Of a stretch of 64,000 nucleotides of DNA, positions 1-64,000 are shown piece after piece. The translations under genes and the position numbers were made by a program. Source of the DNA: a virus (taxonomy: Duplodnaviria; Caudoviricetes); IMG/VR virus record IMGVR_UViG_3300029959_000011, positions 4,978 through 68,977 of that record. One strand, written 5' to 3'. The notes under the pieces were generated by a model. The model was not told the DNA's origin, ran no database searches, and was given only the letters and a program-made list of their open reading frames with translations. Positions within the stretch are counted from its first letter, which is position 1. Each line of letters starts with the position of its first letter.

Positions 1-23
1 TGGACTATTCTTCATTACAGGCA

Positions 24-320
24 ATGACATTAAGACTGATAACCAAGTTTGGCGCAGATGCTACTTATAACGATGGCACTACAAGCACTACGGTTAAAAT
101 GTGTAAAGTGCCGGAGCGAGTATTAGAAGAAACGACTGAAAGTTATGGAGGCGAGGTAGTAGGTACATTACAGACAGTAGGTTATATTTATTCATCAGTA
201 GTAATTAAGCCGACTAATTTAATTACATTCGGCAGTAAAACTTATATGATAGAATCGGTTACAGACTATACGCCAGACGGAGCGAGCAACCTGATGTATC
301 ACGCAATCTTAAAAGCATAG
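24..320 (+). CDS. Putative head-closure / head-tail joining protein
   Basis: 98 aa, beta-rich, ends YMIESVTDYTPDG..LMYHAILKA; lies directly before terminator-like and tail tube genes. Confidence 0.55.
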   Translation: MTLRLITKFGADATYNDGTTSTTVKMCKVPERVLEETTESYGGEVVGTLQTVGYIYSSVVIKPTNLITFGSKTYMIESVTDYTPDGASNLMYHAILKA

Positions 321-327
321 AGGCAAT

Positions 328-789
328 ATGACACCGACAGCAGCGATAGCAGCAATGAAAGCGAAATTTAAAGCCGAATGGGTTACGGGCTTAGGTGCGT
401 TATTATGTGATATAGTATGGCCGAACGGATCATATACGACAACAGTATCTACGGTAATTACTGATGTTACAGGACAGTACGAGCCTGTGCAAGGCAGAGA
501 TTATGTGCAGTTTTCCGTAATATTTGATAATGCGGTAGAGCCGTCAATGGGTAGAGACGATATTACCGTAACACGCTATACGGGTGCAATGATAATTCAG
601 ACACGGGTATCGTTGAAAGATACTACACTCGGTATGGCTTATGCTGAAAAAATTAAGAGCATAATGAGTAAGAAAACATTTAATACAATAATAACTTATC
701 CTACACAAATGGATTTGATCGGCAGAGCAGGGAAAGACGACAGATACGAAATCAAGACTTCAACTGATTTTATGTTTGAAGAGGTATAA
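328..789 (+). CDS. Putative tail terminator / tail completion protein
   Basis: 153 aa, IVWPN and RYTGAMIIQ motifs, position before tail tube gene. Confidence 0.5.
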   Translation: MTPTAAIAAMKAKFKAEWVTGLGALLCDIVWPNGSYTTTVSTVITDVTGQYEPVQGRDYVQFSVIFDNAVEPSMGRDDITVTRYTGAMIIQTRVSLKDTTLGMAYAEKIKSIMSKKTFNTIITYPTQMDLIGRAGKDDRYEIKTSTDFMFEEV

Positions 790-809
790 AAATAAATTAG
801 GAGGTTAAT

Positions 810-2453
810 ATGGCAATATTGACTGATTCTTCGCAAACGCAATTTTACTTAGGTGAGGAAAGCACTTGGGGAACTATTGCGACAACAATGTACGCATTCG
901 ATATTACGGGCGAATCGCTATCCCATAATATACAGAATGTGACAAGTAAAACGATTACCGCTAATCCTGATGTGCAGGACTTGATTCAGACAGGTGCGGA
1001 AGCGAGCGGTGATTTCTCATTTGAAATGGCGTATGGTGCAGAGTTTGACATGGTATTAGAACATGCACTGAGAGGTTCGTTTTCTGGAAATGATCTGCTT
1101 GCCGGAACGGAATGGAAGCAATTATCATTAAGAAAAGTATTCACGAACGAGTATGGCAAATTCGTACTTGATTATCTTGGAGCGAGAATAAATACATTAA
1201 CATTAAATGCAAGTGTAGATAACGGAATAATCACATCAACAGCAAATATAATGGTAAAAAGCGAGACATTGCGTGATGATTATATGTTCTATAACGGCAC
1301 GACAGCACCGCAAACTTGGTATGGCAGGGATCAAGCATTATACCTTAGAACTGATACGGGTGCTATATATCAGTGGCTCAAAGATGTTGGCGGATGGGGA
1401 TCAACATTAACTCCTGATTTTGATGCGGCAGCTAAATGGTGGGCAGGAGCAGGCGCACCGACAATTCTTGACGAAACGCTTGATAATGCCGCTGCGGTAA
1501 GTGTAGGTGGTGGAACATCAACTAAATTCCCGATTACGGGTCATCCGTTTAGGGTAGGCGAAACAGTAACTATCGCAGGTTGCGTTCATGGAGGATATAA
1601 TGCAGATCATGTTATTACTGCGACAGACGCTAATAGCATTACGGCGGTTGTAGGATATGTAGGTGAGGTATTTACAGGCGCAGAAACCTGTAAAGCTAAG
1701 AAAGTTAATGATGACTGGTATATCAACTTAACAACGGGTGCGTTCTATAAATGTGAAACAGGTGCATGGTCAACAGTCAAATTCACAATTAAACCGACAA
1801 CATGTACTTGGTATGCAGGAATAATTGCTCCGACAACGGAAGGCGATATTGACGACTTGTATATTGATGTTGCTACTACGAGTGTATATCAGAAACTCGA
1901 TAATGGCACAACAGGTACTTGGACTAAGTTAATTGAGTTTGACAGAACGGCAGTTTCGGGATATTATCAAGGTCTTACTATTACCAGTGCTACTAACGGC
2001 AATAAGATGGCAATACCGCAATTAAGGAATGTGGTGGTATTAAATTCTGATGACAGTGCGCTCGCAAATGCACATTGCTTTAAAGATTTGACTATTACGA
2101 TAAACAACAATGCAAGAAACGAGAAAGGTATTTGTACTGATAATGCTACATGGCCTAACTTAGCGTCTATCGGTTCTGTTTACGGAGGTAGAGATATTTC
2201 TGTCAATATGACGATACTTTTAAGCGATATGGAGCTTTACAGAAAATATAAGAATGGTGCTGAAATCAGTCTTCAATTTGATATGACAGACGGCACGAAT
2301 AAATACACATTCTTCTTCCCGAAAGTAAAATTATCAGAAGGAACAACTCACGCAACAGGAGTAAATACTACGGTAGAACAGCCACTTAAAGCAGTTGCGT
2401 TGTACGACGATTCAACAGGATCATCCATAAAAATAACTAAAGGCACTGTATAA
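810..2453 (+). CDS. Major tail tube protein with a large internal insertion
   Basis: N-terminal EESTWGT..FDITGESL and C-terminal DLTITINNN..YTFFFPKVKL are tube-like; the central ~220 aa hold Trp-containing repeats; RBS AGGAGG. Confidence 0.75.
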   Translation: MAILTDSSQTQFYLGEESTWGTIATTMYAFDITGESLSHNIQNVTSKTITANPDVQDLIQTGAEASGDFSFEMAYGAEFDMVLEHALRGSFSGNDLLAGTEWKQLSLRKVFTNEYGKFVLDYLGARINTLTLNASVDNGIITSTANIMVKSETLRDDYMFYNGTTAPQTWYGRDQALYLRTDTGAIYQWLKDVGGWGSTLTPDFDAAAKWWAGAGAPTILDETLDNAAAVSVGGGTSTKFPITGHPFRVGETVTIAGCVHGGYNADHVITATDANSITAVVGYVGEVFTGAETCKAKKVNDDWYINLTTGAFYKCETGAWSTVKFTIKPTTCTWYAGIIAPTTEGDIDDLYIDVATTSVYQKLDNGTTGTWTKLIEFDRTAVSGYYQGLTITSATNGNKMAIPQLRNVVVLNSDDSALANAHCFKDLTITINNNARNEKGICTDNATWPNLASIGSVYGGRDISVNMTILLSDMELYRKYKNGAEISLQFDMTDGTNKYTFFFPKVKLSEGTTHATGVNTTVEQPLKAVALYDDSTGSSIKITKGTV

Positions 2454-2473
2454 AAACCCGAAGGAGGTAAATT

Positions 2474-3868
2474 ATGGCAGTATTCAATCAAAGAAAAATG
2501 AAACACGCGCTTGATCCGATGTGGAATGACATCGAAACAGCATTCGCGTCGTATTCCGCAGCGATAGCAGATAACTCAATTACGAATGCCAAATTAGCGA
2601 CGGACGCTAAAGTAGGAAGCCTTGCAGCATTGACAACTACTGAAAAGGCAAGTGCTATTGGCGCAATCAATGAGCTTGATGCAGGAAAGTATGAGAAACC
2701 TGGAACAGGGATTCCATCAAGCGATATGGCAACAGCGGTACAGACAAGTCTCGGAAAAGCTGATACGGCATTACAGTCAATTACAAGCGGAAGTATTACG
2801 AATGATATGCACGCTACTGATGTTAAGATTGGAAGTCTTGCGGCATTGACAACCACTGAGAAAGGAAGCGTTCAGGGTGCTATCAATGAGCTTGTAACAG
2901 CTAAATATGTTAAACCTGCTGGCGGTATTCCGTCTACAGACATGACTGCGGCTGTACAGACGAGTTTAGGATTGGCAAATACCGCAATGCAGAACTTAGT
3001 TGGCGTAGCAGGAACTCCCGTGAATGCGGTAGCCGCTCAGGGTACTTTAACTATTTCGGGTGTTGCACTTGACGGTGAAACTATTACTGTAAGATCAGAT
3101 GTATATGAGTTTGCGGCTGATACGGCTCTTAGTGTTGCTCCTGGAAATATAGCGATTGATCTTAACTCGGTAACTACAAAATCACAAGGCACTTTAACAA
3201 TAGACACGCAGATAACTTCCGGCAATACAATGACAATCGGTGTTGGCGCAGGTTCAAAAGTATATACATTTGTTCCGAATGGTACTGCAAATGCGGATGG
3301 TGAGGTATCAGTAGGTACAGACCTTGCTACTTGTCAAGCAGCTCTTGTTGCCGCTGTAAACGGTTCTGACGGACATAATACGGCTCATACTCAAGTAACA
3401 ATAGGAAACTTTGCTCTTGATGCGGCAGTAATTACAGCTTTAATCGGTGGAACGGCAGGCGACTTGATTGCTACTACTGAAACATTTACCGCAGGAACGA
3501 ATATTTTTGACGCTGTAACTCTTGGAACAACTACCGCTGGTGTAGATTGTACTCCTGCAAATGCGGAAATAAGAATAGCCGCAACAGCAGGCGGAACAGG
3601 ATATACTTGGGCAGGCGGAGCTGGAACAACCGTAGTAGTAACAGCATCAACTAAAGGCTCAAATGGTAACTTAATTGCACTCGCAACTACTATGTCAAAT
3701 GCTGTATGGGATGCCGCATTCTTAGGAACTACTACGCTTGGTGTTGACGGTACAGTAGGAAATCAGTGGGATTCTAAAGTGGATGCAAGCTATTGGTATG
3801 TTTGTATAGCGGCTAACACGATTGCAGACACTAATTGGAGACGAGTATCGTTAGGTACTGTTTACTAA
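2474..3868 (+). CDS. Ala/Gly/Thr-rich virion fibre or decoration protein
   Basis: 72-aa tandem duplication (LTTTEK..GAINEL..KP..GIP), C-terminal YWYVCIAANT..WRRV motif typical of fibre ends. Confidence 0.5.
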   Translation: MAVFNQRKMKHALDPMWNDIETAFASYSAAIADNSITNAKLATDAKVGSLAALTTTEKASAIGAINELDAGKYEKPGTGIPSSDMATAVQTSLGKADTALQSITSGSITNDMHATDVKIGSLAALTTTEKGSVQGAINELVTAKYVKPAGGIPSTDMTAAVQTSLGLANTAMQNLVGVAGTPVNAVAAQGTLTISGVALDGETITVRSDVYEFAADTALSVAPGNIAIDLNSVTTKSQGTLTIDTQITSGNTMTIGVGAGSKVYTFVPNGTANADGEVSVGTDLATCQAALVAAVNGSDGHNTAHTQVTIGNFALDAAVITALIGGTAGDLIATTETFTAGTNIFDAVTLGTTTAGVDCTPANAEIRIAATAGGTGYTWAGGAGTTVVVTASTKGSNGNLIALATTMSNAVWDAAFLGTTTLGVDGTVGNQWDSKVDASYWYVCIAANTIADTNWRRVSLGTVY

Positions 3869-3893
3869 TAATAAAACTTAAAAGGACTGAAAA

Positions 3894-4292
3894 ATGAATT
3901 TGTCGAAAAGGTTTGGTAGTAATACGAATAAAGAAACTAACGGGATTAAGCTGAAATTAGATTCTAAATCGAGTATTACTATCAAGAGGGCAGGCGGAAG
4001 CAATAAGGAATATATGATTGCGATGGCTAAATATGCTAAAGAGAATAAGCGTGAAACAGATGATGTGGAATGGATGCTTGGCGAAGGCAGGATCGGACTA
4101 AGCAGATTATTCGCAGACCATATTGTAGTTGCGTGGGATAATATTCTTGTAGGTAATGACGAGCTGTTACCGCCTTTCACACCTGATACATGCTTCAAAG
4201 TATTCTGCGACTATCCTGATTTCTTCTATTTTATACAGGATGAAGCGAGTAAGATAGCAAATTATCAAGATGAGACAGACGCAAAAAACTAA
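3894..4292 (+). CDS. Tail assembly chaperone (gpG-like)
   Basis: ITIKRAGGSNKEY and VVAWDNI motifs; ends in slippery heptamer. Confidence 0.7.
   Translation: MNLSKRFGSNTNKETNGIKLKLDSKSSITIKRAGGSNKEYMIAMAKYAKENKRETDDVEWMLGEGRIGLSRLFADHIVVAWDNILVGNDELLPPFTPDTCFKVFCDYPDFFYFIQDEASKIANYQDETDAKN
4283..4289 (+). other. -1 programmed ribosomal frameshift site A AAA AAC
   Basis: GCA AAA AAC TAA; the -1 frame (AAA CTA ACT GAA GTC GTA CTA TGG GAG ATG) is open into the 4313 ORF. Confidence 0.7.
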
Positions 4293-4654
4293 CTGAAGTC
4301 GTACTATGGGAGATGCGGCATGGTGAAGCGTATAAAAGACATAAACCTACGATTGAGTATCAGAAGAGTATCGGAATCAAGATTGCTGGTGTGCCGAAGG
4401 AATGGACTGACCCTCCGGTTCTCCCATCATACCTGCAATGGGTTCAAAACGCATTCAATGAGCTGTCAACTCAGCGACAGATAGGCATGGGTGTTGGCGC
4501 AATTCCTGTATTAGATATATTGGAATATGCCAAAATGTATTTAAGATTAAATGACTTTGACACAGAATATTTTAAATGGCTAATTCAGCAGGCAGATTCT
4601 GTTTATTTAGCGGAAATAGCGGCAAGAAGTGAAGCGAAAGAAAAAGGAAAATAA
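4286..4654 (+). CDS. Tail assembly chaperone frameshift extension (gpGT-like)
   Basis: AFNELSTQRQIGMGVGAIPVLDILEYA motif typical of the second chaperone ORF; in the -1 frame of the upstream gene. Confidence 0.65.
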   Translation, partial: KLTEVVLWEMRHGEAYKRHKPTIEYQKSIGIKIAGVPKEWTDPPVLPSYLQWVQNAFNELSTQRQIGMGVGAIPVLDILEYAKMYLRLNDFDTEYFKWLIQQADSVYLAEIAARSEAKEKGK

Positions 4655-5214
4655 TGGCAGGTCAGACCTACACGAGTTTTGAGCAATGGGCGAGGAAGAT
4701 GAATCGAATAGGTGATGCAATACCTAAAGCCTGTACTCATTGGACACAGAAAACAGCAATAGCGGTAGGTTGGACATTGATAGATAACACACCGGAAGAT
4801 AAAGGCTATGCGGAAGGAAATTGGATTCCGAGCATAGATGCTCCGGTATTGAATCCTGTGGGTATGAAAGCTGGGGACACTTGGCATCAAGACCCCAGTT
4901 ATTACCCAAATCCGCAGGCAGGAATAACACAGTCGAGGGAAGCACTAAAAAGGATAGTAGGTAAATTCAATGCAACAATAAATAACAGTATATATATATG
5001 TAATAATGTAGGTTATATTATTATGCTGAATAACGGGTGGTCGAAACAAGCACCTCGTTTTTTTGTAGAGAAATCATTAAGGAATCCGATATTAAAGGGC
5101 ATGACGAAAAAGGCGATAATGGCAGAAATATCAAAAGAGATGCTTGGTTTATTAGGCAGTCAGAATGTAGCGATAGAAGGTCGTCAGGCAAGTGATTTCA
5201 ATGTAGCGTATTAA
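4654..5214 (+). CDS. HK97 gp10-like neck/tail completion protein
   Basis: TPEDKGYAEGNW, IYICNNVGYIIMLNNGWSKQAP..FVEKS motifs. Confidence 0.55.
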   Translation: MAGQTYTSFEQWARKMNRIGDAIPKACTHWTQKTAIAVGWTLIDNTPEDKGYAEGNWIPSIDAPVLNPVGMKAGDTWHQDPSYYPNPQAGITQSREALKRIVGKFNATINNSIYICNNVGYIIMLNNGWSKQAPRFFVEKSLRNPILKGMTKKAIMAEISKEMLGLLGSQNVAIEGRQASDFNVAY

Positions 5215-5226
5215 GCGGAGGCGAGT

Positions 5227-8200
5227 ATGTCAACAGAAACTAATCATATAATAAATATAATCAGTACGCAAGGTGCGCAGAAAGCTCAATCCGACATGAA
5301 AGCAATAGGAGCATCTGCAATTAGTACCGATGCGCATATAAAAAGATTACAAGCAACACTTAAAACACCATTAGATGTTAGGACTTTTTCAGATAATCCG
5401 TTAAGACAAACAATATTTAAACAAACTACAAAAGATATAATTCAGACAAATTTAATTGACCCATTTAAACAAATGATGCCAAAAGTGAGATCAGCACAGC
5501 AGGATATGTATCAGGCTCTATTCAGCCCATTAACGGCTGGGAATGGCAGTGGCATTAGCAGTGTAGGAATACAAAATATAATTGACAGCAGGATAATATC
5601 ACCATATAAAAAAAGCATAGGTATAGCCCGAAATGCACAGCAGGATATGTATCAGGCTCTATTCAGCCCATTAACGGCTCGTCAGGGTATTGGAATTAGT
5701 AGCATGGGCATACAGACCGCTATTGAAGCGAATATAACAAAGACCATGAAACGAATGTCATCCGATATGCGTAAATCAACTCAGTTAATGTATAATGATT
5801 TATTTAATGCAGTGCCTAAAGGAGCGGATAAGACAAGTCAGGCAATTCATGGAATATCACAATCCGCCAAATCCACAAACGCATCAGTAGAGATATTAAG
5901 GGCTACATTGCGTAATCTTGCTGTTGGAGCGATAGTATTCCAAATGACCGATTGGATAGATACGATGACACGAATAACGAATAAGGTAAAATTAGTTACA
6001 GACAGTCAGGAAAGTTTCAATTCGGTAATGCGTGATGTACAGAAAGTAGCTTATGATACAAGGTCGGACTTGGAAGGTACAGCTACATTATATCAAAGAC
6101 TTGCATTAGCGGCAGAGAAATTAGGCTTGAATCAGAGTAATTTAAGTCAAGTAACGAAAACGGTGAATCAAACATTACAAATATCAGGTGCAACGGCTAT
6201 GGAAGCACGAGCAAGTATGATACAGTTAAGTCAGGGTATTGCAAGTGGTCAACTTAGAGGCGAGGAGTTTAGAAGTGTAACTGAAACAAACATCCGATTA
6301 ACTAAATTATTGAAAGACGCTATTACGGGCGGAGATTTAGGTAAGTTAAGAACTATGGCATTTGCAGGTGAATTGACAAGTGAGAAAGTAATACAGGCAA
6401 TCTTACAGAATGCGTTGACGGTACAAGACGAATATAGTAAAATGAATCAGACAATCGGTCAGTCAATGATTAAGTTTAAAAATGGTGTAATAAACGCATT
6501 TGGCAGTATGAATGAATTTTTCAATATAACGAAAAAATTAGCTACTATACTTGAGTTTTTAGCGGATCATATCGGGTTGGTAGTGACAGGGTTAGTTTTA
6601 ATGAGTTCGGCGAGTATTCTTACAGGTATAGCAGCACTAACAAGTAAGATGTATATATTTAATGTAATGGCAAAGTCAACCCAAATAACAGGTATTAAAG
6701 ATATAATAATATTTCTTGCTGGCCCGAAAATGGCAATAGCTATTGCCAATATAAAACTATTTACATTAGCGATGTTGACAAATCCTGTTTTTGTTACAGG
6801 CGCAGCCATTGCCGCAAGTATAGGATTAGTTGTAATGGCATTAAACGCATTAAATAAAGAAAATTTAGCATACTTAGCATTGCCGACGGATAAGTTAAAC
6901 AAGTCGGGTCAAGCAACGCAAGAAATACAAAAACTAAAAGAGCAATTAGATTCAATAAGAGCAAGGAGTTTATTCACAGCTCAATATGCAGACGAGATAA
7001 TTAAACTACAAGATAAAATAAGAGCATTACAAAAAGTAGCTGATACTGGCATTGACTTAGACGGATTATTAGGATTATCTTCTTATCAGATATTACAAAA
7101 CCAGAGTGCTTGGGCAAATATGACGCAATCTTGGAAAGATAATTATAAGCAATTTTTAGATGACATAAAATTATTTGGTAATGCTGAAGCTAAAAATATA
7201 AATCTATTTAATCCGAATTTCGTATTTCAGACAGGAATGAATTTTGATAAAAGCGGTAAAGTTCAAATTGACGCACAAAGTCAGATAAGAAAAATAACAG
7301 AAGATTTTTATTCTAATCCTACAAATGTAATGGCAGGTACAGGTGTAGTTTTAAACACAAAAGGCTTGCAGGAGATGATGGATGTAATAGATAAACTATC
7401 TAATAATTCAATGCCTGACTTATATGACGCTCAAGGTAACTTGACATTTTCAGGAATGGAATGGTTTGCTATGAATACAAAGAATTTTGAGATACTGAGT
7501 GACTTTAAAGGCAGAATAACTGATATAGCAAATATTGACCCAAGAATAAGCAAGATGATGGATAAGTGGAATAGCGATTGGAAACAATGGCAACAAACAG
7601 GTAAATACTCAACAGAACAGTTATTAGATATGGCTAATATATTTGCATTCTTGAATCAGCAGTTATTTGAAACGGGTAAGGCATTAGATTATACGGATTT
7701 AAAATTTAGAGATTTAACTAAAGGCATATCAAAGATAGCATATCCTGAAGATTATATTATGCGTGAAGCAGTGTATGTTAAAACTCCTAATCTTGATACT
7801 TCATTTTTAGACGAATTGAAAGGCGGAGTAATTTTAGCATTTAAAGATATAGGGGATTCTTATTCGGATATGGTAGATGACTTACAAGGCTATACAGTAA
7901 ATCTATTTGAAACATTCGGTGATACTATTGCGGATAATCTTGTAGCTTCAATTACAGATGGAAAAGATACTTGGAAGGAATTTGCGCATCAGATGTCAAT
8001 GGATTTATTAAAGCTAATGACTAAGATGATTATGTTCAGATCATTGAGTTTTATGCTTGGATTAGGAGCTACTCAAACAGCATGGTCTGGCGAACAGGGC
8101 TTTGGCGGATTTATGAGTTTCAATCCATTTAGAGCAGGCGGAGGCGATGTCAAGTCGAATAATCCGTATATCGTAGGCGAAAAAGGCGCAGAGCTATTTA

Positions 8201-8394
8201 TACCAAACACATCAGGCACGATAGTAAGTAATGATAAATTAGGCGGAATGGCAAGTAGTCCGATAATAAATAATTATATAGTACTAGATAGCGAGTTGCC
8301 GTCAATAATGGCTAACAGCAATGCAAATAAGAAAGCTATCGGCAACTACATAGCTACTAATTCAAAACAAGTTAAACAATCGTTGGGAATGTAA
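5227..8394 (+). CDS. Tape measure protein
   Basis: 1055 aa, helical; LQISGATAMEARASMIQLSQGIASGQLRGEEFRSV motif, hydrophobic mid-segment, C-terminal RAGGG..PYIVGEKGAELF. Confidence 0.9.
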   Translation: MSTETNHIINIISTQGAQKAQSDMKAIGASAISTDAHIKRLQATLKTPLDVRTFSDNPLRQTIFKQTTKDIIQTNLIDPFKQMMPKVRSAQQDMYQALFSPLTAGNGSGISSVGIQNIIDSRIISPYKKSIGIARNAQQDMYQALFSPLTARQGIGISSMGIQTAIEANITKTMKRMSSDMRKSTQLMYNDLFNAVPKGADKTSQAIHGISQSAKSTNASVEILRATLRNLAVGAIVFQMTDWIDTMTRITNKVKLVTDSQESFNSVMRDVQKVAYDTRSDLEGTATLYQRLALAAEKLGLNQSNLSQVTKTVNQTLQISGATAMEARASMIQLSQGIASGQLRGEEFRSVTETNIRLTKLLKDAITGGDLGKLRTMAFAGELTSEKVIQAILQNALTVQDEYSKMNQTIGQSMIKFKNGVINAFGSMNEFFNITKKLATILEFLADHIGLVVTGLVLMSSASILTGIAALTSKMYIFNVMAKSTQITGIKDIIIFLAGPKMAIAIANIKLFTLAMLTNPVFVTGAAIAASIGLVVMALNALNKENLAYLALPTDKLNKSGQATQEIQKLKEQLDSIRARSLFTAQYADEIIKLQDKIRALQKVADTGIDLDGLLGLSSYQILQNQSAWANMTQSWKDNYKQFLDDIKLFGNAEAKNINLFNPNFVFQTGMNFDKSGKVQIDAQSQIRKITEDFYSNPTNVMAGTGVVLNTKGLQEMMDVIDKLSNNSMPDLYDAQGNLTFSGMEWFAMNTKNFEILSDFKGRITDIANIDPRISKMMDKWNSDWKQWQQTGKYSTEQLLDMANIFAFLNQQLFETGKALDYTDLKFRDLTKGISKIAYPEDYIMREAVYVKTPNLDTSFLDELKGGVILAFKDIGDSYSDMVDDLQGYTVNLFETFGDTIADNLVASITDGKDTWKEFAHQMSMDLLKLMTKMIMFRSLSFMLGLGATQTAWSGEQGFGGFMSFNPFRAGGGDVKSNNPYIVGEKGAELFIPNTSGTIVSNDKLGGMASSPIINNYIVLDSELPSIMANSNANKKAIGNYIATNSKQVKQSLGM
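5494..5679 (+). repeat. Perfect 45-bp direct repeat inside the tape measure gene
   Basis: GCACAGCAGGATATGTATCAGGCTCTATTCAGCCCATTAACGGCT at 5494-5538 and 5635-5679. Confidence 0.9.
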
Positions 8395-9396
8395 ATGGCA
8401 GACGCTTATGAAACAGATACCGTAGCAGGCGTGAGTGCATTATTAGCAAAGCTAAACACTTTCCTATTAGCTAATAATTGGGAAGTATTGCGTAATGATA
8501 TTTATGCTACGGGTACAGCCGCTTTTACTAATTACGGACTTATATTCAGGTCAAAAGGCTTTCTTGGCACTGATTACAGATATTACGGTATTGAACTTGA
8601 AACCGATGATGCTATATCAGCTCCGAGTTATGCTAATTTGAAATTACAGCATTTTACAAGTTATGACGGCACTTTAACAAACGATAATCAGGATGGCGCA
8701 ATACCTAATCCGCCAAAGATACTTTCCGAAATTAGCGATGATTTCGATTATCATTTTGTAATCAATGACAATAGGCTAATTATAGTTACGACACATACGA
8801 TTGTGGCAGCGGTAGTACACGAAATAGCATATCTGGGTGGAATAAAAGCGTATGGCACAATAGATGAATATCAGAACATGGTACTTGTAGGCGGATCAGC
8901 ACACTACGATACCGCAGACGGCATGAATGCAATAGCCGATGTAAATAGAAGCCACTCTGCTTTCTTTAATCCGTATTCGAGCAGTACAAGCCCGTATTCT
9001 ACGCCATTCTATTACGATACGAGAACAAGCTGTATGCTTAGGTATAATGGTTTATGGAAAGGATTTATTAACGGGTCGTATTTAAGCGCAAGTTATACTT
9101 ATTTAACGGAACGAGGCGTATTCCCTTATGCAAGCAATAAATCAGCTACGAGGTATTGGCTTACAATAGCGAAAACTGAGGATGACGATATTCCGATGTT
9201 CCCGATAATATTGATGGATAGGAAAGACGGAGCTGACATAATTTACGGTGAGCTTGACGGAGTATTTGCGGTAACAGGCGGACTTGCGACAACGGACACT
9301 TTAACTCAAGGCGGATATAATTATCTAATAGTACAAAACGCATGGCGATCAGGATTAGATTACGAATTATGCGCAGTAAAAATAGATGCTGTATAA
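8395..9396 (+). CDS. Virion structural protein (post-tape-measure)
   Basis: MADAYETDTV..LLAKLNTFL..NNW start and GELDGVFAV..YLIVQNAWR end resemble YuA-like tail module proteins. Confidence 0.55.
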   Translation: MADAYETDTVAGVSALLAKLNTFLLANNWEVLRNDIYATGTAAFTNYGLIFRSKGFLGTDYRYYGIELETDDAISAPSYANLKLQHFTSYDGTLTNDNQDGAIPNPPKILSEISDDFDYHFVINDNRLIIVTTHTIVAAVVHEIAYLGGIKAYGTIDEYQNMVLVGGSAHYDTADGMNAIADVNRSHSAFFNPYSSSTSPYSTPFYYDTRTSCMLRYNGLWKGFINGSYLSASYTYLTERGVFPYASNKSATRYWLTIAKTEDDDIPMFPIILMDRKDGADIIYGELDGVFAVTGGLATTDTLTQGGYNYLIVQNAWRSGLDYELCAVKIDAV

Positions 9397-9405
9397 GGAA
9401 AAAGA

Positions 9406-10980
9406 ATGAGCTATAAAGTAGGCACATACAGAACGACAGCGGAACTCTTAACGGCTCTTAGATCGTTTATGGTTACTGATTGCTCCCTGACTGAAAGAAG
9501 TTATACAACAGAAGGCACAGGATCAAGACTTTTAGTTTCAGATGCTAATGCACAATATAATTTCCGTACGGCAACGGATGAAGTAGTTTGCGATACACAA
9601 AGCGGTAATTTGACAGGTCTTGCAATGAATTTCGCTACTGCTTATGATGCGGCTGAAAATTGGGACACACAAACTAAATATATGAGATATTCAAGCGTAC
9701 CGAATATATATTATTATTTGCCTGACGGAGTGGATGATACTATAGTTCCAAAAACTAAAATTGACTTGACTGGGGATGAATATTCAATCGCTTTTAAAGT
9801 AGATGTTTCAAGCTCGGCAGGAACTTTAGGTGTCTTAATGGAAACCGCAGGCGGAACGCAAGGCTTTACTTTCTATCTGAAAACTACAGGCGGAAAAGCG
9901 TGCGGAATACAGATGGGTGGAAATTTAGTACAAAGTTTAATGACTACGGTTGATTTAGAAGCTACGGCAGGTGCGTTTGTAAGCGTAGTTTATACAGTTA
10001 AGCAATCCACAGGTTTTTATAAATTTTATTTTGACGGTGTTGAGGATAACGGCAGTATAGTAGGTTCACTACCTGTATTAAATTATACAACATTAAGTTT
10101 GTTCGCATCATACGCAAGTTCTGCATTGACGGATATGAAATTCCAAGATTTCGTATTTACAAATGATGTAATGACTATAACGGATGCCGAAAATCATACA
10201 AGCGGAAATATAAGCTCAATATCGAATAAATTAGTATGGTATAAATGCAATGAGCCAAATACTACAAGTGCGCCTTTCACAGATAAAACGATTGATTATA
10301 GCGGAAATGATAATCACGGTACGGCAACTAATATAACGGCAAGTACATTTTTTAATACTTATACAAATAGTGTTGCGGTAATGGCTAGTATAACGGCAGG
10401 CACTTATTACTTCTTTGCTAATGATGACGAATATGCTATTGTGCTAAAGAACTCAAGTAATGAGTATCAGCAAATATGTTTTGGGAAAGTACAAGGCACA
10501 GGAACTAATACTTGGATTTACGCAACCGGAACGATTAGCGGATATATAGCAAATTACTCAACAAACAATAAGTATATGCTATTCTCAGACGATGTATTAT
10601 TTACCGCAGTTAATTACGGTACTATGTTTATGTATAATTTAACTACTGATATTCAATATAACGATTACGACCCGACTTATATAATTGAAGCTCCAGTTGA
10701 CGATGTTACGGCAAGCACTATGGAAAAATTCCTAAGCGACCTTTGGGAGAAGGGCGTAAATCAGCTTAAACGGATTCCTCCTTTGAATAAATTATACTTA
10801 TTTTTAATGAGTGGATCGGATAGAAAATATATCGGTTATTCAGGTCTTACAAGATTAGTTAATATTACGAACACTGATGCTGAAACGGAAATAGTTTTAG
10901 GTAGCGATACTTTTAGAGTATTCCCGTTACACTCAGAAGCAGACACTTATTATTATAGAGGGATAGCGATAAAAAAATGA
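9406..10980 (+). CDS. Virion structural protein with inserted LamG/ConA-like domain
   Basis: MSYKVGT..ELLTALRSF start; central beta-sandwich with YKFYFDGVE and DYSGNDNHGT motifs. Confidence 0.55.
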   Translation: MSYKVGTYRTTAELLTALRSFMVTDCSLTERSYTTEGTGSRLLVSDANAQYNFRTATDEVVCDTQSGNLTGLAMNFATAYDAAENWDTQTKYMRYSSVPNIYYYLPDGVDDTIVPKTKIDLTGDEYSIAFKVDVSSSAGTLGVLMETAGGTQGFTFYLKTTGGKACGIQMGGNLVQSLMTTVDLEATAGAFVSVVYTVKQSTGFYKFYFDGVEDNGSIVGSLPVLNYTTLSLFASYASSALTDMKFQDFVFTNDVMTITDAENHTSGNISSISNKLVWYKCNEPNTTSAPFTDKTIDYSGNDNHGTATNITASTFFNTYTNSVAVMASITAGTYYFFANDDEYAIVLKNSSNEYQQICFGKVQGTGTNTWIYATGTISGYIANYSTNNKYMLFSDDVLFTAVNYGTMFMYNLTTDIQYNDYDPTYIIEAPVDDVTASTMEKFLSDLWEKGVNQLKRIPPLNKLYLFLMSGSDRKYIGYSGLTRLVNITNTDAETEIVLGSDTFRVFPLHSEADTYYYRGIAIKK

Positions 10981-12491
10981 CAGCATTTGCCGGAGTAAAA
11001 ATACCAAGTTACGCTGATGACTTATACGAAAAATACCACATAGAGTATGATGGCGAATTTATTAGTTTAATTGCAATAGGTAGAATTGAATATGACGCTA
11101 AATATGACTTGAAAGTATGGAATTTATTTTACGATGCAGATAAGACATATTCGTCAATAGATGTTGCAGGCAATGCAGGCGTGTCGGTAGTAGATAATAA
11201 TTCGAGTACAACTATAGTAAGCCTTGAAAATAACGAATTTGAATTATATATTACGGAAACTGGTAAATATTTAATCAATAATACAATTACTTGGGATTTT
11301 CCAAGTGGCGATCCTGTATTAACGCTTACAGGTACACGAGGAGTAATATTGCCATATAGGCCGGAACGAGAAATAACCGAATCGCTCAAATTCGCAACTG
11401 ACATAATCGAAAGCTACGATGGCGATGAGCAGAGAATACCAATGCGCTTTAGTCCAGAACAGGCATTTACATTCAAATATTATCTTGAATCAGGCGACTA
11501 TGACAGCTTAGAGCTGATATTCTTACTACAAAACACTAAATTTTATATTCCAATTTGGACTATGAAAACGAGAACGGCAGATAATTTGCCATATTCAACT
11601 CCATTAAGAGTACGATGCGATACAACGGGCAGAGGTTTTACTATTGGCGATTCTATAATTATATGGGATGCTAAAACGAATTATGAAGTAGTGACAGTAT
11701 CGGCAGTTGACGCTACATATCTGGAATTTACTGAAACTCTTACAGGCACTTATACTAAGCCGTATGTAATTCCAATCAGGCAGACATTTATCGAAGGCAC
11801 AACCAAGTCCGTATTCACGAAACATAAAGAAGGCTATTATAACTTTAATTATAAGATAGCAGAACCGCTTATTATTACAGGTTATTTACCTACATACAGT
11901 CTTAATTCTATTCCTATTATATATGACTACAATCATTATGACGGTGATACCAATACAAGCAATTTTAAAACAGGCAATCAGTTTATAGATTTCAATACAG
12001 GCTTAGTCAATGTAAAACCGTTTTGGACAGTACCGAAAGAGATCAAAGGCTTTGGCTGGTACAAAAACACATTTGCCGAAATTTACGAATTATACCAATT
12101 CTTGCATTATATTAAAGGCAGACAAAAAGTATTTTATGCGCCTACATTCTACGGTGATTTCCAATTAAGTTCCGCTTATACAAGTACAGATACTTACATT
12201 GATGTAGTTAATAACGGACAAGACGAATTGTACAATTCAGACCGCAGGAACGCTATTGTGGTATGGCTTAACGGAACAGCATATCCAAGACAGATAAATT
12301 CTATTATCGAAAATACAGACGGCACATTACGGGTAACTTTAGCAAGTGCATTTGGCGTAAACTTAGCATCAGGCAGTTATGGCAGTTGGCTTGTACCGTA
12401 TAGATTGGATAGCGATACTATTGAGCTTAAGTGGGATATGGTAGGCGAGATTAAAATAAGCACTACATTCTGCGAAATAAATAATAACTAA
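10977..12491 (+). CDS. Distal tail (Dit-like) protein
   Basis: ESLKFATDIIESYDGDEQRIPMR..P and FLHYIKGRQKVFYAPTF motifs. Confidence 0.55.
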   Translation: MTAFAGVKIPSYADDLYEKYHIEYDGEFISLIAIGRIEYDAKYDLKVWNLFYDADKTYSSIDVAGNAGVSVVDNNSSTTIVSLENNEFELYITETGKYLINNTITWDFPSGDPVLTLTGTRGVILPYRPEREITESLKFATDIIESYDGDEQRIPMRFSPEQAFTFKYYLESGDYDSLELIFLLQNTKFYIPIWTMKTRTADNLPYSTPLRVRCDTTGRGFTIGDSIIIWDAKTNYEVVTVSAVDATYLEFTETLTGTYTKPYVIPIRQTFIEGTTKSVFTKHKEGYYNFNYKIAEPLIITGYLPTYSLNSIPIIYDYNHYDGDTNTSNFKTGNQFIDFNTGLVNVKPFWTVPKEIKGFGWYKNTFAEIYELYQFLHYIKGRQKVFYAPTFYGDFQLSSAYTSTDTYIDVVNNGQDELYNSDRRNAIVVWLNGTAYPRQINSIIENTDGTLRVTLASAFGVNLASGSYGSWLVPYRLDSDTIELKWDMVGEIKISTTFCEINNN

Positions 12492-12501
12492 GAGGTTGTA
12501 A

Positions 12502-13332
12502 ATGACCGATTTCAATACATACGAGCTTTCGACAGATAATTCAGCACCAGTAGAGTTGTTTAAATTCGAGTGCCTCGATATTTTAGGTAATGTAACAAGG
12601 GCTTGGTATTACACAAATTATACAAGCGATATTATATATCCTGCGGCAACAAATACTTATAAAGCAATGCAGATAGTGCGCTCAAAAATAAATACTACCG
12701 ATAATCCTGAAGACAGCCAAATTACTATTGATATTAGGAGTTCTGCACAAATAGTTAAGGATAATATAAGCAATTACGCTGATGAGAATATTAAAGTTAC
12801 TATATATAAACAGCAGAATCTTACTTACACTAATACGATATTTACAGGCAATGTAATACAATTCAAGATAAATCCACTCACTTGCCAAATTGCATGTGAT
12901 CCTGGACTGTCAACTACTCGCAGGCCGATATTGTTCTATATATATAGTTGTCAATGTATGATACCGCTATACTCGTTAGCTTGCGGAGTAAATAAAGACG
13001 CTTATAAAGATACCGCTACTGTAACAGGAATAAGTGGCAGAACGGTATATTATAGTGGAGCAAATACTGATAACAGCGGATTCTATAAAGCAGGCATAAT
13101 TAAAATGACAGACGGACAAGCTCGTACTATACAGTCGCATCACGGTAATAGAATAGAGATAGTAAGACCTTTTAGGGAACTTGAAGCAGGCGATACGATT
13201 TATTTATTTAGAGGATGCGATCATACGGTAAAATCTTGTACTGATAATTTCAATAATATAGCTAATTATAAGGGCTTTCCGTTTATGCCCGATAGAAGTC
13301 CATTTGCAGGTAATGGCGTGGAGGCAGTATAA
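12502..13332 (+). CDS. Tail hub protein (DUF2163/BR0599-like, gpL-like Cys motif)
   Basis: C..PLYSLAC and C-terminal RGCDHTVKSCTDNFNNIANYKGFPFMP. Confidence 0.8.
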   Translation: MTDFNTYELSTDNSAPVELFKFECLDILGNVTRAWYYTNYTSDIIYPAATNTYKAMQIVRSKINTTDNPEDSQITIDIRSSAQIVKDNISNYADENIKVTIYKQQNLTYTNTIFTGNVIQFKINPLTCQIACDPGLSTTRRPILFYIYSCQCMIPLYSLACGVNKDAYKDTATVTGISGRTVYYSGANTDNSGFYKAGIIKMTDGQARTIQSHHGNRIEIVRPFRELEAGDTIYLFRGCDHTVKSCTDNFNNIANYKGFPFMPDRSPFAGNGVEAV

Positions 13333-16300
13333 TGTGGTGGAGTTTAGCAATATGGGGTTTATCTTTAGTTGTGGCGTGGCTTACAGCTCCAAGAATACCT
13401 AAAGATAAAACACAAGAGCCGGATTTAAAAGAATTTAATGCACCTACTGCGGAACAAGGCAGGGCTATTCCAGTAATATTTGGTAAACAGAAGTTAACAG
13501 GATCGAATGTAGTATGGTGGGGCGATCTTGGCGCAAATGGAGATAATTATCAAGCTGGCATTCATCAGATTTATTGTTTAGCTCCAATAGATATAATTAC
13601 CGCTATTTGGGATGGCGACAAAAAATATACGGTAAGCTATACAGAAAATACAGTTGCTCCTGCATCTTCTGTGCTAGATAAAGTAGGCTCTTATCAGGGC
13701 GATTTATTTATTGAATTTGGCGAATTAAATCAGGATGTTAATGCTTATTTAGATTATTATTCAGCAAATACAAGTGAAACAACTAATCCGTTATACAGAC
13801 AGACAGGTTATATTCCTACATTCAGAGGTTTTTTCGGCACTATATTTGGCGGAAATTTATATTCAACTTATACAGGTGTACCTGCTGATGATACATCTCT
13901 GGGATTAAGCCCTACGCCGCAATCTTTATCAGTAGAATTAAAACGAATTATGAGGCAGTCGGATTTTAGCGAACAGTGGTTTCCGGCTAAAGCCGAAATC
14001 GGTTCAAATGGTGCGATGAATGCAGTGCATATTATCAGAGAAGCTATTACAAGTAAGGAATGGGGATTAGGTCATTCGGCAAACCTTATCGGTACGAGCT
14101 TTCAATCTTATGCGGTAATGGCATATAACGAGGGATTCGGGCTTGGAATAACTCTTGATAGAGCTTCTATACAAGCCGGCGATTTAATTCAGCAAGTACA
14201 GGAATATATTGACGGCTTTGTATATCAGGATAATAACGGATTATATCAGATTAAACTCGCAAGAGATAATTACGATATTGATGATTTGACTACTTATGAC
14301 GAAAATGATTATACAGAAATTAAAGATTTTACACGAGGCACACCATTAAATATGACTAATCAGATAGCCCTGACTTATACCGATCCTACTACATGGAAGA
14401 AAGCTACTGTTTATGTCCACGACGCTGCCGCATTTATGAAACAAGGCTGTATTATATCATCTTCTATAAGCAGAGAATGGATTATGGATGTAGAATTAGC
14501 TCAGAAAGTAGCCGCTAAAGAACTGAGAATAGCTACAAGCCAATTAGCTAAAATGACAATTAGCGGTAATAGAAATTTCGGAACGCTTAATCCGGGCGAT
14601 GTATTCAGAATTAACAATAGTGACTTAGGGCTTGTCGGAATAGTATTCAGGGCATTAAAAGTAGATAAAGGCGAATACGAGAATAACAAAGTTGAAATAC
14701 AATGTATAGAGGATGTATATGCAATCGGGCAAGGTTTATATGCTACTCCTAATTCAACTACTTACGATGCGGCTTTGAACGATCCGCTTGAGAGTACAGA
14801 TTATTTTGTGGATGAAGTGCCGTATTGGATATTGCAGAATGAATATTCGTATGCGCCAACTACTGATTATGGATATATAATGACATTACAGCAGAAGCCT
14901 TCAAGCGAATGCTTATTTTATGAGCAATGGAAATATGTAGGTTCTGCTTATGTTCAATATGGAGATGGTTATTTTGCTTATCATAACAGCTTAATGAATG
15001 ATTTAGGTTATGTTACTGAAGCAGATATACCGTTAAATGACAATATTGATTCTGATATAGTTACAGGAGCAGGCGTATATATTATAGTACAGAATAGCGA
15101 TTATACTAATTATGAGATTATGGAATTATTGTCAGTTGATACGACTGCTATGACTATGACTGTAAAGCGTGGTTGCATGGATACTGTACCGCAATATCAT
15201 CCGGCAGGTTCTGATGTATGGTTTGCTAATATGACGGCAAATAGAGGTTTTATAGATGCCGAATTTGCTAATGGTACGAATAAAGTAAAATTACTTAATC
15301 AGACAGAATCAGGCGGTGTATTACTCGCTGACACTACTGAAATAAGCAAGGTGTTAGCTAAGAGGTATGAATTGCCGTACAGACCTAGAATCGTTAAAGT
15401 TGACAGCGATTTGCCTGATAATTACGGAATTGTAGTATTAAACGATTCGCAAGACACAGTAGTTACTTGGAATAACTCAGACAGAACTGATTTAGTAAAT
15501 TTCTATGATTCTTATAATACGGGAGCTACCGATAACGAAGCAGGACAGACAACTACTATTGAATTTTTCGAGCCGGAAGACAATTCGTTAACTACTGTTA
15601 TCAATAGCACTCCAATAGTAATAGCGGCAGGATTGCAGACTGCGACATATACAGCGGCAGACGAAGCTACTGATTTTAGTGCAGTTACGGATAAATGGAT
15701 GAAAGTATATTCAAACAGGTCGGGATATGACAGCTTTCAAGCATGGAAGATTATGGTAGTAAGAATGTTTACTCCTACAATATCGTATGTAAGCCCTTAT
15801 ATTAAAGTAACGGCAGGCGGAAGATCATTTCTTCATAAAAGAATATTCTATGAAGTAAGCTATAATTGGGTAGAACCTGCCGATCCGACTATTGATAGCA
15901 GAAACCTTAATACATGGCACGATACCACTATAAGTGGGTCTTTTACAAGACTTCCTCCAGATCAACCACCAAATCAAAGTCTTAATCCTACCTATAAAGT
16001 AAATTATAGAGCAGGAAAAACATGGGTTAAAGCTATTCAAATAGATATGAAAACAAATAGCGTAAGTACAATAGCAGAGAAACGCTATTTGACACCTACG
16101 ATAAATGTAACTTCATCAGTTCCAGGTACTTATGCAGGATTTGGCTTGACTTGGGAAGGAACTTATTATACTTCTGCTGATATAGTATATTATTATACAA
16201 CAGACGGTTCTGAACCTATAGACCCTAATACTGGTGGAGGATCGGATTATACGAGTGGATGGCTATCGTTCGCTCCTTCGGTAAATACATTATGGGTTAA

Positions 16301-16361
16301 AGCAAGAACATATAAAGATGGAATATATGGTGAAACATTAGCAGAATATCAAGGATTATAA
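13332..16361 (+). CDS. Tail tip / central fibre protein (gpJ-like)
   Basis: PTAEQGRAIPVIFG..GSNVVWWGDL start, MNAVHIIREAITSKEWGLG, VKRGCMDT; C-terminal VYYYTTDGSEP module. Confidence 0.75.
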   Translation: MWWSLAIWGLSLVVAWLTAPRIPKDKTQEPDLKEFNAPTAEQGRAIPVIFGKQKLTGSNVVWWGDLGANGDNYQAGIHQIYCLAPIDIITAIWDGDKKYTVSYTENTVAPASSVLDKVGSYQGDLFIEFGELNQDVNAYLDYYSANTSETTNPLYRQTGYIPTFRGFFGTIFGGNLYSTYTGVPADDTSLGLSPTPQSLSVELKRIMRQSDFSEQWFPAKAEIGSNGAMNAVHIIREAITSKEWGLGHSANLIGTSFQSYAVMAYNEGFGLGITLDRASIQAGDLIQQVQEYIDGFVYQDNNGLYQIKLARDNYDIDDLTTYDENDYTEIKDFTRGTPLNMTNQIALTYTDPTTWKKATVYVHDAAAFMKQGCIISSSISREWIMDVELAQKVAAKELRIATSQLAKMTISGNRNFGTLNPGDVFRINNSDLGLVGIVFRALKVDKGEYENNKVEIQCIEDVYAIGQGLYATPNSTTYDAALNDPLESTDYFVDEVPYWILQNEYSYAPTTDYGYIMTLQQKPSSECLFYEQWKYVGSAYVQYGDGYFAYHNSLMNDLGYVTEADIPLNDNIDSDIVTGAGVYIIVQNSDYTNYEIMELLSVDTTAMTMTVKRGCMDTVPQYHPAGSDVWFANMTANRGFIDAEFANGTNKVKLLNQTESGGVLLADTTEISKVLAKRYELPYRPRIVKVDSDLPDNYGIVVLNDSQDTVVTWNNSDRTDLVNFYDSYNTGATDNEAGQTTTIEFFEPEDNSLTTVINSTPIVIAAGLQTATYTAADEATDFSAVTDKWMKVYSNRSGYDSFQAWKIMVVRMFTPTISYVSPYIKVTAGGRSFLHKRIFYEVSYNWVEPADPTIDSRNLNTWHDTTISGSFTRLPPDQPPNQSLNPTYKVNYRAGKTWVKAIQIDMKTNSVSTIAEKRYLTPTINVTSSVPGTYAGFGLTWEGTYYTSADIVYYYTTDGSEPIDPNTGGGSDYTSGWLSFAPSVNTLWVKARTYKDGIYGETLAEYQGL

Positions 16362-16375
16362 TACAGGAGGCACGA

Positions 16376-17146
16376 ATGGAGGAACATATAGAAATAATAC
16401 AAGGGCTACTTAAAGACGGCAAGTCTTACAAAGATATTGGAATGAAATTAGGATGGGATTATCGTAAAGTACGCAAGACTATTTTAACTGAACCTGAATT
16501 ACTTAAATATGATAAGGAATTTATGGCTGAAACTCGCAAAGAGGAATTAGGTAAAATAAAAATATCTAAAGGTATAGATATTGTATCTACGACAAATGTA
16601 GAGCGTACAAAGCTAACCGATCAGACTATAACTAATATCGTAGCAGGATTATCATTTTTAGGTAAGAAAGAAGACGAGATAGCAACAATATTAGGTCTGC
16701 CTACTGAAGCTATAACTGATCTCGTACAGAATGTTCCGACTTTAAAAATATGTTATAAAGATGCTATTGATGTAGCCAATAGTAAGGTAGTAATGGGTTT
16801 AATGGAGGCTATATTGCCGGGAACTATACAAGAGCGTATATATGATGTAACGGAAGTTCCTGATTTGGCAACTAATGAAATTAAGCAATTAAAGAAATTG
16901 GTAAAAATAGTTGAAAAGGATTATAAAGGCAATGTTGACGGTATGCTTAAATGGCTACAAATATACTATCCTGAACGATTCGCTACTAAAGCGAATAACG
17001 ATCTTAATCCTGAAGAATATGGCGTGCTTAAAGTTGATGGCGATGATGATGATGTTGACGATGTTCTTTGGGAAAAACAAACCGAAATGCAACAGGTAAA
17101 ATTAGCGAATGAAATGGCAAAACAAAAAAAACTGATAGATAAATAA
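16376..17146 (+). CDS. terS: Terminase small subunit (putative)
   Basis: HTH-like segments; directly upstream of and overlapping terL. Confidence 0.55.
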   Translation: MEEHIEIIQGLLKDGKSYKDIGMKLGWDYRKVRKTILTEPELLKYDKEFMAETRKEELGKIKISKGIDIVSTTNVERTKLTDQTITNIVAGLSFLGKKEDEIATILGLPTEAITDLVQNVPTLKICYKDAIDVANSKVVMGLMEAILPGTIQERIYDVTEVPDLATNEIKQLKKLVKIVEKDYKGNVDGMLKWLQIYYPERFATKANNDLNPEEYGVLKVDGDDDDVDDVLWEKQTEMQQVKLANEMAKQKKLIDK

Positions 17147-18573
17147 TGATAAAACAATCTGAAAATATTGTTTGGAAACCACAGAAAGGCAGTCAGGTAT
17201 TAGCCCTGAGTTGTCCTATTGAAGAAATCCTGCTTGACGGCCCTAGAGGAACAGGTAAATCTGAAACTTTATTAGTAAAATTTATGAAAGAAGTCGGTAA
17301 AGGCTACGGCACAGATTGGCGTGGTATAATATTCCGTACAGAATATAAAGAGCTTGACGATATAGTTAAAAAAGCTAATAAGTTAAGAGCTAAAATATTC
17401 CCGAAAGCAAGATTTTATAAATCGGCTAAAGAGTATAAAATCGTATGGTCAACTGGAGAGGAATTATTATTTAGAGCAGGCAAGACTGACGAAGATTATC
17501 AAAGCCACTATCACGGTCACGAATACGCATTTTTAGGATTTGAGGAGTTGACTAACTGGCCTGATCCTGATTTTTATTTATCAATGAAAACAACAGTCAG
17601 GTCTGCAAGAATGGGTATGCCGTATTTCTGTATAGCGACTACTAACCCATACGGAATAGGGCATCACTGGGTTAAAGAGCGGTTTTATGATAAAGACCCT
17701 GTTGGAGGAAAGATTATTATAGATGTGTCGCCAAATGGGATGACAAGGAAAAGAGTTCGTATTTATACATCTTTACAGGAAAATAAGGCACTGTTAAGAG
17801 CCAGACCGACTTATATAGCAGATATTATGAGTTTGAAAAATAAAGCGAAACGAGATGCGTGGTTATATGGCGATTGGAATATAGCGGCAGGCGGATATTT
17901 TGAAGAGTATTGGAATCCGAGATATAATGTAGTTACTCCGTTTACAATACCTAAATCTTGGAAAATTGACCGTTCGCTCGACTGGGGATATACTAAGCCG
18001 TTTAGCGTAGGGTGGTGGGCTGAATCAGACGGTTCTGATGTAGTATTGCCTAACGGTTCTTTTATGCCTACGATAAAAGGCGACTTACACCGTATTCACG
18101 AGTGGTATGGCAAGACGGAAGGTCAGATAAATGTAGGCTTAAGAATGGGGTCAACTGATGTGGGATTAAGGATAGTTGAGATTGATAAGAAGATAGAAGA
18201 ATTATACGGCATTAAAGTTGTTCCAGGCGCAGCCGATTCCCAAATATACAGCCAATCCGATCAGGTAATAACTACTGCACAGCAAATGGCAAATGTAGGT
18301 TGTTTTTGGCGCAGGTCGGATAAGGGATCAGGTAGTAGAGCAACAGGCTGGCAGTTAATGGGCGAAATGATGGAAGGCGCAATGACAAGAGAGCGTAAGG
18401 GTTTATTTATATGGAATACCTGCAAGGATTTTATTAAATATGTGCCACGCTTGATGCAGGATAAAGTAAATTTAGACGATATTGATTCAGATCAGGAAGA
18501 CCACATTGCAGATGAGGCACGATACAGAATACAGACTAAAGAACATTCGACCACAGTCGGATTTTATAACTAA
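17146..18573 (+). CDS. terL: Terminase large subunit
   Basis: Walker A GPRGTGKS, Walker B FLGFEELT, ATTNPYGIGHHWVK, nuclease SLDWG and EDHIADEARY. Confidence 0.95.
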   Translation: MIKQSENIVWKPQKGSQVLALSCPIEEILLDGPRGTGKSETLLVKFMKEVGKGYGTDWRGIIFRTEYKELDDIVKKANKLRAKIFPKARFYKSAKEYKIVWSTGEELLFRAGKTDEDYQSHYHGHEYAFLGFEELTNWPDPDFYLSMKTTVRSARMGMPYFCIATTNPYGIGHHWVKERFYDKDPVGGKIIIDVSPNGMTRKRVRIYTSLQENKALLRARPTYIADIMSLKNKAKRDAWLYGDWNIAAGGYFEEYWNPRYNVVTPFTIPKSWKIDRSLDWGYTKPFSVGWWAESDGSDVVLPNGSFMPTIKGDLHRIHEWYGKTEGQINVGLRMGSTDVGLRIVEIDKKIEELYGIKVVPGAADSQIYSQSDQVITTAQQMANVGCFWRRSDKGSGSRATGWQLMGEMMEGAMTRERKGLFIWNTCKDFIKYVPRLMQDKVNLDDIDSDQEDHIADEARYRIQTKEHSTTVGFYN

Positions 18574-18585
18574 TAAGGAGTTATT

Positions 18586-20100
18586 ATGACAACACCAGTC
18601 AATCAGTCAACAGTAAATTCGGTTATCATATCTACGGTAGCTAAACACCCAAAATATGAGCTTATGTACGATATTTGGCAACAGCTAAAGGTTACAGGCG
18701 AGTTAGGCGAACGGGAAGTAAAATTACAGGGTGAAACATATCTGCCTAAAACATCAGGTCAGCTTAAAGACGGTACTGATGGAAATACAAGATATGAAGC
18801 ATATAAGCAAAGAGCCGTATTCTATAACTATGTAGGCGATACGGTAAGTAAGGGATTAGGCATGTTACATACTAAGGCTTCTGTATATAAATTACCAAAA
18901 GCACTTGAGCCGATATTAAAATCATTTACCATAAATGGCGAACCGCTTGACAGCTTCCATAGGGATTTGAATAAAGCGCAATTAAATCCAAGCCGAATAG
19001 GACTTTTGGTTGATATGCCTGAAACTATTGATGCTACATTTATACCTTATATAGTTAAATATAATGCCATGTCAATAGTAAATTGGGATGAATCGCTTGA
19101 TCCGATAACTAAAGATATAAAGTATAATTGGATATTATGCGATGAAAGTTGTTATACATTTGACCAGAAAACTAAATCGTGGACACCGGAAGAAAAATAC
19201 AGGCTATTCGCATTAAGAAATGGAATTAAAGGCAAGGAATATTATACAGCTAATATTACTCCGTCGCAATGGACTACTTGGAATATAGAAAATCCTGACG
19301 AAAGTTTGATAACAGTACCTCGTCTTAATGGCAAATCCTTAACACTTATTCCTTTTGTTATATGTAATGTAACAAATATAAACGGTGAACCGGAATATCC
19401 GCTACTTGAAAATCAGTCTAATCTATCATTATCGCTATACAGGCAAGACGCAGATTATAGACAAGCCTTATTTATGCAAGCATTTTCCATACTTGCGTTA
19501 TTAGGATTTACCGAAGATGAGGTTAAGGGTGGAGTCTATATTGACAGCGCAATACGATCAACAAACGAAAAAGCTAAAGTAGAATACGCAGGCGTGAATG
19601 GTAACGGCTTAATGGAAATGCGTGAAGCTCATAATGCACTTAAAAACGATACGAGAAGCGCAGGACTGAGAATAAGCGAGAAGGAAGGCGTAGAAAGCGG
19701 TAAGGCACTTGAGCAAAGAATAGCATTAACAACAAATGATCTGCTTACAATAGCCAAGACATCGGGCGAAGCAATAACTAAGTTGTGTATGATAATAGCT
19801 GAATGGATGGGCTTATCTGATGCTGAAAAGGCAGAAATAAGCATTGTTCCTAATACCGATTTCAATTATCAGCTAATTCCTGCAAGAGATGTATTCGATA
19901 TGTATCAGGTAGTAGCGCAGGGTGGAATGACTAACGAGGATTACTATAATTGGCTGAAACAGAACGACTTGACTAAATTTCAAACCTATGGCGAATGGAA
20001 GAAAGCTGAACGAGCAGAAATAATTGATTTTAGTAATACTGTAAACAATACAATTACAGAAGGACAAGATGACGACAGTCAATCAGAAGATACAGAATGA
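18586..20100 (+). CDS. Portal protein (DUF4055-like)
   Basis: YLPK..YEAYKQRAVFYN, IPFVICN, NLSLSLYRQDADYRQAL; follows terL. Confidence 0.85.
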   Translation: MTTPVNQSTVNSVIISTVAKHPKYELMYDIWQQLKVTGELGEREVKLQGETYLPKTSGQLKDGTDGNTRYEAYKQRAVFYNYVGDTVSKGLGMLHTKASVYKLPKALEPILKSFTINGEPLDSFHRDLNKAQLNPSRIGLLVDMPETIDATFIPYIVKYNAMSIVNWDESLDPITKDIKYNWILCDESCYTFDQKTKSWTPEEKYRLFALRNGIKGKEYYTANITPSQWTTWNIENPDESLITVPRLNGKSLTLIPFVICNVTNINGEPEYPLLENQSNLSLSLYRQDADYRQALFMQAFSILALLGFTEDEVKGGVYIDSAIRSTNEKAKVEYAGVNGNGLMEMREAHNALKNDTRSAGLRISEKEGVESGKALEQRIALTTNDLLTIAKTSGEAITKLCMIIAEWMGLSDAEKAEISIVPNTDFNYQLIPARDVFDMYQVVAQGGMTNEDYYNWLKQNDLTKFQTYGEWKKAERAEIIDFSNTVNNTITEGQDDDSQSEDTE

Positions 20101-21127
20101 TCTAATACTGCATCAGGCATTATTACTTAATTTAGCATTAAAGCAGAAACGGCAATTTAGGAAAATATTGCAGGAAAATAATATCCTTATCTATAATGAG
20201 ATAATTTCCGCTTATGCCGAATTTACGAGAACGGTATCTAAAACCGAGAACGAACGCTATGAAAAATTAGCTCGCAGATTAGCTAAAGTACGATTGAAAG
20301 CTGTTGTCGAATTTAGGAAAACATACGATAGTGAATTAAAGCGGATGATGAAATTAGAAATAAGTTATATAGATAAGTCGCTACACGATATAACTAATTT
20401 AGATTTTGAAACCGTAAAACCTGATAACACGAATGATTTTCTTAAATACGGCAGTTATTCAGGTAAAACTCCCGATCAGCATTTTAATACGATTGTAGCA
20501 AATGAAGTAAATACATTATTAAGTATAGTTCGAGTAGCGGTTTCTGATAACACAAGTTCAAATCAATTAGGAAAGACTGTTAAGCAGAAATTGAATATAA
20601 TTAACGGTCATGCCGATAGTATCGTACAAACAATTACTTTAGGATTGGCTAATGACGCAAGAAGAAAATTCTTTACTTCTAATACTATCATTCTGCCATT
20701 TGAGGTATTTGTTGCGGTATTGGATAGTGTTACTACAGAGCGATGCAGAGATGAGAATAATAAGCATATAATATACATTATCGGTACTGCGCCCAGACCG
20801 CCTTTGCATTATAATTGCAGATCAGCTGTAGTGCCATTCCTCAATCCATTAGCATTTATAGGCGATAGGGATGAAATAGTAATGTCAAATGGAACTATAA
20901 TGAAGCGCAATAATTTTATTGCTTATATAGGCAAAGCACCCGAACCGATCACATTCGTTAATTGGCTTAAATTACAATCACCCGAAAATCAGAATAAGAT
21001 ATTAGGTGCGGATAGGGCAAAAGCATACAGGGCAGGCGAATTACAATTTACTGAATATGACAGCGAAGGCGGAACGCCAATGGATTTGCAACAAGTATTT
21101 GGGGTATGGGGAATAAAAGCAGTATGA
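20069..21127 (+). CDS. Minor head protein (SPP1 gp7 / Mu F-like)
   Basis: VAVLDSVTTERC..PPLHYNCRS motif. Confidence 0.8.
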   Translation: MTTVNQKIQNDLILHQALLLNLALKQKRQFRKILQENNILIYNEIISAYAEFTRTVSKTENERYEKLARRLAKVRLKAVVEFRKTYDSELKRMMKLEISYIDKSLHDITNLDFETVKPDNTNDFLKYGSYSGKTPDQHFNTIVANEVNTLLSIVRVAVSDNTSSNQLGKTVKQKLNIINGHADSIVQTITLGLANDARRKFFTSNTIILPFEVFVAVLDSVTTERCRDENNKHIIYIIGTAPRPPLHYNCRSAVVPFLNPLAFIGDRDEIVMSNGTIMKRNNFIAYIGKAPEPITFVNWLKLQSPENQNKILGADRAKAYRAGELQFTEYDSEGGTPMDLQQVFGVWGIKAV

Positions 21128-21165
21128 TAAAAGTCATAGGAATTTATTATTTTATTATTTATTAT
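21123..21165 (+). promoter_or_regulatory. Palindromic box plus weak promoter
   Basis: TATGATAAAAGTCATA overlapping TAGGAA-17-TATTAT. Confidence 0.5.
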
Positions 21166-21211
21166 TAGTAGTATAAAATAGCAAACTATAAATAGGATTG
21201 TAGTATGAACA

Positions 21212-21290
21212 AAAAAACAACGGATAGAGCTAAATCGCAGGGCAAAGAAGATACAGGAGAAGCCCTGCGTTTTTGCTCGTGTTATGCGCA
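21212..21290 (+). mobile_element. attC-like hairpin (left boundary of head-operon cassette)
   Basis: AAAAAACAAC-GGATA-GAGCTAAATCGCAGGGC..GCCCTGCGTTTTTGCTC-GT-GTTATGCGCA. Confidence 0.55.
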
Positions 21291-21318
21291 GTCTAAGGAC
21301 TCCAAATCACCGACTGGG

Positions 21319-22065
21319 ATGACCGAAACTAACGACGGGTTGAAAGAAACAAATGAAGATACGATTTACTTGCAATTTCAAGAAGGCTGTCTTGAAAAAT
21401 TAAGGCAAATTGATGAAGAAGTCAAAGAACTTATCAAGAAATTGCCTAAATCACTTGCTATTACTGTCAATAGGTTTCTTGACAGTGATCGTTTCCTTGA
21501 CCATGCTCTTAACCTTGAAATGATTAGTTCTCCCACAGATCTCACAATCACATATATTATCTCCGCAAGTGAGTGCTACCTTGAACTTATTTCCGCAATA
21601 AAGACAGGTGACTATGCTATTATCAAGCCATCTCTTGATTTGTTTGGTGCTGGGCATACTCCCTCCAAGTTTGAGGTTGATTTAAGAAATTTAACAAAAC
21701 AAAACATGAAAGACAAGAACAAAGAAATCCATAAGAAGTTATTACAGGATGTGGATAAGAAACTCCAAAGCGAAACCGAGAAAACGGGGATGACCTTAAC
21801 TAACGATATTAAGAAAGTAAAAATGGATGAAAAAAAAGAATTTAATATATTTAGAGAAGGATATATCGAGGAATCAAATAAATATAGAGAGTGGAGAAAA
21901 GAAAAAATACCAGAAGAGTTTGAAACAACAGAATTTATAGTTCTCGCTATGGATAATTTAATTTCCCATTGTGCATATCCAGAACTCTATATAAAATGGG
22001 TTGAAGTTTATAATCATATAGTGAAAAAACATAATTTAACACTAATGGAAAAACCTATCAATTAA
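21319..22065 (+). CDS. Hypothetical helical protein (cassette cargo)
   Basis: Long ORF; ATG 21319 preferred because the upstream in-frame part is the hairpin. Confidence 0.55.
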   Translation: MTETNDGLKETNEDTIYLQFQEGCLEKLRQIDEEVKELIKKLPKSLAITVNRFLDSDRFLDHALNLEMISSPTDLTITYIISASECYLELISAIKTGDYAIIKPSLDLFGAGHTPSKFEVDLRNLTKQNMKDKNKEIHKKLLQDVDKKLQSETEKTGMTLTNDIKKVKMDEKKEFNIFREGYIEESNKYREWRKEKIPEEFETTEFIVLAMDNLISHCAYPELYIKWVEVYNHIVKKHNLTLMEKPIN

Positions 22066-22339
22066 CATCGGATGATTTTATTATGTAACTATACTCTTGA
22101 AATAAATTGTCAGAGTGTATAAATCTTGACAATCCCTGTCCTTCTTTAATCAATTCTTTCATTTTCTCAACCCTATCTTTTCCAGATTTTTCGTAGTCAA
22201 ATACATATAAATCATCATTTTTAGAAAATCTGATAACAACATAATCGTCACCAATTCTATATTTTACGACATCAGATTTTTTATTTAATCTGCGATACCA
22301 AAAAACAGGATAATGTACTCTATCTTTTTTGTCACTCAT
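22058..22339 (-). CDS. Small KTSC-like protein (cassette cargo)
   Basis: VVKYRIGDDYVVIRF..LYVFDY..MKELIKEGQGLSRFI; RBS AGGGGG. Confidence 0.55.
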   Translation of the reverse strand: MSDKKDRVHYPVFWYRRLNKKSDVVKYRIGDDYVVIRFSKNDDLYVFDYEKSGKDRVEKMKELIKEGQGLSRFIHSDNLFQEYSYIIKSSDVN

Positions 22340-22374
22340 TTTGATACCCCCTTTTATTTTTTTTGTTTTCCTTA

Positions 22375-22677
22375 TTATAATTGAATATCAGTTAATATCC
22401 AATTACCATTTTTATATTGCACCTCGCATATAAATCTTGTTCTTACTATTTCCCCAAATCCATTTTGCGAATCTACATAGCCGTAAATACTAAATTTATT
22501 ATCAGGCAATTCTTTAATCTCCGCATCAAGTATTGAGCAGAAATCGGCAGTTGATGGTGATGAAAGTCTGCTTGTTACAAATCCCTCACATGCTGTAAAT
22601 GCTCCTACTTTTGATGGATCAGAAGAGCATCCGACTAATAGCATTATTAGCAATAACACTAAATTAACTTTTATCAT
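22375..22677 (-). CDS. Predicted lipoprotein (cassette cargo)
   Basis: Signal peptide with lipobox LVGC; LSSPSTADF and VDSQNGFG motifs; RBS AGGAGG. Confidence 0.7.
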   Translation of the reverse strand: MIKVNLVLLLIMLLVGCSSDPSKVGAFTACEGFVTSRLSSPSTADFCSILDAEIKELPDNKFSIYGYVDSQNGFGEIVRTRFICEVQYKNGNWILTDIQL

Positions 22678-22745
22678 TACTCCCTCCTTTTTTTATCCTT
22701 TCTATCCTAATATCTTCTATCCCTATTCTATCCCACTCTATGGAG

Positions 22746-22804
22746 TGCGCATAACAAGCGATAAATGAAGTTTACAATTTTATTTATCGCATCTTATTTT
22801 TTGC
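22746..22804 (+). mobile_element. attC-like hairpin (right boundary of head-operon cassette)
   Basis: TGCGCATAAC-AA-GCGATAAAT..ATTTATCGC-ATC-TTATTTTTTGC; first 10 nt are the reverse complement of 21281-21290. Confidence 0.55.
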
Positions 22805-22831
22805 TTTAGTCAGAGATAATAAAAAAAAAAA

Positions 22832-22884
22832 TATGACAAATATCATAAAAAAGTTGTTGCTAATTATAAAAATTAGCTTATATT
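22832..22884 (+). promoter_or_regulatory. Palindromic box plus promoter for scaffold/capsid genes
   Basis: TATGACAAATATCATA followed by TTGCTA-16-TATATT. Confidence 0.55.
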
Positions 22885-22940
22885 GAAGTATTAAGACAAA
22901 CATGAGGTTGTCATAATAACAAAAACTAAAGGAGAAAGGC

Positions 22941-23705
22941 ATGAGCCTAAAATTTGAAGCAACAAACTTAGACGAAATTGACGAAAGTCTAAGATCGTAT
23001 TACAAAGAAGTCAATGGGAAGTTCGTATTAGACGGCTTATACGAGGCTTTCAAACCTATGGAAGAGTTTAAGACTGTCCATACTGCTTTACAAAAAGAAA
23101 GAGCAGACCATAAAGCCGCAAAAGAAAGAGTAAGTAAATACGGAGAGTGGACACCGGAAAAAATTGAGCAAATTAGCACAGAGTACGAGGAACTGAAACT
23201 CAAAAGCGACAAGACGGGTGATACTGACGAACTGTTTGAGAAAAAAGTAAAACTGAGAACGAAACCGTTTGAAACGCAAATCGAAGCGCAGAAAGCCGAA
23301 GCCGATAAATGGAAGCAGAAGGCAACTGAAACAGAACAAGTGCTAATCGGCATGAAACTCGATCTTGAAATCAATAAGCTATGCGCAGGGACGATTGATC
23401 CTAAATCAATCAAAGATGTAATGTATAGAGCTAAATTTGGCGTGAAATGGGATAATGACTTACAGGAATTTAGGTCAACAGACGGTCTTACATTGCCTGA
23501 GTGGTTTCAAAATGAGAAACAAGACAGTAATTGGGGCTTGCCAAGTGGCGGAGGTGGAGCGAAAGGGTCAGATGGCGGAACAGTATTAGGCGGAAATCCA
23601 TTTAAGCATGGTGATCCTTCGTTTAATGTTACTACACAAGCTAAAATGCTAAAAGACAATCCGAAAGAAGCGGCAAGACTAATGGAATTAGCGAAAAAGA
23701 AATAA
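22941..23705 (+). CDS. Capsid scaffolding protein
   Basis: YKEVNGKFVLD..ALQKERADHK coiled coil; C-terminal SGGGGAKGS..NPF..NVTTQAKML. Confidence 0.8.
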   Translation: MSLKFEATNLDEIDESLRSYYKEVNGKFVLDGLYEAFKPMEEFKTVHTALQKERADHKAAKERVSKYGEWTPEKIEQISTEYEELKLKSDKTGDTDELFEKKVKLRTKPFETQIEAQKAEADKWKQKATETEQVLIGMKLDLEINKLCAGTIDPKSIKDVMYRAKFGVKWDNDLQEFRSTDGLTLPEWFQNEKQDSNWGLPSGGGGAKGSDGGTVLGGNPFKHGDPSFNVTTQAKMLKDNPKEAARLMELAKKK

Positions 23706-23796
23706 TCTATCTGTAAAAGTCTGCATGTGCGGATAGTGGCATGAGCCATAATGGATTAAAATAGAAAGCAGTTTAATTTAAAATGGAGGTGCTATT

Positions 23797-24831
23797 ATGG
23801 CGGAAAGCACAATAACCAGTTTTTACAACCCCGTATTATTCGATCAGAATTTGATACTTGGGATGTTAAACAAAAACTTACTGATTAACAGTGGCGTAGC
23901 AGTAGTTGACCCACGAGTTATGAAAGTAATTGACGGAGCAAGCGGATCGCAGACTATTGATCTGCCTTATGTAGATGCAATCGCAGCAGACGAGCCGAAT
24001 GTATCAAGCGATGTTACAGGATCAACCTCAACTCCTAAAGCTCGTTCTGGCTCAAAATGCAGAGCTATCGGATCGTTCCTGAATCAATCTTGGTCAGATA
24101 TGGATTTGGTCAAGTATTTTACAGGTGTTGACCCGTTACTTGCAACAATAAACGGAATAGCCGAATACTGGCTGACTTCGTACAATAAAAGACTAATTGC
24201 TACTATTCAGGGTATATTGCTGGACAATACCACTAATGATGGCGGTGATATGGTTTATAATATTGCGAATGCAGCAGCTACTACTGACCCGACTGATGCT
24301 AACCTAATCAGCGCATCGGCTGTTATTAACACAAGGCTTACTTCAGGTGACAGATTGTCAGAATATAATATGATAATCATGCACTCGATAGTATATGCAA
24401 GGCTTGAAGAAAATAACCTCATTGACTTCATTCCTGATTCAGACGGCAAAGTAAACATTCCTACTTATCATGGTATGAGAGTAATGTATGACGATGATAT
24501 GCCGTATGCTGCAACAGGGACAAATGCTGACAGTTCGACAAAATATACTTACGATACTTATTTGCTTGGCGCAGGAACTATTGCGTTTGGCGATGCTAAC
24601 CCTGAAAATGCTTCCGAGCTATACCGTGCGCCTGATAAAGGAAACGGAGGCGGACAGACATATCTGTACTCAAGAAGAATGGTAGCAATCCATCCATACG
24701 GCTTTGACTGGCTTCAAGGATCAATGGCTTCGGATTCTCCTACTCTTGCAGAACTCAGACTTGCCGCTAACTGGAACAGAAAATATGACAGAAAAAGAAT
24801 AAGTATTGCTTGCCTGAGAACTAACGGCTAA
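23797..24831 (+). CDS. Major capsid protein
   Basis: NQSWSDMDL, IIMHSIVY..L, YDTYLLGAGTIAFG, HPYGFDW, NWNRKYDRKRI motifs; follows scaffold. Confidence 0.9.
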   Translation: MAESTITSFYNPVLFDQNLILGMLNKNLLINSGVAVVDPRVMKVIDGASGSQTIDLPYVDAIAADEPNVSSDVTGSTSTPKARSGSKCRAIGSFLNQSWSDMDLVKYFTGVDPLLATINGIAEYWLTSYNKRLIATIQGILLDNTTNDGGDMVYNIANAAATTDPTDANLISASAVINTRLTSGDRLSEYNMIIMHSIVYARLEENNLIDFIPDSDGKVNIPTYHGMRVMYDDDMPYAATGTNADSSTKYTYDTYLLGAGTIAFGDANPENASELYRAPDKGNGGGQTYLYSRRMVAIHPYGFDWLQGSMASDSPTLAELRLAANWNRKYDRKRISIACLRTNG

Positions 24832-24845
24832 TAATTAAAATGCGT

Positions 24846-24876
24846 AAGAGCCTGAATGGTCAGGCTCTTGCCTTTT
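24846..24876 (+). terminator. Rho-independent terminator after capsid gene
   Basis: AAGAGCCTGA-ATGG-TCAGGCTCTT followed by GCCTTTT. Confidence 0.7.
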
Positions 24877-24900
24877 ATAAATTAAGGAAAAGGAAATAAA

Positions 24901-25404
24901 ATGACCGAACAAAACACAGCAATAGAGTACGAAACAATAGACGAATTAAGAGTAATAGCTTCAGAGAACAAAATCGAAAACCCAAATGCTAAAAGCGCAA
25001 AGAAGCTAATTGAGGAACTCGCTAAATTGGGTGTTACTATAACGAAAAAAGAAGAAACAAAAGCTACAAGCGACTTACTTGATCCGCCTGTTATAGAGCC
25101 TGAAAAAACAGAGTTTAAATCACAGGAATCGTCAGGATATGACAAGTTGAAAGAAGAGCATGAAGTATTAGTTAAAAAAGCATCTAAACTTAGAGATGAA
25201 TTAGCGGTAGTACAGAAAGAAATAAACAGACTGTCGGGCGAATTATCTAAATACGCTAACCCGAAAGCAAGCATGAATGATTTGTTACATGCAAGGAGAC
25301 AGTCGGCAAATAACACAACAAAGAAAGAAATGAATTTACGAGAAATGCAACAGAAATTGATGCGTGAAATCAATAATCGGAATAATCTAAAACCAAAGAG
25401 TTAA
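24901..25404 (+). CDS. Hypothetical protein with N-terminal HeH/Rho_N-like helix pair and coiled coil
   Basis: TIDELRVIASENKIENPNAKSAKKLIEEL; RBS AAGGA. Confidence 0.5.
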   Translation: MTEQNTAIEYETIDELRVIASENKIENPNAKSAKKLIEELAKLGVTITKKEETKATSDLLDPPVIEPEKTEFKSQESSGYDKLKEEHEVLVKKASKLRDELAVVQKEINRLSGELSKYANPKASMNDLLHARRQSANNTTKKEMNLREMQQKLMREINNRNNLKPKS

Positions 25405-25406
25405 TT

Positions 25407-26027
25407 ATGGCTGATATGCCTAAATTATATAAAAAAGGGTGGCCGAATACAATGCAGGCCGCCCTGTATTATAATAGGAAAAGTAATAGGGAGCGTTGGC
25501 TTGACGGTCATCTTAGCACTACATTTATGTTATTCTGGATATGCAAAAACAACTTTATGGATAATGTTACGCATTTGCTTACACAGGATAATACAGGTAA
25601 GATTACTTCTCCGCAGGTATATCCGTACAATCCTGCACTAATAACCTCAAACGAGCTTGTACCAAATTATTATATACAATTCACTCCGCAAATACCCGTA
25701 CAAACATTAGACACTAAATTCACTAATTGTATTTTGTTTGAAGCTGATAATGTCACGCCACGCAAATTATGGGTTGGCGAATGGATGACGCATATCAGTA
25801 ATGGCGTATTTGATTATGAGAATAAACATCTATTATTCGCTACATTAAATGAAAGCGGAATTTCCAACATAATGGCATTTGCAAGTCCAAGATCAACTCA
25901 TACAAATCCTACATTAGCGCAAGTACAGGATTATTTGGCAGGCGATTTCGACTTAACGGCACAATATCTGACTGATAAGCACGGCAGACCGATATTAGAC
26001 AAAGACGGCAGTTTAATAATTTTCTAA
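25407..26027 (+). CDS. Hypothetical, probably virion-associated protein
   Basis: 206 aa, C-terminal LTDKHGRPILDKDGSLI motif seen in structural proteins. Confidence 0.45.
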   Translation: MADMPKLYKKGWPNTMQAALYYNRKSNRERWLDGHLSTTFMLFWICKNNFMDNVTHLLTQDNTGKITSPQVYPYNPALITSNELVPNYYIQFTPQIPVQTLDTKFTNCILFEADNVTPRKLWVGEWMTHISNGVFDYENKHLLFATLNESGISNIMAFASPRSTHTNPTLAQVQDYLAGDFDLTAQYLTDKHGRPILDKDGSLIIF

Positions 26028-26037
26028 AGGAGTAAAA

Positions 26038-28203
26038 ATGAAAAAGATAATATTTTTTACGATACTGATACTAATAGCACTTGGCTTTTCGGTATTAACA
26101 CCGACGAGAATGGTTGACAGACCAATAGTATCTCCTGATAGTACAGATTGGCTATTAGGAATAAATAGTACAGACAGCGAAACATACAGGATGAAGATAA
26201 GCAGGATAAATGCGCTGTTATATCCGAAAATAGCAAGTGACATAAATGATACCACACGGGCGAGTGAACATAGAGAACTTGCAAGATTTGACAGCATAAA
26301 TACAGCGTTAAGACTTGCAATGCTTGACAGCGCCGCTGTAGTAGTAAAGGATACATTAACTCAAACAAATGTAATAATTAAGAACAATCTGAAAATACAC
26401 GATGATTTATTTCTTGATGCTGGGGACGAATTGAATTTGGGCTACTCTAAAATATCTGAAGAAACAAATGTTTTAAAACTGCAAAGTAAAGCTAAAATAG
26501 CAGGCAGATACAACATTGCATTAGAAGGCGGAGCTGTAAATATTGTGAATGATACGATAAGTTATCATAATTCAGCTACAATCACAAATCAAGATGCAAC
26601 GCATTTGAGATTAACTGAAGATATGATTGAATTGTACGGTGAAACTCTAATTTATGATGATGTATATCTTGAAAACGACGCCATAATAAGCAACCCGACA
26701 AACTCATTATTGACATTTGCTGAGGAAGTTGTAAGCATTCAGTCCGATTCGACTGATGTCGGTCAGGTAGCTTATTCCGATACATTAAAAACGAATAGAA
26801 TAGTAATGAATAATGGTGTTAAACTTGACAATTCGACGGCTAATACTTTTAAGGTAACAGCAGATTCAACTTACATTGCAAGAGTAGCCAAGATAGATAC
26901 AACTAAAACTGACTTCTTAAGAATGCAAGGTAATATGTATTTTCCGACTGCAAACGCAACAATATCACAGTTAACAAATAAATACACACTTGCAGTTGAT
27001 ACATTTGCGGTTAGAGCAGCATTCCGACCTAATAGACATAGAGCTACAAGCCCAGCAAGCACAATTGAAATCGGATTAGCAGGTGCAACAAATCAGTCTG
27101 GCGCTGATAATATTCTTATCGGCGATTTTGCAGGCGATGCGTTGACTACAGGCAACCTTAATGTGTTTATCGGTACTGATGCAGGCGGAGCGGCTACAGG
27201 CGGAGCGGCAAATACTTTTGTCGGTGCGTTATCAGGTAAAGCAAATACCGCAAGTAATAACACTTTTTACGGTTATAATTCCGGTGTTACAAACATATCA
27301 GGAACAGGAAATTGTTATTTTGGTGCGCAGGCAGCCCGTTATTCAACCGGAAAATATAACTCAATATTCGGGTTTGCAGCAGGTAACCGAGTTACAGGAA
27401 ATGGCAACGCTTTTTTTGGTAATTATTCTGGAACACAAGGCGGTTCAAGCGTTGCTATTTCAAGTAATGCCTGCTTTGGAGATAGTACAGGCGTCAATAT
27501 GATCGCAGGGTCAAACGCAAATACTTTTATCGGCAGTTATGCAGGTCTTGACAATACAACCGGTAAATACAATATATTTTTAGGATTTCAGGCAGGTAAA
27601 ACACAAACAACAGCTGATTCTACTTTAAGAGTAGGATTAGATTCCGACGAATTACTCATAGGCAATATGACCGCTGGCGTGGTTAATCGTTCTCTTGATG
27701 TTGATGGCTACAATTATTTTAAACATATCATAGGTAAGTTTAAGAGATTAACTCAATTTGTATGTTCTGCTCCAGATGTATGGCTAACAGTACCTATTGT
27801 TGTAGCTAATGGCACAGGCAATTCTTGGCATTATACAGCAACTACAGGCACTCCGGCAGACAGTTGTATAATAGTTAATCGTGCACAGTGGAATGCTATA
27901 GATGCTACTTTCAAAGTTTACTGGGGTGTAAACACTTCTGAAACCGTTGAGTTTAGACTTGTCAAAGGCGCAGTAAGTGGAGGCAGAACATATTCGTTAT
28001 GTGGACAGCAGAAAGAAATTGTTACAAAAGCAATAGGTGACGAAAAGGCATTCATACTACATAGTGACGGATACTTTGCAGCAGGTGACAGTCTCATTCT
28101 GCAAATGAGAACAAGCGATGTAGGTATAATACTTAAACCGTTAAGCGATTTTGCTAATCCTAATAGTGGAACTCTGAATATAAAATATCTGGGAGATGAC
28201 TAA
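26038..28203 (+). CDS. Fibre/adhesin-like protein with predicted N-terminal signal peptide
   Basis: MKK + hydrophobic h-region; N-x-F-x-G-x-x-A-G beta-roll repeats in the second half; RBS AGGAG. Confidence 0.6.
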   Translation: MKKIIFFTILILIALGFSVLTPTRMVDRPIVSPDSTDWLLGINSTDSETYRMKISRINALLYPKIASDINDTTRASEHRELARFDSINTALRLAMLDSAAVVVKDTLTQTNVIIKNNLKIHDDLFLDAGDELNLGYSKISEETNVLKLQSKAKIAGRYNIALEGGAVNIVNDTISYHNSATITNQDATHLRLTEDMIELYGETLIYDDVYLENDAIISNPTNSLLTFAEEVVSIQSDSTDVGQVAYSDTLKTNRIVMNNGVKLDNSTANTFKVTADSTYIARVAKIDTTKTDFLRMQGNMYFPTANATISQLTNKYTLAVDTFAVRAAFRPNRHRATSPASTIEIGLAGATNQSGADNILIGDFAGDALTTGNLNVFIGTDAGGAATGGAANTFVGALSGKANTASNNTFYGYNSGVTNISGTGNCYFGAQAARYSTGKYNSIFGFAAGNRVTGNGNAFFGNYSGTQGGSSVAISSNACFGDSTGVNMIAGSNANTFIGSYAGLDNTTGKYNIFLGFQAGKTQTTADSTLRVGLDSDELLIGNMTAGVVNRSLDVDGYNYFKHIIGKFKRLTQFVCSAPDVWLTVPIVVANGTGNSWHYTATTGTPADSCIIVNRAQWNAIDATFKVYWGVNTSETVEFRLVKGAVSGGRTYSLCGQQKEIVTKAIGDEKAFILHSDGYFAAGDSLILQMRTSDVGIILKPLSDFANPNSGTLNIKYLGDD

Positions 28204-28412
28204 TGGCAAGACAGATTATGGATTCATGCAGGAACTGTGGGGAATGTTTAAAAGCATGCCCTATTGATAAGTGTATAAGCTCAGGTGACATATACAGAAT
28301 TGATCCTGCGATATGTACGGACTGTCTAATCTGCGTGCCGTATTGCAAGTACGACGCAATCAAAATTTATATACCGATAATTGAACCGCCAATAGAAGAA
28401 AGTGAAACTTAA
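28203..28412 (+). CDS. 2[4Fe-4S] ferredoxin
   Basis: CRNCGECLKACP and CTDCLICVPYC motifs in 69 aa. Confidence 0.9.
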   Translation: MARQIMDSCRNCGECLKACPIDKCISSGDIYRIDPAICTDCLICVPYCKYDAIKIYIPIIEPPIEESET

Positions 28413-28438
28413 CAGCTAACGCAAGGGAGAAGTATGGC

Positions 28439-28777
28439 ATGGGTGAAAATGAAAATGGAGTTTTTATGAATCTTGCAATAACAAATGAAATGATTTATGA
28501 AGAAATACAAAATCATGGTAAGCTGATAAATAAGATCATTGACAGTAATAAGATAATTGATGATAAAGTATCTCTTACGAACGGCACAGTAGCCAGCTTA
28601 AAGAACAGACTTGATAACGATATATGCCCTCGCTTAAAAGCAGTTGAGAAAGCAAGTATTGTATTATTTTTAAGTAAGAATAAGACAGCAGTAAGATGGG
28701 TATTTATATTGGGTATAATTTTAGGTGTAGTTGTCGGGCTTGCTAATTTGAAAGACTTATTGGAGGTAATTAAATGA
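28439..28777 (+). CDS. Holin-like protein (coiled coil plus C-terminal TM helix)
   Basis: WVFILGIILGVVVGLA TM segment; upstream of endolysin. Confidence 0.5.
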   Translation: MGENENGVFMNLAITNEMIYEEIQNHGKLINKIIDSNKIIDDKVSLTNGTVASLKNRLDNDICPRLKAVEKASIVLFLSKNKTAVRWVFILGIILGVVVGLANLKDLLEVIK

Positions 28778-29004
28778 AAAACTTTTTTGATTTTCTAAAA
28801 GCACTCATCAAAGTACAACAATGGTGGAAACTGCTTATTATAGCATTCATGTTTTGCTTCGCAATCGGATCATTTGTATATATTCTCAAGTACGACGGTT
28901 TAGACATGGTTAAAGGCTTATTCTATACAGAAGAAACGGTAATAGAAGCTGAAACTAAAGCCGCTCCTACTGTACCTGTGGCGATACCTGATAGTACGAA
29001 ATGA
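28774..29004 (+). CDS. Small single-TM lysis-module protein
   Basis: WWKLLIIAFMFCFAIGSFVYIL; overlaps both neighbours by 4 nt. Confidence 0.45.
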   Translation: MKNFFDFLKALIKVQQWWKLLIIAFMFCFAIGSFVYILKYDGLDMVKGLFYTEETVIEAETKAAPTVPVAIPDSTK

Positions 29005-29363
29005 CAAATTCATATTCATACGAACTCGGCAGAAGAAAGGATAAATTTTCGGTAGATATTGCAAGCGTGATTATCTTTGCTTCCGAAAAAGGATGGTCTT
29101 TACGATTCCAAAAAGAACACATGAATCACAAAAAAGACAGTTTGCATTTTATTGGATTAGCCAAAGATTTTGATTTGATAATAAATGGTAAATGGATAGA
29201 TAAATCAGACACTCCAGAATGGATTGAAATTGGGACTTATTGGAAAAGTTTATCTAAAGATGGTATAGAGAATTGCTGGGGTGGTGACTTCGATTTCAAC
29301 AAAGACGGTGTAAAATTTGACGACGGCAATCATTTATCAATAGCATTTAATGGGATGAAATAA
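29001..29363 (+). CDS. Endolysin, peptidase M15 family
   Basis: SLHFIGLAKDF (H-x6-D), WGGDF and DGNHLS zinc ligands. Confidence 0.85.
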   Translation: MTNSYSYELGRRKDKFSVDIASVIIFASEKGWSLRFQKEHMNHKKDSLHFIGLAKDFDLIINGKWIDKSDTPEWIEIGTYWKSLSKDGIENCWGGDFDFNKDGVKFDDGNHLSIAFNGMK

Positions 29364-29515
29364 TGGCAATCTGCCCAGTATGCGGAAGTGAAGAAATCTA
29401 TTAGGAATACGATATTATAAATTTAGAGATGTGTATTTATTGTAATGAGTGTAATTGGATAATAAGCGAAAGCGATGAATGCTATTTAAAGTATGTTTTA
29501 GAGCAAATGGACTGA
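29363..29515 (+). pseudogene. Zinc-ribbon ORF interrupted by in-frame TAG at codon 14
   Basis: MAICPVCGSEEIY*EYDIINLEMCIYCNECNWIISESDECYLKYVLEQMD; TAG at 29402-29404. Confidence 0.6.
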
Positions 29516-29541
29516 AAGTGGTAATTATATAAGGGTCTATT

Positions 29542-29754
29542 ATGAAAGGCAGAAGATTAAGAGCCAAAAACGCATTTGAAGAAGATTTTATGAAGTGGCA
29601 TAAAGACGACGGTTTACTTGATGACGAGAAAAATGTAGCGTATGTAAAAAGATGTCTTAGAAAAAGAGAACGGATCAATAATAAGAAAGTAGTACAGCAG
29701 ATTTTAGATAATCCGGTAATAGATGAGAATTTCGAGATCAGCGATGAAAACTAA
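29542..29754 (+). CDS. Hypothetical protein
   Basis: 70-aa ORF in operon context. Confidence 0.45.
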   Translation: MKGRRLRAKNAFEEDFMKWHKDDGLLDDEKNVAYVKRCLRKRERINNKKVVQQILDNPVIDENFEISDEN

Positions 29755-30460
29755 TATAATTATAATACATGGTATCGGCAAGCAGGAAGAAGGTTATTCA
29801 AAAGAATTTCAAGACTATTATTTAAAGCGAGCTAATATTAAAGATGATATAGTTTTCCACGAAATACGATATTCGCATTTACTTGATATGGGTATCAGCG
29901 CATATACCGTAAACGAGAAAACAACGCATAATCTCGAATGGGATAAATTGCGCAATGTATTTAATTCAATTCTATTCGATTGTATTTGCTATAATTACAC
30001 ACGCAAGGATATTTACGAGTATATAGAATGGTATTTGCCGAAAGACTTGGAAAATATTACGGTAATAGCTCATTCTATGGGTGGTATAGTAGCGTACGAT
30101 TGGCTGTATCAGAGCGAACGCAAGATAAAGAATTTCTTTACTATGGGCAGTCCACTTGGCTTGAAAATGGTATCAAGGAAACATAAAGTGAATACGGAAT
30201 ACTGGCTCAATATAGTTGGCATGTCAGATATAATAGCCAAGCTGATTAAAATATATCCGGCAGATATGAAACAAGTGGACAGGGATTATATTTGTCCTGT
30301 AGGATCGTTCTTACAGCGTAAAACTCCATTATGCCATACGACTTATTGGACTGATGATAATGCTGTATTGCCGATAATAAAGAAAATAGAGATGGATATA
30401 GAAAATAAATTTGATAAAAATAAATACAACAAATATCTTGACAGCATAATAAAAATTTAA
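29723..30460 (+). CDS. Alpha/beta hydrolase (lipase/esterase-like)
   Basis: IIHGIG, nucleophile elbow AHSMGG, TMGSPLG, SDIIA, CHTTYW; start may be ATG 29744. Confidence 0.8.
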   Translation: MRISRSAMKTNIIIIHGIGKQEEGYSKEFQDYYLKRANIKDDIVFHEIRYSHLLDMGISAYTVNEKTTHNLEWDKLRNVFNSILFDCICYNYTRKDIYEYIEWYLPKDLENITVIAHSMGGIVAYDWLYQSERKIKNFFTMGSPLGLKMVSRKHKVNTEYWLNIVGMSDIIAKLIKIYPADMKQVDRDYICPVGSFLQRKTPLCHTTYWTDDNAVLPIIKKIEMDIENKFDKNKYNKYLDSIIKI

Positions 30461-30466
30461 TATATT
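30438..30466 (+). promoter_or_regulatory. Near-consensus sigma70-type promoter
   Basis: TTGACA-17-TATATT. Confidence 0.55.
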
Positions 30467-30500
30467 GGTCATACTCCTCTTTTTTACTTGTTTGACAATG

Positions 30501-30530
30501 AGAAAGCCCGTTAATTCGGGCTTTTTCTTT
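30501..30530. terminator. Bidirectional terminator between the convergent genome arms
   Basis: AGAAAGCCCG-TTAATT-CGGGCTTTTTCTTT. Confidence 0.8.
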
Positions 30531-30682
30531 ATTTCTTATTTAATTGTATCTTAAGATAATTACTTATTCGTTTTAATCGCAAGATATACTTTCTCGTCTT
30601 GCAGTCTTTCGCATATATATTAGCTTCGCAATTATCGGATGTATTATTTGTAGTCCAGAAATGGCATTCTTCGATATTGCAT

Positions 30683-30940
30683 TTAATTACTTTCATTATT
30701 TACTCCATTCTTATTATCTAAAATAACATATAATGGTTTTTCTATTTCCTTATAGAATAAAATAGTTATTTCTGGCTTAGGAGAAAAGTAATTTTGTAAT
30801 TGCGTATCAACCCATATTATCGGATCGAAATCATTTACTATTATATTATGATATTCATATTCTGCGCAATTCCAATGTTTTACTAAATATGTTATAAAAT
30901 AGCTTTTAGATTTTTCATCCATTACTTCCTCCATTCTCAA
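30683..30940 (-). CDS. Hypothetical protein
   Basis: Packed minus-strand ORF. Confidence 0.5.
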   Translation of the reverse strand: MRMEEVMDEKSKSYFITYLVKHWNCAEYEYHNIIVNDFDPIIWVDTQLQNYFSPKPEITILFYKEIEKPLYVILDNKNGVNNESN

Positions 30941-31196
30941 TTATTTGGCTCAGTATAGCGTACCATTCGCCTGCGGCACTGTTTAGATGTATATTTATGA
31001 CAATTCGTTTCTTTTTGTAGCATACGGTAGTTTCTTTGCGGTTAATTGTTATGTCTATATTATAAAGACCGTTTGCCTGGCAGAACCGCATTATATCCGA
31101 TCTTGTATAGAATTTCTTTGTTGGCAGTATGACAATCCGTTTATGGCTTGCGGTATAATGGAATAAGCAGGTTTCGTCAATAGTGCTGACAGTCAT
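30915..31196 (-). CDS. Hypothetical protein
   Basis: Packed minus-strand ORF. Confidence 0.5.
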   Translation of the reverse strand: MTVSTIDETCLFHYTASHKRIVILPTKKFYTRSDIMRFCQANGLYNIDITINRKETTVCYKKKRIVINIHLNSAAGEWYAILSQIIENGGSNG

Positions 31197-31199
31197 CGG

Positions 31200-31499
31200 C
31201 TAATCCTCAAATTCATAAGTTGCTATTTTGTACTTAGTTTCCTCATATTCAAATTTAGCATTATCCAAATCTATCTGAAGATTTTCTATACTGTCCGAAT
31301 ATACAGTTTCGCTTTTTATCTTTTCGATTTTCTTCTTAATAGCATCGCATTTCTCATTATATGCCGTTTCTTCTGCTTCGAGTATTTTGGCTAATTCGTC
31401 TTTACAGGCAGATTCGCTTTTATAATATCTGATAGGAATATAATGACTGCTATACATATCGGCACGCAAGATAGCGTAGAATTTTTCGCCCATTACCAC
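31200..31499 (-). CDS. Hypothetical coiled-coil protein
   Basis: Packed minus-strand ORF. Confidence 0.5.
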   Translation of the reverse strand: MVMGEKFYAILRADMYSSHYIPIRYYKSESACKDELAKILEAEETAYNEKCDAIKKKIEKIKSETVYSDSIENLQIDLDNAKFEYEETKYKIATYEFED

Positions 31500-31735
31500 C
31501 CCTTGTCTATCTTAATTAGACTTTTATTAGCGAAATGCAATGTTATATGATCGCTGTAATCGCTTATACGAACTATATCGTCTATATGTATGTGTAGAGC
31601 GAATTTTGTGTCATATACAGTAAGCAAATCGTTATAAATATGTATTTTGTCCAAGCCTGCGAATGTTACCATATTGTCTTTATAAGGTAGATAGCCCAGC
31701 TTATCAAAATGATCTATTATTTCCATTAGTTCCAT
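31493..31735 (-). CDS. Hypothetical protein
   Basis: Packed minus-strand ORF. Confidence 0.5.
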   Translation of the reverse strand: MELMEIIDHFDKLGYLPYKDNMVTFAGLDKIHIYNDLLTVYDTKFALHIHIDDIVRISDYSDHITLHFANKSLIKIDKGW

Positions 31736-31737
31736 TT

Positions 31738-32256
31738 TTACCCCAATTCGTGAATTAAGTGATACAGATTATATATTCGACTATACCCAGTTATATGTTT
31801 GTTGTAATTAGCGTGCATCAGATACTTGTAGGTAGCATTATGTTTGTCAAGATGCTTATAATAATCGTCAACTATAATATCGCCTGTGACCTGATTTTTA
31901 TCGGCTGTATAGATTACAGGAATGTCTATCTTATGTCTCTCGAGCCAAACATCTGTATAATGGCGTATTTCTTCGTACTGATGCGATACTAATACTGTAT
32001 CAAATTCCCTCTTAAGTATATCTAAGGCTGATAGCGTTTCAGGGAATGGCTCGCTATGAACGAATATCTCAATACCGTTTTCAATGAAAAACCGCTTAGT
32101 ATCTTTAATTAGCGGTAAGCATTTAGATAAATCCCATTCGGTAATATTTGATTCTGTAACTTTACCGACTGCGTAATAAATATTATATACCCAAACTATC
32201 TGTGGAATTATATCTCTTATCACGCCATCTATGTCTAATATAAGTTTTTTTCTCAT
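31738..32256 (-). CDS. 5'(3')-deoxyribonucleotidase, HAD family
   Basis: LDIDGV motif I, K..VTGDIIVDD motif III/IV. Confidence 0.8.
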   Translation of the reverse strand: MRKKLILDIDGVIRDIIPQIVWVYNIYYAVGKVTESNITEWDLSKCLPLIKDTKRFFIENGIEIFVHSEPFPETLSALDILKREFDTVLVSHQYEEIRHYTDVWLERHKIDIPVIYTADKNQVTGDIIVDDYYKHLDKHNATYKYLMHANYNKHITGYSRIYNLYHLIHELG

Positions 32257-32483
32257 TTGATTTCTCTCTTTCCAGTTACTCGTAATTCAAATTCTATTAT
32301 ATCAGATTTCGATACACAGATATTAACCATACTTGTTGCAACTGTTTCTGATCTTGACATACAAGAAGCACCAATAATTTCAACATCCCTATTTTTTATA
32401 GCTTTTTCTATTGATTTTAAATCATTTAATAATTGCCACAATACGGAATCTGCCCATAAATCATCACTTAGTTTTTTTCTCAT
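32253..32483 (-). CDS. Hypothetical protein
   Basis: 4-nt overlaps with neighbours. Confidence 0.5.
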   Translation of the reverse strand: MRKKLSDDLWADSVLWQLLNDLKSIEKAIKNRDVEIIGASCMSRSETVATSMVNICVSKSDIIEFELRVTGKREIK

Positions 32484-32719
32484 TTCATCTTCATCCCAAA
32501 TATTTTCTCAAATTGATCCATTATGTTCTTATCGCCTATGATTTGTGGGTCGTCATAATCATCTTCCTCATCCAATTCCTTTATCTCATAAAAAATTACT
32601 TTCTTCAATAATGCTTGCGGTACACTTCCCACATTATCAGCCTCCACATTTATCCGCAATTTCTTAATTCCAATTTGGAATGATACCTGGTACTTCATTA
32701 TATTATTTCCTGATAGCAT
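32480..32719 (-). CDS. Hypothetical protein
   Basis: 4-nt overlap with downstream gene. Confidence 0.45.
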   Translation of the reverse strand: MLSGNNIMKYQVSFQIGIKKLRINVEADNVGSVPQALLKKVIFYEIKELDEEDDYDDPQIIGDKNIMDQFEKIFGMKMK

Positions 32720-32851
32720 TCAGGCTGTTCGGCAAATTGCGAAATCAGCATTTCTTGTTTAATAGCATCTTCCTTTATTTTGTCCGTCAATGCTCTATCG
32801 CAATTAAAGCCATTCATGCAGGTAGCCCAGTATGGACAGAATGTTTTATCT

Positions 32852-33262
32852 TTATAGCATATCATTTTTGCTCTCCTTTATATCTTCGTGCAGATAGCCT
32901 AATACATTGAATAGTATAGCACAGCACGCTTCTTTAACTGTTATTTCGTGTTTATCTTTTTTGTCGTAGCGTTTGTGTCCTCTGTGAGTAGCCCATAAAT
33001 CCATAAAATGCCTGAATAAACTCTTAATATAAACGGATTTACTCATGCCTTTCTGCCAATTATCGCTATCCCTTAATTTCCCGTCTGCCTGTTTTCTATG
33101 CACCGTCATATAATCACCAAATGCTTCAATGCAAAGCGGATCGAGAAAGCCCTCGTAATCATTCTTGCCGTCATCACTATCTCTCGTTGCGCCTGTATCG
33201 AAATTACGCATAGTATTATCATTCTTAGGTGTTATACTTATACCCACTTTACCCCTCCACAC
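32852..33262 (-). CDS. dATP/dGTP diphosphohydrolase-like protein (DUF5664-type)
   Basis: FDTGATRD..GK, DNWQKGM..SLFRH motifs. Confidence 0.7.
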   Translation of the reverse strand: MWRGKVGISITPKNDNTMRNFDTGATRDSDDGKNDYEGFLDPLCIEAFGDYMTVHRKQADGKLRDSDNWQKGMSKSVYIKSLFRHFMDLWATHRGHKRYDKKDKHEITVKEACCAILFNVLGYLHEDIKESKNDML

Positions 33263-34304
33263 TCGACGGCATTATTAGTGTAAGCAAATCAGGATCAGCC
33301 GTATCGTTTATTATTACAGGTTTCTTAGAAGTATTTATCAGCATTACAGCATCGCCTTTGATTATGGATAAAATACTTACCAGCTTCTTATAATTGAAGC
33401 CTATTGTAGTTTCTTCGCCTGCCCACTCGCACGCTAAAGTTTCTTCATACTGGCTTGCGGAATTGCTGTCTTGACTGATTAGCGTTAATTGATTAGCCGA
33501 CAACTTAAATTTAATTAAGCAGGTAACTTGATTAGCCGCCAAACTTGCACGATTGATTGAGCTTAATATGTCGGCTGTTTTAAATGTAAGTTTACTACCA
33601 TTGCTTGCAGGTATAATAGCGGTATAATTCGGATATTTACCGTTAATCAGACGGCTAACTAATCTCGTGCCATTACTTACGAACTGTATGATACTATCAT
33701 TTGACGCTATGGATAAATCCTTGCCTGCGAATTGCTTAAGTAATTTAACTGAATTTGCAGGTATGATTAAATTCAAGTCGGCATTTACGGCAGGCATAGC
33801 ATATTTAAATAGTCGTACACTATCAGTAGATACTAAATTCAAATTAGTAGCATTATTCTCTACAAATATACCTGTCAGTACAGCTCTTAAATTATCTTCA
33901 GATACGAAATTGATAGCGTGCGAAAATACATCACCTAATTTCTCACCATCAAGGCTTATAGGTGTTTCCTGCAAATTCGGCATTACAGGAAAATCCGAAT
34001 TATCCGCAATTACAGTTAATTCAAATTTAGACTTACCATCTGTAATTTTCGCAATACCGTCTTTAACAATAATATCAATATCATTGCCGGAAAACGCTTT
34101 AATAATAGCGATAAACCGCTTGCCATCAATACATAAAGTTTCAGTATCGCCCACAGGTATTTCAAGCGCAGTAGTCATATCAGTAGCGTATAATTTGCCA
34201 TTATCGAACAAGATACATTCGGTAATAGGCTTTGATGACGACTTGGGTAAAATAGCGGATATTAACGCTAATTTTGGTAGTAATGTTTGCTTATTTAGTT
34301 TCAC
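33249..34304 (-). CDS. dnaN: DNA polymerase III beta sliding clamp
   Basis: 351 aa; LRAVLTGI, LVSTDSVRL, SRLINGKYPNY, IGFNYKKL, LIMP C-terminus. Confidence 0.9.
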   Translation of the reverse strand: MKLNKQTLLPKLALISAILPKSSSKPITECILFDNGKLYATDMTTALEIPVGDTETLCIDGKRFIAIIKAFSGNDIDIIVKDGIAKITDGKSKFELTVIADNSDFPVMPNLQETPISLDGEKLGDVFSHAINFVSEDNLRAVLTGIFVENNATNLNLVSTDSVRLFKYAMPAVNADLNLIIPANSVKLLKQFAGKDLSIASNDSIIQFVSNGTRLVSRLINGKYPNYTAIIPASNGSKLTFKTADILSSINRASLAANQVTCLIKFKLSANQLTLISQDSNSASQYEETLACEWAGEETTIGFNYKKLVSILSIIKGDAVMLINTSKKPVIINDTADPDLLTLIMPSSVEG

Positions 34305-34524
34305 TTTTCCTCCGTTCTAATATTGTTTTTAATTTCTGATAATCTTCGTCAGTCCAATTAACGCATTCTTCATAGAATAGCTGTTTTACTGCCTTTGGTT
34401 TGTGTCCTTTTACATGATTTAATCTATTCCATGACTTAGTATCTACTATAACATAATCGGTACTCATCACTACAAATGTTTTCTTTTCTTTAATACATTC
34501 AATTATGCTTGGCAGGTAATCCAT
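34291..34524 (-). CDS. Hypothetical protein
   Basis: Packed ORF with RBS. Confidence 0.5.
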   Translation of the reverse strand: MDYLPSIIECIKEKKTFVVMSTDYVIVDTKSWNRLNHVKGHKPKAVKQLFYEECVNWTDEDYQKLKTILERRKSETK

Positions 34525-34541
34525 ACTTTCTCCACTAAGTA

Positions 34542-35630
34542 TTATTTTTTCGTACTTTTAGATGATTTTAATTCGCTATTCAGGAATCTTAAATAGTGAT
34601 CCGCCCTATCAATATCCACCATTGGTATCATCTCTTTTGTTGTTGGATTGAATATCAGGACTGGCATAGTTGCTGATGATGGTACATAGCCTACTTTATT
34701 CGCATAAGTATCAGCTACCTTATATGTAGCAGGCCGTAAAGCTATCCTTTTCCCTCTGCGCCACTCGAATACTTCTAATGCAAATTCGTGATTATGCGCA
34801 ATGCAGATAATATCGGCATCGTACTGTCCTTTCTGCAATAATTTCTTACAGGTATGCGTCAGATTATCGGTACTGTTAAACCTAAACTGATGCCTCATTA
34901 AAATCGAATATTCCTGCGACCCGATATGCAATTTCATGTGGAATTGGTAAGGCGAATAGAATATCTTTTTACTGCGGATTAAATGACCTACTACATCGAG
35001 ACCCGTAGTTTCTTTAATACGGCTATCATGATTACCCATAATCATCGCAAGTACGCTGTCGCCTAACAGATTAAGCCAATGATCGAGCAGTTTAACCTGC
35101 TGTTTCGGGCTTGTAGTAGCATTTATTACGCCTTCCATAATATTCGCTTTGATAAACATATCCACTTCGTCGCCTGCGTGTATCGTGAATAGATATGGAT
35201 TAGACGCTATTATACGGGCATCTCGTTCAGCCTTAGTATAATCCACGCCCTCGTTACCAAAGTGAGTATCTGCTATTAAACAGATGCCTATCCACTCGCC
35301 TTTCCCGACTGATAATTCGATTGTGTCCTGTTCCTCAAATCTCGTAATGTACTTTTCCGACCTCTGCTTCATTGAATCCCAAAATTCCTGTCTGTCAAGT
35401 TCCGCCTCGTCTTGAGATTTAGCGTTTGTTTTAATTACCTCTACCGGAACTCGTTTAGCCTGTGAGTTGCAATAAACATTCGGAGCTAAATTATTGTACT
35501 TAATTATATTCCTTACATTTTCAGCATCCATACCTAATGCCTTACCTATTTTCTCGTACTGTCCTGCTACTGATGCTTGTATTGGATGATCTTTTAAATA
35601 CGCTCTAATCAATTCTCTCTTGTTAGACAT
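34542..35630 (-). CDS. Calcineurin-like metallophosphoesterase with N-terminal HTH
   Basis: ADTHFG, AGDEVD, GNHD, MRH, AHNH motifs. Confidence 0.8.
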   Translation of the reverse strand: MSNKRELIRAYLKDHPIQASVAGQYEKIGKALGMDAENVRNIIKYNNLAPNVYCNSQAKRVPVEVIKTNAKSQDEAELDRQEFWDSMKQRSEKYITRFEEQDTIELSVGKGEWIGICLIADTHFGNEGVDYTKAERDARIIASNPYLFTIHAGDEVDMFIKANIMEGVINATTSPKQQVKLLDHWLNLLGDSVLAMIMGNHDSRIKETTGLDVVGHLIRSKKIFYSPYQFHMKLHIGSQEYSILMRHQFRFNSTDNLTHTCKKLLQKGQYDADIICIAHNHEFALEVFEWRRGKRIALRPATYKVADTYANKVGYVPSSATMPVLIFNPTTKEMIPMVDIDRADHYLRFLNSELKSSKSTKK

Positions 35631-35643
35631 TTAAGCCCCTGTA

Positions 35644-35880
35644 TTAGTTATTGATTTTAACTGCATTACTATCACATATTATTTGCACAGTAACACCGTC
35701 AATGTTAATATGCGTTTGTTCTTTAGATCGGAATATCACCTCCGCTTCTTTATATGTATCTGACGAGCCGTTATAATATACTGTAATTGTTTTCTGTCTT
35801 GCTTTAGTTGGATAAAATAATGTAACAAATGTTATAAGTGCGATAAGGCTTATTATAAACAAAAATATAACTATTCGCAT
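35644..35880 (-). CDS. Small membrane-anchored protein
   Basis: MRIVIFLFIISLIALITFVTLFY N-terminal TM; start corrected to 35880. Confidence 0.5.
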   Translation of the reverse strand: MRIVIFLFIISLIALITFVTLFYPTKARQKTITVYYNGSSDTYKEAEVIFRSKEQTHINIDGVTVQIICDSNAVKINN

Positions 35881-36023
35881 TATAAATCCCCGTATTTTTG
35901 ATTGAAGGCATCCCATATTTCCTGTTTAGCTATAATTGCGCCTCTTGTCATACCGAGATAGAAGCTCAGAATTGCTGTTACGATTACTATGAATGTTGCC
36001 ATTTATACTCCAAATTTTAGTTT

Positions 36024-36066
36024 AATATACATATATATAGAAAAATATACAATGATATTTATCATA
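36024..36066 (-). promoter_or_regulatory. Palindromic box plus promoter
   Basis: TATGATAAATATCATT overlapping TTGTAT-17-TATATT. Confidence 0.65.
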
Positions 36067-36333
36067 TTATTCGATTTTTAAATACTCTTTAATTACTTCA
36101 GCTATCGCATTTGCCAATTCAGTCTCGCTTTCTAATGCTGATTGCGATTGATCGTTTATTACATTTACAGCTAATTGACCGTTATACTCCTGGATGAGTA
36201 TGTTTAGGACTTTCATTATTTCCTTCTTTGTTTAAGTTTTGTACTACTAAGCAGAATAATAAAACATTAGTATATCGTGCAGGCTCTAATATTACTAAGC
36301 CTATTATTAGGATTAAGATAGTAAGCCAATCTT

Positions 36334-36738
36334 TCATTTCCGCTCTCCATCTTTATAGAACTTGAAATCCATATTAAAAAAATCTGCCCTTCTCGATTCG
36401 ATTCTATTATGCTCGATATACTTTACATAGCCGTCTTTATAGTCAGTGATATAAACAAATAAACTTTCAGGTTGCTCGAATGGGTTGCCTTCGTTAAATA
36501 CGCAATACCAAGTGGTATTAGTAGTTGATTCTAATTCCGGTATTACTGTTACAGCATTATGAACCATACTCAATTCGTCGCTGTATTTGAGTTCTGTAGC
36601 AAGCGTGTCAATACTGTCATGCTTAATAGCAATATCGCTTATTTTTGGCTCGAAATTATAGTAATTAAAGCAAGTTATCATGCCCACTACTAATCCAATT
36701 AAGAAGCTCGTTATACCCGAATAAATATAGTATTTCAT
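36334..36738 (-). CDS. Membrane-anchored hypothetical protein
   Basis: N-terminal TM helix. Confidence 0.5.
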   Translation of the reverse strand: MKYYIYSGITSFLIGLVVGMITCFNYYNFEPKISDIAIKHDSIDTLATELKYSDELSMVHNAVTVIPELESTTNTTWYCVFNEGNPFEQPESLFVYITDYKDGYVKYIEHNRIESRRADFFNMDFKFYKDGERK

Positions 36739-37004
36739 TTCAATCCTTCCATCTTATAATTTAATGTTTTTAGCCTGTTAGCTGTCATTACATATTGCTT
36801 ACTGATAACGCTGTTTTTTTCAGTCTTATCGTTACAATAAATGTAAATTTTCTCACTATCTATATCTGCTTCAATACAAATTCTTCCTAATATAGTATCA
36901 TATCGCTTTTCATACCAGCTTGCTGATCTGTCTGAGAAGAATTTACGCCTAAAATGCAGGCATTCTAATAATTTAATCATGTTATTCATATTGCCAATCT
37001 CCAT
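36735..37004 (-). CDS. Hypothetical protein
   Basis: Packed ORF. Confidence 0.45.
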   Translation of the reverse strand: MEIGNMNNMIKLLECLHFRRKFFSDRSASWYEKRYDTILGRICIEADIDSEKIYIYCNDKTEKNSVISKQYVMTANRLKTLNYKMEGLK

Positions 37005-37205
37005 ATAGCCATTTCATTCTTTCAAGATTATTCCGCTTGATTAGCTTTCTGATTTGCTCGTTAGCCGTTGGGTCATGCTCCATTTCGCCTACTAATATTA
37101 TTGTCGGTCACTTTGCTTCTGGCTTGGCTAACCTTTCGGCAACCCAGTCATTTCCTTTATCTACTTCAGGATTCTTTACCTTGTAATATCCGCCTTTTGC
37201 GTAGG

Positions 37206-38954
37206 TCATACTAATTCCTCATTTCCCTTAATCTCGTATAACGGCAATTTATGTTTGTAATACAATCCTTTCTGTCGCTCCGGCAGATCATATATGCTAT
37301 TTTTAATTGTTACACCGTAATCGCTTGTATTTACATTATTCTCTATATGGCATATTATTTCATACACATCGTGGACTGACTCTGCTATGAATAATAATAT
37401 TCCTGATCGGATCATCTCTGGAAGTGTAATCATTTGGTGTTTTGTCAAGTGACCCTTCGGCATTTTTAATTCTATGCCGAAAAACAGACTGCCGACTTTA
37501 TAAAATACGCTGTTGTCTGCCAAACCGGACTTAGATGTAAACCACACATAGTATTCTTTTTGGGAAGCGAATTGAGCAAATGCGCCAAGCATAGCTGAAT
37601 ACTGAATTAAATGGCCATTCTTATATAAAAATTCCTTGAGCTTACTTTGTAGCATACCACCGAATTTAGCCATTCCACTGTTCTGTCGGAATGCGAATAA
37701 ACCAGTCTTCGATAAATAATTGTTGACATCTTCCTGTAATTCCGCTTCATTGCGATATACCTTGCCCTCGTACTTGTCGAGTAGCTTCCCTATCTTACGC
37801 AAATAGACTAATTTTTCGGAATTTATTACAGACGGCATTGCCTGTCTTTCTTCTATGTTTTCTAAATTCAGCTTGCGGTCAATTACTTTTGAAATGAGGG
37901 GTTTGAACTTAAAAGTCCTACGAATATCCGGCATATCGTGGGTTTCAACATTATTTCCAATATCTAAATAAATACATTTAGTTTTACCAGGATATATTCT
38001 TGATCCACGACCTATCTTTTGTAGATATTTTCCAATCCTACGAGTTGGGGCTGCATCCACAATCGCTTCAATCGAGGGTTCGTCGAAACCAGCAGTTAGC
38101 ACATCAATATTTACCACGCCATGAATTGTGCCAGCTTTTAAATTTGCAAGAATTGCATCTCGTTCGCCTTGGCTTATATTAGCATCTATATATCCTGTTT
38201 TGATATTCTGATGATTGAATACTTCGCATAATGCCTTACCGTGCTTTTGTGTTGTAGCAAAGGCAATAAATTTTTTACTATCGCAGTATTTAATATAATT
38301 ACTTACTACGGTTTGTAACAACCATTCCTTTATTACAACCTGCTCAAGCTCTACTTGGTCATAATCATCGTTATTTACTTTAACTTCAGATAGGTTGAGT
38401 GAAATCGGGCTATAAACTTCAAATGGAACTAAATAGCCAGCTTGAATTAAATCAGGCATTTGAATATCATCTATATATGAATCGAAATTCTCCAGAAGGT
38501 ATCCTCTGCTATCAACAGGGGTTGCGCTCAGCCCGATAACTCTGCTATTAGGATATTTAATTAAGACATCCTGTATTATATCAGCATAATAACCCACATG
38601 CACTTCGTCAAATATCAATAAATACGGTTCTGCAATATCTCTATTCTTTAGTGTTTGCAAACTCACTATTTGGAATCTATTTTCTTTATCTAATCTTTTA
38701 TCAGTACCCATAACTACACTTGGTGATAAGTCTGACATTTTATCAAAAGTCTGATTAACTAAAATCTGGCGATGACAACAAAACATTATCGAATGGTTAG
38801 TTGTTTTAAGTATATGCTCAATAATACATTTAGCTATAAATGTTTTACCAGCCCCAGTGCATAAATTGACAAGAATACGCATCTTGCCTTCTTCTATCAA
38901 TGCGAATACTTTATCAATAATTGTATTTTGATAAGGTCTGGCTATCATTGTCAA
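37206..38954 (-). CDS. SF2 (DEAD/H) helicase fused to a VRR-NUC-like nuclease
   Basis: CTGAGKT, FDEVH, GLSATP, LTAGFD, QKIGRGSR; C-terminal EAELQ..RQNSG..GLAD..IELKMPKGHLTKHQ. Confidence 0.85.
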   Translation of the reverse strand: MTMIARPYQNTIIDKVFALIEEGKMRILVNLCTGAGKTFIAKCIIEHILKTTNHSIMFCCHRQILVNQTFDKMSDLSPSVVMGTDKRLDKENRFQIVSLQTLKNRDIAEPYLLIFDEVHVGYYADIIQDVLIKYPNSRVIGLSATPVDSRGYLLENFDSYIDDIQMPDLIQAGYLVPFEVYSPISLNLSEVKVNNDDYDQVELEQVVIKEWLLQTVVSNYIKYCDSKKFIAFATTQKHGKALCEVFNHQNIKTGYIDANISQGERDAILANLKAGTIHGVVNIDVLTAGFDEPSIEAIVDAAPTRRIGKYLQKIGRGSRIYPGKTKCIYLDIGNNVETHDMPDIRRTFKFKPLISKVIDRKLNLENIEERQAMPSVINSEKLVYLRKIGKLLDKYEGKVYRNEAELQEDVNNYLSKTGLFAFRQNSGMAKFGGMLQSKLKEFLYKNGHLIQYSAMLGAFAQFASQKEYYVWFTSKSGLADNSVFYKVGSLFFGIELKMPKGHLTKHQMITLPEMIRSGILLFIAESVHDVYEIICHIENNVNTSDYGVTIKNSIYDLPERQKGLYYKHKLPLYEIKGNEELV

Positions 38955-39247
38955 GTCCTATCCTTCCCATCAATCTGATATTTATAGATAGTGAATCTTT
39001 CTCTTATTGTCTTTATTTCGCCACAGTCTTTTTCGTCGTACTGTACGATTTCTTCCCTAAATTCGTAATTGCTAATTTTCGGGTCATAGTAGCATTGGAC
39101 ATATCTACTACTTACATTCGTATTCCACTTAAACCTATCATCCACACAATCTCTCAAATGTTGTATTGCTTCAGATTGCTTAGTATGCACACCGTATATA
39201 TGCGTCTGATCCGGCTTGCTTGACATTAAAATATAAATGTACTTCAT
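38951..39247 (-). CDS. Hypothetical protein
   Basis: RBS AGGAG, 4-nt overlap. Confidence 0.5.
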   Translation of the reverse strand: MKYIYILMSSKPDQTHIYGVHTKQSEAIQHLRDCVDDRFKWNTNVSSRYVQCYYDPKISNYEFREEIVQYDEKDCGEIKTIRERFTIYKYQIDGKDRT

Positions 39248-39258
39248 GGTAGCTCCTT

Positions 39259-40950
39259 TTAATTAAATAATCCTAATGAATCCAAGTCTTTTATTTGATT
39301 GTTTATTTCTTCCTGCTTAATTACTACCTCTCTATTCACTATACTTTCGTTAATCACAATATCATCACTTTCCTTATAGTTGCTTATCTGATAGCCTGAC
39401 CATGCGTTATATTTACTCAAATATTCTACTCGATCTACATCAATCAACATGCCTGATATTGTCCTGCCACTTTTAACTACTCGCCTCATATAGTCATTTT
39501 TAATTAAATTGTACCTGCCTAAAAACATCTCAAATGCCGATACTTTCCATTTGCGCTGACTGCAAAGACTTATTATTAGCTTCTTAGCTAAGAAGCCTTT
39601 GTTTCCTGCTGTCGGCAACGCAAATTCGTCAAATAATTCATCCATAGAATCTGTAAGGAAATAACTTCTTTTGTTGTCATTTTCTAATAAATCCTCTATA
39701 GATTGGATCATTTCTTTGTCTTGACTTGTAACTGATTGTGCCATCATGTGTTTTAACCCCTCAAAAATTGGTATTTCCATTCCGTATCGGAATGCTTTTG
39801 TTTTACTCTCTAATTTCATTTGTTTATAGACATCGAATAATTCCGTCATCACATAATAACCCATAGCGTAATTGAAAAAATCCTCGTATGCAGAAAATCC
39901 TAATTTTTGGACTTCAAGTTTATATTTCTCCAAAGCCTCTACTTTACTGTTTTTAGCTCTGATGACTATGAATTGATTATTTGACGGGCTGTCAATCGCA
40001 TCACGGATGCGGAGTGGCTGTTCGTTTGTGCAGATAATAATATAAGTTCCAGTAAGTACGGTTTTCACACCTTTATTCTTCTCGTTAATTGCGGCAAATC
40101 TCGATCCGCTAAGTCGCTTGATATAATCGTATAGATATAAAGGGTCATTTCCGCCCAATTTGGTCTGTTCGTCAATGACAACGCATTTATTCTCAAGGAA
40201 ACCGTTGAATGTCTTAAAATTGCTCGGCAATGCGGTTGTCTGACCTCTATATATGCTTGCAAGTATAATATCGGCAAATAAGTTCTTTCCTGTACCTCGC
40301 ACACCATTCATTATGAGTGTCGGGCGTGCCTTGCCGTATCTGTTCTCGAAAGCGTATAAAGCCATAAAGTCTTTAATTGTTTTCCGCTCTTCATCTTCTG
40401 GGAATATTATGCGTAATACATCGTTTATTTGCTGATTATAATTGCTTGCTGAATTTATTTGGTTTAACGGCACGAAACACTTGAACTCGCCTGTAAAGTA
40501 ATTCGTAAACACTTCAGCTCGTGTTATTGAATTATACAGGTCAGGTGTGGATAAATTTTCAAGGTCTGTACGCATGGTAAAGCCCGATTCGGATGATTTA
40601 TTCTCTTCGGCAAGATAGCAGTATTTAGATATAAACGGCTTACTGAGAAACCTGCGGTGTCTGAGCATATATCTAAGCATATAGCCTCGTTCCTCTTCGG
40701 TAAGCAGTGCATGGATGTCGGATTTATTATAATTGATTATCTCCATAGATATATCAACAGCATCTTGTTTTATATAGATAGTCTGATAAGTACCTGTATA
40801 ATAAAGTATATCATTTGGGAAATTCATAAGATGGCATACTTTTTCGTAAATGCCTTGACCGATAGATATTTCCTTGCGTTCATCCTCAGAAAGTGGCGTA
40901 TCGTCCGTAACTATTTCATAGTCAATTTTGGGATGGAGTTGTGTAAGCAT
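39259..40950 (-). CDS. SF3 / D5-like (DUF5906-type) replicative helicase
   Basis: Walker A GVRGTGKN, Walker B VVIDE, motif C IIICTN; no recognisable primase domain. Confidence 0.7.
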   Translation of the reverse strand: MLTQLHPKIDYEIVTDDTPLSEDERKEISIGQGIYEKVCHLMNFPNDILYYTGTYQTIYIKQDAVDISMEIINYNKSDIHALLTEEERGYMLRYMLRHRRFLSKPFISKYCYLAEENKSSESGFTMRTDLENLSTPDLYNSITRAEVFTNYFTGEFKCFVPLNQINSASNYNQQINDVLRIIFPEDEERKTIKDFMALYAFENRYGKARPTLIMNGVRGTGKNLFADIILASIYRGQTTALPSNFKTFNGFLENKCVVIDEQTKLGGNDPLYLYDYIKRLSGSRFAAINEKNKGVKTVLTGTYIIICTNEQPLRIRDAIDSPSNNQFIVIRAKNSKVEALEKYKLEVQKLGFSAYEDFFNYAMGYYVMTELFDVYKQMKLESKTKAFRYGMEIPIFEGLKHMMAQSVTSQDKEMIQSIEDLLENDNKRSYFLTDSMDELFDEFALPTAGNKGFLAKKLIISLCSQRKWKVSAFEMFLGRYNLIKNDYMRRVVKSGRTISGMLIDVDRVEYLSKYNAWSGYQISNYKESDDIVINESIVNREVVIKQEEINNQIKDLDSLGLFN

Positions 40951-40988
40951 TAAGGTCTCATTTTAGTTTGGCGGTTTTTACATGATTT

Positions 40989-41018
40989 AATTTACGCAAA
41001 TTTTACTCGAATTGTCAA
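40989..41018 (-). promoter_or_regulatory. sigma70-type promoter of helicase gene
   Basis: TTGACA-18-TAAATT; the -10 context TTGCGTAAATT is shared with the 51336 promoter. Confidence 0.6.
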
Positions 41019-41039
41019 TAGTTATTTTAGCCAATTTTA

Positions 41040-41339
41040 TCAAAATGGCACATCTTCGGAATCGTTTATTACCTGTAAAATTAAATCAAACTGCTGTATA
41101 ATGCCCTTAAATACCTTACAGTCAATTTTCTCTAATGCCACGATTTCAGCATCGCATAACTTCTTAATTGCCTCAAGTTTATTCTCCGCCTTAATTGCAC
41201 GAGCCGCACCAAGTAAATACAGATCAAGTATGGCATGATTAGTTTCCTGCTGATTTGATACGCCATCTCTAAAGTCATTAGTCGTGCCTTCGATATATTC
41301 TAATACATCGCTATTAGATGATATGTTTTCTAATTTCAT
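41040..41339 (-). CDS. Hypothetical protein
   Basis: Packed ORF. Confidence 0.5.
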   Translation of the reverse strand: MKLENISSNSDVLEYIEGTTNDFRDGVSNQQETNHAILDLYLLGAARAIKAENKLEAIKKLCDAEIVALEKIDCKVFKGIIQQFDLILQVINDSEDVPF

Positions 41340-41936
41340 TTAAGACCTCTCAATTATATGTTTGTAAATCGCATAGCATAGCTCAATATCGTACTGCGCA
41401 TCATGCAATTTAGTTTCGTCAACTTCAATGCCTAAATAGCGTGCTACCGTGCGTTGCTGGAAATTAGCTAAATTACTTCGTGATGACATTAAATACCAAG
41501 ACGCTAATACCATTACATCTATACTGTCTGACCAGAACCAAGACCCGAAGAAATTGCCGTATTCAGCCTCTTTAGGTGTAGTAGCATTCTGCGTGAAAAA
41601 AGCCCTAAAGAACTGATTATCGAAACTTGCGTTATTATATCCCATTAAGTGGAATTTATCAAATTTATCGAATTTATCCACATACTTGCCAAGCATTCTT
41701 TCCAGCTTATAAAACACTTCGCTCATTTCAGGGTATGCTAAAATCTGCTCTTTAGTCACATTACCTACTTTTAGTGCTTCTTCTTCAATCAACGCATCTT
41801 TGTACGGCTTAACCTTATAGTCGAATTTCTCCATTATAAGACCGTTTTCGATTATCATACCTGAAATCTGATGCACGCCATTCTTCCAGAATTTTACTCC
41901 TGTAGTCTCCAAGTCATATAAAAATATTTTTTCCAT
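41340..41936 (-). CDS. DEDDh 3'-5' exonuclease (DnaQ/epsilon-like)
   Basis: YDLETTG, GYNNASFD, LHDAQYD. Confidence 0.9.
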   Translation of the reverse strand: MEKIFLYDLETTGVKFWKNGVHQISGMIIENGLIMEKFDYKVKPYKDALIEEEALKVGNVTKEQILAYPEMSEVFYKLERMLGKYVDKFDKFDKFHLMGYNNASFDNQFFRAFFTQNATTPKEAEYGNFFGSWFWSDSIDVMVLASWYLMSSRSNLANFQQRTVARYLGIEVDETKLHDAQYDIELCYAIYKHIIERS

Positions 41937-42946
41937 TATTTACCCCTTAATTTATCTACTGCCTGACTATAACTCAAATTGTAATACTTCATTACGAAAC
42001 TTATTACATCGCCACTTGCGCCACAGCCAAAACACTTGAATACTTTTTTGGCAGGACTGACTGAGAATGACGCTGTTTTCTCATCGTGGAATGGGCATTT
42101 AGCTTTATTATGCTTATTTAGACCGATTATGCTATCTATTATTTCTACTATATTAGCCTTAATATCGTCCGTATTCTCGTATTCTTTCTTGACTAATTCC
42201 CGTTTATGCTCAACAGGTATATGAATTAAATCTGCTTTCTCAATCAAATCGCCCAATTTCTCTTTTGCGTTATTGGTAGTAAGTATAAATTCGTCAGGAT
42301 CAAGCTCATCAGGAAGATTAACTATTCGTGGGTATCGCAATTCGGCTTCTTTAAATAACTTTGTCGCTCGTATGCAGGCTAATTTGCCAGCTTCGTCGCC
42401 ATCGTATAATAAAACTACTTTTCTGGTTATGTGTTTTAAATAATCAATATGATCTACTGTCAATGCTGTACCGATAGTAGCAACTGTATTAGTAAATCCG
42501 ATAGAGTGCATACGCAGGCAGTCAATCTGACCTTCGACTATAATGATATATTGCTTCATCAGAATCGCCTGCGTATTCAACCCATACAAGATAAGACTTT
42601 TCTTAAAATACGGTGTTTCGGCTGTATTCATATATTTACCGTACTCTTCACCTTCTTTAGTTACCGCTCTGCCGGAAAAGCCTACTATCTTATTCAAATA
42701 CTTTATCGGGAACATCAGACGATTAAAGAAAACGCATCGTAACTCGCCTTTATCGTTCAATTTAGCCATCCCGAACTCAATCAATTTATCGGCAGGCATG
42801 ATTTTGAGCAAATTAGGCAAATCGTTAAAGCCTGCATAACCGATAATATTATCGCTAATCATACTATCGGTTAATTTGCGCAATTTAACATATTTTTCGA
42901 TATGCTTGATTTGGCTATTGTAATATTTGGCGATTGAGGTTAACAC
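41936..42946 (-). CDS. dnaG: DnaG-type primase with C-terminal CHC2 zinc finger
   Basis: NRLMFPI..GFSGRA..KYMNTAET; Toprim VEGQIDC, YDGDEAG, DPDEF; CPFHDEKTASF..CFGC at the C-terminus. Confidence 0.9.
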   Translation of the reverse strand: MLTSIAKYYNSQIKHIEKYVKLRKLTDSMISDNIIGYAGFNDLPNLLKIMPADKLIEFGMAKLNDKGELRCVFFNRLMFPIKYLNKIVGFSGRAVTKEGEEYGKYMNTAETPYFKKSLILYGLNTQAILMKQYIIIVEGQIDCLRMHSIGFTNTVATIGTALTVDHIDYLKHITRKVVLLYDGDEAGKLACIRATKLFKEAELRYPRIVNLPDELDPDEFILTTNNAKEKLGDLIEKADLIHIPVEHKRELVKKEYENTDDIKANIVEIIDSIIGLNKHNKAKCPFHDEKTASFSVSPAKKVFKCFGCGASGDVISFVMKYYNLSYSQAVDKLRGK

Positions 42947-43137
42947 AAATTATCTTTCCTATACGCAAAGCCCATTAGTAATTTCTTCCTGTCTTCTGCT
43001 TCCTTTTCCTGCTGATCTACTACCCACTTAAATTTCTCTTCTGCAAGCATTGATTTTACATCAAATTGGAATTGCCTTTTCTTCTGCTCGCCTTTGAATA
43101 GATTATCGTATTTAGCGATAAAGTCATTTTTCGTCAT
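42940..43137 (-). CDS. Hypothetical protein
   Basis: Packed ORF. Confidence 0.45.
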   Translation of the reverse strand: MTKNDFIAKYDNLFKGEQKKRQFQFDVKSMLAEEKFKWVVDQQEKEAEDRKKLLMGFAYRKDNLC

Positions 43138-43540
43138 TTACAGCCTCGTGCGATTCCTCCAATATCTCCGCTTTCTCGATTTCGTCTTTTTTGATTCTTT
43201 CCAGTTTGACATCTATGAGCGGATTGCAGTCTGCTATTGCCTGTATGTCTGCCTTGCTTTTAAGCGTTTCAGGTAATTTGCCGTAATTAGCTTTTAAAAC
43301 AGGCTCGTTATTCAGATTGAATATAAGTATGTTGCCTGTCTTATCTGAAGTCACATTCGGGTTTTTCATCTTACGCTCTAATACGATAGTTCTTAATTCC
43401 TGCTCAACTCGCTTCCTGATTATTTCGGCATTACGCTTTGCATTCTCATTCATACGCATACAGCAGTTTTTGTATTTCTTTCTCGGTTCTGTACCGCATG
43501 GACATAATTCATTTCTGCCGATTTTGATTTTCTTTTCCAT
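43124..43540 (-). CDS. SEC-C motif protein
   Basis: KIGRNELCPCGTEPRKKYKNCC at the N-terminus. Confidence 0.75.
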   Translation of the reverse strand: MEKKIKIGRNELCPCGTEPRKKYKNCCMRMNENAKRNAEIIRKRVEQELRTIVLERKMKNPNVTSDKTGNILIFNLNNEPVLKANYGKLPETLKSKADIQAIADCNPLIDVKLERIKKDEIEKAEILEESHEAVNDEK

Positions 43541-43556
43541 TTTTACCTCGTTATTA

Positions 43557-44849
43557 TTAAATTAACTCATTCTCGTAATTATCTACTTTCTCACACTCTT
43601 TAAGTAAAATTGTATTATTCTTTACTACCTGCTTGCCTACTTCCGCTGTAATTATTTGGAAGCCTAACGATAAAAGATCGGTTACAAGTTTTTCCTGATT
43701 ATCCTCATCAAGTACCTCGAAATCGTCTATAAAGCGTACTTTCAGTTCAGGATTCCTGCTTGCGTATAATTTAGCTACTATTACCTCAAGCTCGCCTTTA
43801 GAAAAATACGGCTCGTTTATCGGTCTATCCTTATACAATAACTCGCCATAATCATTAACCGAAATATCGTCAAGCCCGAATTGGAAGCCCGTAATATAAG
43901 CTAACCTGTTCTTAATAATTAAATCCTGATCCGCCTTATTCTTAGATAGCTGTTTCGATAATGCGACTTGCTCAGTCTGCCATTTAATATAACTGTCGTA
44001 GAGATCGGCTTTCTTATTAGTCTCTTCGATATTTTTAATTTGCTCATCAATTTCGGCAGTAGATTTAGCCGATACTTCCTGTATGGCGGATAATTCAGCT
44101 TGTTTGGCTATTTTATTAGCTTTCTCAGCTTCTATGCTTTCCTGTAATTTCTTTATTTCTAATTCGTATCGCTTTATCTTGTCGTCACTGTTAGTTATAG
44201 ATTCTTTTAAATTAGCCCGTTTGGCATCATTTACAGCGATTTCGTTATTGAATTGAACAATTACTGCACGCTTATTGTATAAATCGCCTAAATCCATTTT
44301 CTCGACTTTTGTAACCGCATCCCTACTGCCTAATTTTATTATTGACCGATTGATTACCGTATATTCTACTTTAGCCTTTTCCAATTTATCGTCATACTCG
44401 CTTGTGTTTATGCCAAGCAAGAGAGCTTGTTCTTTACTGCTATGCTGACAGAAATTCTTGGCAGATAGAAATGCTACTGATAATAAATTATTCAGCCAAT
44501 CTATACTTAGCGGATAATTGTCATCTGCCTTAAATTCGATTTTGTTGCCGTCTTTGCTAATTTTGTTGGTAATAACTACCTTAGCATTGTTTTTCTTTTC
44601 ATCGTATAATTCGACCATAATATCGGCTGTTTTCTTGTTATGCCCTATAAACCTGTATCGTTCGCCTATAAGCTGACCGTCTTTATTCTTCTCTGCAATG
44701 CCTTTAATACAAGCCCAAATTGCGGTTAGACCTACCGTAGTCTTACCTGATCCGTTCACACCTACAAGCCTTGTTATATTGCCGTCAAACTCGCAATCGA
44801 AATCAGTAAAGCCTGCAAAGTTACTCAATTTGATTCTATTTAGCTTCAT
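43557..44849 (-). CDS. Rad50/SbcC-like coiled-coil ABC ATPase
   Basis: Walker A GVNGSGKT, coiled coil, signature FSKGE, Walker B FIDD; start at ATG 44849 after GGAGG. Confidence 0.8.
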   Translation of the reverse strand: MKLNRIKLSNFAGFTDFDCEFDGNITRLVGVNGSGKTTVGLTAIWACIKGIAEKNKDGQLIGERYRFIGHNKKTADIMVELYDEKKNNAKVVITNKISKDGNKIEFKADDNYPLSIDWLNNLLSVAFLSAKNFCQHSSKEQALLLGINTSEYDDKLEKAKVEYTVINRSIIKLGSRDAVTKVEKMDLGDLYNKRAVIVQFNNEIAVNDAKRANLKESITNSDDKIKRYELEIKKLQESIEAEKANKIAKQAELSAIQEVSAKSTAEIDEQIKNIEETNKKADLYDSYIKWQTEQVALSKQLSKNKADQDLIIKNRLAYITGFQFGLDDISVNDYGELLYKDRPINEPYFSKGELEVIVAKLYASRNPELKVRFIDDFEVLDEDNQEKLVTDLLSLGFQIITAEVGKQVVKNNTILLKECEKVDNYENELI

Positions 44850-45099
44850 CTGATCCTCCAGCATCGCAAGTATTTTCCCAAGTAGGCCATAATGTAGCAG
44901 GTGGTGTATAAATAGGTATTTGTACGAACGGATTATTAGGATTATTATAATAAAAGCCATTACCGAATATAGCTTGTAATTCAGAATATAATTCACGCAT
45001 TTTTTCCGAACTCATTGTTATCGTAACATCGGCTGATTCGGGTTCGTAAATAGCTTTCAATCCGCCTTCGTTCTTAAATTTCAATATCATATCTATCAT
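44836..45099 (-). CDS. Hypothetical protein
   Basis: Packed ORF. Confidence 0.45.
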   Translation of the reverse strand: MIDMILKFKNEGGLKAIYEPESADVTITMSSEKMRELYSELQAIFGNGFYYNNPNNPFVQIPIYTPPATLWPTWENTCDAGGSDEAK

Positions 45100-45452
45100 A
45101 CTACCTCCGTTTCTTCCACAACTGCATTATAGTCCAGATTGACTAATCTATGAGCTATTACATCAACTGAAACCCTTTTATTGCCATTATCGTCTGTCCA
45201 CTGATTCACGCTTAATTTACCTTCTATATGCACACGATTACCTTTCTCTATGTATTTATTTGCATATTCAGCCGTTTTCCCGAATGCGACTACATTGTGC
45301 CAATCTGCCTTTTCTTCCCATACATCGCCTTTCTTAATTTTCTCGTTTGTAGCTAAAGAGAATTTAGCCATTACTGTACCGTTTGGCGATACTTTGCTTT
45401 CCGGTTTCTGACCTACATTACCTAATAATACTACTATGTTTACTGATGCCAT
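45096..45452 (-). CDS. ssb: Single-stranded DNA-binding protein
   Basis: VNIVVLLGNVGQKPE, FSLATNE, DWHNVVAFGK, VHIEGKL. Confidence 0.95.
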   Translation of the reverse strand: MASVNIVVLLGNVGQKPESKVSPNGTVMAKFSLATNEKIKKGDVWEEKADWHNVVAFGKTAEYANKYIEKGNRVHIEGKLSVNQWTDDNGNKRVSVDVIAHRLVNLDYNAVVEETEVV

Positions 45453-45468
45453 TTTTCACTCCGTTATT

Positions 45469-46989
45469 TTATTTAGCTTTACCCTGTGCTGTTAATAAGC
45501 AGGCTTTATACATATCCAGAAAGCTCTTGAAATCGTCTTTTTTATAATCTTTCATTCTGCTATCACAATCATTAGCAATATCAGTGTCTTTGAATTTCTT
45601 TAACAGATCGTAAGTAGCTTTCTTAATTTCTTCTAATTTTTCGTTTCTGAACTGCATTGCATTTTTCTTAAATTGCTCTAAGCCTGTATTATTCGTTATA
45701 TCCCAATTCTCGCCATACGCCTTAACAAATTGTTTAATCATATTTTCGGTAAAGAACAATTTAGTTAAATATGCTCTCCAGTCGTTTGTAGAATATTTTT
45801 CAAGTATAGAAGCCTCTTTCTGTTTTAATAACTCTTTGCTTGATCCCATCTGTAATGACTTTTCTGCATTTTGTTTCAGTACATCTAAGGTTTCTTGCAA
45901 TTTCTCAGCTTCGTCTTTCTTAGGTGTTTTTTCGACTATCGGTTTTGGCGGTTCGATTATTACCGTTGGCTTTACTTTTACTTCTTCCTGCTTAACTTCT
46001 TCTTTTTGTTCTATTTCAATCTGCTCCGCCTCCTCAGCTTCTTCGATCATTTCAGCAGGATCATTGTCAACTATGTCCACATTTTCTGTTTTGTTGGGAA
46101 TAGTAGATTGTTTCAATTTATCAAGCAGGCTAATATCGTTTACCTTAGTTACTGTTTCATCACTTGCTTCATCACCCATCTGCTCAGGATAGAACTCGGA
46201 AACTATATCTTCTGGATGTTCGTCAAAACTGTCTGTTTCGATTTTCAATAATTCTTTAGCTTCAGTTTCGATTTGCTGTATTCTGTTATGATGCATTTGA
46301 GTTCGTTTCATTATCTCGATTGCATTATTTTGCAGATCAACTATCGAGCCTGCATATACTACACTCGCTATTTGTACTTTTTGTTGCTTACCGTCTATTG
46401 TAACGGTTTTTGGGGTAAGTATAAGTTTTAGCGGTATTCCTGCAAGCTGGCCTTGCGTAATGCTTTGCAGATATTTCAGGCTTGATTTTAGCGCAGTCAC
46501 GCTATTAGTACCTACTGTTCTTAATTTCCATACTCCGCCTATTACCTTTGCGCCCTCGATCACGCAGGATAGCGTGCCATTCATTTTACATTTATCCTTA
46601 CCTTTATAATCGGCCTGCATTTGAGCTAATGGCACTTCGCATGGCTTCCATTCGTTACCGTGCAGTCTGAAAAAATGCTTGCCATCACCTACACAGACGC
46701 ATTTTGTTCCTTCGTAAATTGAGTACCTGCTTTGGAAATTCAGCTCAATATCATTATAAAGCAGTCTTATCGGCAGTTCTTTCGGCTTATCACCGTACAA
46801 AGCGTGCATTTCCGCATCAAGCACAAAATTATCATCGGCATCTTTCTCGTTTGTGGTGATTAAGAAATGATCCAATCGTTCGGGCAATCTGCTGTACCCG
46901 TTACTTGACATTTTCCCTTTCTTACCTATCTTGATTTTCCCTATTTCAGGCAATCTGTCAGGTAATGTTACGATACTTGTGAATAGCAT
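45469..46989 (-). CDS. Gp3-like ('recombination directionality factor-like') protein
   Basis: LPEIGKIKIGKK..LDHFLIT, ELPIRL, CVGDG, GGVWKLRT..NS; acidic C-terminal linker. Confidence 0.6.
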   Translation of the reverse strand: MLFTSIVTLPDRLPEIGKIKIGKKGKMSSNGYSRLPERLDHFLITTNEKDADDNFVLDAEMHALYGDKPKELPIRLLYNDIELNFQSRYSIYEGTKCVCVGDGKHFFRLHGNEWKPCEVPLAQMQADYKGKDKCKMNGTLSCVIEGAKVIGGVWKLRTVGTNSVTALKSSLKYLQSITQGQLAGIPLKLILTPKTVTIDGKQQKVQIASVVYAGSIVDLQNNAIEIMKRTQMHHNRIQQIETEAKELLKIETDSFDEHPEDIVSEFYPEQMGDEASDETVTKVNDISLLDKLKQSTIPNKTENVDIVDNDPAEMIEEAEEAEQIEIEQKEEVKQEEVKVKPTVIIEPPKPIVEKTPKKDEAEKLQETLDVLKQNAEKSLQMGSSKELLKQKEASILEKYSTNDWRAYLTKLFFTENMIKQFVKAYGENWDITNNTGLEQFKKNAMQFRNEKLEEIKKATYDLLKKFKDTDIANDCDSRMKDYKKDDFKSFLDMYKACLLTAQGKAK

Positions 46990-47011
46990 TTTTGTTACTC
47001 CTTATTTTTAT

Positions 47012-47305
47012 TTAATGTCCTATCATTATTTGCTGTTTTCTTGGATAATACGGCTCGTGCCAACTTAGTGTATCACTTAAGAATATACAACTATCCATAG
47101 AGATTTTATTGTTTGTTCTGATCTCGATTTCCGGTTTGTATTCTTTCAATCTGTCTAAAACTATTTTCTCAACTTTGCCTGCTTCAGATATGCTTTCGGT
47201 TTCGATTGTGATTGTAAGCTCGTAACTTTTAGCTATTACGAACACAAATGCAAGTAATAAAATTATTAGTCGCATAAATACTCCTTTATTTATTTTCTTC
47301 GTCAA
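47012..47305 (-). CDS. Hypothetical protein with signal-like N-terminus
   Basis: MRLIILLLAFVFVIAKS. Confidence 0.45.
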   Translation of the reverse strand: MTKKINKGVFMRLIILLLAFVFVIAKSYELTITIETESISEAGKVEKIVLDRLKEYKPEIEIRTNNKISMDSCIFLSDTLSWHEPYYPRKQQIMIGH

Positions 47306-47555
47306 ATTCTTCTTTAGTTATTGTTGGCAGTAATAGACTTAATTGATTCAGGTCGTCATGTAGTGTATCTAAACTTTCTTCCAATTCTACTATTCGCCTT
47401 GCTAATATTATCACGCTATTTTGATAAGATGTGTCTTCCCAGAATTTATAATCAATTTCATTCTCATTAGTATATTCGGGATCACCATATCCAGCATCAA
47501 TAGCTAATAATCTAATTACTTGTTTTACTTCTTTGGATTCGGTTTCGTATTTCAT
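47286..47555 (-). CDS. Hypothetical protein
   Basis: RBS AGGAG. Confidence 0.5.
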   Translation of the reverse strand: MKYETESKEVKQVIRLLAIDAGYGDPEYTNENEIDYKFWEDTSYQNSVIILARRIVELEESLDTLHDDLNQLSLLLPTITKEEFDEENK

Positions 47556-47568
47556 TGTTGCTCCTTAT

Positions 47569-47841
47569 TTATTTTTCTGTAAAATCCTTTTTAGTTACCC
47601 ATCCCCATCCATTATCTCTTATATTCATTACTATAATAGTTCCATTTGGTATATCGGGGTCGAATCGGTTTTTATATTGTTGTATATTAAAGAATCTGTT
47701 TGCTATATTAAAAGTATGCTCATTCATATAAAAATAATTATTTTCAGTATCGTATTCTTTATAAAACTTTTTAATACTTTTTTTCATTTTTTGTTTATTT
47801 CTTATAAATTTTATAAGATATTTCATGTCAATATTAAACAT
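47569..47841 (-). CDS. Hypothetical, very AT-rich gene
   Basis: RBS AGGAG; conspicuously AT-rich. Confidence 0.45.
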   Translation of the reverse strand: MFNIDMKYLIKFIRNKQKMKKSIKKFYKEYDTENNYFYMNEHTFNIANRFFNIQQYKNRFDPDIPNGTIIVMNIRDNGWGWVTKKDFTEK

Positions 47842-47850
47842 TTCATCTCC

Positions 47851-48759
47851 TTAATATTCAATATCATCATCTTCTTCACCACTCAATACTTCACTTACTA
47901 ATTCAGGCAATGTCACTTCGCCAAGCATACCTGCCTTTTTCAGTACCCAATACGGAGTTTCGGGCTTTGCAAATATATCGTCAATATAATCCATATAGCC
48001 TTTAATATGTTTCGTTTTATTGTAGTCAATTATGCGTTCTAATGCCTTAAAGTAATCACGCCTGCCCACTTCTATCCAATCCTCATTCAGTTCCATTATA
48101 AAACAGTCAAATGGCTCGGTTTTCTCTACAAACATAAAATAGAACGGCTTTCTTATTCCGGTAACTGCCTCATATACATCAATATACCACGCTGCCTGTA
48201 TGTCATACCGAAAATTCTCGATTGCCTTAATGCACGCCTGCTCGCTTGCTGATTTGCAGGTTTTTAAATCCCACAATCCTAACGCATTATCTATGTCAGG
48301 TCTGCATTTGGCTGACACACCATTGAACTCATCTATCAAGTAGGACTGTTCAAATGTACTGCAAGCCATGATTTCCCGTACAGGGAAGCGACCTCCTTTA
48401 GTATAGCTTAATAATGATTCACGCATACCCTCCATCCGCTCAAGATTGTCTGATTTGACTAATTCCCTACTGCCTGCTATTATTTTATGGTTAGCGAGCC
48501 ATTGTTTATTTTTGCCTTCTGTCATTGTACTATCAGGATTAGGTCGTTCGCTCATTTCAATAAAATAATATTCACGCTCGTAATTTGCAGGCTCTAAGAA
48601 GAAGCTATGAAACATTGTGCCGAATTTCTGATCGGTTGTCGGCTCTCCATGAGGCTTAAGATATTCCTTAATTGATTTATACGCATTTCTTACTTTAGAA
48701 CTGCCCTCATATTTAGTCATTCCGTGATATTCAGCATTACTTATTGTCAGAATTGGCAT
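47851..48759 (-). CDS. PD-(D/E)XK exonuclease (RecE/ExoVIII-like, DUF3799-type)
   Basis: YH..SS, FGTMFH, KCRPD..DLKT, YDIQAAWY, FMFVEK. Confidence 0.85.
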   Translation of the reverse strand: MPILTISNAEYHGMTKYEGSSKVRNAYKSIKEYLKPHGEPTTDQKFGTMFHSFFLEPANYEREYYFIEMSERPNPDSTMTEGKNKQWLANHKIIAGSRELVKSDNLERMEGMRESLLSYTKGGRFPVREIMACSTFEQSYLIDEFNGVSAKCRPDIDNALGLWDLKTCKSASEQACIKAIENFRYDIQAAWYIDVYEAVTGIRKPFYFMFVEKTEPFDCFIMELNEDWIEVGRRDYFKALERIIDYNKTKHIKGYMDYIDDIFAKPETPYWVLKKAGMLGEVTLPELVSEVLSGEEDDDIEY

Positions 48760-48970
48760 TACTTTCTCCTTTAATATAATTCATATATTGGCTTGTAAGT
48801 ATTGTATTTACTGTTTTCTCAATTCGTCTTAATTGATTGCCTACGATAGTAGATTCAATTAGCAGAAACAAAATAATAGCCTGCAAGTAATATCCTAAAT
48901 ATATACTTGCCAAAAAACCTGCTATCATCATAATCGCTATAATTGCTCCTATAAAACGAAAAATCGTCAT
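48737..48970 (-). CDS. Small membrane protein
   Basis: Two hydrophobic helices. Confidence 0.45.
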   Translation of the reverse strand: MTIFRFIGAIIAIMMIAGFLASIYLGYYLQAIILFLLIESTIVGNQLRRIEKTVNTILTSQYMNYIKGESNANSDNK

Positions 48971-49191
48971 TTAGTCATACTCCTATTATATTTATCGAGT
49001 ATTTGTTCGGCTGTCATATTGTCTGATAATGTTAGCAAGTTATTAGATAGAGCAAATTCGATTATATTATAGAAAGCGCACCTGCGTTCCTCAAGCATAA
49101 TGTCGGCCAATTCGCTCATTTCCTCTATTGTCCTGCCTTTCATTAAAAATTGCGTGAATCTGCCTTTACGCTCAGTTGTCATTTCGTGCAT
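48967..49191 (-). CDS. Hypothetical protein
   Basis: RBS AGGAG. Confidence 0.45.
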   Translation of the reverse strand: MHEMTTERKGRFTQFLMKGRTIEEMSELADIMLEERRCAFYNIIEFALSNNLLTLSDNMTAEQILDKYNRSMTK

Positions 49192-49560
49192 TATTACTCC
49201 TTAATTACTTGTTTGCTTTTTTCGATTATAGCTTCTAAATTTTAAAACCCTTTTTCTTAAAGTATTCAATTAAAAACTTATCTATTTCTTTTAACGATTC
49301 CATTATTCATCTCCTCGTATTTAATTTATTCGTAAAAATCAGTACCGTCATCATGCTCTTCAAACCAATAATCATCTTGCCATTTGCCTTCAAGCCATGC
49401 GACTAAAAATGTTGAAAATATTATTATTGCTGTTAAAATTATTACTGTTAAAATTATTTCCATATAAACTCCAAAATCAAAAAGAACAACATAGCTATAG
49501 CACAAAAACATAAACATACAATCCATGCTATATATACGAATTTTCTATCTTTATCTATGC

Positions 49561-50133
49561 TCATTTGCATTCCTGATTTTTAATAAAACAATTTATTTCT
49601 TCATCAAGTTTTTCGTGCAGTGATTTTGATAATTCTTCTATCGTTTCATAAAGCGAATCAACATGAATTGCATTATCGAATTTCATATATTCATCCGCAG
49701 TTCCAATCCTTGCTTTGCATTGTTCGCATTCACAATAATTGGCATAATCACCGAAAATGTTTTTAATAACTACTTTTCGCAAGCTAATACCATTTGTTGA
49801 TCTATTATAATAATAGGTATTACCTACAATAATAGATTTCTTGCCTTCCAACATTTCTTTATGGTATTTTTCTCCAAAGGCTTGAAGTTCTAAGTAACTT
49901 AAATTTTCTGATTTCATCGTTTCTTTGTTTTCAGTCAATTTCATTATATAGTCAACTATTTCGATTGTAACCCTTTCGTCATCGAATCTGTCAACTATAT
50001 ATGAAGCATTTTCGTCATCATCGGCATCGTCGTCAAATTCATAATTTTCAAAATAACCAGAAGCAATGATACTTGCGATTTCATTTGATATTTGCTCTTT
50101 AGTTGGTGTGATTTTTTCATTTGGATTAGTCAT
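49561..50133 (-). CDS. Hypothetical acidic protein
   Basis: RBS AGGAG; downstream of boxed promoter. Confidence 0.55.
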   Translation of the reverse strand: MTNPNEKITPTKEQISNEIASIIASGYFENYEFDDDADDDENASYIVDRFDDERVTIEIVDYIMKLTENKETMKSENLSYLELQAFGEKYHKEMLEGKKSIIVGNTYYYNRSTNGISLRKVVIKNIFGDYANYCECEQCKARIGTADEYMKFDNAIHVDSLYETIEELSKSLHEKLDEEINCFIKNQECK

Positions 50134-50159
50134 CGTTTCTTCTCCTTTAATTTTCTTGC

Positions 50160-50202
50160 AATATACTACGGATTTCGTAGGATTGCTATGATTTTTGTCA
50201 TA
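50160..50202 (-). promoter_or_regulatory. Palindromic box plus promoter
   Basis: TATGACAAAAATCATA overlapping TAGCAA-17-TATATT. Confidence 0.65.
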
Positions 50203-50249
50203 TAATAGCTATTTGTCCAGTTTTTTGTGCATTTTACTGGACATTTTGG

Positions 50250-50549
50250 CTATGTTTTCGTGTAAGTCCACCCGTAATTGAAACACCACTCTTCAGCTAT
50301 TTTAGCCAAATTGCTTTTATTTCTCGAATAATGGCTTAATTGGTAATATTCGCCTTTAGGTAATTCTTTTAAGAATGAAATCAGCCATTGTTTAAATTCG
50401 TTTTCCTGCTCTTTAGTCCACGAATAGAGCATAAACCATCTTGATTCTGCGCTTGTAAAATCTAATTTCTCAAAATCTGCATTAACAATCTCGCATTGTT
50501 TCTTCAAGATTACTGTTCTCAACTCTAAGCAAGTGCGTATTTTATCCAT
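50250..50549 (-). CDS. Hypothetical protein
   Basis: Trp-rich phage-like ORF. Confidence 0.5.
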   Translation of the reverse strand: MDKIRTCLELRTVILKKQCEIVNADFEKLDFTSAESRWFMLYSWTKEQENEFKQWLISFLKELPKGEYYQLSHYSRNKSNLAKIAEEWCFNYGWTYTKT

Positions 50550-50591
50550 AATTTAGTCCTTTAGTTTATTTTAATCCTTATAAATATACTT

Positions 50592-51017
50592 TTAGTCTAT
50601 TTTAGTACATTTATTTAAACTATCCATTAACTCCTTGTATGTCTGCTGTATCTGTCTAAACATCCAAGCCTGCAAATAGGCATGTGGCTCTTGATTGTCT
50701 ATGTCTGGCTTACTGCCAAGACCGTCTAATAATTCGGTAGTAGCATGGTAGCTTTCATGCACGAAATCGGCATCCGATATATTCTTCTTAGGATTGAATA
50801 CTACGAAGAAAACAGTTCTTAAATGCCCATTGATTTTCTTGTCTAAATTAGTCTGGAATGCAAATAAGTCCGGCACATTAACATCGCATTTGTTTTTCTT
50901 ATTGAACTCCTTAGTATCATCGCAAATACATACTTCGAGAAAACTGTCGTAAATTGGTATGTTTATCCGTTTCGACTTATACATTAGTCGCCTCTTTAAT
51001 AAATTCAATATTAACAT
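50592..51017 (-). CDS. Hypothetical protein with HExxH motif
   Basis: FVHESYHA..EPHAYL; start probably MYKSKR. Confidence 0.5.
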   Translation of the reverse strand: MLILNLLKRRLMYKSKRINIPIYDSFLEVCICDDTKEFNKKNKCDVNVPDLFAFQTNLDKKINGHLRTVFFVVFNPKKNISDADFVHESYHATTELLDGLGSKPDIDNQEPHAYLQAWMFRQIQQTYKELMDSLNKCTKID

Positions 51018-51321
51018 CCATTACATAACTTTCTATCGCCTCTATATCTAAAGGAATACGATTCCGATAGCTTATCTCCATTTCGCCCTTCTCAAGCATT
51101 TTTAACGACCATTTACACTGCTCTTTAGTTTCATAGCCCATACAGAATATCAGATTGTCTGTACCTCTGATTCCTTCTTTTAAATCTATTATGCTGTATA
51201 GAACCGATTTGACTGCATTGAATGGTTTGGTACATATAATAAATCTATCATTAAAGCATTGCACTGTATAGCGTTTCTGCTCTGCTTTAAATTTTATTTT
51301 CGTTCCTTCGTGTATATACAT
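50977..51321 (-). CDS. Hypothetical protein
   Basis: RBS GAGG; follows TTGACA promoter. Confidence 0.55.
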   Translation of the reverse strand: MYIHEGTKIKFKAEQKRYTVQCFNDRFIICTKPFNAVKSVLYSIIDLKEGIRGTDNLIFCMGYETKEQCKWSLKMLEKGEMEISYRNRIPLDIEAIESYVMDVNIEFIKEATNV

Positions 51322-51335
51322 TCTTACCTCAATTC

Positions 51336-51364
51336 AATTTACGCAATTTTTAATAATTTGTCAA
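51336..51364 (-). promoter_or_regulatory. sigma70-type promoter
   Basis: TTGACA-17-TAAATT. Confidence 0.65.
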
Positions 51365-51390
51365 ATATTATTTATTTCATATTGCGAATT

Positions 51391-51924
51391 TTATCGAATT
51401 ACCAACGATCCGCAAATTCCCTCCAATTCCTCGTATTCAACTAATAGACCGCAATTTGGTTTATTCTCTTTATTGATTGTATATTTAGCTATGTCTTTAT
51501 GATAGCCTGTAATATAATATTCGCCTTTAGGATATTTCGACATCATTAAATCCTTTTTAACAAACACTCTATCGCCTATTTTATATTTCGGCTGTATATT
51601 ATGCGCTTTGACCCATGTTCTTACATTTTCCTCTATTTTATCCCGTCTGAAATGATCTATATCGTCAAGCCAGTTAATAAAATCACCTGTAAAATTATAA
51701 TCAGCATTATAGCTATTATCCATACCCTTTGCTATCTCAAATCCGCTGTCGTGCCAATTAGCGTCTTTCAAATCTATTATTATTTCCGCAGGATCGCTAT
51801 TCGACCAGTCTTCAGCAATTATCTCATCTGCCATTTCTTTGTATATTTGAGTTAATTGCTCATCTGTTAAAAACTCAGGTCGTTCCTTATTAAATATTTC
51901 TCGCTCTTCAAATAATTTATCCAT
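51391..51924 (-). CDS. Hypothetical protein
   Basis: RBS AGGAG. Confidence 0.55.
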   Translation of the reverse strand: MDKLFEEREIFNKERPEFLTDEQLTQIYKEMADEIIAEDWSNSDPAEIIIDLKDANWHDSGFEIAKGMDNSYNADYNFTGDFINWLDDIDHFRRDKIEENVRTWVKAHNIQPKYKIGDRVFVKKDLMMSKYPKGEYYITGYHKDIAKYTINKENKPNCGLLVEYEELEGICGSLVIR

Positions 51925-52075
51925 TTCTTGCTCCTTTTGATAATTTGATTTTTTTTTTGCATCATACCTCCGTTTTTTAGGGTTATTACACTGCTTCTAA
52001 ATTACTATTATTTCAAGATTTTGGATAAGGTCGAAAAGGCTGTATTTCCTTTTTCCCGTTGTTGTGCGAAATAAC

Positions 52076-52897
52076 TTAACATTCGGTTTTCTCTTCCTGA
52101 ACAAATAGGTTATTTAACAGCGGATGCAGTCTTTTCTTAATGATTTGACAGTATTCTTCACTGATTTCACTGCCTATGTAGTTTCGATTAGAAGCAATCG
52201 CAGCTTTCGCAGTAGTTCCGCTACCCATAAACGGATCGTAAACTAAATCACCCTCGTTACTCCAGCTTATTATATGATCATAAGCAAGCCTTTCAGGAAA
52301 TATTGCAGGGTGTTCAAAGGCAACGCTGTCTTTTGTTGTATGGGATCCTCCTGAATTATAATGCCATATATTATACTTTATTTTTGTTTCTTTAACAGTC
52401 ATAGTATTCCGGCGGGTCCTAAATGCAGAATTTTGAGACCGACTTCCTTTTTCTGTCTCTGGCCGGTCGAGTGAATTTCCATAGTATTGACATTTTTCAA
52501 GCATTGGATTAAATGTATTCGGTTTGCCTTTGCTTAACACGAACATATACTCAAAATTCTGCTCATACCTGTTATGATTTAATGGCATTTTATCTGTAGC
52601 ATATATCATTGTATCGTGCAAATTAAATCCGATTTCCTTAAAATACAAGGCTTGCTTAAAACTCGTTCCTGATTCGCTTCCGTTTATGGTAGCATCTCCG
52701 ACCACCCAGACCACAACTCCGCCATGTTTTGTTACTCTGTATAATTCTCTTGCGACTGCTTCAAAATCGAAACTAAAGCCGTTGTAAACTCTAAGATTAT
52801 CGTAAGGTGGGCTTGTTACTGTCAAATCTATAAACGCATCAGGCATCCGCTTCATAGTGTCGAGATTGCTTTCGCAGTATATCTTATTTATCTCCAT
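52076..52897 (-). CDS. Beta-class DNA methyltransferase (SPPY, likely N4-cytosine)
   Basis: DLTVTSPPY, HPAIFP, VYDPFMGSGTT. Confidence 0.9.
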   Translation of the reverse strand: MEINKIYCESNLDTMKRMPDAFIDLTVTSPPYDNLRVYNGFSFDFEAVARELYRVTKHGGVVVWVVGDATINGSESGTSFKQALYFKEIGFNLHDTMIYATDKMPLNHNRYEQNFEYMFVLSKGKPNTFNPMLEKCQYYGNSLDRPETEKGSRSQNSAFRTRRNTMTVKETKIKYNIWHYNSGGSHTTKDSVAFEHPAIFPERLAYDHIISWSNEGDLVYDPFMGSGTTAKAAIASNRNYIGSEISEEYCQIIKKRLHPLLNNLFVQEEKTEC

Positions 52898-52914
52898 TAA
52901 AACCTCATTATTCC

Positions 52915-53049
52915 TTCGCATAACAATTGAAAAATGCAGGGTCTATTATTGCATCGTTCATCTGTCTGTCTTTATTTGGTATTTTCAACTCATTATTTCT
53001 TTTCACCTTGCGCATAGTTCCCTCTTTTTTCAGTTTTCCGTTGATCGAA
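52915..53049 (-). mobile_element. attC-like site between the two methyltransferase genes
   Basis: Minus strand TTCGATCAAC..TGAAAAAAGAGGG..CCCTGCATTTTTCA-ATT-GTTATGCGAA. Confidence 0.55.
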
Positions 53050-53071
53050 ATACTTAACGATAATTGAGACT

Positions 53072-53857
53072 TCATAGGTTAAACAACCTTTCCGTTTGAG
53101 AATTTGCGAATTGTTGTATTCGGTTTCTTGCAATTTCACAGTATTTTGCCTCTTTTTCTATCAAGATATATTTGCGATTTGTTTCCAAACAAGCCAATCC
53201 GGTCGTGCCACTTCCAGCACAGTTATCGAGAACGATCTCGCCTTCGTTGGTATAGGTGCGGATAAGATACTTGAAAAGTTCAACAGGCTTTTGTGTGGGA
53301 TGTTGCGTGCCGTTTCTTTTATCGTCTTTATTGATGTGTAATATATTAGTTGGATACTTATACCATTGTTCGGCTTTTGATTTTCTTATTATCAAATTAT
53401 TCCGATGATTCTGAATATTATTACCCCAACTTTTACTGTCGTTTTTGCGATAACATTTCTTGTATTCGTCTTCAGTTCTTTTTGTCATTACTGGGTAATA
53501 CTTAACCTTATTTATTCCAAATACTAAAACATCTTCATTCGCTTTCATTGGCATATATTGAGCGCCGAACGCTCCTGTCGGCCTATTTTTTATCCACTGC
53601 CATTGATGCTTAAACATTTTCGGATTACTCATCACCAAAGCCGAAGTAAAAGGCTGGCTTGCTGTCAATACAATAGCCCCGTTGTCTTTTATTATCCGCT
53701 TATACTGCGCCCAAAGTGGCTCAAACGGAATTATTACATCCCACTTACACGCAGTAGTACCGTAAGGCAAATCGCATAAAATCATATCTACTGATTTATC
53801 TGGAATCAGAGGCATTACCTCTAAGCAGTCACCTTGATATACTTGATTTAATTCCAT
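53072..53857 (-). CDS. Beta-class DNA methyltransferase (DLPY, likely N6-adenine)
   Basis: MILCDLPYG, HPTQKPV, VLDNCAGSGTT. Confidence 0.9.
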   Translation of the reverse strand: MELNQVYQGDCLEVMPLIPDKSVDMILCDLPYGTTACKWDVIIPFEPLWAQYKRIIKDNGAIVLTASQPFTSALVMSNPKMFKHQWQWIKNRPTGAFGAQYMPMKANEDVLVFGINKVKYYPVMTKRTEDEYKKCYRKNDSKSWGNNIQNHRNNLIIRKSKAEQWYKYPTNILHINKDDKRNGTQHPTQKPVELFKYLIRTYTNEGEIVLDNCAGSGTTGLACLETNRKYILIEKEAKYCEIARNRIQQFANSQTERLFNL

Positions 53858-54033
53858 TTGCAAATTCTCCTCAATTATCTATACTTCGTTCAACAACGGC
53901 AAAATGACATAAAAACAACCTACTCATTTGACTGGGAATATTATTTGTTGTATTCTGTTCATGCTGATTTACGCTCCGTTTTACGCTTTTAGCCTGTGAC
54001 CGATAAAACCATAAGCCTAAAAATTATAAGCTC

Positions 54034-54270
54034 TTAGGTTATTAGTTCTACAAATATTTCTATTTGAGTTTCTATATACTTTTTTGCATCGTGGATTGGT
54101 AGCTTATTTATTAAATTTTCGTTAATTAAAAAGCGCAAGCTGCCACCAAACATGTGATAAGCGACACATTTTTTCTTATAATGAGAAAATCTTATTAACT
54201 CTCTCTCATATTCGTCTATTAATGTCGAACTATCTTTTCCGTCAATCCACTTGCATTTATCTTTTACCAT
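54034..54270 (-). CDS. Hypothetical protein
   Basis: RBS GGAG. Confidence 0.5.
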   Translation of the reverse strand: MVKDKCKWIDGKDSSTLIDEYERELIRFSHYKKKCVAYHMFGGSLRFLINENLINKLPIHDAKKYIETQIEIFVELIT

Positions 54271-54341
54271 ACTTTCACTCCGCTTATAATTTTCTTTACG
54301 GCTTCCGGGTTATATCAACGGCAAACAGAAAGCTATATCCT

Positions 54342-54791
54342 TTAAATGATTTCGTCATTTTCGGTATCATCAGATTCGCCTTTACCGTCAGATTCTTCTT
54401 TCTCAATATATTCATCATTCTCGCTTATATCCTCCAAATCGTCATCAAGCACATTTGCTATATCCTTTAATTCATTTGATTTACTTATGGATTCGTCAGA
54501 TATAATAGTTTTAACAGGCTCAATAACAGGATCAGTGGTCTTAGCAGGTTTGACAATTTTCGCAATCTCAGTAGTTTTCGTAATCTCAGTAGTTTTCGCT
54601 ATTTCGCCTTTCTTATCCGCTAATATAGTAAATTCGATTGTAATTTTATACTCGAATTTATCGCCTTTCCTGAAATGAGCATTACGCAGATTATTATAGC
54701 TTTCTCCAAAATAGTTTGCCGCTTCGTTCATTGTATTAAATTGGAAAATTACAGCATTGTTTGATTTGTTATTAGCTATTACTTTTTTCAT
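54342..54791 (-). CDS. NUMOD1-like HTH protein with acidic tail
   Basis: FNTMNEAANYFG; C-terminal D/E-rich low complexity. Confidence 0.45.
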   Translation of the reverse strand: MKKVIANNKSNNAVIFQFNTMNEAANYFGESYNNLRNAHFRKGDKFEYKITIEFTILADKKGEIAKTTEITKTTEIAKIVKPAKTTDPVIEPVKTIISDESISKSNELKDIANVLDDDLEDISENDEYIEKEESDGKGESDDTENDEII

Positions 54792-54901
54792 TTGACTGCT
54801 CCTTTACATCCTTACATTCCTTTATAGTATTACAAGTATATAATTCACATCCGCATATATAATTGGGATCATTATACTCGCATTCTTTATTTATACAGCG
54901 A

Positions 54902-55093
54902 TTAGGTCTGTTTGTCATATTTGCCTTCCTTTACTTTATTTGCCATTTTTAGCCTGCTTTCCTTATTGCACAGATAACTGCTTTGCGTTATTTGCGTATA
55001 GAAGCAATGCCAGCACATCAGACCTTCTGGACATTCTCCTTTAGCCTTAATTACGCTATCTGATTGATTCCGCATTTCTTCCTTTGTAAGCAT
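54902..55093 (-). CDS. Small Cys-rich protein
   Basis: CPEGLMCWHC..C. Confidence 0.45.
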   Translation of the reverse strand: MLTKEEMRNQSDSVIKAKGECPEGLMCWHCFYTQITQSSYLCNKESRLKMANKVKEGKYDKQT

Positions 55094-55108
55094 TTTATTA
55101 ACTCCTGT

Positions 55109-55151
55109 AATTTAGCTTAATTATTAACTTTCTGCAATGATTTTTGTCATA
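55109..55151 (-). promoter_or_regulatory. Palindromic box plus promoter
   Basis: TATGACAAAAATCATT overlapping TTGCAG-17-TAAATT. Confidence 0.65.
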
Positions 55152-55163
55152 CAATTCAATCTT

Positions 55164-55367
55164 TTAATCCAATTCCTTTAATATGTCGAATGCTTCACCG
55201 ATCTCGTTTATTACTTTGCTTAATTGCGTGATTAAGCACCGTTTCCAGCAGTCTGGCTTGCTGTCAAGTAGAGCGTATTGCTCCTCATCAGACAAGTCCT
55301 CAAAGCATACATTCTCGCCTTTTTCCGTTCTGACATATATGCCTGATAAATTACGCCTTGTTTTCAT
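55164..55367 (-). CDS. Hypothetical protein
   Basis: RBS AGGAG. Confidence 0.5.
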   Translation of the reverse strand: MKTRRNLSGIYVRTEKGENVCFEDLSDEEQYALLDSKPDCWKRCLITQLSKVINEIGEAFDILKELD

Positions 55368-55378
55368 ACTAATCTCCT

Positions 55379-55588
55379 TTAGTTTTTTGTTATTTTAGAT
55401 ACTTGTCTTACTTCAGATACTTCGTATTTTCGCCATTGCCCCATGCCGTAACTTGCAATAGTGCCTACTTCCTGCATATTACCTAAATGTTTTAGGCAAT
55501 CTTGATAATCTTCTTCATTATCAGCTCGAACACTTACTTTATAAGTTACTTCGACTATTGCATTTATTTTCCATTCTGATTCTGTCAT
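55379..55588 (-). CDS. Hypothetical protein
   Basis: RBS AGGAG. Confidence 0.5.
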   Translation of the reverse strand: MTESEWKINAIVEVTYKVSVRADNEEDYQDCLKHLGNMQEVGTIASYGMGQWRKYEVSEVRQVSKITKN

Positions 55589-55589
55589 A

Positions 55590-55916
55590 CTAATCTCCTT
55601 TAGTCTGTTTAAATATTTCCTGCCTGTGCCTTCTTGTTTGCTTTACCGCTTCTGAATGCTCTTTCCGATTGTAATATATTTTATAGCCTCCTCTTTCATA
55701 ATATGTTTCTTTTGCCCGTTCTAACCGTTCTGGGAATAGAATGAATTGGATTAACCGCTTATCTACTTTATACTCTCTTGCTAAGCCTCTTATCGAATAC
55801 AAGCCAGTCAAATATTTAGTTACTATATCTAACCTGTCCTGATCGCTTAATTTAATCCTTCTATCCTTTTTAATTGATTTAAGCGTTATCCCGTTTGTTT
55901 CGTGCTTGTAAGGCAT
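55590..55916 (-). CDS. HTH DNA-binding protein
   Basis: KLSDQDRLDIVTKY..SIRGLAREYKVDKRLIQFIL; start corrected to MPYKH. Confidence 0.6.
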   Translation of the reverse strand: MPYKHETNGITLKSIKKDRRIKLSDQDRLDIVTKYLTGLYSIRGLAREYKVDKRLIQFILFPERLERAKETYYERGGYKIYYNRKEHSEAVKQTRRHRQEIFKQTKGD

Positions 55917-55947
55917 ATTTACTCCTTTAGATGATTTTGCAATTTCG

Positions 55948-56139
55948 CTATTCTTCCTTGTAATCCTTATCGAATTTTCCTTCCTGATCCAACTTATACC
56001 CATCAAATATTACCCACAATACTACTATACAACTCGCTAAGTAAATAAATACACTTGTCATTGTCGGTTCAGCCATCAGCAGAGTAATTACTATTGCTAC
56101 TAATCCGCCTATAAGTAAAAATCCTTTAATTGCTTTCAT
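55948..56139 (-). CDS. Small two-TM membrane protein
   Basis: Two hydrophobic helices; RBS GGAG. Confidence 0.5.
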   Translation of the reverse strand: MKAIKGFLLIGGLVAIVITLLMAEPTMTSVFIYLASCIVVLWVIFDGYKLDQEGKFDKDYKEE

Positions 56140-56383
56140 TGGAAGCTCCTTTGATTAGTTCAAACGATGTTTTAACACTCCAGCTCTGTAATGCAGGATT
56201 ATAATAACCTATTTGTATCCTTCTTGCATTTTTCACATTCTTACCATGCTTTCCGATCTCACTCACAGGCATTGCCCATATAGAACAACATACTTCACTA
56301 TCCTTTTTAGCGTCAATGCTTATTCTCGTATATTCTGGGCATTGCGCCTGGATGTCGGCTATTATCTGTTTTTTAGTTTTCAT
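56126..56383 (-). CDS. Hypothetical protein
   Basis: RBS AGGAG. Confidence 0.5.
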   Translation of the reverse strand: MKTKKQIIADIQAQCPEYTRISIDAKKDSEVCCSIWAMPVSEIGKHGKNVKNARRIQIGYYNPALQSWSVKTSFELIKGASNESN

Positions 56384-56564
56384 TTTTAGCTCCTTGTTTT
56401 ACAAGTACACATTTACTTTCATTGTAGCAATGCTCCGATGTATTCTTGCATTTATGGGCTTTCCCATGATCGCACCATGATTTTTTCCTGCAATTCTCAG
56501 CATTACTGCAAATATATAGTTTTTCGTTTTTCATTTCACACCGTCCTTTAATTTAATTTATCCT

Positions 56565-56873
56565 TTAATCCTTTTTAATTAAATCACATAAACTAAGCGT
56601 TCTCACTACTATTAGCCCAATATCCTCCTTTAATAGTTTTTCGTAAAATCCTTTATACTCGTTTTTTGTGGCAGGCTTGCTGTTTCGGATAAGATCGCCT
56701 ATTTCCATATATAATACGATTCCGGCTTGATCCACTATTTTGTTCTGTCCTGGAAGAATAGCGTATAATCTATTTCTATACATTCTGAAAAGTACGCTAT
56801 TCCTCTTAATAATAGGATTCCTTGTATTCAGCTTAACAATTAGCTCTTGCAAATTGGTATCGTATTCTTTCAT
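56565..56873 (-). CDS. Hypothetical protein
   Basis: RBS AAGGA. Confidence 0.5.
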   Translation of the reverse strand: MKEYDTNLQELIVKLNTRNPIIKRNSVLFRMYRNRLYAILPGQNKIVDQAGIVLYMEIGDLIRNSKPATKNEYKGFYEKLLKEDIGLIVVRTLSLCDLIKKD

Positions 56874-56903
56874 AATAATATCCTTTAAATACTTTTCGAC
56901 CTT

Positions 56904-57479
56904 TTACTCTTCCTTACATTCAGCTAAGAAAACCTCCACGCTTGGCAAATTATCCAATGAATAGCTTTTTAATAATTTCACGCCTGAATATTTACCCTCT
57001 GTTTCGCTGTAAAAACGGTCTGATTCATTTAGCGGTTTTTCATTAAAACCCTGGTACACTTCAAATGTGCCTTTTTGGTAATCAATTACATAAGCCCATT
57101 CGCAGAAAAGGCTGTCATTCGCAAATTCGATACGATTCTCAAGCCATGCGTCTTCCTCTAAGTCATTTATCATTTGTAGCACGCCTGCACCGTTATCTCT
57201 GCTTAAGAGCGCATATTTGGCTTTATAAGCGTCGTATTGCTTGCCATTAAAAGAGCCGTCTTTCGATCCTATATCCTTTAAGAACTTTTCAAATTCTTTC
57301 GTATCTGATTCTGTCTGAAATCTTACTTTTTCCAGTTTTTTCTCAAATTGCGGATTCGCAAGTAAGAACTCTAATGCTGTTTTGCCTTGTCCAGACGGAT
57401 AACCATCCCATTGGCCGTACTGCGCTATTTTCAGCGTTCCGGCTTTGTCAATTACTACTGTTAAATTTCTCGTTCCCAT
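56904..57479 (-). CDS. Conserved phage early protein (MxTR..DGYP family)
   Basis: MGTRNL..YGQWDGYPSGQG..CEWAYVID. Confidence 0.6.
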   Translation of the reverse strand: MGTRNLTVVIDKAGTLKIAQYGQWDGYPSGQGKTALEFLLANPQFEKKLEKVRFQTESDTKEFEKFLKDIGSKDGSFNGKQYDAYKAKYALLSRDNGAGVLQMINDLEEDAWLENRIEFANDSLFCEWAYVIDYQKGTFEVYQGFNEKPLNESDRFYSETEGKYSGVKLLKSYSLDNLPSVEVFLAECKEE

Positions 57480-57503
57480 GATTTACTCCTTTAATTTGAT
57501 TTT

Positions 57504-57722
57504 CTACACGCTTGATTCAGCTATCTTGTATTTATCCTTTTCCGTTTTTATCTGTACTTCCAGGCAATTTATTATCTTGTCTTGTATCCTTAAGTAATCT
57601 ATTAAAAAACTGTCTGAACTGCCCTGTAAATGATTTTGTGCCGCTCTTAATGCCCTCTCACGATCCTTGCCTGTCAAACTGTTTGCCTGATCCTCGTAAT
57701 ATTTAGATTGTTTCGTTTGCAT
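57504..57722 (-). CDS. Hypothetical protein
   Basis: RBS AGGAG. Confidence 0.5.
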   Translation of the reverse strand: MQTKQSKYYEDQANSLTGKDRERALRAAQNHLQGSSDSFLIDYLRIQDKIINCLEVQIKTEKDKYKIAESSV

Positions 57723-57728
57723 TTAACA

Positions 57729-57930
57729 CTCCTTTATTCACTTTTTAGCTCTAATTTCTCTTGCTTCATTTCTTCCAGTAAATCCTTGTAGTAATCAATT
57801 ACTTTAATTCGATCAAGCCCTTCTTTCTGCATGGCCTCGATCCTTTGCTGTAAAAATCCTTTAACTATTAGCCTATTAGCTTTTAGAGCCTTGTAATCCA
57901 CTTAAGAACCTCCTTTATTTACTTTTTAGC
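57729..57930. repeat. 21-bp direct repeat flanking a small GTG-start ORF (57734-57901, -)
   Basis: CTCCTTTATTYACTTTTTAGC at 57729-57749 and 57910-57930. Confidence 0.65.
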
Positions 57931-58169
57931 CTTCTCGTATATACCTTATATATATACTAATCGTTTTCTCCAAAATACCTTTTCGGTTCTTTTGTCCAAT
58001 TGCCTGCTTTTTTACTTATCAATTCTGATCTCATACAGAAATCAATTTGTTCATTCCACAAAGCTCTGTTAAATGGCTTGTCTGTCTTCACAATATAAGG
58101 CAGGATATAGTTTTTAATAAATTCAGATTTTTTCACGATTCACTCCTTTTTAATGTTTTCTTACTTTGC

Positions 58170-58628
58170 TTACTTTTCAAATTTGTTAATTTCGGCAATC
58201 AATTTTTTATTGAAAACTTTGTCAAATTTCATACCCTTTTTAAAACAACGACCTCCTCCAGTACAACAAATTACAGGATAGTCTTCTTTAGATACATTCA
58301 TTATTTCTCTGATTTCGTCGTGATATTCGCTGTACGACTGGTCAAAATTTATCTCAAGTTTTTCGTCGTCGCTTATATCATTAAACCAATCTTTAAAAGA
58401 CTGTTCAGTAGTATTATTAGCGACTGCATCTTTCCACATGTCAAGAAATAAATCATCTTGATTATCCATTGTTTCCTCGTACTGTTCTTTTGAAACGAGA
58501 TTAAAAACCGTTCCCGTTGCTCCTTTAAAGTCTTTCCCGTCGCTGAATGTATAATCCAGCATATAAATATCGTTTCCGATAATTCCTACAATCTGATTGT
58601 AGTTAATTTGTTTTCTTGTGTTTTCCAT
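58170..58628 (-). CDS. Hypothetical early protein
   Basis: RBS AGGAG; CCTGGGRCF motif. Confidence 0.55.
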   Translation of the reverse strand: MENTRKQINYNQIVGIIGNDIYMLDYTFSDGKDFKGATGTVFNLVSKEQYEETMDNQDDLFLDMWKDAVANNTTEQSFKDWFNDISDDEKLEINFDQSYSEYHDEIREIMNVSKEDYPVICCTGGGRCFKKGMKFDKVFNKKLIAEINKFEK

Positions 58629-58983
58629 TTTCTTTCTCCTTTAATTACTTTTCGATCCTTTAGATGATCTTGTTTTTTATCCTTTAAGCCTTTTTCTATT
58701 TCTATCCTTTAAATGTTTTTGCGAATATCCTTTAATACTTTTAGATCATACTAATATCTTTAATCAATTTATCATACCAGTCAATTATATAAGAGCTTAT
58801 AAAGTCAAGTTTGGACTTCGGAACCAGGAACCGCCGTTTATATATATCTTGTTATACTCATTTTATGCCCCTTTATAGCTATTTATACTATTTGCGTTTA
58901 TTACTTGTTTTAACGCTATTAACTCACAAACTAACCTATTAAGCTATTATATATCATTATTCAATCCAAACGCTTGTAATCAT

Positions 58984-59012
58984 ATTATAAGCTATGTAGT
59001 TTAATATTACAA
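58984..59012 (-). promoter_or_regulatory. sigma70-type early promoter
   Basis: TTGTAA-17-TATAAT. Confidence 0.55.
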
Positions 59013-59014
59013 TA

Positions 59015-59893
59015 CTACTTAATATTACTACTATTAAGAGTGTTTTGATTGTTAATGTTATTACTGGTTTTACTTTCATTTGATTTATCCTTTTGACTTA
59101 AAAATAATATTATTGGTTTATCGTTATATTTATATTTCTCTTCAATAGCTTTTTTTACTTTCAATTCTTTACAAATACATTCGTTTTTGAACTTTCCGCA
59201 ATTATTACAATATTCTTGTTCAGTTAATTTGTTATATATACCAGGTTCAATAAATTCACTCATATATATATTACCGTTTACATTCTCATATATATAACTT
59301 TCAATTTCTTCACCATCTAATAACAATAAAAAATCTAGTAACGCATTAAAACGGACTGCATTCTCAAAACATTCTATATTTAATTTTTTTCCGCTAATCC
59401 AATTTTCAACTTCGTAAGGATAAAAAGAAATAAAACCAGAACGGCTTTTAAAATGATTTTCTAAATACTTTTTAAAACTGTCAAGATTATTCAATATATC
59501 TTTTGTTATTTTGTTTTTTTGAACCAGTCCTAATTCAAAGGTACAATTTATTGAGTCGTTGTGAAAATTGTACTCTTTCGGGCTGTAAAGATTATCAAAT
59601 TTAGACCCTAGAATATAACCTTTATTTATTAAGCGACTTTCAACTTCCGTATGGATTAACTCAGCGCATTTTTTGTAATATGCGCTGTAATCGATTGCAT
59701 TATACAAAACTTCAGATATAACGCCGGCCGGCAATTCAGACAGTTTATGTTTTGCGCGCTCTTCGTTTATGTAATCCACTTCCGAGTCCACAAAACTTTC
59801 ATCGTTTGACTCGTAATAACTGCCATAAAAACCACTGAATGCCGGCAGGTAGCTTTTAATTGTTGTTTTTTTTGTACTCATTTCAATCCTCAC
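59015..59893 (-). CDS. Hypothetical early protein
   Basis: YLPAFSGFYGS, YSPKEYNFHNDSI, SRSGFISFY motifs. Confidence 0.6.
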   Translation of the reverse strand: MRIEMSTKKTTIKSYLPAFSGFYGSYYESNDESFVDSEVDYINEERAKHKLSELPAGVISEVLYNAIDYSAYYKKCAELIHTEVESRLINKGYILGSKFDNLYSPKEYNFHNDSINCTFELGLVQKNKITKDILNNLDSFKKYLENHFKSRSGFISFYPYEVENWISGKKLNIECFENAVRFNALLDFLLLLDGEEIESYIYENVNGNIYMSEFIEPGIYNKLTEQEYCNNCGKFKNECICKELKVKKAIEEKYKYNDKPIILFLSQKDKSNESKTSNNINNQNTLNSSNIK

Positions 59894-59984
59894 TTTTTTT
59901 GTTTTTTTTTGTTTTGATCTTGTTTAGTTTTTGCGCTCGTACATATAAAACAGTCCGAACAGCACCAGGATTATAAACATCATT

Positions 59985-60377
59985 TTAAGCCTCCAATAAG
60001 TTATATTTAAAAAACATCATAAAACAATGATTTGTAATAAACCGCCAGTAATTATTTAGTATTTTATCTTGACTTTTTTCTGTCTCGTATGTTTCACCGT
60101 TTATTTTTTCCGCAAGTTCGATGATCTTGTAGTTCTCGAATTCAATAGTAAAAACTGAAGGTAATCCTCTTAACCAGTCCGTAAAACTTCTTTTAATATC
60201 ATCATCATAGTATTTCTGATGATCTTTCTGCCAATGTTCTTTTTTAAATGTTTCAAACAAGAAAGTAATTTTTTCTTGTTCCGTTGTTGTTGTTACCTCG
60301 TAAGCTTCGCTGTCAATACAAGAAAGGATATATTGCTTGTATGACTTGTTGCGTTCATGTTGCGTTTGTTTTTTCAT
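59985..60377 (-). CDS. Hypothetical early protein (first gene of left arm)
   Basis: FTDWLRGLPS motif; RBS GGGAG. Confidence 0.6.
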   Translation of the reverse strand: MKKQTQHERNKSYKQYILSCIDSEAYEVTTTTEQEKITFLFETFKKEHWQKDHQKYYDDDIKRSFTDWLRGLPSVFTIEFENYKIIELAEKINGETYETEKSQDKILNNYWRFITNHCFMMFFKYNLLEA

Positions 60378-60414
60378 TTTTTACTCCCGTTTTTTAATTT
60401 TAATTTACAAGTAC

Positions 60415-60443
60415 AATATAACTATAAAAAGTCACAATGTCAA
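60415..60443 (-). promoter_or_regulatory. Strong sigma70-type early promoter
   Basis: TTGACA-17-TATATT. Confidence 0.75.
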
Positions 60444-60909
60444 GTATTATTTTAACTATTTAATCAAATTAAGTTATTCATACATCTTATTATTTAACCT
60501 TATTATATTATATAGATATTCATTATATATATATGATCTTGCAAATTAAGCGACCGAATAAAATAATGATTAGCTGATTAAAAAGTTAAGCGACTCGAAA
60601 GTTTAAAAGTGCGGAATTTAAAACAATTATTTAATTCTAATAAAACAAGCGTGTTGTAAATTACATAATAATAATATTATATATATATATTTGCATTTGA
60701 CACTATCATAAAAATTATCTTTATATAGATTTTATATAGTGTATATACTATCTATTAACTATGCTAATCACTAGGCACGCCAATATTACCATAATATTTT
60801 CAACAATGCCAAATGCAAAACGCATTCTATATATGTGTGTATTTCATTTTTTACAATACGAGAAAAAAAAACAGCTTCTCAATTAAAATATCAAAACGCC
60901 CCCTTTTAA

Positions 60910-61157
60910 TTATAATGATTATAATTTAGTGCGTAAATAGTATTTATTATTAAATTGTAATGATTATAATTTAGATTTTATTAAAAAAGTGTTTAGGCAC
61001 GATTAACACTCTGAAGATTTCTGACAATTACTGACAACCAGGATAATTTTTTCGATCGGATTATGTTTTTATATCATTACAAGCCTATATTTTGATTTTT
61101 TGATGTCGTATAATAAATATTATGTAAACTTGTATAATTTAATTGTAATGATTATAA
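60910..61157. promoter_or_regulatory. Three 7-1-7 inverted repeats matching the PerR/Fur-family box
   Basis: TTATAATGATTATAA 60910-60924; TTGTAATGATTATAA 60955-60969 and 61143-61157. Confidence 0.55.
61103..61130 (+). other. dif-like XerC/XerD recombination site
   Basis: ATGTCGTATAA-TAAATA-TTATGTAAACT (11-6-11). Confidence 0.65.
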
Positions 61158-61584
61158 TTTAAGCGATGCCCCCCCCTGTTTGGAGGGCAGGGCGTACTTT
61201 CGGTCAGGTAGTCGCAGTAGCACCCACGGGATTTTTGAAAAAGGGAACAAGAAACAAGCCTGTATCTGTATAATAAGTTAGATTATATGTACGCCAAGTT
61301 ACTTAATTAACAATAATAATACGAGTAGTTGGAATAAACCCCACAGGGTATCTGGAAAAACGATTAAGGGAACAACTATTGAATGTCTGAATAGTTAGTT
61401 GGCACGATTAAATAATAACGGAATCGCATAATTGCGGACATATTTGGCGGATAGATCGCATAAACGGCTGATAATTCTCGTGATTTGGGGCATTATCGGG
61501 CAACCCTTATATATATAGAAGGGAATGGGTGGTTACAAAATACCACACTGGTAATTTTGGAAATTCATTCAGAGAACGGCAAAG

Positions 61585-61627
61585 TATGATAAAAATCATT
61601 GTAATATTTATAAAGATATGATATATT
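61585..61627 (+). promoter_or_regulatory. Palindromic box plus promoter
   Basis: TATGATAAAAATCATT overlapping TTGTAA-17-TATATT. Confidence 0.65.
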
Positions 61628-61651
61628 ACCTTAAAAAGCGAGAAGGCACAA

Positions 61652-61897
61652 ATGAAAATCATAGCGTTAATCTGCTCCAATTTCAACGACTACCAGCGGT
61701 ACTGCCGGGAACATGGCCTCGAGTGGGAATGTTTTAGGAAGATGGGTTGGACTGCCGATAGGAAGACCCGGTATGTATGTATAAAGAGCGATCAGGACAT
61801 ATTACTTTATACAGGCGGTATGCTTGATCGTGTAGAATATGTTTCGGGGAATAAAAGTCTTGTTGAGGAGTGCAATAAATATTTAAGAAATGTATGA
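61652..61897 (+). CDS. Hypothetical protein
   Basis: First ORF after boxed promoter. Confidence 0.5.
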   Translation: MKIIALICSNFNDYQRYCREHGLEWECFRKMGWTADRKTRYVCIKSDQDILLYTGGMLDRVEYVSGNKSLVEECNKYLRNV

Positions 61898-61935
61898 CAT
61901 TTATCATTGTGAAATTGGCAAACAGTAATTAACTT
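61893..61935 (+). promoter_or_regulatory. Palindromic box plus promoter
   Basis: TATGACATTTATCATT overlapping TTGTGA-17-TAACTT. Confidence 0.55.
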
Positions 61936-61959
61936 ACCATAAATAAAAGGAGTGTACGA

Positions 61960-62160
61960 ATGATGTTAATAATAATCGAATGTATATTATGGGGACTATT
62001 TCTTATAATATCAATACTGAGTATAGGCAATTTGATTAGTGGCATAGTAAATGTATTTTTAAACAGCAAGAATCAGTATGAATACACGATTTATAATTTT
62101 ATACCAATGGGCTTCCTGTTATCGGCATCGTTGTTTATACATTATATAAGGGGTATGTAA
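61960..62160 (+). CDS. Small membrane protein
   Basis: Two hydrophobic helices; RBS AGGAG. Confidence 0.5.
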   Translation: MMLIIIECILWGLFLIISILSIGNLISGIVNVFLNSKNQYEYTIYNFIPMGFLLSASLFIHYIRGM

Positions 62161-62420
62161 TGGATCAGTTTAATAAATGGGTAGCGGAAATGGGCTACGG
62201 GTTTGCGAGTAATGCAGGAATGGTTTTATATGGCGAGCATAGCGGAAATATGATAGAACCGACTGAAAACATGGTGATTGGATATTATCTAGAGTTCCTG
62301 ACAACGGAGTATGATAAGTATATTAGTATTAAAGGCAGGGATTCTCGTTTCAAGACGATAAGCGAGTATCGGGAAGAGCTAGAGAATATGATAAGAAAGC
62401 TAGGTGAAGATGATGAGTAA
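62160..62420 (+). CDS. Hypothetical protein
   Basis: Translationally coupled ORF. Confidence 0.5.
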   Translation: MDQFNKWVAEMGYGFASNAGMVLYGEHSGNMIEPTENMVIGYYLEFLTTEYDKYISIKGRDSRFKTISEYREELENMIRKLGEDDE

Positions 62421-62613
62421 GAATAGAGTATATAAGGTAGGATCAGCTAGATTAGTTGTTCCAAAACTCTGCACATTAGAGAAAAATGCAGTAGAAACGC
62501 ACAAAGAGTTTTGCCATATTGGAAATACAAGCGAGGAAAGCTGGAAGCGGTATTACGGGCGATTCAGGAGTGCGAAGGGTCAGTTTGTTAAAAGGAAAGT
62601 AGATAATACATAA
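62404..62613 (+). CDS. Hypothetical protein
   Basis: Packed ORF. Confidence 0.45.
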   Translation: MKMMSKNRVYKVGSARLVVPKLCTLEKNAVETHKEFCHIGNTSEESWKRYYGRFRSAKGQFVKRKVDNT

Positions 62614-62644
62614 TTATTTAAAAATTTAAAATTGGATATTAAAA

Positions 62645-62836
62645 ATGAAAATGTTATGTTGGAGTTGTGGTAAAGAATATAAAAAGAAAAGCGATGGAGT
62701 ATGGAATGCAATTCAGAAAGATTATGTATGTTCGGCAGATGGCAGAAATGGTTATAGATATTGTTCTGGTATGTTGATAAGTAAAAAAATATACGATCAA
62801 GAACTGAAGAAAATTATAACAAAGGTCGCAACATGA
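62645..62836 (+). CDS. Small Cys-containing protein
   Basis: CWSCG..C..C. Confidence 0.45.
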   Translation: MKMLCWSCGKEYKKKSDGVWNAIQKDYVCSADGRNGYRYCSGMLISKKIYDQELKKIITKVAT

Positions 62837-63042
62837 AGAAATGCCATAGAAAGATAAAGAACACGGGCAGGCGGATACGGGAATCTGACATGGATAACAG
62901 GCTGAGGGAGTTTTTTATGAAATCGTTTAAAAGCGGTAAGTACGATCCTGCTGAACACGACGGCATGAGTTATGCTGAGTTCCAGGGCGATGTGGATTAC
63001 GGTGATATAAGCCCAAGCAATATAATGGAGAGGGACAGATAA
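62833..63042 (+). CDS. Hypothetical protein
   Basis: 4-nt overlap. Confidence 0.45.
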   Translation: MKKCHRKIKNTGRRIRESDMDNRLREFFMKSFKSGKYDPAEHDGMSYAEFQGDVDYGDISPSNIMERDR

Positions 63043-63389
63043 TGGATAAGCTAAAAGTAGGCGACAGGATATATTCAGAAAGCAGGGGACAGTATTACGG
63101 CATAGATACTATAATACGGGTAACAGAGAAATTCGCATTTTCGGAAAAAGGTAAATATAGGATAGATATAAAAGAAGGATCGAAGGCGAATTATGTGGAA
63201 ATAAGTCCCAGTCCGGCATGGAGTCCATATTCGTATTATCTGGAAAATGATGTAATTAAAAAGGAATACGCAATACAGAAATACACTCAATTTATGACGA
63301 ATAGGGTCAGGTGGAGTAAAATGGATTACGACTCGCTTAAGCAGATATACGCTATAATCAAAGCTAATAAGGAGTATTATAATGCTTAA
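63042..63389 (+). CDS. Hypothetical protein (SH3-like N-terminus)
   Basis: LKVGDRIY..IIRVTEKFA. Confidence 0.5.
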   Translation: MDKLKVGDRIYSESRGQYYGIDTIIRVTEKFAFSEKGKYRIDIKEGSKANYVEISPSPAWSPYSYYLENDVIKKEYAIQKYTQFMTNRVRWSKMDYDSLKQIYAIIKANKEYYNA

Positions 63390-63441
63390 CACAAAATAAT
63401 ATATACGATTAAAAAGAAATATAAAAAAAAGGAGAATCAAA

Positions 63442-63834
63442 ATGGCTGAAAAACAAGATACAATCGAAACGATCACAATCAACGGTGTTGAGTATGTGAA
63501 AAAGGGAAGTTTAAATCAAATAGCAGAAAAAACAGATGGATTACAGCCTGTTTTAATTAGGTCGTATGCTTCGGGGGTTCATTACGGATATTTGAAAAGC
63601 GAGCAATTTACACAATCTGGTAAGGTTGTAACACTTTTAAACTCAAGAAGAATATGGTGCTGGTATGGAGCAGCTTCGTTATCTCAATTAGCTATGGAAG
63701 GGGTAAAAGACTCTTCACAATCTAAAATATCTATGATTGTAAATTCCATCGAAATTGTTAATGTGATTGAAACGATACCGCTTACTCAGAAAGCGTTGTC
63801 AAACTTAGACGGAGTTAAGGTATGGAAAAACTAA
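63442..63834 (+). CDS. DUF6948-like protein
   Basis: VLIRSYASGVHYGYL..SRRIWCWYGAASLSQLAMEG..IETIP; RBS AGGAG. Confidence 0.65.
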   Translation: MAEKQDTIETITINGVEYVKKGSLNQIAEKTDGLQPVLIRSYASGVHYGYLKSEQFTQSGKVVTLLNSRRIWCWYGAASLSQLAMEGVKDSSQSKISMIVNSIEIVNVIETIPLTQKALSNLDGVKVWKN

Positions 63835-63941
63835 ACTCTGGCTCTGGCTATGGCTCTGGCTATGGCTCTGGCGATGGCTCTGGCTATGGCTCTGGCTCTG
63901 GCTCTGGCGATGGCTCTGGCTATGGCGATGGCTATGATTAA
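63822..63941 (+). CDS. 39-aa Gly-X repeat peptide
   Basis: MEKLNSGSGYGSGYGSGDGSGYGSGSGSGDGSGYGDGYD, encoded by (TCT/TAT/GAT)GGC hexamers; RBS GGAG. Confidence 0.6.
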   Translation: MEKLNSGSGYGSGYGSGDGSGYGSGSGSGDGSGYGDGYD

Positions 63942-64000
63942 AAATTAATGAACTATAAACAAAAACAAGGGGTGAAACAATGACAAAAGAAACGATTATT

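Follow-up and report, generated by a model that had tools for sequence, protein, structure and literature searches.

The stretch from 21128 to 22940 of the window (the whole piece of 64,000 nucleotides of DNA that was analysed, to which all positions refer) is a moron: accessory genes inserted at a junction that distant relatives keep tight. The block comprises three genes on about 1.8 kb and sits in the head-gene row of a 69-kb orphan phage (record of 68,977 bp), with the minor-head gene on its left and the scaffold gene on its right. Each of its ends carries a stem-loop next to a short core, and the two cores are inverted copies of each other. The boundary stem-loops are most likely transcription signals, and the inverted repeat, which resembles integron cores, most likely arose by chance. 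Since the formal tests for integron sites stayed at noise level, the block is either an ordinary accessory insert or a gene cassette in decay. A plain moron, with stem-loops at its boundaries and a chance repeat resembling integron cores, comes close to an even chance in our estimate, without quite reaching it; this makes it slightly likelier than a hairpin cassette that became fixed and decayed.

The insert and its genes

The block and its neighbours in the phage backbone contain the following genes.

20069-21127, + strand: minor head / head morphogenesis protein gene, left backbone neighbour (phrog_241, E 8e-46)
21205-22065, + strand: P0003, orphan protein of 286 aa
22058-22339, - strand: P0004, 93 aa, convergent with P0003 with an 8-nt overlap; weak match to phrog_17428
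22375-22677, - strand: P0005, 100 aa, predicted lipoprotein with a signal peptide ending LLVGC and a VDSQNGFG motif
22941-23705, + strand: head scaffolding protein gene, right backbone neighbour (phrog_206, E 8e-23)

By tblastn, the gene at 20069-21127 matched head morphogenesis genes of Queuovirinae phages. Two distant relatives, Vibrio phage 033B and Pseudomonas phage PaMx25, have the minor head gene directly followed by a gene of scaffold size with a gap of about 60 bp, which confirms the three-gene insert that a preliminary description of this DNA had seen between the two genes. The G+C fraction is 0.26-0.30 across 21800-22600 versus 0.33-0.43 in the flanks. The block thus shows two features of a moron, insertion between genes that are adjacent in relatives and a composition unlike that of the backbone.

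Morons, in the sense reportedly given to the term by Juhala, Hendrix and colleagues, are accessory genes that sit between conserved ones and are equipped with a promoter and terminator of their own. Like morons of tailed phages, the insert lies between conserved head genes, has two genes in opposite orientation, a lower G+C content and a terminator-like hairpin at its edge, and includes a lipoprotein in its cargo. It is unlike them in the cross-complementary cores beside both boundary hairpins, which are not expected of morons, and in one cargo gene that apparently uses the phage's own boxed promoter.

There are no close relatives in the phage, viral, metagenome or genome collections searched. 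A blastn search against phages gave no match, peptide scans with the minor head protein found none in viral and metagenome contigs, and scans with capsid-protein peptides recovered only relatives of 35-44% identity, and none in genomes. Scanning viral contigs for the exact pattern of either end site was equally negative. The eight proteins around the site all form singleton clusters, present on 2-5 contigs. The best relatives of the backbone are 33-44% identical, and P0005 has relatives of 71-72% elsewhere.

Within P0003 an internal duplication is visible, residues about 37-102 being similar to 194-258, and a search of 1.84 billion representatives gave a single relative, a 1700-aa repeat protein (E 4e-11). 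A family search with P0003 gave no hit, no relatives of it were present in viral contigs or phages, and for P0003 and P0004 together family, atlas and defence-library searches had no hit; the match of P0004 to Imm43 (E 0.019) was below the cut-off. The AlphaFold2 model of P0005 shows an NTF2-like cone fold (pLDDT 89.6), for which a fold search returned just weak matches, either NTF2-like or to the PBP2a N-domain. Relatives of P0005 occur at no fewer than 149 viral loci, and in 80 other viral loci the three cargo genes were not linked. P0004 and P0005, both on the - strand, have strong ribosome-binding sites of the AGGAGG type. A role at the cell envelope is probable for the cargo, and the lipoprotein might serve in superinfection exclusion, a function that is a guess.

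Stem-loops and probable transcription signals at the block ends

The ends of the block combine putative promoter boxes with two sites that resemble integron attC sites.

21123-21137, + strand: TATGA-N6-TCAT box, putative phage promoter of P0003, with a -10-like TTATTA about 22 nt on
21212-21290, + strand: left attC-like site, consisting of AAAAAACAAC, a 5-nt spacer, an imperfect 17-bp hairpin, a 2-nt spacer and GTTATGCGCA
22746-22802, + strand: right attC-like site, consisting of TGCGCATAAC, AA, a 9-15-bp hairpin, AT and CTTATTTTTT
22832-22846, + strand: second TATGA-N6-TCAT box, ahead of the scaffold gene, with a promoter-like site at 22857-22884

All sequences named in the preliminary description were found in their places, and the hairpin that it had put beside each core is a real stem-loop at both ends (z -4.1 left, z -2.3 right, as DNA). 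The arms of the left hairpin (21227-21243 and 21262-21278) are 17 nt long and 88% complementary; folded as ssDNA it reaches -16.5 kcal/mol and ranks third in stability among the 60-nt folds of the window. This stem-loop is GC-rich and followed by TTTTT (21227-21275), and falls within the first 25 codons of P0003. The 18-nt loop and the location inside a coding sequence are unusual for a terminator. The right hairpin (22758-22790) is the top terminator-like site of the consensus scan, in which the right site also scores as an intrinsic terminator of the + strand; the site of 57-59 nt has a z of -2.3 as DNA and -3.5 as RNA with flanks. The counts of promoter and terminator candidates in these scans, among them the right hairpin, were not above those in shuffled sequences. 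The box pattern TATGA-N6-TCAT gave 11 matches versus 1.5 expected. When seven boxed promoters were aligned they showed the same layout, with the ATG at 21205 at their start-codon position. A sigma-70 promoter within the core was rejected, as its spacing is unsuitable.

We infer promoter and terminator roles for these signals, and none for the repeat. P0003 would be read from the phage's boxed promoter (box 21123), starting at ATG 21205, and the stem-loop with TTTTT within the first 25 codons may cause pausing or attenuation of this transcript. P0005 and P0004 would be transcribed convergently, from the 263-bp spacer at the right. The right stem-loop and its T run (22758-22802) would stop + strand transcripts before the scaffold promoter (box 22832), and transcripts stopped there would be antisense over the lipoprotein and 93-aa genes.

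Likeness to integron cassettes

The preliminary description had interpreted the block as an integron-like gene cassette, taken up by hairpin recombination with an integrase supplied in trans. In this form, capture of a three-gene 1.5-kb unit in the head operon by attC-type recombination at a terminator-like hairpin, with the enzyme in trans, is possible and rather doubtful. The element would be a single cassette bounded by hairpins of the TAAC/GTTA (integron-like) kind, served by an enzyme from the host or a co-infecting phage and now fixed and decaying, an account to which we give tentative and clearly minority weight. Its circle would carry the site TGCGCATAAC-hairpin-C↓TTATGCGCA (the arrow marks the crossover). 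The landing site would be a terminator-like hairpin (A6CAAC...GTTATTTTTT) that follows the minor head gene, with recombination at its G↓TT.

The cores of the two sites are parts of an exact inverted repeat enclosing 1,455 bp.

21280-21290, + strand: inner inverted repeat, left arm, TGTTATGCGCA, exact 11 bp
22746-22756, + strand: inner inverted repeat, right arm, TGCGCATAACA, exact 11 bp

TGCGCATAAC, at 22746-22755, is the reverse complement of the left core GTTATGCGCA (21281-21290); the exact match covers 11 bp, not 10, and the repeat extends to 23 nt at 78%. By itself a 10-11 bp inverted repeat is at chance level: the window has 319 inverted repeats of at least 10 bp at distances of 300-3000 bp versus 293 +/- 18 in shuffles, and 105 of at least 11 bp versus 80 +/- 9. 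Nor is the core a repeated motif of the genome, a candidate that was dropped since neither the 10-mer (58 matches at no more than two mismatches, 58.7 expected) nor the core word of the reference arrays introduced below (9 in the window versus 8.8 expected) is enriched. Of 350 shuffles, 21 contained a repeat whose two arms each had a hairpin of at least 8 bp no more than 12 nt away, and 6 contained one in the arrangement seen here. The complete layout (AAC-hairpin-[G/C]TT twice) with cross-complementarity of at least 9/10 was found in 0 of 1,200 shuffles, and with at least 8/10 in one of 1,200, by a layout rule defined after the sites had been seen; the real locus has 10/10. Extrapolation puts the frequency of the full layout at about 1e-5 to 1e-4 per window. 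Against the shuffled controls proposed earlier the full layout therefore stands out, whereas the repeat alone is ordinary.

The consensus of attC sites comprises an inverse core RYYYAAC and a core GTTRRRY with an invariant G↓TT (Nivina et al. 2016, PMC5027507). The left site deviates from it by two mismatches in AAACAAC and one in GTTATGC, the right site by one in GCATAAC and three in CTTATTT. The right site indeed reads C↓TT instead of G↓TT, as noted before, and the invariant G of integron attC sites is missing there. Within each site only 4/10 positions of R'' and R' are complementary in situ, and in the minimum-energy ssDNA folds AAC is not paired with GTT at either site. These folds contain no extrahelical bases; the left stem has symmetric 1x1 mismatches and the right stem is perfect. 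Folding as ssDNA, which had been proposed as a check, thus bears out both stem-loops but leaves the R boxes unpaired in situ and shows no extrahelical bases. The spacers are 5 versus 2 nt at the left site, an asymmetry also seen in reference array sites, and at the right site both are 2 nt long. The chain complementarity expected of a cassette is present: the cargo's 5' end is complementary to the inverse core at its 3' end at 10/10 positions. The outer halves AAAAAACAAC and CTTATTTTTT do pair as described, with 8/10 matches. Rejoining had been predicted to give one hairpin on a circle and one on an empty site, and the folds agree: the circle junction reaches -16.6 kcal/mol versus -8.2 in situ, and the empty site -16.2 kcal/mol with the R box closed.

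Arrays of TAAC/GTTA hairpin cassettes were located in uncultured viral contigs around homologs of the window's second methyltransferase. Seven of them (L098, L106, L123, L128, L131, L137 and L153) served as reference. Their sites score 15-54 bits and stand 0.3-1.3 kb apart in arrays of 3-6, all in one orientation; chain complementarity is at least 9/10 in 16 of 24 cassettes, and pairing within sites just 5-7/10. The insert resembles them in this combination of 9-10/10 complementarity between cassette ends with weak pairing within sites, in the longer AAC-side spacer of the left site and in its core words: the inner cores TGCGCATAAC and GTTATGCGCA fit the array core words TGCNNNTAAC / GTTANNNGCA at all seven fixed positions. 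The outer halves do not fit them. From arrays of this kind in other viral contigs we built two covariance models, R1 and R2, which recovered about 30 independent real sites at 15-54 bits as positive controls. With R1 the right site scored 12.5 bits (E 2.2), with exact ends and as the best match of the window, and the left site 5.5 bits; with R2 the right site scored 10.0 bits (E 3.6) and the left site 8.8 bits (E 6.8). Unlike the arrays, the insert has two sites only, at 8.8-12.5 bits (R2 left, R1 right) versus 15-54. The 8-14 model matches in the window are at noise level, but in the insert region of 1.85 kb the sole matches are the two sites, with exactly the ends first proposed and both on the + strand; taking this region as the search space gives E 0.1 and 0.2. 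The models, another check suggested at the outset, hence single out the two sites within the insert region and return noise window-wide. An Rfam search gave noise only.

Several properties of the locus speak against a cassette. The left site covers codons 3-29 of P0003, whose sole in-frame start lies 77 nt upstream of the proposed crossover, and the crossover would fall after codon 26; the chance that 38 codons stay open by accident is estimated at about 6%. Instead of the single promoterless, co-oriented ORF expected of a cassette there are three ORFs, two of them on the opposite strand with their own strong ribosome-binding sites, and the phage uses Shine-Dalgarno sites for translation. Across all 68,977 bp of the record, no tyrosine (PF00589) or serine (PF00239) recombinase matched at E <= 1, which bears out the earlier remark that no integrase is visible. 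In 589 kb around the relatives of P0005 no covariance-model match was present, and the cargo families were not seen in such arrays, either there or in the 80 viral loci. Of the cassette interpretation, the insert, its geometry and its core words stood up; the noise-level scores, the CTT, the left site within an ORF and the missing recombinase did not favour it.

Clusters of attC sites without integrase (CALINs) have been published for phages (Qi et al. 2023, PMC9892861), and a terminator with an inverted GTTRRRY adjoins one such cluster (PMC9892861). The locus shares with integron cassettes and CALINs the AAC...hairpin...GTT layout (57 and 79 bp here) and the complementarity of the cargo 5' end to the inverse core at the 3' end; as in CALINs there is no integrase nearby, and as in the phage clusters the insert adjoins a terminator-like hairpin. 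Unlike integron cassettes, it has two sites only, the left one within an ORF; each core departs from RYYYAAC / GTTRRRY at 1-3 positions, and the cargo is three genes, in both orientations and with ribosome-binding sites of their own.

If the ends were real recombination sites, a single cassette would have been caught within an essential late operon, at a secondary site resembling a terminator. The locus would then be relevant to the gain of accessory genes by phages that use neither homology nor an integrase of their own, would widen the range of a cassette system known so far from a few cultured phages (PMC9892861) and uncultured viral contigs, and would mean that hairpin-cassette systems extend beyond co-oriented arrays and that terminators can be landing sites. 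If the ends are only terminators and a chance repeat, they call for caution, as AAC-hairpin-GTT look-alikes then arise at moron boundaries.

Possible regulatory units and other mobile segments

The two ends could also be copies of one 5' regulatory unit, a stem-loop or T run followed by UGUUAUGCGCA, heading two convergent transcription units. In that case the inverted arrangement would be due to convergent transcription (P0003 on the +, P0005-P0004 on the - strand) and not to recombination. Both copies point into the cargo, between promoter region and coding sequence, and in an RNA fold (-33.5 kcal/mol, z -4.0) the left core is paired with both the ribosome-binding site and the AUG of P0003, a pairing that relies on many G-U pairs. 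A candidate weaker copy, CCCTGCATTTTT-CAAT-TGTTATGCGAAG, lies 18 nt ahead of the start of methyltransferase 2; this stretch ranks first among the non-training matches of a profile built from the two cargo sites, but its local alignment score of 26 was reached by 15 of 100 shuffles and is not significant. Since the motif is not enriched, and the outer AAC / CTT boxes and the match to cassette core words are left unexplained, we consider such a double unit improbable.

Promoter/stem-loop units that bound small accessory genes are also found in T4-type phages, as the promoter-early stem-loops (PeSLs) that Arbiol and colleagues are said to have described as mobile regulatory cassettes. PeSLs, units of a promoter and a stem-loop, form direct repeats; they recombine by homology and have been proposed as drivers of gene shuffling. 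Unlike these, the repeats of the insert are inverted, 11 bp long and present once.

That the 11-bp repeats end another kind of mobile or switchable segment (a transposase-less cargo element, a segment inverted by a host tyrosine recombinase or a Xer/dif-type module) is very unlikely: the perfect repeat around the cargo, the core GTGCGCATAA, which we take to equal the XerC arm of E. coli dif, the one good dif-like site of the phage at 61103-61130 and the ORF from 21205, which after inversion would stay open for 27 more codons, are consistent with it, but there is no target-site duplication, transposase or invertase, the hairpins lie outside the repeat, and repeats of this length are common in the window. 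As a Xer/dif module (28 bp: XerC arm, 6-8 bp centre, XerD arm) the ends were rejected, for the cores resemble XerC arms and no XerD-type arm stands beside any of them; the 11-mers next to the cores are A-rich and unlike TTATGTWAAMT, the XerD arm.

The flanks of the methyltransferase genes (52040-53990) were considered as members of the same site family and rejected; the covariance model finds nothing there, and the local alignment is not significant. Peptide homology between the N-terminus of P0003 and a small ORF ahead of methyltransferase 2 was likewise rejected, as the two reading frames of the shared DNA differ. Profiles trained on either the cargo sites or the methyltransferase flanks rank the other set first among non-training matches, at E 0.5-4. 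A flank repeat of 9/10 is found in 48% of 75 homologous loci versus 32% of permuted pairs; if the chance reading holds, such repeats around a third to half of genes support the caution advised above.

Three extra genes in the head-gene row

The record has a length of 68,977 bp, of which the window covers bases 4978-68977. Three extra ORFs (P0003, P0004 and P0005) are placed between the genes for the minor head protein and the scaffold:

17146-18573, +, large terminase
18586-20100, +, portal
20069-21127, +, minor head protein
21205-22065, +, P0003, 286 aa
22058-22339, -, P0004, 93 aa
22375-22677, -, P0005, 100 aa
22941-23705, +, scaffold
23797-24831, +, major head protein

P0004 and P0005 are the sole minus-strand genes of a 30-kb structural block, and both have strong ribosome-binding sites. 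The view that the three genes form an insert was borne out by comparison, via the minor head protein, with two distant relatives, Vibrio phage 033B and Pseudomonas phage PaMx25, in which a gene of scaffold size follows after about 60 bp. G+C is low (0.26-0.30) across 21800-22600. Identity to the best relatives is 35-44% for the capsid protein and 33% for the minor head protein, and close relatives of the phage were not found in any collection searched; by sequence comparison, the phage backbone is an orphan.

The only relative of P0003 among 1.84 billion representatives is a repeat protein of 1700 aa, and P0003 is itself internally duplicated (47-nt direct repeat, 70%, 21313-21359 and 21784-21830; TGMTETND... 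/ TGMTLTND...). At the second copy of this repeat G+C falls from about 0.38 to about 0.27. No clear family was found for P0004. P0005 is a predicted lipoprotein with the conserved signature L[KR]SPSTADF ... GYVDSQNGFG; it has relatives of 71-72% identity on other contigs, versus 33-44% for the backbone proteins. Relatives occur in at least 149 viral loci or contigs (among them loci L012-L091), and also, at varied genome positions, in phages of Microcystis, Bacillus, Enterocloster, Yersinia and Leeuwenhoekiella. The family is widespread and made up of small membrane-anchored proteins without Pfam match. The structure model of P0005 is confident (pLDDT 89.6), but its fold matches are all weak, NTF2-like ones. 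The three genes did not travel together at other loci.

Inverted repeat and hairpins at the insert ends

The preliminary description proposed an integron-like gene cassette bounded by two attC-like sites:

21212-21290, left site (AAC, hairpin, GTT)
22746-22802, right site (AAC, hairpin, CTT)

All sequence strings quoted there lie at their positions, and the exact inverted repeat in fact extends to 11 bp (21280-21290 / 22746-22756). Both hairpins are present. The left one (arms 21227-21243 / 21262-21278) reaches -16.5 kcal/mol as DNA with a z value of -4.1, and ranks third in stability among the 60-nt folds of the window. The right one (22758-22790) is weaker, has a z value of -3.5 when folded with its flanks, and scans as a plus-strand terminator with a T run. 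Computed folds of the rejoined products came out as predicted. First and second are the local folds at 63841-63900 and 4851-4910 (-29.3 and -24.4 kcal/mol, RNA parameters), the most stable of that length in the window.

The expectation that shuffled sequence would rarely yield such an arrangement held only in part. The inverted repeat alone is not above chance, with 319 pairs of at least 10 bp lying 300-3000 bp apart versus 293 +/- 18 in shuffles, and the core 10-mer is not enriched in the window. Repeats that have a perfect 8-bp hairpin at most 12 nt from both arms were seen in 6% of shuffled windows, and the present arrangement in 1.7%. The complete layout was cast as a rule (AAC, 2-8 nt, helix score of at least 9, 0-4 nt, GTT or CTT) that was fitted after the sites were seen; it gives five sites in the window including both of these (shuffle mean 2.8). 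Two sites on one strand at most 3 kb apart turned up in 12% of shuffles. Complementarity across the two sites reached 9/10 or 10/10 in 0 of 1,200 shuffles, and 8/10 in one of 1,200. Per window, we put the chance rate of the full layout at about 1e-5 to 1e-4, which is small, yet not negligible at the size of the scan.

A palindromic AAC...GTT site passes the layout rule on both strands, in a region (3625-3745 and 3808-3859) that also holds the top window hit of R2, a covariance model described below (12.8 bits, E 0.75, at the 3′ end of ORF 2474-3868). That hit is probably noise.

Comparison with hairpin-cassette arrays

For the second methyltransferase of the window (52076-52897, -), viral contigs hold 542 relatives. 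Of the 80 loci examined, about 15 carry the gene in unmistakable cassette arrays; among these are L098, L106, L123, L128, L131, L132, L137, L153, L159 and L167, all on uncultured viral contigs. These arrays have 3-6 co-oriented hairpin sites spaced 0.3-1.3 kb apart, and the N6/N4 DNA methyltransferase is one cassette. In their sites an inverse core with the ending TAAC is followed by a spacer of 4 nt, a long L stem that has a single mismatch, and the core GTTA, with core words TGCNNNTAAC ... GTTANNNGCA.

Two covariance models were built, R1 from five array sites and the broader R2 from 26. As a control, R1 picked up about 30 additional sites in 12 non-training loci (15-54 bits, all co-oriented in arrays); over all 80 loci it gave 26 sites with E of at most 0.01, and around the P0005 relatives (589 kb) none. 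Its best hit in the window is the right site with exactly the ends described (12.5 bits), but E is 2.2, unrelated hits alongside score 9.8-12.3 bits, and the left site reaches 5.5 bits. R2 places the right site at rank 7 (10.0 bits) and the left at rank 11 (8.8 bits) among 14 window hits with E up to 10; within the 1.85-kb insert region the two are the sole plus-strand hits (E 0.1 and 0.2 when this region is taken as the search space). Since the scores sit among unrelated window hits, membership in the attC-type family is not demonstrated by covariance model, and the ranks are not independent evidence because the sites had been picked for the same features that the models score.

Two methyltransferase genes of the window (52040-53990) have flanks with 9/10 complementary GTT.../...AAC words resembling the insert cores. 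Whether profiles are trained on the insert sites or on the flanks, the other set comes first among non-training hits (E 0.4-4). The score of the best local alignment between an insert site and a flank was equalled in 15% of shuffles, and the array-derived model found no site at these flanks. A 9/10 flank repeat occurs at 48% of homologous methyltransferase loci versus 32% of permuted pairs; such repeats are common by chance, and the putative link between insert sites and flanks is unproven.

Readings of the insert

An ordinary moron, with a chance repeat and ordinary boundary hairpins, is a reading to which we give slightly less than even chances. It explains why model scores are weak, why one site overlaps an ORF, which genes are carried and why an enzyme is absent, but must allow for a coincidence in the order of 1e-5 to 1e-4. 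With the prior for a cassette of this kind in any phage window put at well under 1%, it comes out close to the cassette reading.

A fixed, decayed single cassette is somewhat less likely. It accounts for the geometry, for the fit to the core words and for the complementarity along the chain. Within single sites of seven reference arrays, the inverse core and the core agree at just 5-7/10 positions, and the core matches the next site's inverse core at 9-10/10 in 16 of 24 cassettes; likewise, the window sites match at 4/10 within each site and at 10/10 across. The inner cores TGCGCATAAC and GTTATGCGCA agree with the array words at all fixed positions, a fit that counts only in combination because the core word is at its expected frequency in the window (9 occurrences versus 8.8). 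The outer halves (A6CAAC and CTTATTTTTT) do not fit; in a cassette each would be one half of a landing site that resembles a terminator. Phage attC clusters are reported, one of them adjoining a terminator with inverted GTTRRRY words (PMC9892861). Against a cassette stand the right-site CTT, with C at an invariant-G position, R boxes that are unpaired in situ, and the lack of extrahelical bases, which help the integrase with strand choice (PMC5027507), in any fold of either site. The cargo is atypical, with three genes in two orientations and a reversed pair with its own strong ribosome-binding sites. A recombinase would have to come from elsewhere; as already noted in the preliminary description, none is visible, and the whole record encodes no tyrosine or serine recombinase.

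A cassette must also accept a split P0003 ORF. Palindromic boxes of the form TATGA-N6-TCAT (21123, 22832, 36052, 50187, 55137, 61585, 61893) are seven times commoner in the window than expected and probably serve as the site for a phage or host activator. The box at 21123 overlaps the minor head stop codon, and that at 22832 precedes the scaffold gene. When the seven putative boxed promoters are aligned, a -10-like element lies about 22 nt past the box and the start codon 20-40 nt further (box to start 40-70 nt). The P0003 ATG at 21205 fits this spacing, and its open frame starts only three codons upstream; the left site therefore falls within codons 3-29 of this ORF, which a putative promoter of the phage's own would serve. 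The proposed crossover would split P0003 behind codon 26. Codon 39 is the next in-frame ATG, and the chance of 38 stop-free codons ahead of it is estimated at about 6%. That the ends reflect a shared 5′ regulatory unit is unlikely, and other recombination schemes are very improbable; a small remainder of the probability is given to no reading.

A dif-like 11-6-11 site (ATGTCGTATAA-TAAATA-TTATGTAAACT) is present at 61103-61130 in this phage without integrase, and its XerD-type arm is the only exact TTATGTWAAMT match in the window.

Follow-up and report, generated by a model that had tools for sequence, protein, structure and literature searches.

We propose that three adjacent minus-strand genes of a 69-kb phage, namely a small gene X and two DNA methyltransferase genes (MTase-1, together with a 55-codon open reading frame (ORF) behind it, and MTase-2), are a decayed three-cassette array of the integron-like kind known from phages, and we judge the chances that this reading is correct to be about even. 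The three genes lie in a window of 64,000 nucleotides taken from the 68,977-bp virus record, and each is bracketed by inverted repeats. Under our proposal, the source of the array would be integron-type gene cassettes like those that Bacteroidota phages and their hosts maintain as arrays. An intact cassette of this type begins right after a GTT(A) box and ends with a (T)AAC box, behind which lies a hairpin-forming site, and its first bases pair with the bases directly before its own (T)AAC box. Exchange at the boxes is carried out in trans by a tyrosine recombinase of the IntI or Xer type, supplied by the host or by another phage. The remnants in the window would be the GTT/AAC ends, a shared box (TTTTsCC / GGrAAAA) and long, cassette-specific complementarity of 20-50 nt, while the hairpins between the genes would have degenerated. 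Given these degenerate hairpins and the lack of an encoded recombinase, the cassettes are probably fixed rather than mobile.

The region that holds the three genes is read from the minus strand throughout. Gene X (54034-54270, 78 aa), the outermost and first bracketed unit, was taken from the ORF list; it matched no family in Pfam, PHROG or NCBIfam and had no relatives in IMG/VR. MTase-1 (53072-53848, 258 aa) and MTase-2 (52076-52897, 273 aa) are N6/N4 DNA methyltransferases that match PF01555 (N6_N4_Mtase) over its full length, with scores of 102.4 bits (E 4e-29) and 153.8 bits (E 9e-45), respectively, against a gathering cut-off of 26.7. They are only distant relatives of each other. NCBIfam models of adenine-specific methyltransferases also matched MTase-1, but below the model cut-offs. 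The MTase-2 ORF is open back to 52921, the first in-frame ATG, which lies inside a bracket core (GTTATGCGAA); the ATG at 52897, preceded by GAGG, is the likelier start. The 135 bp between the methyltransferases had been read in the first-pass annotation as a spacer running from one recombination core to the next, but this stretch is not intergenic. It is filled by the 55-codon ORF (52908-53075, minus strand; also from the ORF list), a putative gene without a family match in Pfam, PHROG or NCBIfam, whose ATG overlaps the MTase-1 stop codon (ATGA). A search of the whole 68,977-bp record for the tyrosine recombinase family PF00589 gave no match, compared to matches in 14 of 14 control genomes; the locus is therefore not a complete integron with an integrase beside its array.

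Four 10-bp cores reported in the first-pass annotation were confirmed, all on the minus strand: GTTGAACGAA (53894-53885) upstream and TTCGATCAAC (53049-53040) downstream of MTase-1, and GTTATGCGAA (52924-52915) upstream and TTCGCACAAC (52070-52061) downstream of MTase-2. Each pair is complementary at 9 of 10 positions. The paired arms TGAAAAA/TTTTTCA and AGGG/CCCT are also present, as is an AAAAGG/CCTTTT hairpin after MTase-2 (52034-52053, minus strand), which is a weak stem of 6 bp (-3.8 kcal/mol, z +0.2). The 10-mers are the tips of longer inverted repeats. Around gene X, the 5' arm (54281-54334) contains site E (TTTCTGTTTGCCGTTGAT, 54314-54331) and a perfect 12-mer, AAAATTATAAGC (54282-54293), and the 3' arm (53984-54032) contains GCTTATAATTTT (54020-54031). 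The 5' arm of MTase-1 (53868-53923) contains site A (53882-53904), which includes the core GTTGAACGAA, and a perfect 10-mer, GATAATTGAG (53870-53879), that extends into the Shine-Dalgarno sequence GAGGAG; its 3' arm (53011-53070), with site B, the core TTCGATCAAC and CTCAATTATC (53059-53068), lies within the 55-codon ORF. These four arms are on the minus strand, as is the 5' arm of MTase-2, site C (52912-52934), with the core GTTATGCGAA. The 3' arm of MTase-2 in the minus-strand reading is site D (52051-52073, plus strand), with the core TTCGCACAAC. Site A is a second inverted partner of site D (19/23), such that A and D bracket the whole two-methyltransferase module. The short box TTTTsCC / GGrAAAA is common to the brackets, and the likeness between arms is only about 70-83%.

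Gapped alignment of gene flanks, compared to 300 shuffles, gave a 44-nt inverted repeat around MTase-1 (z 6.4) and a bracket of about 50 nt around gene X (z 4.2). The bracket around MTase-2 is weaker and marginal (20 nt, z 2.2, p 0.04). Flanks of different genes also matched each other, namely upstream of X with downstream of MTase-1 (z 5.1) and upstream of MTase-1 with downstream of MTase-2 (z 4.0). By gapped flank score, MTase-1 ranked first and X third among 90 genes of the window, and both brackets fell within the top 1% of 1367 ORFs from 117 sequences. In an ungapped flank test, the three adjacent genes were the top three of 85. The pairing energy of the flanks was -37.8 kcal/mol for X (z -3.9) and -36.3 kcal/mol for MTase-1 (z -4.4), compared to a median of -16.5 kcal/mol for 46 genes and -24.1 kcal/mol for the next best. 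Among approximately 128,000 positions of the window, the best non-self matches of site D were site A (minus strand, 19/23) and site C (minus strand, 17/23), each just upstream of a methyltransferase start; the next match reached 15/23.

The junctions between the genes were compared with attC, the recombination site of integron cassettes. Against the core consensus RYYYAAC / GTTRRRY, MTase-1 has an R' of GTTGAAC (7/7) and an R'' of GATCAAC (6/7), MTase-2 has GTTATGC (6/7) and GCACAAC (6/7), and X has an R' of GTTGATA (5/7) and a 3' arm without AAC, although matches this short are weak evidence alone. Core-to-core distances of 135 nt at the MTase-1/MTase-2 junction and about 128 nt at the X/MTase-1 junction fall within the attC range (about 57-141 nt), and the sites lie on the same strand less than 4 kb apart. 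The start and the end of each cassette are complementary. Folded as single strands, the three junctions scored no better than chance on either strand (z -0.3 to +1.2 against 200 shuffles), compared to z -2.5 to -5.7 for intact phage sites in the same test, and self-inverted alignment of the MTase-1/MTase-2 junction gave z 1.5 (p 0.12). Because the folds are at shuffle level, the junctions lack the folded imperfect palindrome with paired L boxes that defines an attC hairpin. An Rfam scan of 51500-54800 returned chance matches only; Rfam has no attC family. Half-site weight-matrix scans ranked the methyltransferase sites only 34th to 190th of about 128,000 positions. The attC reading of the methyltransferase junctions is only partly supported.

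Intact relatives of such cassettes do occur around related genes. We built a covariance model, R1, from an intact family of TAAC...GTTA hairpin cassettes in Bacteroidota phages and genomes. Its invariant ATAACG ... TGTTAT boxes close a co-varying stem with 17 consensus pairs, of which 10 show compensatory changes. R1 had at least 55 matches in phage loci centred on methyltransferases (484 kb), compared to none in control phage loci (approximately 380 kb). It detects the sites of Polaribacter phage P12002L plus more than 150 sites in other loci, and R1 arrays are also present in Bacteroidota genomes. In the window, R1 gave no match at the methyltransferase junctions at E values up to 10 with filters off, and its best match lies elsewhere (22745-22802, E 0.57). 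Canonical R1 hairpin sites flank MTase-1 homologues of 72-73% identity (loci L131-L135), and R1 cassettes were found in 13 of 80 loci with MTase-2 homologues (55-67% identity); homologues of both methyltransferases are thus cargo of this family. Intact arrays show the same complementarity of cassette ends, with a median anchored score of 6 for a cassette's own ends compared to 0 against the ends of other cassettes. In addition, the edges of the blocks swapped between Polaribacter phages P12002S and P12002L lie at ...AAC cores. These likenesses suggest that the cassettes of the window share an origin with the R1 family and were captured in the past by site-specific recombination. The strong Shine-Dalgarno sequences of the window, for their part, argue against a simple assumption of a Bacteroidota host.

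The first-pass claim that each methyltransferase sits in its own attC-like cassette is partly supported by the inverted-repeat brackets with GTT/AAC cores, the canonical sites at homologues and the ...AAC block edges in P12002S and P12002L, whereas folding junctions, R1 matches and a tyrosine recombinase were not found. The idea that homologues keep the 10-bp cores was not supported. The core pattern was absent from the flanks of 84 of 84 methyltransferase-homologue loci, the 10-mers recurred nowhere else, and the closest MTase-1 homologue (77%, L002/L130) lacks the cores; in their place, its flanks carry an 18-bp direct repeat. The exact window-type motif TTTTSCCGTTGTTGNNCGAA had 10 matches in IMG/VR, all in unrelated coding contexts and none with a methyltransferase. 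An identical MTase-1 protein is carried by five contigs. No near match to this phage was found among GenBank phages, and the neighbouring genes at 51391-51924 and 47851-48759 had no or only distant relatives in IMG/VR; with no close relative found, gain and loss breakpoints of the three cassettes cannot be mapped. Regarding the recombinase, the integron integrase model TIGR02249 gave no match above cut-off in five array-bearing Bacteroidota genomes, and in about 9-13 of 109 Bacteroidota loci a homologue of a phage Xer-like recombinase is encoded no more than 8 kb from R1 elements. One example of a Bacteroidota or phage Xer-like recombinase is the 298-aa protein encoded at 1183-2079 of locus L154.

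Clusters of attC sites without an integrase (CALINs) have been described in virulent phages, including a cassette cluster in P12002L that holds two DNA methyltransferases, and five of six assayed phage attC sites recombined with attI1 via IntI1 (Qi et al. 2023, Front Microbiol, PMC9892861). The first-pass suggestion that phage genomes hold an uncharacterised cassette system has therefore been overtaken. The P12002L cluster is the closest known case: it is a same-strand, early-region array in an integrase-less phage, with orphan PF01555 methyltransferases as cargo, GTT/AAC cores at gene boundaries and, in P12002L and P12002S, complementary cassette ends with brackets of 23-29 nt. The downstream end of the P12002 array also carries the motif AACAACGG and, behind it, a short hairpin, as is seen after MTase-2. 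Unlike the junctions of the window, one of which is filled by the 55-codon ORF, the P12002L sites fold (z -2.5, -2.9) and match R1 (E 0.004, 0.015). Integron cassettes proper (IntI, attI and attC sites with R''/L''/L'/R' boxes) resemble the window in their 5' GTT-type box, 3' ...AAC box, complementary ends and the length of the junctions, but the window has neither IntI nor a significant hairpin, its complementarity extends 20-50 nt beyond the core compared to about 7 nt, and its cores match the consensus at only 5-7 of 7 positions. The rAID-1 arrays of Bacteroidales are recombinase-associated and carry immunity genes (Ross et al. 2019, bioRxiv 10.1101/471110). Like R1 arrays, they consist of co-oriented small genes with repetitive, integron-like intergenic elements and are linked to a XerD-like recombinase rather than IntI; the window differs from both in lacking a recombinase and canonical elements, and from rAID-1 in that its cargo is methyltransferases. 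The PeSLs of T4-type phages are mobile regulatory cassettes in which a promoter and stem-loop repeats flank shuffled genes. They share with the window short, regulatory-looking repeats that border accessory genes within a plastic part of the phage genome, and weak sigma-70-like promoters overlap sites A and E. However, PeSLs are direct repeats with local stem-loops, whereas the repeats of the window are inverted, bracket each gene and form no significant local stem-loop.

Could base composition account for the brackets? In an AT-rich phage, A-rich leaders and T-rich trailers could give spurious complementarity, and the shared motif could be a post-hoc choice. Taken by themselves, the 10-mers do not reach significance: GTTRNNCGAA, a pattern chosen post hoc, has 6 matches in the window (4 of them at the methyltransferase locus) compared to 3.6 expected, and GTTATGCG occurs four times compared to about two expected. 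Moreover, another gene (49561-50133) reaches a flank score of 17 through an A-rich gapped alignment, the MTase-2 bracket is marginal, and the junctions fold at chance level. We nevertheless regard chance as decidedly improbable. The composition-free rank test placed the top two matches of site D at A and C, as expected in both position and strand, the three adjacent genes led the ungapped test, the duplexes of X and MTase-1 surpass those of all other genes by about 12 kcal/mol, and G and C positions fall within the perfect 12-mer and 10-mer. An alternative that we consider unlikely, though deserving of some weight, is that the brackets act in mRNA. The 5' leader of each cistron would pair with the stretch past its stop codon, and this long-range stem would set processing, stability or translation, making a cassette origin irrelevant or secondary. 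Stems that close 5' and 3' ends are known elsewhere, as in hok mRNA, which folds back on itself, and in rRNA, which is bracketed by RNase III stems. The strong sense duplexes of X and MTase-1 fit this explanation, as does the much better pairing of MTase-1 sense than antisense RNA (-36.3 compared to -23.7 kcal/mol, with 7 G-U among 42 pairs). Likewise, the inner arms AAAATTATAAGC of X and GATAATTGAG of MTase-1 differ from each other, yet each is perfectly complementary to its own partner, and the MTase-1 arm overlaps the GAGG of the Shine-Dalgarno sequence, part of which the stem would cover. However, MTase-2 pairs better as antisense (-33.1 compared to -24.1 kcal/mol), the difference for X is small, no Rfam family matched, and the GTT/AAC ends and the hairpin-bounded cassettes around homologous methyltransferases would be left unexplained.

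The brackets might also belong to another repeat-bounded element, either passenger genes flanked by terminal inverted repeats and mobilised in trans, such as mobile insertion cassettes or MITEs, or invertible segments the size of a gene that act as switches of methyltransferase expression. The inverted repeats enclose whole cistrons together with their ribosome-binding sites, and the A/D pair brackets the entire two-methyltransferase module, both of which such elements would produce. We consider these elements very unlikely in view of flanks without visible target-site duplications, a record without a tyrosine recombinase, arms that at about 70-83% likeness are poor invertase or transposase sites, and the presence of the GTT/AAC grammar of the cassette family in the same arms. 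Two further candidates were rejected. Promoters do not serve as the main explanation of sites A and E: both overlap weak 9/12 sigma-70-like sites, but the registers differ relative to the shared motif. The methyltransferase region has only modestly more promoter-like sites than shuffled sequence, and no terminator was detected in it. A recent tandem duplication of a methyltransferase with its flanks does not fit repeats that are inverted and methyltransferases that are only distantly related.

Our preferred reading, the decayed cassette array, does not explain the length of the brackets: simple decay gives no account of 44-50 nt around X and MTase-1 when roughly 10 nt is typical of intact cassettes. 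Long, near-perfect brackets also surround some methyltransferase cassettes in other loci, namely L045 (19 nt), L046, L060 and P12002L/S, which raises the question of why these cassettes carry bracketing repeats far longer than recombination would seem to need. We speculate, while holding the idea to be quite doubtful, that long gene-bracketing repeats (20-50 nt, reaching past the GTT/AAC boxes) are functional in phage methyltransferase cassettes rather than a product of decay, and were kept here without the classical hairpin. They could be a recombination-site stem that extends past the crossover point and serves a recombinase other than IntI (a Xer-like one), or a 5'-3' mRNA clamp that limits methyltransferase dosage.

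Orphan methyltransferases are a phage means of escaping host restriction, and MTase-1 and MTase-2 probably have such an anti-restriction role. If methyltransferases travel as single-gene cassettes, one recombination step would change which restriction systems a phage evades. The window is a weak extra example of published phage cassette arrays (Qi et al. 2023), not a new system. It may represent cassettes after hairpin loss, which would be invisible to structure-based detectors and yet recognisable by end-to-end complementarity. Because cassettes without hairpins escape such detectors, counts of cassette-derived phage genes may be underestimates.

The two DNA methyltransferase genes lie on the minus strand of a virus genome that is 68,977 bp long, complete according to CheckV, and 35.7% G+C in the window, which spans bases 4978-68977 of this IMG/VR record. 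MTase-1 (53072-53848; 258 aa) and MTase-2 (52076-52897; 273 aa) both belong to PF01555, and the small gene beside them, X (54034-54270, minus strand), encodes 78 aa with no family. Between the methyltransferases is a minus-strand 55-codon ORF (52908-53075) whose own ATG overlaps the MTase-1 stop, and the MTase-2 ORF extends open to an ATG at 52921, within one of the 10-mer cores of the first-pass annotation. Because no recognizable restriction enzyme adjoins either gene, as judged by profile matches of neighboring genes, both are orphan N6/N4 methyltransferases.

Four 10-mers had been read as the attC-like ends of two methyltransferase cassettes. All four are present where described, as are the arms that pair between the genes and the short stem downstream of MTase-2. 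By themselves, the 10-mers are not more than chance: the post-hoc pattern GTTRNNCGAA matches the window six times compared to 3.6 expected, with four of the six in the MTase region, and GTTATGCG matches four times compared to about two expected. The 10-mers are the tips of longer repeats. When a 23-mer at the MTase-2 trailer arm, site D (52051-52073), was compared with ~128,000 window positions, the best non-self matches were the leader-side arms of MTase-1 (site A, 53882-53904; 19/23) and MTase-2 (site C, 52912-52934; 17/23), followed by a third at 15/23. Sites A and C are on the gene strand, each 15-56 nt upstream of the MTase start. In gapped alignments evaluated against shuffles, every significant similarity was inverted and joined a gene leader to a gene trailer: upstream with downstream of MTase-1 (44 nt, z 6.4), upstream of X with downstream of MTase-1 (z 5.1), upstream with downstream of X (35 nt, z 4.2), and upstream of MTase-1 with downstream of MTase-2 (z 4.0); upstream with downstream of MTase-2 gave z 2.2 (20 nt). 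Two features go beyond the original description: X, as a third gene with a bracket of its own, and a fifth site, which we call E (54314-54331). The inner arms are gene-specific and perfect (AAAATTATAAGC / GCTTATAATTTT for X, GATAATTGAG / CTCAATTATC for MTase-1), and the outer arms are common to the brackets (TTTTsCC-GTTG / CAAC-GGrAAAA). When 85 genes were compared by ungapped flank alignment, X, MTase-1, and MTase-2 took the first three places; with gaps allowed, MTase-1 and X ranked first and third of 90. Leader/trailer pairing energies were -37.8 kcal/mol for X, -36.3 for MTase-1, and, next best, -24.1 for MTase-2, compared to a median of -16.5 for 46 genes. Second in the gapped test, with a score of 17, was a 190-aa gene of no family (49561-50133); the alignment of its flanks (49479-49533 and 50161-50223) is A-rich and gap-rich, and the motif is unrelated to the MTase sites.

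The attC-like hairpin proposed to form between genes, from one gene's trailer and the next leader, was not borne out. Folded as single-stranded DNA on either strand and compared with 200 shuffles, the three junctions gave z-scores of -0.3 to +1.2. Although the minimum-energy fold does include the TGAAAAA/TTTTTCA and AGGG/CCCT pairs, it scores no better than random sequence, and the self-inverted alignment of the MTase-1/MTase-2 junction reached z 1.5. This junction is occupied by the 55-codon ORF. No tyrosine recombinase was found in the phage.

An intact cassette family was found among the methyltransferase homologues. We ran the same bracket comparison on 1367 ORFs from 117 sequences, most of them IMG/VR loci retrieved by means of the two methyltransferases. 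The best scores belonged to MTase-2 homologues and their neighbors (loci L060, L046, L045, L012, and L020), and MTase-1 and X of the window fell in the top 1%. Brackets of the top scorers share the boxes GTTAT(G/A)n at the 5' side and nCATAAC-G at the 3' side, with a hairpin between neighboring genes. In 15 aligned hairpin elements, the ATAACG and TGTTAT boxes are invariant and the consensus stem has 17 pairs, ten with compensatory changes. A covariance model built from these elements, R1, gave at least 55 strand-specific matches in 484 kb of MTase-centered phage loci, zero in ~380 kb of control phage loci, and recovered both sites of Polaribacter phage P12002L. One 81-kb contig carried as many as 10 sites within 6.7 kb, and a 170-kb contig carried nine. 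Sites occur beside MTase-1 homologues of 72-73% identity (L131-L135) and beside MTase-2 homologues at 13 of 80 loci. Intact sites fold better than shuffles (z -2.5 to -5.7), and within intact arrays complementarity links the two ends of one cassette (median anchored score 6, typically ~10 nt) and not the start of one with the end of another (median 0); some MTase cassettes have near-perfect brackets of 19-29 nt. Phages P12002S and P12002L differ by one inserted and one replaced block, both with edges at AAC boxes. Parts of the loops, among them TTTAGCACAAA and ACAAATGTTGA, are conserved between canonical hairpin sites (alignment A1: L012, L020, L037, L045, and L055), and the loops may therefore carry their own signal, for example a promoter or gene start. 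Small ORFs of 53-55 codons span the MTase/MTase junction element in both L012 (2737-2898, overlapping the canonical hairpin site at 2724-2849) and the window (52908-53075), and may be junction by-products, not genes.

The window belongs to this family by architecture and cargo, but not by sequence and structure. R1 had zero matches at the MTase junctions, even when filters were disabled and E values up to 10 allowed, the MTase sites ranked 34th-190th of ~128,000 positions in half-site weight-matrix scans, the exact window motif was nowhere relevant in IMG/VR, and the closest MTase-1 homologue (77% identity) has no cores. For these reasons we do not file the junctions as attC or as R1 members, and regard them as a derivative of the intact family that has diverged or decayed. 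That closest homologue (L002, on the same contig as L130) lies between two identical 18-bp copies of GATGGAAGTAAGTAATAT in direct orientation (1930-1947 and 2705-2722). The repeat copies the upstream ORF's 3' end, and both ORFs consequently end in DGSK-stop. This arrangement resembles an insertion that duplicated its target and not a hairpin cassette. The proposed head-operon cassette, ~31 kb away, has ends (21261-21290, plus strand; 22745-22802) that fit the family's canonical L'-R' half-site far better than the MTase sites do; in the scan for the R' 14-mer they rank 3rd and 6th of ~128,000 positions. Its right-hand core, TGCGCATAAC, begins a 58-nt hairpin that is R1's top match anywhere in the window (E 0.57); the left core lies 76 nt within an ORF (21205-22065). 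Elsewhere, a primase ORF (41936-42946) has its DnaG catalytic core and Toprim domain in the N-terminal two thirds and a CHC2 zinc finger at residues 263-333, placing the zinc finger C-terminally.

A subfamily motif scan of bacterial genomes found 109 stretches, nearly all in Bacteroidota, whose genomes also hold cassette arrays. None of five array-bearing genomes had an integron integrase over the cut-off. The 170-kb virus record that contains L037 encodes a 298-aa Xer-like tyrosine recombinase (L154:1183-2079), which adjoins another MTase gene; a nine-site cassette array is ~12 kb away. Against the integron-integrase model, whose cut-off is 265 bits, the protein reached 155 bits, split over two pieces, and thus appears to have no IntI-specific insert. 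Its homologues occur no more than 8 kb from R1 elements at about 9-13 of the 109 bacterial loci.

The most likely reading, at about even odds, is that X, MTase-1 (with the 55-codon ORF), and MTase-2 are captured integron-type cassettes. They would have been captured by a recombinase supplied in trans, and the array would later have lost its hairpins, retaining the GTT/AAC ends and end-to-end complementarity. Descent from cassettes leaves unexplained the bracket length (44-50 nt, far above the family norm) and why brackets outlast hairpins, which gives room for three other explanations. One, which we consider unlikely, is that the brackets act at the RNA level: for MTase-1, pairing in the sense strand is favored over the antisense by 12.6 kcal/mol, and the sense duplex contains seven G-U pairs and takes in some of the Shine-Dalgarno sequence, but the strand bias of MTase-2 runs in the opposite direction. 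Chance combined with base composition is improbable, and another repeat-bounded element or an inversion switch is slightly less probable still.

Cassettes in phages have precedent. Seventeen phage clusters of attC sites without an integrase have been described, one of them in the virulent Polaribacter phage P12002L with two DNA methyltransferases; five MTase cassettes were reported in total, and IntI1 recombined five of six assayed phage attC sites with attI1 (Qi et al. 2023, PMC9892861). In Bacteroidales, arrays associated with a XerD-like recombinase have integron-like intergenic repeats (Ross et al. 2019, bioRxiv 10.1101/471110). The first-pass annotation was right in its observation, here extended by X, site E, and the longer repeats, and only partly supported in its interpretation: the phage cassette system was already known, and we read the window as a degenerate form of it.
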